Source: Candidatus Iainarchaeum sp. (lineage in GTDB: Archaea; Iainarchaeota; Iainarchaeia; Iainarchaeales; JAFCCW01). Taken from it: a stretch of DNA of 13,441 nt. Every line of letters begins with the position of its first letter. Position 1 is the first letter of the stretch. The notes below the pieces were generated by a model. That model was not told where the DNA came from. It ran no database searches and saw nothing but the letters and a program-made list of their open reading frames with translations. The position numbers and the translations under genes are program-made. Positions 1 to 13,441 of the stretch are shown one piece after another. The stretch is from NCBI GenBank assembly GCA_017609985.1, contig JAFCCW010000020.1, positions 1 through 13,441 on the forward strand, in the 5' to 3' direction.

Positions 1-954
1 TTCGGCTACGACAAAAAAGGAAAAGCCCTGCGCGCAAAGCAATTAAATGCAGAAGGAGCAATGGCTGCACTGCTTTCAAAGGCTCTTAAACCAAACCTTG
101 TTCAGACAGGAGAGGAAACACCAGCAATAGTTCACGGCGGAGCATTTGCAAACATTGCTTTTGGAACATCAACAGCAGTTGCAACAGAGCTTGCGCTGAA
201 GAAAGCAAATTATGTTGTGCAGGAATCAGGTTTTGGCTCAGACCTTGGATTTGAAAAATTCTGCAATATCTACTGCAGACAGACAGGTTTCAGAATTTCA
301 GCAGTTGTCATAGTTGCGACTTTGAGGTCACTTGAAGAGCAGGGAATTGAAAACCTGCAAAGGCATTTAGAGATTGTAAGAGGCTTTGGATTTGAGCCGA
401 TTGTTGCCCTGAACAGGTTCAAGAAAGACAGCAAATCAAAGCTTGAAGAATTGGTTAGTGTGATTGAAGAGCTTGGAGCCAAGGCAGTTATTGCAGATCC
501 GTTTCACAGCGGGGGAGAAGGATGCATTGAATTAGCAAAAGCTGTTGTGAAAGAAACAGGGAAAAAATCCAAAAAGCCAGAAAAGCCAAAATATACTTAT
601 CCTGCAAACACGCCTGTAAAAAAATCAATTGAAGCCGTTGCAAAAAAAGTTTATGGGGCAGGCTCTGTTTCGTTTTCAAAGAAAGCAGAGAAAAGCATTA
701 AGCTGCTTGAAAAAAACAAGCTTGACAAGATGCCTGTCTGCATGGCTAAGACGCAGTACTCGTTCACCGGCGACGGGAAAAGAAAAGGAGCTCCAGACGG
801 ATTTGGGTTAAGAGTTGACGATGTGTCAGCCGCAGCAGGAGCTGGATTCATTGTGGCGAGATGCGGAAACATTATGCCCCTGCCCGGCCTGCCGGAAAAA
901 CCAACTGCGGAAAGAATTGAAATAAATGGAAAGGGGAAAGTAAGTGGGATTTGA
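1..954 (+). CDS. fhs: Formate--tetrahydrofolate ligase (FTHFS), 5'-truncated by the window edge
   Basis: Frame 1 is open from base 1 (FGYDKKGKALRAKQLNAEGAMAALL...). Fhs motifs KPNLVQT, HGGAFANIAFG, ESGFGSDLGFEKF, PVCMAKTQYSF, AGAGFIV and MPLPGLP are present. The ATG at 61 is internal. Confidence 0.96.
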   Translation, partial: FGYDKKGKALRAKQLNAEGAMAALLSKALKPNLVQTGEETPAIVHGGAFANIAFGTSTAVATELALKKANYVVQESGFGSDLGFEKFCNIYCRQTGFRISAVVIVATLRSLEEQGIENLQRHLEIVRGFGFEPIVALNRFKKDSKSKLEELVSVIEELGAKAVIADPFHSGGEGCIELAKAVVKETGKKSKKPEKPKYTYPANTPVKKSIEAVAKKVYGAGSVSFSKKAEKSIKLLEKNKLDKMPVCMAKTQYSFTGDGKRKGAPDGFGLRVDDVSAAAGAGFIVARCGNIMPLPGLPEKPTAERIEINGKGKVSGI

Positions 955-955
955 G

Positions 956-996
956 CGAACATTTAAATGAAGTTGTTGCATACTTTTATCGGTGGG
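956..996 (+). promoter_or_regulatory. Putative archaeal-type promoter (BRE-like CGAAC + TATA-like TTTAAAT) and SD-like GGTGGG for gcvT
   Basis: cgaac at 956-960, tttaaat at 962-968 about 30 nt before ATG 998, ggtggg at 991-996. Confidence 0.5.
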
Positions 997-997
997 C

Positions 998-2092
998 ATG
1001 GGAGAAAAAACTCCATTGTATGAATGGCACAAGTCTGCTGGCGCACAGGTTATTGACTTCGGCGGATGGGATATGCCTGTCTATTACTCTACTCCGATTG
1101 AAGAACACGAATGCATTCGCTCTTCTGTCGGACTGTTTGATGTCTCTCATATGGGGGAAATCTGGATTGAGGGAAAAGACGCGCTAGCAGTCGTGCAGAA
1201 AGCAGTGAGCAGGGATATTTCAAAAACAGCTGTGGGAAAAATGGACCTGTGCGTGATGTGCAACGAGCAGGGCGGAATCATGGACGACCTCACAGTCTAC
1301 AAATTCTCCGAAGAAAAAATGTTGCTTGTCGTGAACGCGGGAACCGCAGGCAAGGACTTTGCTCAGCTTGAGGGAATTGCAAAGGGAACAGGAGCAAACG
1401 TGAAACTGTCAAACAAGACAATGGAAACAGGAAAGATTGATGTGCAGGGGCAGAAAGCAGAAGAGGTTTTGCAGAAGCTGACCAAGATTGAGCTTGGAAA
1501 AATTGGATTTTACAGATTTAAGGAAGGAAAAGTAAACGACAAGGAAGCAATTGTCTCGCGCTCTGGTTATACTGGAGAAGACGGCTTTGAAATTTACTGC
1601 TTGTGGAAGGACACGCAGGAAATTTGGGAAAGATTGATTGAAGCTGGCGCGGAAGCAGGGATTAAACCATGCGGTCTCGGAGCAAGGGATATGCTCAGGC
1701 TGGAATCAGGCTACATGCTGTACGGCAACGACATTGACGAAGAACACACGCCATATGAAGGGGTATATGGCTGGGTTGTTGATTTAAACAAGGAAGACTT
1801 TGTTGGCAGAGAATCTCTTGCAGGACAGAGGGAGAAAGGAATCAGCAAAAAGCTGGTCGGATTTGAAATGAAGGAGAGGGGAATCGCAAGGCATGGCTAC
1901 AAGATTTTTAGAGGCAAGGAAGAGATTGGAGAGGTTACTTCAGGAAGCTTTTCTCCAACTCTTGGAAAGAACATCGGCATGGCTTACGTTGGCAATGAAT
2001 TTAAGGAAATTGGAACAGAAATTGAAGTGGAAATCAGAGAACAAAGAGTTAAGGCAGAGGTTGTAAAAATGCCTTTTTACAAGAGGGAATAA
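998..2092 (+). CDS. gcvT: Glycine cleavage system aminomethyltransferase (T protein)
   Basis: KTPLYEWH, FGGWDMP, GLFDVSHMGE, SRSGYTGEDGFEI, GLGARDMLRLESG, GEVTSGSFSPTL and terminal PFY. Start is ATG 998 or GTG 992. Confidence 0.97.
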   Translation: MGEKTPLYEWHKSAGAQVIDFGGWDMPVYYSTPIEEHECIRSSVGLFDVSHMGEIWIEGKDALAVVQKAVSRDISKTAVGKMDLCVMCNEQGGIMDDLTVYKFSEEKMLLVVNAGTAGKDFAQLEGIAKGTGANVKLSNKTMETGKIDVQGQKAEEVLQKLTKIELGKIGFYRFKEGKVNDKEAIVSRSGYTGEDGFEIYCLWKDTQEIWERLIEAGAEAGIKPCGLGARDMLRLESGYMLYGNDIDEEHTPYEGVYGWVVDLNKEDFVGRESLAGQREKGISKKLVGFEMKERGIARHGYKIFRGKEEIGEVTSGSFSPTLGKNIGMAYVGNEFKEIGTEIEVEIREQRVKAEVVKMPFYKRE

Positions 2093-2094
2093 GA

Positions 2095-2574
2095 ATGCCA
2101 AAAAAACCATACTCAAAACCAGAAATGTCAAGAAAAGAACCAGTGCACAGACACCCCAGTGCAAAGAGTTCAGTCCAAGAGTTTGCTGTTGGAGGAAAAA
2201 AAGTGATAAGAAAAGTCTTCAAAAAAAAGTGGGGATTGGACGCGGGAAAAATGCAGGCAAATGCGCATGAAAGATTTTTAGAATTTGAAAATAGTCATTG
2301 TGTTATCAGGCCTGCAAAACCCATAGCAGCAAAAGGAAAAGTTTTGCTAATGGAAAAAGCTGAAGGGATTCCGCTAGAAGACATGATTTCAGGTGAAGGT
2401 CCAGACCAAGAAGAAATTTCTAAGCACAGAAACGAATTTATGCGAAATGTTTATAGAAACAGGGAAGTAAGAGACTTTATATCGAAAAATATTAACCGAA
2501 GAGAGGCACAAGCAAATGTTTCAAAGCGCCCAGACGGAAAATTTTTGATAACAGTGTATGATATAGAACAATAA
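2095..2574 (+). CDS. Hypothetical protein, degenerate minimal protein-kinase-like (RIO/Bud32-like) fold
   Basis: The 159-aa ORF fills the gcvT-gcvH gap (2 nt and 11 nt spacers). Segments VIRK, PAKPIAAKGKVLLMEKAEGIPL, QANV and DGKFLITVYDIEQ resemble the kinase beta3 Lys, hinge, catalytic-loop Asn and DFG regions. Fold call was made by eye. Confidence 0.65.
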   Translation: MPKKPYSKPEMSRKEPVHRHPSAKSSVQEFAVGGKKVIRKVFKKKWGLDAGKMQANAHERFLEFENSHCVIRPAKPIAAKGKVLLMEKAEGIPLEDMISGEGPDQEEISKHRNEFMRNVYRNREVRDFISKNINRREAQANVSKRPDGKFLITVYDIEQ

Positions 2575-2582
2575 GAGGTGAT
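2575..2582 (+). promoter_or_regulatory. Shine-Dalgarno GAGGTGAT for gcvH
   Basis: GAGGTGAT lies just upstream of ATG 2586 and is complementary to the 16S rRNA 3' AUCACCUC. This form is common in archaea. Confidence 0.75.
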
Positions 2583-2585
2583 TTA

Positions 2586-2987
2586 ATGACAGAAGAAAGC
2601 AAGGTGTTGGATGACAGAAAGTACACAAAAGAGCACGAATGGGTAAAGATTGAAAATGGGATTGGCACGATTGGGATATCCGACTATGCACAGCACGCGC
2701 TCACAGACGTTGTCTATGCAGAGCTTCCAAAGGAAGGAGAGAAGGTTGAGGCAATGGGAAAGCTTGCTGTTCTTGAAAGCGTTAAGAGTGTCAGTGATGT
2801 TTATGCTCCTGCAAGCGGAGAAGTTGTTGAAGTAAACAAAGCACTAGAGGAAACTCCCGGGCTGATAAACAAGAGTCCATTTGAAGAAGGATGGATTGCA
2901 AAAATCAAGGTAATTGATGAAGCAGAACTCGACAATCTCATGGGTGCAGAAGAGTACAAGAAATTTTTATCAGAGCAGGAGCATTAG
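2586..2987 (+). CDS. gcvH: Glycine cleavage system H protein (lipoyl carrier)
   Basis: YTKEHEWV, GISDYAQHALTDVVY, lipoyl-lysine motif ESVKSVSD, PASGEVVEVN, INKSPFEEGWI. Confidence 0.98.
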   Translation: MTEESKVLDDRKYTKEHEWVKIENGIGTIGISDYAQHALTDVVYAELPKEGEKVEAMGKLAVLESVKSVSDVYAPASGEVVEVNKALEETPGLINKSPFEEGWIAKIKVIDEAELDNLMGAEEYKKFLSEQEH

Positions 2988-2997
2988 GTGAGTGGAA

Positions 2998-4284
2998 ATG
3001 AACTTCATTCCAACCAATGAAAGCAAGAGAAAAGAAATGCTGAAGGAAACAGGAATTGAAAGTATTAAGGAATTGTTCAAGGATGTTCCTGAAAAAGCCT
3101 ATATAGACGGCTGTCTTAATCTCCCAAAAGGTTTAAGCGAGAGGGAACTTGTTTCAGAAATTTCAAAACTGGCAGTAGAAAATGCTCATGCGGGAACAAG
3201 CCCGTGCTTTCTTGGAGCTGGCGCATACAATCACTTCTGCCCCGCAGTAGTGCCTGCACTAATTGGAAGAAGCGAATTTTATACCGCTTACACTCCTTAT
3301 CAGGCAGAAGCAAGCCAGGGAATGCTTCAGGCAATCTATGAATTCCAGACCTGGGCGTGTCTCTTGACCGGAATGGATTTAGCTAATGCAAGCATGTACG
3401 ATGCATCCACAGCTCTTGCAGAATCAATGTTTATGTCAAAGAATTTAACTGGAAAAAACAAGGCAATTGTTTCAAAACATGTTCACCCTCACTACAGACA
3501 GGTTCTTGAAACATATGCTTGGGCGCACGGAATGGAACTTATTGGAACAGAAGAGCCAGAAAAAGAAGTTGATGAAAAAACAGCTTGTGTGATTGTGCAG
3601 AATCCAAATTTTCTTGGGCAAATTGAAAAATTAAAAGAACTAGGGACTGTTGCGCACAGCAAAGGAGCACTTCTTGTTGTGTGCGTTGGAGACTCAACAT
3701 CGCTTGGAGCAATTGAAAACCCAGGGCAGGAAGGAGCAGACATTGCTGTTGGAGACTGCCAGGCTTTTGGAATTCCTCTCTGGTTTGGAGGACCGCACGC
3801 TGGTTTTATGACTACAAAAAAAGAACATATGAGACATATTCCGGGACGACTTGTTGGAAGAACTGTGGACGAAGAAGGAAAAACAGGATTTATTCTTACA
3901 CTTCAGGCAAGAGAACAGCACATAAGAAGAGAGAGAGCAGAAAGCAATATTTGCACTAATGCTGCGCTAACTGCTTTGTGGGCAACTGTGTGGCTGGCAA
4001 GTCTGGGAGAAGATGGCTTGAAAAAGCTTGCTGAAGAAAACATGGAGGCTGCGAAAAAAGCAAGCAAGGAACTAGACCTTGAATTTGAAGAAAACTTTTA
4101 CAACGAGTTTGTCGTAAAAGTGAATAACAAAGAAGACGTGAAGCAAAAGCTAGCAGACGCAGGAGTGATTGCGCCTCTTGACTTGGAAGAATTTTATCCA
4201 GAACTAAAAAATCATCTGCTTGTGTGCGTAACTGAAATGAATTCAGACAAAGAAATTGAAATGTTGAAGAAGGTGTTGAAATGA
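2998..4284 (+). CDS. gcvPA: Glycine dehydrogenase (decarboxylating) P protein subunit 1
   Basis: [62 protein letters not shown] 2998 is preferred over GTG 2992 because SD AGGTGA lies at 2986-2991. Confidence 0.97.
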
Positions 4285-5627
4285 GCAAGCTGTTATTTGA
4301 AAAGGGACTGAATTTGAGCGAACCAGAAATAGTAAGGCATTATACAAATCTTTCAAGAAACAATTTTGGGGTGGACTCTCATTTTTATCCACTTGGAAGC
4401 TGCACTATGAAGTATAGCCCGAAAGTTAATGAAAGTGTTTCAGTGCTTGACGGGTTTGCAAAAGCTCATCCAATGCAGGAACAAAAAGCTAGCCAGGGTT
4501 GTCTTCAATTAATGTTCGAGCTAGAACAACAGTTATGTGAAATAACTGGTTTTTCTGGATTCACTCTTCAGCCGGCAGCAGGAGCACACGGAGAGCTTGC
4601 AGGAATGATGATTATAAAAAAACATTTTGAAGAAAAAGGAGAAGGAAACAAAAGGAAAAAAGTAATAATTCCTGATTCAAGCCACGGAACAAATCCCGCG
4701 TCGCTTCAGCTATGCGGTTTTGAAGCAATTGAAATCAAAAGCAACAGCGAAGGAGATATTTCCCTTGACAAACTGAAAAAAGAAATGAGTGAAGAGGTTG
4801 CAGGAATAATGGTCACCAACCCAAACACTCTAGGTTTATTTGAAAAAGATATAACAGAAGTTTGCAAAATAGTTCATGAAAAAGGCGGGCTTGTTTACAT
4901 TGACGGAGCAAACATGAATGCAATGCTTGGAGTGTGCAGGCCAGCAGAACTCGGAGCAGACGTAATGCACTTGAATTTGCACAAAACATTTTCTACTCCT
5001 CACGGGGGAGGAGGCCCAGGCTCAGGACCAGTTGGAGTAACAAAAGAGCTGGAACAGTTTTTGCCAAATCCCAGAGTTGTAAAAAATGGAGAAGACTATT
5101 GTTTAGATACTTCTTCGGAAAAGTCTATTGGAAGAGTCAAAGCATTTTATGGAAATTTTGGAGTGCTGGTAAAAGCTTTTGCTTACATCAAGGCTCTTGG
5201 TTCAGATGGATTAAAGAATGCTGGAGAGAGTGCAGTGCTCAATGCAAACTATCTGAAAGAAAAATTGAAGAAACACTACAAGCTTCCTTATGACAGAGTT
5301 TGCCAACACGAGTTTGTGCTAAGTGATGAGGGAATGCCCAACGGAGTAACCACTGGAGACTTGGCAAAGAGACTTCTTGACTATGGAATTCACGCTCCAA
5401 CAATTTACTTTCCACTTATTGTTCATGGAGCAATAATGATTGAACCAACAGAAACAGAGAGCAAGGAGACGCTTGACTGGTTTGTTGAAACAATGATTAA
5501 GATAAAAAAGGAAGCCGAGGAAAACCCTGAACTAGTGAAGGAAGCACCTCACTCTCTTTCTGTAAAAAAGCTTGATGCAGTCAAGGCAGCAAGGGAGCCT
5601 GATTTGAGATGGATTCCAAACAAATGA
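4281..5627 (+). CDS. gcvPB: Glycine dehydrogenase (decarboxylating) P protein subunit 2, PLP-binding
   Basis: [43 protein letters not shown]-lysine motif [29 protein letters not shown] overlap with the gcvPA stop. Confidence 0.97.
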
Positions 5628-6493
5628 GAAAACCTGACTGGCTAAAGGTAAAGATTCCCTCAGGCAAGAAATTTAATTCTGTCAGAAATGCAATAAAAAA
5701 GCATGCCTTGCACACTGTCTGCGAAGAAGCATTATGCCCCAACCGAGCAGAATGCTGGGGGAAACAGACAGCTACTTTTATGATATTGGGAGATGTTTGC
5801 ACTAGAAATTGTGGTTTTTGCTCCATTAAAAGTGGAAGAAAAGGCAGTGAAGTAAACAAAAACGAGCCAGAAGAACTTGCAGCCGCAGTGAAAGAACTTG
5901 GGTTAGAATATGCTGTAGTAACTTCTGTTGACAGAGATGATTTAGATGATTTGGGAGCAGGACACTTCGCTGAGTGCATCAAGACAGTGAAGAAAGAAAA
6001 CCACAAGGCAATGGTTGAAGTGCTTACTCCTGACTTTCAGGGAAAAAAAGATTTAATTGAGTGTGTTGTGAAAGCAAAGCCAGATGTGTTTGCACACAAT
6101 ATTGAAACAGTGAAAGAATTAGAGCAAGTGAGAGATTCAAGAGCAAGTTATGACATATCACTCAAGGTGTTAAAGATGGTTAAGGAAATTGATGAAAAAA
6201 TTTTCACAAAGAGCTCGATAATGCTTGGATTGGGAGAACGCAGGGAGCAGTTACTGAGGGCAATGAATGACTTGAGAAAAGTCGGTTGTGACTTTCTTGT
6301 GCTAAGCCAGTATCTTCAGCCAACCAAACAACAACTGCCAGTAAAAAGATTTGCGGAACCAAGCGAGTTCAGAGAACTTAAAAAAACTGCTTTGGAAAAG
6401 GGATTTAGGTTTGTTGTCAGCGAACCCCTTGCACGCACGTCATATCATGCTGGAGACTATTTTTCAGAGAAACAAAAGCCCAAAAACAGCTGA
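5624..6493 (+). CDS. lipA: Lipoyl synthase (radical SAM, classical LipA type)
   Basis: RKPDWLK, auxiliary cluster [12 protein letters not shown] (CX4CX5C), radical [40 protein letters not shown] 5624 gives an ATGA overlap with the gcvPB stop; ATG 5609 is the alternative. Confidence 0.97.
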
Positions 6494-6796
6494 AACAAGG
6501 TTCATTGCAAATGATATTTTCAATGCACTGGAATTGAATTTGGAAGAATAAAAAAATTTGCTGATTAAAACTGCTTCAATAAAAACAATTGCCAGCTCTC
6601 CAACAAGCCAAGCAATAAGATAGAGAGAATAAAAAAACGGGAGAGCTGTCCAGAAAAGAGACAAGGAAAAAAGATTAATCAAAAGGAGAAAGAACAGTTC
6701 TTTTTGCAAATCCTTTCTAAGAAGAAAGTGAAGTATTGGAAACTCTAGGCTATTGGTCAAAACATATGCAATTATAAATTCCTGAAGAAACATCAT
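6464..6796 (-). CDS. Small integral membrane protein (about 4 TM), unknown function
   Basis: 110 aa, almost entirely hydrophobic, with intramembrane polar residues (TNSLE, IN, GELAIVFIE, MNLVS). ATGA coupling to the upstream gene. The 3' end overlaps lipA by 30 nt. Confidence 0.75.
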   Translation of the reverse strand: MMFLQEFIIAYVLTNSLEFPILHFLLRKDLQKELFFLLLINLFSLSLFWTALPFFYSLYLIAWLVGELAIVFIEAVLISKFFYSSKFNSSALKISFAMNLVSAVFGLLFL

Positions 6797-7314
6797 GTCT
6801 GCCTTTTTCTAAGGAAAAGTGCCCAGACAATCAAGCCCGCAATTACTAAAAAAACAGGAACTCCAATTAAAAGCAAGGGACTTATTGAATTATCAGCATC
6901 TGATTTGTTTGTTTTCACAACTAAGTCCATGCTTCCTGAACCTGGATTAAAAGAGCCTACTTCAAAACTTGTTTCGCCTGCCTGCAAATCAATCGCTGAA
7001 GAAACAATACTTTCCTGAACAAGCGCATCGCGGTCTACTCCAGAAATAGTTTCAGGATTTTTTATCTCCGACAGTAACTGCTTTGGAACTGCATAAATCT
7101 GTATGTGTGTGTTAAGCTTGTACACAAATACTTCTCCTGAAACAACCTCCAGATTGTCAGGCCAGATATTTCCACTGTAATAAAACTGGTAATCTGGAAA
7201 GTCTTCAGCATTTGAAATAGTGAAAGAAAAACTCGGGCTTGGACCAATGTCAGCAAAGGCTATTGAAAAGCAGGACAATAAAACAAGCAAAACCAAAGCG
7301 TATTTTTTTGTCAT
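6793..7314 (-). CDS. Exported surface protein with signal peptide and C-terminal membrane anchor
   Basis: MTKKYALVLLVLLSCFSIAFA|DIGP signal peptide with an AxA cleavage site, acidic beta-rich body, and C-terminal TM helix plus RKRQT tail. ATG 7314 is preferred over TTG 7323. Confidence 0.8.
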   Translation of the reverse strand: MTKKYALVLLVLLSCFSIAFADIGPSPSFSFTISNAEDFPDYQFYYSGNIWPDNLEVVSGEVFVYKLNTHIQIYAVPKQLLSEIKNPETISGVDRDALVQESIVSSAIDLQAGETSFEVGSFNPGSGSMDLVVKTNKSDADNSISPLLLIGVPVFLVIAGLIVWALFLRKRQT

Positions 7315-7340
7315 AGATGACAAAACAAGAGACTTTGCTC

Positions 7341-7356
7341 TATTTATACTTTTCTT
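7341..7356 (-). promoter_or_regulatory. BRE/TATA promoter (GAAAAG-TATAAATA) for the surface/membrane gene pair
   Basis: The minus strand reads gaaaagTATAAATA, with the TATA at 7348-7341, 27 nt from ATG 7314. This fits a near-leaderless archaeal transcript. Confidence 0.65.
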
Positions 7357-7392
7357 TTTCCTAAAAAAATATATTTCAGCAAACTAAATCAG

Positions 7393-7400
7393 TTTATTAA
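7393..7400 (+). promoter_or_regulatory. TATA-like box (TTTATTAA) for lplB-lplA
   Basis: TTTATTAA ends 25 nt before ATG 7425 and no SD is visible, consistent with leaderless initiation. Confidence 0.5.
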
Positions 7401-7424
7401 ATCTATCGCAGTAAAGAATTTTCT

Positions 7425-7730
7425 ATGCAGGGACAGGTTATTTACAAAGTGCCGGGCGGAAAATTGTTAAGAGTCAGAGTTGATTTTGAAGAAGACATTA
7501 TTGCAGGATTAGAGCTTAAAGGAGACTTTTTTGCCCACCCAGAAGAATCAATTGAACTAATTGAACAGTCCCTTATTGGCGCAATCATTGGCCCTGAGAT
7601 TGAGGAAATTCTTGAAACTCTAATTGAAGAAAACCAGATAGAGCTTTACGGAGTTGACGTTAACTCAATTGTTACGGCAATTCATATGGCAAGAGAATGC
7701 GGTGAAACACGTTGGAGTTCAGGTTCCTGA
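7425..7730 (+). CDS. lplB: Lipoate-protein ligase accessory subunit (stand-alone LplA C-terminal domain, LplB/Lpl-C)
   Basis: KVPGGKLLRV and GDFFAHPEE..IE..L.G are typical of the lipoate ligase C-terminal domain. It lies directly upstream of the catalytic subunit. Confidence 0.85.
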   Translation: MQGQVIYKVPGGKLLRVRVDFEEDIIAGLELKGDFFAHPEESIELIEQSLIGAIIGPEIEEILETLIEENQIELYGVDVNSIVTAIHMARECGETRWSSGS

Positions 7731-8467
7731 AACATCCTGCACAGGATGGTTTCACAAACATGGCAATCGATGAAGCGATTGCTCAAACTGTTTCAAAAAC
7801 AGGCAAGCCAACAATTAGATTTTATTCCTGGAAGCCAGCGGCTGTGTCAATTGGTTATTTTCAAGGAATGAAACAAGAAGTAAATCTTGAAGAATGCAGA
7901 AATCAGAAAATAGATGCTGTGAGAAGACTGACCGGCGGGGGAGCAGTCTTTCACGAAGAAGAGCTTACATACAGTTTCTCCTGTCCCATTGAAAGCAGAA
8001 TTGTTTCAGATAACATACTTGAAAGCTATAAAAAAATCTGCGGAGCACTAGTGAATGGATTTTCAGAGATGGGTTTGAAAGCAGAGTTTGCTCCGCTGAA
8101 CGATGTTGTTGCTGAAGGCAAGAAAATTTCAGGAAATGCACAGACAAGACGATTCGAAGCAGTGCTACAGCACGGAACTATACTGCTCAAGGTTGATGTG
8201 GAAAAAATGTTTTCAATTCTCAGAGTTCCAGATGAAAAAATAAAGGACAAGCTTGTGAAAAGCGTCAAGCAAAGAGTTACTTCTCTTGAACAATTGCTGG
8301 AAAGAAATGTTTCCTTTGAAGAAACAGCAAAGGCAATGAAGCAAGGTTTTGAACAAGAGTTTGAAGCAAAGCTAGTTGAAGGAAGTTTGTCAGAAGAAGA
8401 GAAACAGCTGGCAGGAAAAGTGAAAGAAGAAAGATTTTCAAAAGAAGAATGGAACTTTAAGAGATGA
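7712..8467 (+). CDS. lplA: Lipoate/octanoate-protein ligase catalytic subunit (LplA/Lpl-N)
   Basis: NMAIDEA, VSIGYFQ, RRLTGGGAVFH, NDV, KKISGNAQ, LQHGTIL, EWNFKR. TTG start with SD GGTGA at 7701-7705. Confidence 0.92.
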   Translation: MEFRFLKHPAQDGFTNMAIDEAIAQTVSKTGKPTIRFYSWKPAAVSIGYFQGMKQEVNLEECRNQKIDAVRRLTGGGAVFHEEELTYSFSCPIESRIVSDNILESYKKICGALVNGFSEMGLKAEFAPLNDVVAEGKKISGNAQTRRFEAVLQHGTILLKVDVEKMFSILRVPDEKIKDKLVKSVKQRVTSLEQLLERNVSFEETAKAMKQGFEQEFEAKLVEGSLSEEEKQLAGKVKEERFSKEEWNFKR

Positions 8468-8470
8468 AAG

Positions 8471-8821
8471 TTAAAGAAGTTCCTTAGGTCTTGTTTCTTC
8501 TTTGAGTTCTCTAAAAATGTCTTCTCTTACAGAAGCAGGAAGCTTAATTTTATTCAGGTGCGTTAAAGCTTCTTCAGCACGCCTTTCTTCCAGCAAGCCT
8601 TTTATAGATCTCCTAGCAGAAGCCTTGCGTTCCGCTAATTGTTCGAAAGTCATCTTGTTTTCTCTAAGCCATCTGTCTAATTCAAGTGCCTTTTCTTGCA
8701 TATCTCTAAGCTCAACTCTTCTTTTGTAAGCTGGAATTCTGCACAAAAGCTTGTGAACACGCTTCTTAGCCTTAACTTTTGCAAGTCTTAGTCTCTGTGC
8801 AATTGATAAATTCAACTTCAT
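8471..8821 (-). CDS. Hypothetical basic, helical protein
   Basis: 116-aa ORF filling the gap between lplA and the upstream minus-strand gene. It has a K/R-rich N-terminus and no recognisable motif. Confidence 0.6.
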   Translation of the reverse strand: MKLNLSIAQRLRLAKVKAKKRVHKLLCRIPAYKRRVELRDMQEKALELDRWLRENKMTFEQLAERKASARRSIKGLLEERRAEEALTHLNKIKLPASVREDIFRELKEETRPKELL

Positions 8822-8829
8822 TGAAAAAC

Positions 8830-9165
8830 CTAGCTGATATGCTGTTTTGGAAATGGAACATTAATATTTGAAGAAGAAGATGCTTGCTCTCTGAAATCAT
8901 CATAGTTTTTGAGAGCCTGCTCTCCCTTCTTTCCTTCAAGAATTTTTATTATTTTCATTCTTGGAGCTGCTGAGCCACTTGCTGGCCTGTAATCAACCAA
9001 GACCACATCTTTCTTCTTCAGCCTGTCACACAGTTTTGAGTGAACTGAAAGAGTGATTGTTTTTTCATCCCACATTTTGCAGGTTGCCTGTACTCCGTTG
9101 TCTCCAGAAAAAACATTCTTTTCATCAGGTCTGAAAATTTCAAGAACTATTCCCACATGAAACAT
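8830..9165 (-). CDS. Hypothetical protein, possible OB-fold-like beta-barrel
   Basis: ATG 9165 lies 1 nt after the folD stop, with SD GGAGGGA at 9176-9170. Globular-looking sequence (MFHVGIVLEIF, MWDE, KKDVVLVDYRP, KIIKIL). Confidence 0.75.
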   Translation of the reverse strand: MFHVGIVLEIFRPDEKNVFSGDNGVQATCKMWDEKTITLSVHSKLCDRLKKKDVVLVDYRPASGSAAPRMKIIKILEGKKGEQALKNYDDFREQASSSSNINVPFPKQHIS

Positions 9166-9166
9166 T

Positions 9167-10015
9167 TTATCCCTCCATTTGAAGCTTTGCAGCATTCAAA
9201 GTATTTTTCATTAAGCAAGCAACTGTCATTGGACCCACTCCGCCAGGAACAGGAGTGTATTTTGAGGATTTTTTCTGGGCTTCGGGAGAAATATCCCCAA
9301 AAACCTTTTTTCCCTCTCGGATTATTCCAACATCGATTAGAACACTGCCTTCCTTGATCATTGATTCTTTAACTAAGTGCTTTACTCCAGTTGCGCTGAC
9401 AACAACATCAGCTTTTTTTGAAAAATCTTCAAGGTTTTTTGTAAACTTATGGCACACTGAAACAGTTGCGTCCCTGTTCAAGAGCATTAGTGCAAGAGGT
9501 TTGCCAACAACAACAGTGTGACCTATTATGCAGACATTTTTTCCCCTCCAGCTTACGCCAGCGTGCTCTGCCAGCTCCACGATTCCTTTTGGAGTGCAAG
9601 CTGCCAAAAGTTCGTTTCCTTCAAAAAGTTTTCCAAGAGTTTCAGGAGAAAAACCATCAACATCTTTTTCAGGAGAGATTGAAGAAATAACTTCCTGTTC
9701 ATTGATTTGTTTTGGAAGAGGAAGCTGAACAAGAATTCCATGAATTCTCTTGTTTGCATTAAGCTCTCTGACCTTTGCAATAATCTCTTCTTGTGACGCT
9801 CTCGAGCTGAAATAATGCTGTTCAGAATAAATTCCTGTTTCCTCACACGCCTGTTGTTTTTTTGAAACATAGATTTCGGAAGCAGGGTCTTTTCCCACAA
9901 GGATTACTGCAAGACCAGGGGGAAGACTGTGCTTTTTTTCAAAAGCCTCCGTAGCCTTCTTTGTTTTAACCAGTATCTTTTTGGCAAGACTGTTTCCATT
10001 AATTTTTTCAGCCAT
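9167..10015 (-). CDS. folD: Bifunctional methylene-THF dehydrogenase / methenyl-THF cyclohydrolase
   Basis: LAVILVG.DPAS..YVSKK, GILVQLPLP, KDVDG, CTPKG, VGKP, DVGI, TPVPGGVGPMTVACL..N. Start is ATG 10015, just downstream of the glyA stop. Confidence 0.97.
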   Translation of the reverse strand: MAEKINGNSLAKKILVKTKKATEAFEKKHSLPPGLAVILVGKDPASEIYVSKKQQACEETGIYSEQHYFSSRASQEEIIAKVRELNANKRIHGILVQLPLPKQINEQEVISSISPEKDVDGFSPETLGKLFEGNELLAACTPKGIVELAEHAGVSWRGKNVCIIGHTVVVGKPLALMLLNRDATVSVCHKFTKNLEDFSKKADVVVSATGVKHLVKESMIKEGSVLIDVGIIREGKKVFGDISPEAQKKSSKYTPVPGGVGPMTVACLMKNTLNAAKLQMEG

Positions 10016-10020
10016 AAGCT

Positions 10021-11274
10021 TCACTTGTAGAACGGGAACTGTTTGCAAAATTCTCTGACGTCTCCACGGACTTTTTCCAGAGCAGAGTCATTTTCCGGGT
10101 CACTAAGCACTTGCGAAATAAACTTTCCAACTTCGTCCATGTGAGTTTCCTTCATCCCCCTTGTTGCAAGAACTGGCGTGCCAATTCTTATTCCTGAAGG
10201 TTCCCAAGGCGTGCCTGGGTCGTAAGGGATTGTGTTCTTGTTGCAGTAAATTTCTGCCTTTGCAAGAGCTATTGCTGCTGTCTTTCCATTAATTCCCTTG
10301 TTTCTGACATCAACAAGCATTAAGTGATTGTCTGTTCCTCCTGAAACAAGCCTTAGTCCCTCGGAAGTGAGAGTGTCAGCAAGAGCTTTTGAGTTCTTTA
10401 CAATCTGGCTTGCGTATTCTTTGAAACTTGGTTCAAGAGCCTCCTTAAAAGCAACAGCCTTTGCAGCAGTAATGTGGTCATGAGGACCGCCCTGCAGGCC
10501 AGGAAAAACTGCTTTGTCAATTGCTTTTGCATGCTCTTCCTTGCACATTATCATTGCGCTCCTTGGACCCCGCAGTGTCTTGTGAGTTGTGGTTGTAACA
10601 ACATCAAAATAGGGCACTGGATTTTCATGAGCCCCCCCAGCACAAAGACCGGCAATGTGAGCAATGTCTGCACAACAGTAAATTCCAAGATCGTCACAAA
10701 TTTCTCTGAAAGCCTTGAAATCTATTTCTCGCGGATAAGCAGTGAAACCGGAGAGAAGAAGCTTTGGTTTTTCTTCCTGAGCCATCTTCTTGATTGCATC
10801 ATAGTCAAGCATCTCTGTTTCCTTATCAACACCGTAGGCAATCGGTTTGTAAAGCTGTCCTGAAAAGTTTACCGGAGAACCATGTGTCAGGTGACCGCCC
10901 ATGCTCAAGTCCATTCCCATGAATTTGTCTCCTACTTCAAGCAAGGCAAAATACATTGCCATGTTTGCGGGAGAGCCGGACAGAGACTGAACATTAACAT
11001 GTTCTGCCCCAAAAAGTTCTTTTGCTCTGCTGATTGCAAGGTCTTCAATTGTGTCAATTATCTCGTTTCCAGCATAATATCTTTTGTGAGAGTAACCTTC
11101 AGAGTATTTGTTTGTGGGAATGCTCCCCATTGCTTCGAGAACAGCCTGTGAAACAAGGTTCTCGGAAGGAATCAGTTCAATTCCGTTCATCTGCCGTTCC
11201 TTCTCTGCCTGAATCGCGTTGTAAATTTCTTCATCGTATTCTTTTAAAGCATTCAAATGCATTTCATACTCCAC
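10021..11274 (-). CDS. glyA: Serine hydroxymethyltransferase (bacterial-type)
   Basis: LIPSEN, NKYSEGY, RYYAG, NVQSLSGSPAN, GGHLTHG, DIAHIAGL, PLP-lysine motif TTTTHKTLRGPR, FPGLQGGP, GGTDNHL, SGIRIGT. Start is GTG 11274 (SD GGGGTG at 11287-11282) or ATG 11262. Confidence 0.98.
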   Translation of the reverse strand: MEYEMHLNALKEYDEEIYNAIQAEKERQMNGIELIPSENLVSQAVLEAMGSIPTNKYSEGYSHKRYYAGNEIIDTIEDLAISRAKELFGAEHVNVQSLSGSPANMAMYFALLEVGDKFMGMDLSMGGHLTHGSPVNFSGQLYKPIAYGVDKETEMLDYDAIKKMAQEEKPKLLLSGFTAYPREIDFKAFREICDDLGIYCCADIAHIAGLCAGGAHENPVPYFDVVTTTTHKTLRGPRSAMIMCKEEHAKAIDKAVFPGLQGGPHDHITAAKAVAFKEALEPSFKEYASQIVKNSKALADTLTSEGLRLVSGGTDNHLMLVDVRNKGINGKTAAIALAKAEIYCNKNTIPYDPGTPWEPSGIRIGTPVLATRGMKETHMDEVGKFISQVLSDPENDSALEKVRGDVREFCKQFPFYK

Positions 11275-11322
11275 AACAAAACACCCCCATATGGATTGAA
11301 ACAATAGGAATAAGCGTTAACT

Positions 11323-11338
11323 TCTTTAAATTGTTTCG
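11323..11338 (-). promoter_or_regulatory. BRE/TATA promoter (CGAAACAA-TTTAAAGA) for glyA-folD
   Basis: The minus strand reads accgaaacaaTTTAAAGA, leaving room for a short leader that contains the SD. Confidence 0.55.
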
Positions 11339-11350
11339 GTAATCAAAACA

Positions 11351-11410
11351 GTTTGAATCAGTTTCAATCATTTCAAATTATTCCGAATTATTCTAAATCA
11401 TTTCAAAGCA
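11351..11410. repeat. Imperfect tandem 10-bp repeat, 6 units, consensus TTTCAAATCA
   Basis: gtttgaatca/gtttcaatca/tttcaaatta/ttccgaatta/ttctaaatca/tttcaaagca in exact 10-nt register in the folC-glyA spacer. The last unit overlaps the folC stop. Confidence 0.8.
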
Positions 11411-12650
11411 TTTCGCCTATGAAGTAAATAGAGCCTGTTGCAACAACTATTCCGCGCTCTCCAGCCTGCTTTTTTGCTTCTTCAAAAGCTTTTTCCGGAG
11501 TTGAAAACAGCTCTGTGCCAACACCGTGTTTTTTGAATTCCTCTGAAATTTTTTTCGAATCAACGCTCTTGAACTTTGCCTTGCTGACAAAAGCTTTTTC
11601 TGCAAGTGGAGCAAGAAGCTTTATTGTTGGCTCAATCTTCCAGTCATAGGACAAGCCAAAAACCAGAAAAACTTTTTTTCCCGGAAAAAGCTGTGAAAGC
11701 ATTTTGACAAGCGCGTTGATGCCGTGCGGATTGTGAGCAGAATCAACAATTGTCAAAGGCTTTCGCTCAACAATCTCGGTTCTGGCACTCCACTTAACAT
11801 TAAGCAAGCCTTTGCGAATGTCCTTTTCAAGAACCCCAAGCAAGCGCGCAGCAGCAAGAGCAGTGCAGGCATTTTCCACCTGGTGCCAGCCGATTAAAGG
11901 AATTTTCAGGTTCTCAAATTTTTCTTCCCCGATGAAAGCCTCAAACTCCATTCGATTGGAAGAGTCAAAATTAATAAAATCCTGGCTAACATAATCTGCA
12001 GAAGGAAAGAGCTCAGCTCCCTTGATTTTTGCAACCTGGGTAATAACCTTCAAAGCTTCTTCTTTCTGGGGGGAAATCACAACTTTGCAGCCAGTTTTGA
12101 TAATTCCAGCTTTCTCAAACGCGATTTTCTCAATCCTGTTTCCAAGAGCATGCATGTGGTCAAAGTCAATTGGAGTGATTATTGCAATTTCCGGCTTGAC
12201 AATGTTTGTAGCATCAAGCCTTCCCCCCAGTCCAACTTCCACAACAGCATACTCAACACCCTGCTCTTTGAAGTACTGAAATGCGAGAAGGGAAACAAAC
12301 TCGAAATAAGTCAAATTGATGGAATGCTGTTCGTCAACCTGCTTTATTCTTTCAGCAATGCGAGCAAGCTCTTCATAGGGCGCAGGCTTCCAGTCAACGC
12401 GAATGCGCTCGTTGAATTCCTTAAGATGAGGTGAAGTGAGCAAGCCAGTTTTCTTTCCTGAAACAATAAGCATTGACTCAAGCATTGCCGCAGTGCTTCC
12501 TTTTCCATTCGTACCGGCAACATGAACTGTTTTGTAAGCAAACTGGGGATTTCCAAGAAACAGAGCAGCTTTTTCCACTCGCTCAAGACCAAGACTGCTT
12601 CCCCGAGAATGAAGACTTTCAAGAAACTTAAGAAATTCTTCCTTGTTCAT
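11403..12650 (-). CDS. folC: Folylpolyglutamate synthase / dihydrofolate synthase
   Basis: HVAGTNGKGST, TSPHL..FNERI, EVGLGGRLDATN, DHMHALG, EKAGIIK, DSAHN, TGSIYFIGE. ATG 12650 (MNKEEFLKFL) is preferred over ATG 12695. Confidence 0.96.
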   Translation of the reverse strand: MNKEEFLKFLESLHSRGSSLGLERVEKAALFLGNPQFAYKTVHVAGTNGKGSTAAMLESMLIVSGKKTGLLTSPHLKEFNERIRVDWKPAPYEELARIAERIKQVDEQHSINLTYFEFVSLLAFQYFKEQGVEYAVVEVGLGGRLDATNIVKPEIAIITPIDFDHMHALGNRIEKIAFEKAGIIKTGCKVVISPQKEEALKVITQVAKIKGAELFPSADYVSQDFINFDSSNRMEFEAFIGEEKFENLKIPLIGWHQVENACTALAAARLLGVLEKDIRKGLLNVKWSARTEIVERKPLTIVDSAHNPHGINALVKMLSQLFPGKKVFLVFGLSYDWKIEPTIKLLAPLAEKAFVSKAKFKSVDSKKISEEFKKHGVGTELFSTPEKAFEEAKKQAGERGIVVATGSIYFIGEML

Positions 12651-12665
12651 ATTAATTAGTGAAGC

Positions 12666-12680
12666 AAAAAGGTTTTTATT
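12666..12680. promoter_or_regulatory. AT-rich BRE/TATA-like element in the divergent folC / ORFan spacer
   Basis: aaaaaggTTTTTATT: the box at 12673-12680 is 25 nt from ATG 12705 (+) and 23 nt from ATG 12650 (-). Confidence 0.45.
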
Positions 12681-12704
12681 GTGTAAAGAACGCATTAGAA
12701 TTGC

Positions 12705-13283
12705 ATGGTTTTGAGATTTCTACGGAGAATCAGGGACAGGAACTCGAAAAAACCAAGAAAATCAGTAAAACAAAGAGAACCAGTTAGGCCTGAAGAACCA
12801 AGCAAAACAGTAAAACCGGAAGAACCAAGACAGCCAGTTGAACCTAAAGAACCAAGAAAGCCAACAAATCCAGGGTACTGGCAACATGGAGAAAAACCAA
12901 CTCCTGGCCACCCTGTGAAATCAATAAGACGCAATAGGTTAATCCCTGAATTCACGCCTGAAGACATGAGCAGAATTAGTGAGTCCGACAAAAACATTGT
13001 TCGGACAAAAAAATACGGGCTTGACTTTCTTCAGAGAGAAATCACAAGAAGAAGAAATGCCGGCTTTTTGCCTTACAGGGAATACACCAGCGCAGGAGAG
13101 TTTTCAATAAGGGATTTTCCAAAAGCAGGGGAAGGCAGGCTTATAATAAGGACTGGCTCCAAACACGCTGTCCAGCACGAAGAAAAAGGAACAAGGAATT
13201 TCAGAATGCGGGCAGTCACTTACAAAAACCAGCCAGCAAGACCGGAGTTCTACGACCTGATTTTTTTGGGCTCGGGGGGTTAA
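12705..13283 (+). CDS. Hypothetical basic protein with Pro/Glu/Lys-rich repeats
   Basis: 192-aa ORF with an Arg-rich N-terminus, 9-aa repeats and a C-terminal globular-looking region. It fills the folC-purE gap. Confidence 0.7.
   Translation: MVLRFLRRIRDRNSKKPRKSVKQREPVRPEEPSKTVKPEEPRQPVEPKEPRKPTNPGYWQHGEKPTPGHPVKSIRRNRLIPEFTPEDMSRISESDKNIVRTKKYGLDFLQREITRRRNAGFLPYREYTSAGEFSIRDFPKAGEGRLIIRTGSKHAVQHEEKGTRNFRMRAVTYKNQPARPEFYDLIFLGSGG
12774..12872 (+). repeat. In-frame 27-bp tandem repeat (about 3.7 units)
   Basis: REPVRPEEP / SKTVKPEEP / RQPVEPKEP / RKPTNP. The three full DNA units each end in aagaacca. Confidence 0.8.
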
Positions 13284-13322
13284 ACAGGTGGAGCTTGTTT
13301 TGAAACAGCAAACTTGCTATTG

Positions 13323-13339
13323 GAAAAGCTTTTTATTAT
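13323..13339 (+). promoter_or_regulatory. BRE/TATA-like promoter (GAAAAGC-TTTTTATTAT) for purE
   Basis: About 29 nt upstream of ATG 13368. It has the same AAAAG(G/C)TTTTTATT form as the element at 12667-12680. Confidence 0.5.
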
Positions 13340-13367
13340 CTTCAAACCATTAAATTAATTGGTTTTC

Positions 13368-13441
13368 ATGGCTGACGTGCTTGTTGTTTTTGGCTCTGAC
13401 TCGGATGCAGTGGTTTACAGAAAACTTGCAAAAGAGCTTGA
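13368..13441 (+). CDS. purE: PurE-family (N5-CAIR mutase / AIR carboxylase) protein, 3'-truncated by the window edge
   Basis: Not in the ORF track. ATG 13368 reads MADVLVVFGSDSDAVVYRKLAKEL, with the PurE N-terminal hydrophobic strand + GSDSD motif. Purine synthesis fits the formyl-THF context. Only 24 codons are visible. Confidence 0.7.
   Translation, partial: MADVLVVFGSDSDAVVYRKLAKEL

Follow-up and report, generated by a model that had tools for sequence, protein, structure and literature searches.

A purine and one-carbon gene supercluster in Candidatus Iainarchaeum sp. with a probable role in biosynthesis

Main finding

The window, that is the whole stretch of 13,441 nucleotides analysed here, is the central third of a purine and one-carbon supercluster of about 30 kb in a genome of Candidatus Iainarchaeum sp. 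(G000). With a probability of roughly 0.65, we read this locus as an anabolic supercluster, in which de novo purine synthesis would be grouped with its own sources of glycine and folate-bound one-carbon units. A first-pass annotation had described the same DNA as an island that a reduced archaeon assembled for energy conservation or for assimilation of one-carbon (C1) compounds; its gene assignments were borne out, whereas the evidence presented below argues against its functional reading.

Genome and contig context

The genome of G000 comprises 1.16 Mb and is 86.6% complete, which makes each "not found" in this genome provisional. Archaeal small and large subunit rRNA on contig C37 (RF01959 with 1398 bits, RF02540 also matched) confirms that the source is an archaeon, and the small genomes typical of the lineage (0.5–1.5 Mb among relatives of the order, 0.8–1.2 Mb in closed ones) agree with its description as reduced. 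Core metabolism is patchy across the order, with ATP synthase in 12/26, PurH in 57/121 and FolP in 1/5 genomes. Archaeal rRNA, a small genome and patchy core metabolism are traits of the DPANN type, and membership of G000 in DPANN is plausible.

The window is the entire contig C6, and both of its ends break inside genes, fhs at the start and purE at the end. The missing N-terminal half of fhs is located on C21 (positions 1–591, minus strand; PF01268 profile positions 12–210), and the remainder of purE on C32 (positions 3–635), with PF00731 positions 59–124 at the start of that contig. Shared end overlaps between C21, C6 and C32 were not found; we infer the joins from the complementary gene halves and from synteny (collinearity with the relative G015).

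Gene content of the window

Pfam and NCBIfam profiles place all genes named in the first-pass annotation (fhs, gcvT/H/PA/PB, lipA, lplB/lplA, folD, glyA and folC) where it had put them (Table 1), and the enzymes are of the tetrahydrofolate (THF) type, as it had stated. Its "probable purE next door" is indeed the beginning of purE, and the proposal that the locus carries its own cofactor maturation agrees with lipA, lplB and lplA adjoining gcvH. The glycine cleavage system (GCS) is represented by a two-subunit P-protein (identity of gcvPB to relatives 63–70%), a T-protein and a lipoyl-lysine H-protein.

Table 1. Features of the window, with positions, strand and supporting evidence.
Feature	Product or description	Positions	Strand	Evidence
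fhs	formate--tetrahydrofolate ligase, C-terminal 317 aa	1-954	+	PF01268, profile positions 225-555 only, 368 bits; truncated at contig start
gcvT	aminomethyltransferase (T-protein)	992-2092	+	PF01571 308 bits, PF08669 110 bits
orf159	basic ORFan within gcv operon	2095-2574	+	no match in Pfam/NCBIfam
gcvH	lipoyl carrier H-protein	2586-2987	+	PF01597 157 bits; ESVKS at residue 64
gcvPA	glycine dehydrogenase subunit 1	2992-4284	+	PF02347 415 bits
gcvPB	glycine dehydrogenase subunit 2	4281-5627	+	PF21478 104 bits, PF02347 52 bits
lipA	lipoyl synthase	5609-6493	+	PF04055, PF16881; both Cys motifs
orf110	small hydrophobic ORF	6464-6796	-	no family; hydropathy maximum 2.41
orf176	hydrophobic segments at N- and C-terminus	6793-7323	-	no family; hydropathy
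lplB	small subunit of two-part lipoate-protein ligase	7425-7730	+	NF053749 60.7 bits (cut-off 65), PF10437 23.5 bits (cut-off 24)
lplA	catalytic large subunit of lipoate-protein ligase	7712-8467	+	PF21948 186 bits (meets cut-off), NF053750 (LplA_large) 207 bits (cut-off 480)
orf116	3' of folD, same strand	8471-8821	-	no family at E <= 0.001
orf121	3' of folD, same strand	8830-9195	-	no family
folD	methylene-THF dehydrogenase/methenyl-THF cyclohydrolase	9167-10048	-	PF02882 196 bits, PF00763 137 bits
glyA	serine hydroxymethyltransferase	10021-11304	-	PF00464 524 bits
folC	folylpolyglutamate synthase / dihydrofolate synthase family	11403-12695	-	TIGR01499 370 bits; Mur_ligase_M, Mur_ligase_C domains
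ORF	without family	12695-12997	-	no match at E <= 0.001
orf192	basic protein, divergent from folC	12705-13283	+	no family
purE	first 24 codons, to contig end	13368-13441	+	translation; continues on C32

Motifs of the encoded enzymes are intact. These comprise ESVKS of GcvH, which we take to be the lipoyl-lysine motif, TTHKT of GlyA, GEGKTT in the N-terminal half of Fhs on C21, presumably the P-loop, and two cysteine motifs of LipA at residues 38 and 64, CX4CX5C and CX3CX2C, which we assign to the N-terminal auxiliary cluster and to the radical-SAM cluster, respectively; a LIAS_N domain is present as well. The lplB and lplA genes are candidates for a two-subunit archaeal lipoate-protein ligase LplA/LplB of the Thermoplasma type. 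A separate small lplB, corresponding to the C-terminal domain, lies directly 5′ of the catalytic lplA and overlaps it; both subunits score below their NCBIfam cut-offs, and in G000 the pair is set apart from lipA by two opposite-strand putative membrane ORFs. In relatives, the lplB-lplA pair is kept beside gcv genes (36–63% identity).

Inspection by eye, without statistics, points to A/T-rich TATA-like boxes about 20–35 nt 5′ of the starts of unit-first genes (gcvT, lplB, glyA, orf176 and orf192), and to GGTGA-like Shine-Dalgarno motifs preceding the internal genes gcvH, gcvPA, gcvPB and lplA. Seven ORFs of the window (100–192 aa) match no Pfam or NCBIfam family at E ≤ 0.001. Homologues of orf159 were found neither in any fetched locus nor elsewhere in G000, and those of orf116 and orf121 were not found among the fetched loci; orf192 contains a 53-aa stretch that is 42% identical at the syntenic position in G015. 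The ESM Atlas gives a weak kinase-like lead for orf159 (0.90–0.94).

Synteny and distribution across the order

The supercluster extends over about 30 kb because purine genes flank the window on both sides. On C21, the fhs half is followed by purN, purH, 5-formyl-THF cyclo-ligase (fcl), purM, purD, purF, purL with a PurS-like N-terminus, and purQ, and on C32 the purE remainder is followed by purC and purB (all by Pfam), such that the adjoining DNA carries a de novo purine set (purF, purD, purN, purL/S/Q, purM, purE, purC, purB and purH).

Relatives show parts of the same order. G015 matches over an orf192-like gene, folC, glyA, folD, fhs, purN, purH, fcl, purM and purD, and in G019 and G056 purN-purH come after folC-glyA-folD-lplA-lplB-lipA-gcvPB-PA-H-T; the arrangement of G000 is the union of both types. 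The closed genome G016 has a purH-purN-folD-glyA core in common with G000. Among 20 glyA regions from relatives, the fetched stretch contains folD in 14 and purN in 13, with purN of G019 located just outside. The order gcvT-H-PA-PB is kept in the 16 GCS loci examined, three of which are cut by contig ends. In relatives with standalone GCS modules, the neighbours are adenylate kinase, PfkB kinase and SAH hydrolase, that is, nucleotide and methyl-cycle genes. GlyA is 51–72% identical to relatives and 52–59% to many bacterial sequences, and in a tree it falls within a clade of 15 same-order rows and 3 rows labelled "archaeon" (SH-aLRT 99). The locus thus elaborates on a gene arrangement, glyA-folD-purN-purH, that many genomes of the order carry, which argues against assembly of an island for energy conservation or C1 assimilation.

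Of the order's 121 genomes, counting G000, 57 have PurH, 19 have GcvP above cut-off and 11 have Fhs. PurH occurs in 17/19 genomes with GcvP versus 40/102 others, and in 9/11 genomes with Fhs versus 48/110 others, counts that carry no statistical claim since the genomes are related and hence not independent. With PurH in 48 of the 110 Fhs-less genomes, and many PurH genomes being without GCS, neither add-on is required for purine synthesis.

Searches for partner functions

A molybdopterin formate dehydrogenase (PF00384) was found in 0/5 genomes (G000, G015, closed G016, G019 and G024) by a search that matched in 11/14 named genomes as control, and outside of which NAD-dependent enzymes of the 2-hydroxyacid dehydrogenase type fall. 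FocA (PF01226) and pyruvate formate-lyase (PF02901) were not found in the same five genomes. Among 26 genomes, neither an Fe-S serine dehydratase (PF03313; PLP-type serine dehydratases are outside this search) nor glycine reductase (PF09338; a weak search, the controls being without match as well) was detected. The L-protein of the cleavage system was not found in G000, where the best TIGR01350 score is 71 bits (cut-off 408.8), PF02852 has no match, and tblastn with the L-like proteins of relatives returns only a thioredoxin reductase-like gene on C27, encoding a 317-aa Pyr_redox_2 protein without dimerisation domain and unlinked to the gcv genes. The cleavage system as encoded is therefore incomplete in either direction.

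The ATP synthase A/B subunit (PF00006), MTHFR, FolP and a 2-oxoacid dehydrogenase E2 (PF00198) were likewise not found in G000. As no E2 was found, GcvH is the sole lipoyl protein detectable in this genome, and the FolP pattern together with FolC fits salvage of folate. The C1 sinks PurN and PurH adjoin the window, and ThyX is encoded on C25. The latter contig also carries a group-4 membrane-bound [NiFe]-hydrogenase-like complex with a ferredoxin-type module, for which no NAD(P)H input was recognisable among the ORFs scanned. Biosynthetic C1 sinks are hence present, and no molybdopterin formate dehydrogenase, FocA or pyruvate formate-lyase was found; together with the undetected Fe-S serine dehydratase, glycine reductase and L-protein, this is largely the outcome that the first-pass annotation had named as refuting its reading, and it speaks against a role in energy metabolism or carbon fixation.

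Discussion

Textbook biochemistry suggests how the anabolic supercluster may work. GlyA would convert serine to glycine and 5,10-methylene-THF; glycine would feed PurD, and FolD would oxidise methylene-THF to the 10-formyl-THF on which PurN and PurH act; ThyX would draw on methylene-THF. Synthesis of IMP demands one glycine and two formyl units, whereas GlyA would deliver both at 1:1, and the two optional add-ons may correct this ratio: GCS, run oxidatively, would convert surplus glycine to further methylene-THF, and Fhs would charge free formate onto THF at the expense of ATP. LipA and LplA/LplB would serve solely the lipoylation of GcvH, and FolC and 5-formyl-THF cyclo-ligase would retain and recycle folate that is probably salvaged and not made. 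The direction of flux is not readable from sequence. Several observations run counter to the anabolic reading: purine synthesis in relatives does without Fhs or GCS, no L-protein was found in G000, no formate source for Fhs was found (pyruvate formate-lyase, formate dehydrogenase, FocA), and if the absence of ATP synthase is real, substrate-level ATP from Fhs in reverse would be valuable.

That C6 stems from an ordinary bacterium and was placed in the wrong bin is very improbable. THF-type enzymes are common in bacteria, the similarity of GlyA to bacterial sequences has been mentioned, and the GC content of C6 (41.3%) lies within 35–42% across bin contigs; yet the partner halves of both end genes are in the same bin, the gene order is collinear with same-order relatives, including G015 with its two contigs, and shares its core with closed G016, GlyA groups with same-order and "archaeon" rows, and leaderless-looking starts appear by eye to be preceded by TATA-like boxes. 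A catabolic reversal, in which imported serine or glycine would pass through GlyA, GCS and FolD to 10-formyl-THF, from which Fhs would free formate and ATP by substrate-level phosphorylation, appears unlikely. In its favour, the carbon-handling enzymes are all present, the search of G000 for an ATP synthase A/B subunit found none, and the C25 complex resembling a hydrogenase could dispose of reducing equivalents as H2. Fermentative, H2-producing lifestyles are proposed for Woesearchaeota in excerpts of two papers (PMC5994134, PMC7495880). However, the neighbours are purine and not fermentation genes, no formate exporter and no L-protein passing electrons to NAD were found, and the hydrogenase-like complex has a ferredoxin-type module, whereas the ORFs scanned include none that would recognisably feed in NAD(P)H. 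Moreover, among the 26 genomes ATP synthase is present in four of five Fhs carriers (G015, G016, G024 and G025), so that Fhs does not serve as a replacement found only where the ATPase is missing.

Operation in the opposite sense, as a partial reductive glycine route, in which environmental formate would enter via Fhs and FolD, reversed GCS would form glycine with CO2 and NH3, and GlyA would form serine, is quite unlikely; if true, it would provide an auxotroph with glycine, serine and purine carbon. The core of Fhs, FolD, GcvT/H/P and GlyA is complete and clustered, and the genome is reduced, with gaps in serine synthesis reported for Woesearchaeota in an excerpt of one paper (PMC5994134). 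Against this stand the lack of a detected formate dehydrogenase, leaving no entry for CO2, and of FocA, and the missing L-protein for reduction of the lipoyl H-protein with NADH; since neither an Fe-S serine dehydratase nor, in a search without positive control, a glycine reductase was found, carbon could not reach central metabolism. The reductive glycine pathway of Desulfovibrio desulfuricans, reportedly described by Sanchez-Andrea et al. in 2020, has in common with G000 the clustered genes for Fhs and FolD (formate to methylene-THF), GcvT/H/P and GlyA; on the side of differences, formate dehydrogenase, the L-protein, an Fe-S serine deaminase and, in the search without positive control, glycine reductase were not found here, and the neighbours are purine genes. 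We also consider it quite doubtful that GCS works without a classical L-protein in G000 and in relatives such as closed G016, and in G000 perhaps without ATP synthase too, so that GCS-FolD-Fhs would double as a fermentation of serine and glycine yielding ATP at Fhs, with the H-protein re-oxidised by the C27 flavoprotein or by orf159, the ORFan of the gcv operon. In the glycine-fermenting anaerobe Eubacterium acidaminophilum, a small thioredoxin-reductase-like flavoprotein replaces the L-protein. G000 likewise has GCS without a classical dihydrolipoamide dehydrogenase, plus the Pyr_redox_2 protein on C27; in contrast, glycine reductase was not found in G000, and the C27 gene is unlinked to gcv. 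That this flavoprotein substitutes for the L-protein in G000 is pure conjecture.

The anabolic reading places the locus close to the coupling of folate C1 metabolism and purine synthesis in bacteria and THF-using archaea (GlyA-FolD-PurN-PurH with auxiliary GCS and Fhs), with the same enzyme families, substrates and products, and with the 10-formyl-THF users PurN and PurH adjacent here too. Differences are that clustering in G000 is unusually complete, with all of the purine genes listed, C1 supply, GCS and lipoylation within about 30 kb, and that FolP and the L-protein were not found. Folate C1 metabolism is already noted in some Woesearchaeota subgroups (PMC5994134, in part), and glyA expression is noted in an excerpt of another paper (PMC11606122). 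For the organism, the locus would probably represent an ordinary, if tidy, supply of building blocks and not a novel carbon-fixing or energy pathway.

Gene content of the window and of the adjoining contigs

Pfam and NCBIfam scans confirm every gene named in the first-pass annotation, and known catalytic and cofactor motifs of the encoded enzymes are intact. The window is one complete contig (C6, 13,441 bp) of an assembly of 37 contigs and 1.16 Mb (completeness 86.6%, contamination 3%). The supposed purE is real, with 24 codons present before the contig ends. Inspection by eye shows TATA-like A/T boxes ahead of the first gene of each unit and GGTGA-type ribosome-binding sites before the internal genes; scans of the window detected no Rfam family and no tRNA.

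The missing parts of fhs and purE lie at the ends of two other contigs of the source genome, C21 and C32. Based on these complementary gene halves and on synteny, C21 (reversed), the window and C32 may be placed in a common block of about 30 kb, the contig ends themselves showing no overlap. This putative block holds purF, purD, purN, purL, purQ, purM, purE, purC, purB and purH, together with the genes for C1 and glycine supply, the glycine cleavage system and its lipoylation genes. We regard these purine-gene surroundings as the decisive result. The genes past purB on C32 are unrelated; the methyltransferase gene located there is of the D12 N6-adenine class. The purine-gene contig C21 also encodes a member of the microtubule-associated tyrosine carboxypeptidase (MATCAP) family and a small protein with arrestin domain matches.

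Features of the window (C6), of other contigs of the source genome and of related genomes
Location	Position	Strand	Feature	Remarks
C6	1-954	+	fhs	profile positions 225-555 only
C6		+	gcvT, gcvH, gcvPA, gcvPB, lipA, lplB, lplA	Pfam/NCBIfam
C6	2095-2574	+	orf159 (159 aa)	2 nt past gcvT, 11 nt ahead of gcvH
C6		-	folD, glyA, folC	Pfam/NCBIfam
C6	12705-13283	+	orf192	
C6	from 13368		purE	ORF start
C21	1-591	-	fhs, N-terminal half	profile positions 12-210
C21			unknown ORF, purN, purH, two small ORFs, 5-formyl-THF cyclo-ligase (5-FCL)	onward from fhs
C21			unknown ORF, purM, purD, purF, purL, purQ	further on; purL with PurS-like N-terminus
C21 (L118)	14554-15693		MATCAP-family protein	174 bits
C21 (L118)	17467-17919		150-aa ORF	arrestin N- and C-domain matches
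C32	3-635		purE, remainder	
C32			purC, small methyltransferase-like ORF, purB	after purE
C32 (L151)	4393-5283		D12-class DNA methyltransferase	just past purB
C32			Dam methylase, CysRS, Na/H exchanger, later carA, carB	past purB
C25 (L157)	~141.9-147.4 kb (L157:2929-8442)		[NiFe]-hydrogenase-like set (Mbh/Ech-type)	two Mrp-type antiporter subunits, Complex1_49kDa/NiFeSe large subunit, Oxidored_q6 small subunit, NuoH-like subunit, 2x[4Fe-4S] protein
L131	12581-13912		L-protein-like flavoprotein	
L136	2179-3510		L-protein-like flavoprotein	
L137	10749-12056		L-protein-like flavoprotein	
L138	2042-3349		L-protein-like flavoprotein	
L130	14303-15727		L-protein-like flavoprotein	
G016, C1	747968-748669		2-oxoacid dehydrogenase E2	293 bits

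Seven window ORFs of 100-192 aa match no Pfam or NCBIfam family, and relaxing the Pfam search to E <= 5 yielded no function that could be assigned. A tblastn search with nine ORFs lacking a family (six of the window, three of C21) found no paralogue in the source genome, and a short syntenic match of orf192 in a relative assembled in two contigs (G015) was the only match among relatives. ESM Atlas searches with orf159 and orf192 likewise assigned no function, although for orf159 they pointed weakly to small proteins of kinase-like type (0.90-0.94). The latter ORF, situated between gcvT and gcvH, was not found in the gcv operons of any relative examined.

Source organism

Contig C37 of the same bin carries an archaeal SSU rRNA (1398 bits) and the beginning of an archaeal LSU rRNA, with a tRNA lying between the two. 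The source genome has no family-level relative. Its order, in which genomes measure 0.5-1.5 Mb (closed ones 0.8, 1.0 and 1.2 Mb), comprises at least 32 families and accounts for about nine tenths of a 200-genome sample of the phylum. Core functions are patchily represented: ATP synthase A/B subunits were detected in 12 of 26 genomes of the order and not in the source genome (86.6% complete), PurH in 57 of 121 and FolP in one of five. Small genomes and such patchiness are as expected of DPANN, and membership of this group is plausible.

An origin from an ordinary bacterium is not borne out, given the archaeal rRNA, and mis-binning of the window contig is very unlikely, because both of its ends carry gene halves with partners on other contigs of the bin, because the gene order is collinear with relatives of the same order, and because its GlyA falls inside a clade of that order. 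This clade unites the window with 15 same-order sequences and three titled "archaeon" (SH-aLRT 99), and is nested in a group of 28 sequences that includes five of Bathyarchaeota (SH-aLRT 95). The underlying tree is a quick LG+G4 tree of 59 sequences out of 101 extracted; the 42 left out belong to Nitrospirota, Cyanobacteriota, Poribacteria and Bacillota, of each of which four were kept. A donor analysis of Fhs was dropped, since identities within the order (51-60%) are no higher than those to the sole named bacterial Fhs fetched, from a Parcubacteria locus (50-59%); such identities would argue neither for transfer nor for vertical descent.

Distribution of the modules in the order

Of the glyA regions fetched from 20 relatives, 14 contain folD, 13 purN and 11 purH; both of the latter genes lie just outside the first region fetched for G019. 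The two-contig relative G015 displays an orf192-like gene followed by folC, glyA, folD, fhs, purN, purH, fcl, purM and purD, which is the gene order of the source genome without the gcv block. The genes gcvT-H-PA-PB-(lipA)-lplB-lplA constitute a conserved module across relatives. It stands alone in nine of them (G015, G016, G024, G025, G027, G040, G051, G076, G106), where adenylate kinase, PfkB kinase and SAH hydrolase are among the flanking genes, and lies between folD and purN, as in the source genome, in G019, G056, G077 and G109.

Among 121 genomes of the order, the source genome included, 11 encode Fhs, 19 encode GcvP over the cut-off, and 10 encode both. PurH occurs in 17 of the 19 GcvP genomes vs 40 of the 102 others, and in 9 of the 11 genomes with Fhs vs 48 of the 110 without; as these genomes are related and not independent, the counts permit a qualitative conclusion only. 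In this qualitative sense, the cleavage system and Fhs are optional modules whose occurrence is nearly confined to members prototrophic for purines.

Dihydrolipoamide dehydrogenase and lipoylation

Among five relatives searched (G015, G016, G019, G024, G025), only G015 and G024 exceed the cut-off of the profile TIGR01350. The best match in the source genome reaches 71 bits (cut-off 408.8) and is a 317-aa Pyr_redox_2 protein without dimerisation domain; tblastn with the L-protein-like sequences of relatives as queries revealed nothing beyond it. A protein with the PF02852 domain is encoded in 8 of the 19 GcvP genomes, adjoining the gcv module in six of them, and was not detected in the remaining 11, including the source genome and the closed genome G016.

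In six relatives, the gene directly adjoining gcv encodes a flavoprotein of 435-474 aa that resembles the L-protein but is divergent (Pyr_redox_2 and Pyr_redox_dim domains; 122-165 bits on TIGR01350, under the cut-off). The five tabulated loci come from four relatives, and G005 and G034 make six. This flavoprotein was not found in the source genome or in G016. A search for a conserved substitute beside gcv in relatives lacking the L-protein returned only adenylate kinase, PfkB kinase, SAH hydrolase and DUF63, and this idea was rejected.

As no E2 component was found in the source genome, GcvH appears as the sole detectable client of lipA and lplAB. The closed genome G016 does encode a 2-oxoacid dehydrogenase E2, yet neither a dihydrolipoamide dehydrogenase nor a PF02852 protein was detected in it.

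Formate, C1 sinks and direction of flux

The first-pass annotation had proposed a serine/glycine-formate module, that is, a reductive glycine pathway or its ATP-yielding reverse, and had stated that a genome whose C1 sinks are all biosynthetic, lacking any means to provide or dispose of formate and reductant, would refute the proposal. For formate, the source genome and four relatives (G015, G016, G019, G024) largely resemble this refuting case: molybdopterin oxidoreductase/formate dehydrogenase, FocA and PFL were found in none of the five, with positive controls that worked. For reductant the resemblance is only partial, because a hydrogenase-like complex is present. [NiFe] large-subunit matches occur in four of the five genomes. 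That of the source genome, encoded on contig C25, is part of a membrane-bound complex of group 4 which is Mrp-linked and includes a ferredoxin-type subunit. It is odd that an ion-pumping complex should occur where no ATP synthase A/B subunit was detected (genome 86.6% complete). In three other genomes (G009, contig C21; G020, C9; G025, C7), open frames of 1033-1092 aa contain interrupted ATP synthase A/B matches, as is to be expected if the subunits carry inteins.

ThyA was not found in the same five genomes (positive controls worked), and ThyX was present in all. Among 26 genomes, neither Fe-S serine dehydratase nor, in a search without positive control, the glycine reductase B component was detected; MTHFR was found in two, the source genome not among them. 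Dihydropteroate synthase (PF00809) was found only in G024 of the five genomes searched; the genomes without it still carry the full set of folate-using enzymes, folC and 5-FCL, which suggests folate salvage.

Anabolic use of the locus is the simplest reading. It starts from the gene identities, adjacency and distribution observed here, to which we add stoichiometry and flux direction inferred from textbook biochemistry. Each IMP requires one glycine and two 10-formyl-THF, and GlyA with FolD yields glycine and C1 units at a ratio of 1:1. The cleavage system would mend this ratio by converting surplus glycine into C1 units, and Fhs would do so by converting formate. ThyX would draw methylene-THF, while FolC and 5-FCL would maintain a probably salvaged folate pool. 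The reverse route, yielding ATP, finds its main support in the lack of a detected ATP synthase in the source genome; however, of the 26 genomes, five encode Fhs and four of these do possess ATP synthase, and we consider this route unlikely. A partial reductive glycine route, by which glycine and serine are made from formate, would share the enzymes of the locus, but it would operate without CO2 entry, without an L-protein and without an outlet to central carbon. We consider this route, too, unlikely.

Significance

The literature already describes folate C1 metabolism for some subgroups of Woesearchaeota (PMC5994134) and glyA expression (PMC11606122). In the main-text passages of the literature searched, no reductive glycine pathway or module of cleavage system and Fhs is attributed to DPANN. 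All gene families described here are standard; what is particular to this case is that the supercluster is compact and that the cleavage system and Fhs behave as plug-in modules. The occurrence of Fhs, FolD, GlyA and the cleavage system together at a single locus is insufficient for calling a reductive glycine pathway, and this locus corrects such a tempting over-reading. Some members of this archaeal order, which is reduced and probably DPANN, retain full purine autonomy, arranged as one compact supercluster with optional modules, namely the cleavage system with its lipoylation genes, and Fhs. This arrangement is of use in predicting the dependence of individual members on their hosts for nucleotides, folate and formate.
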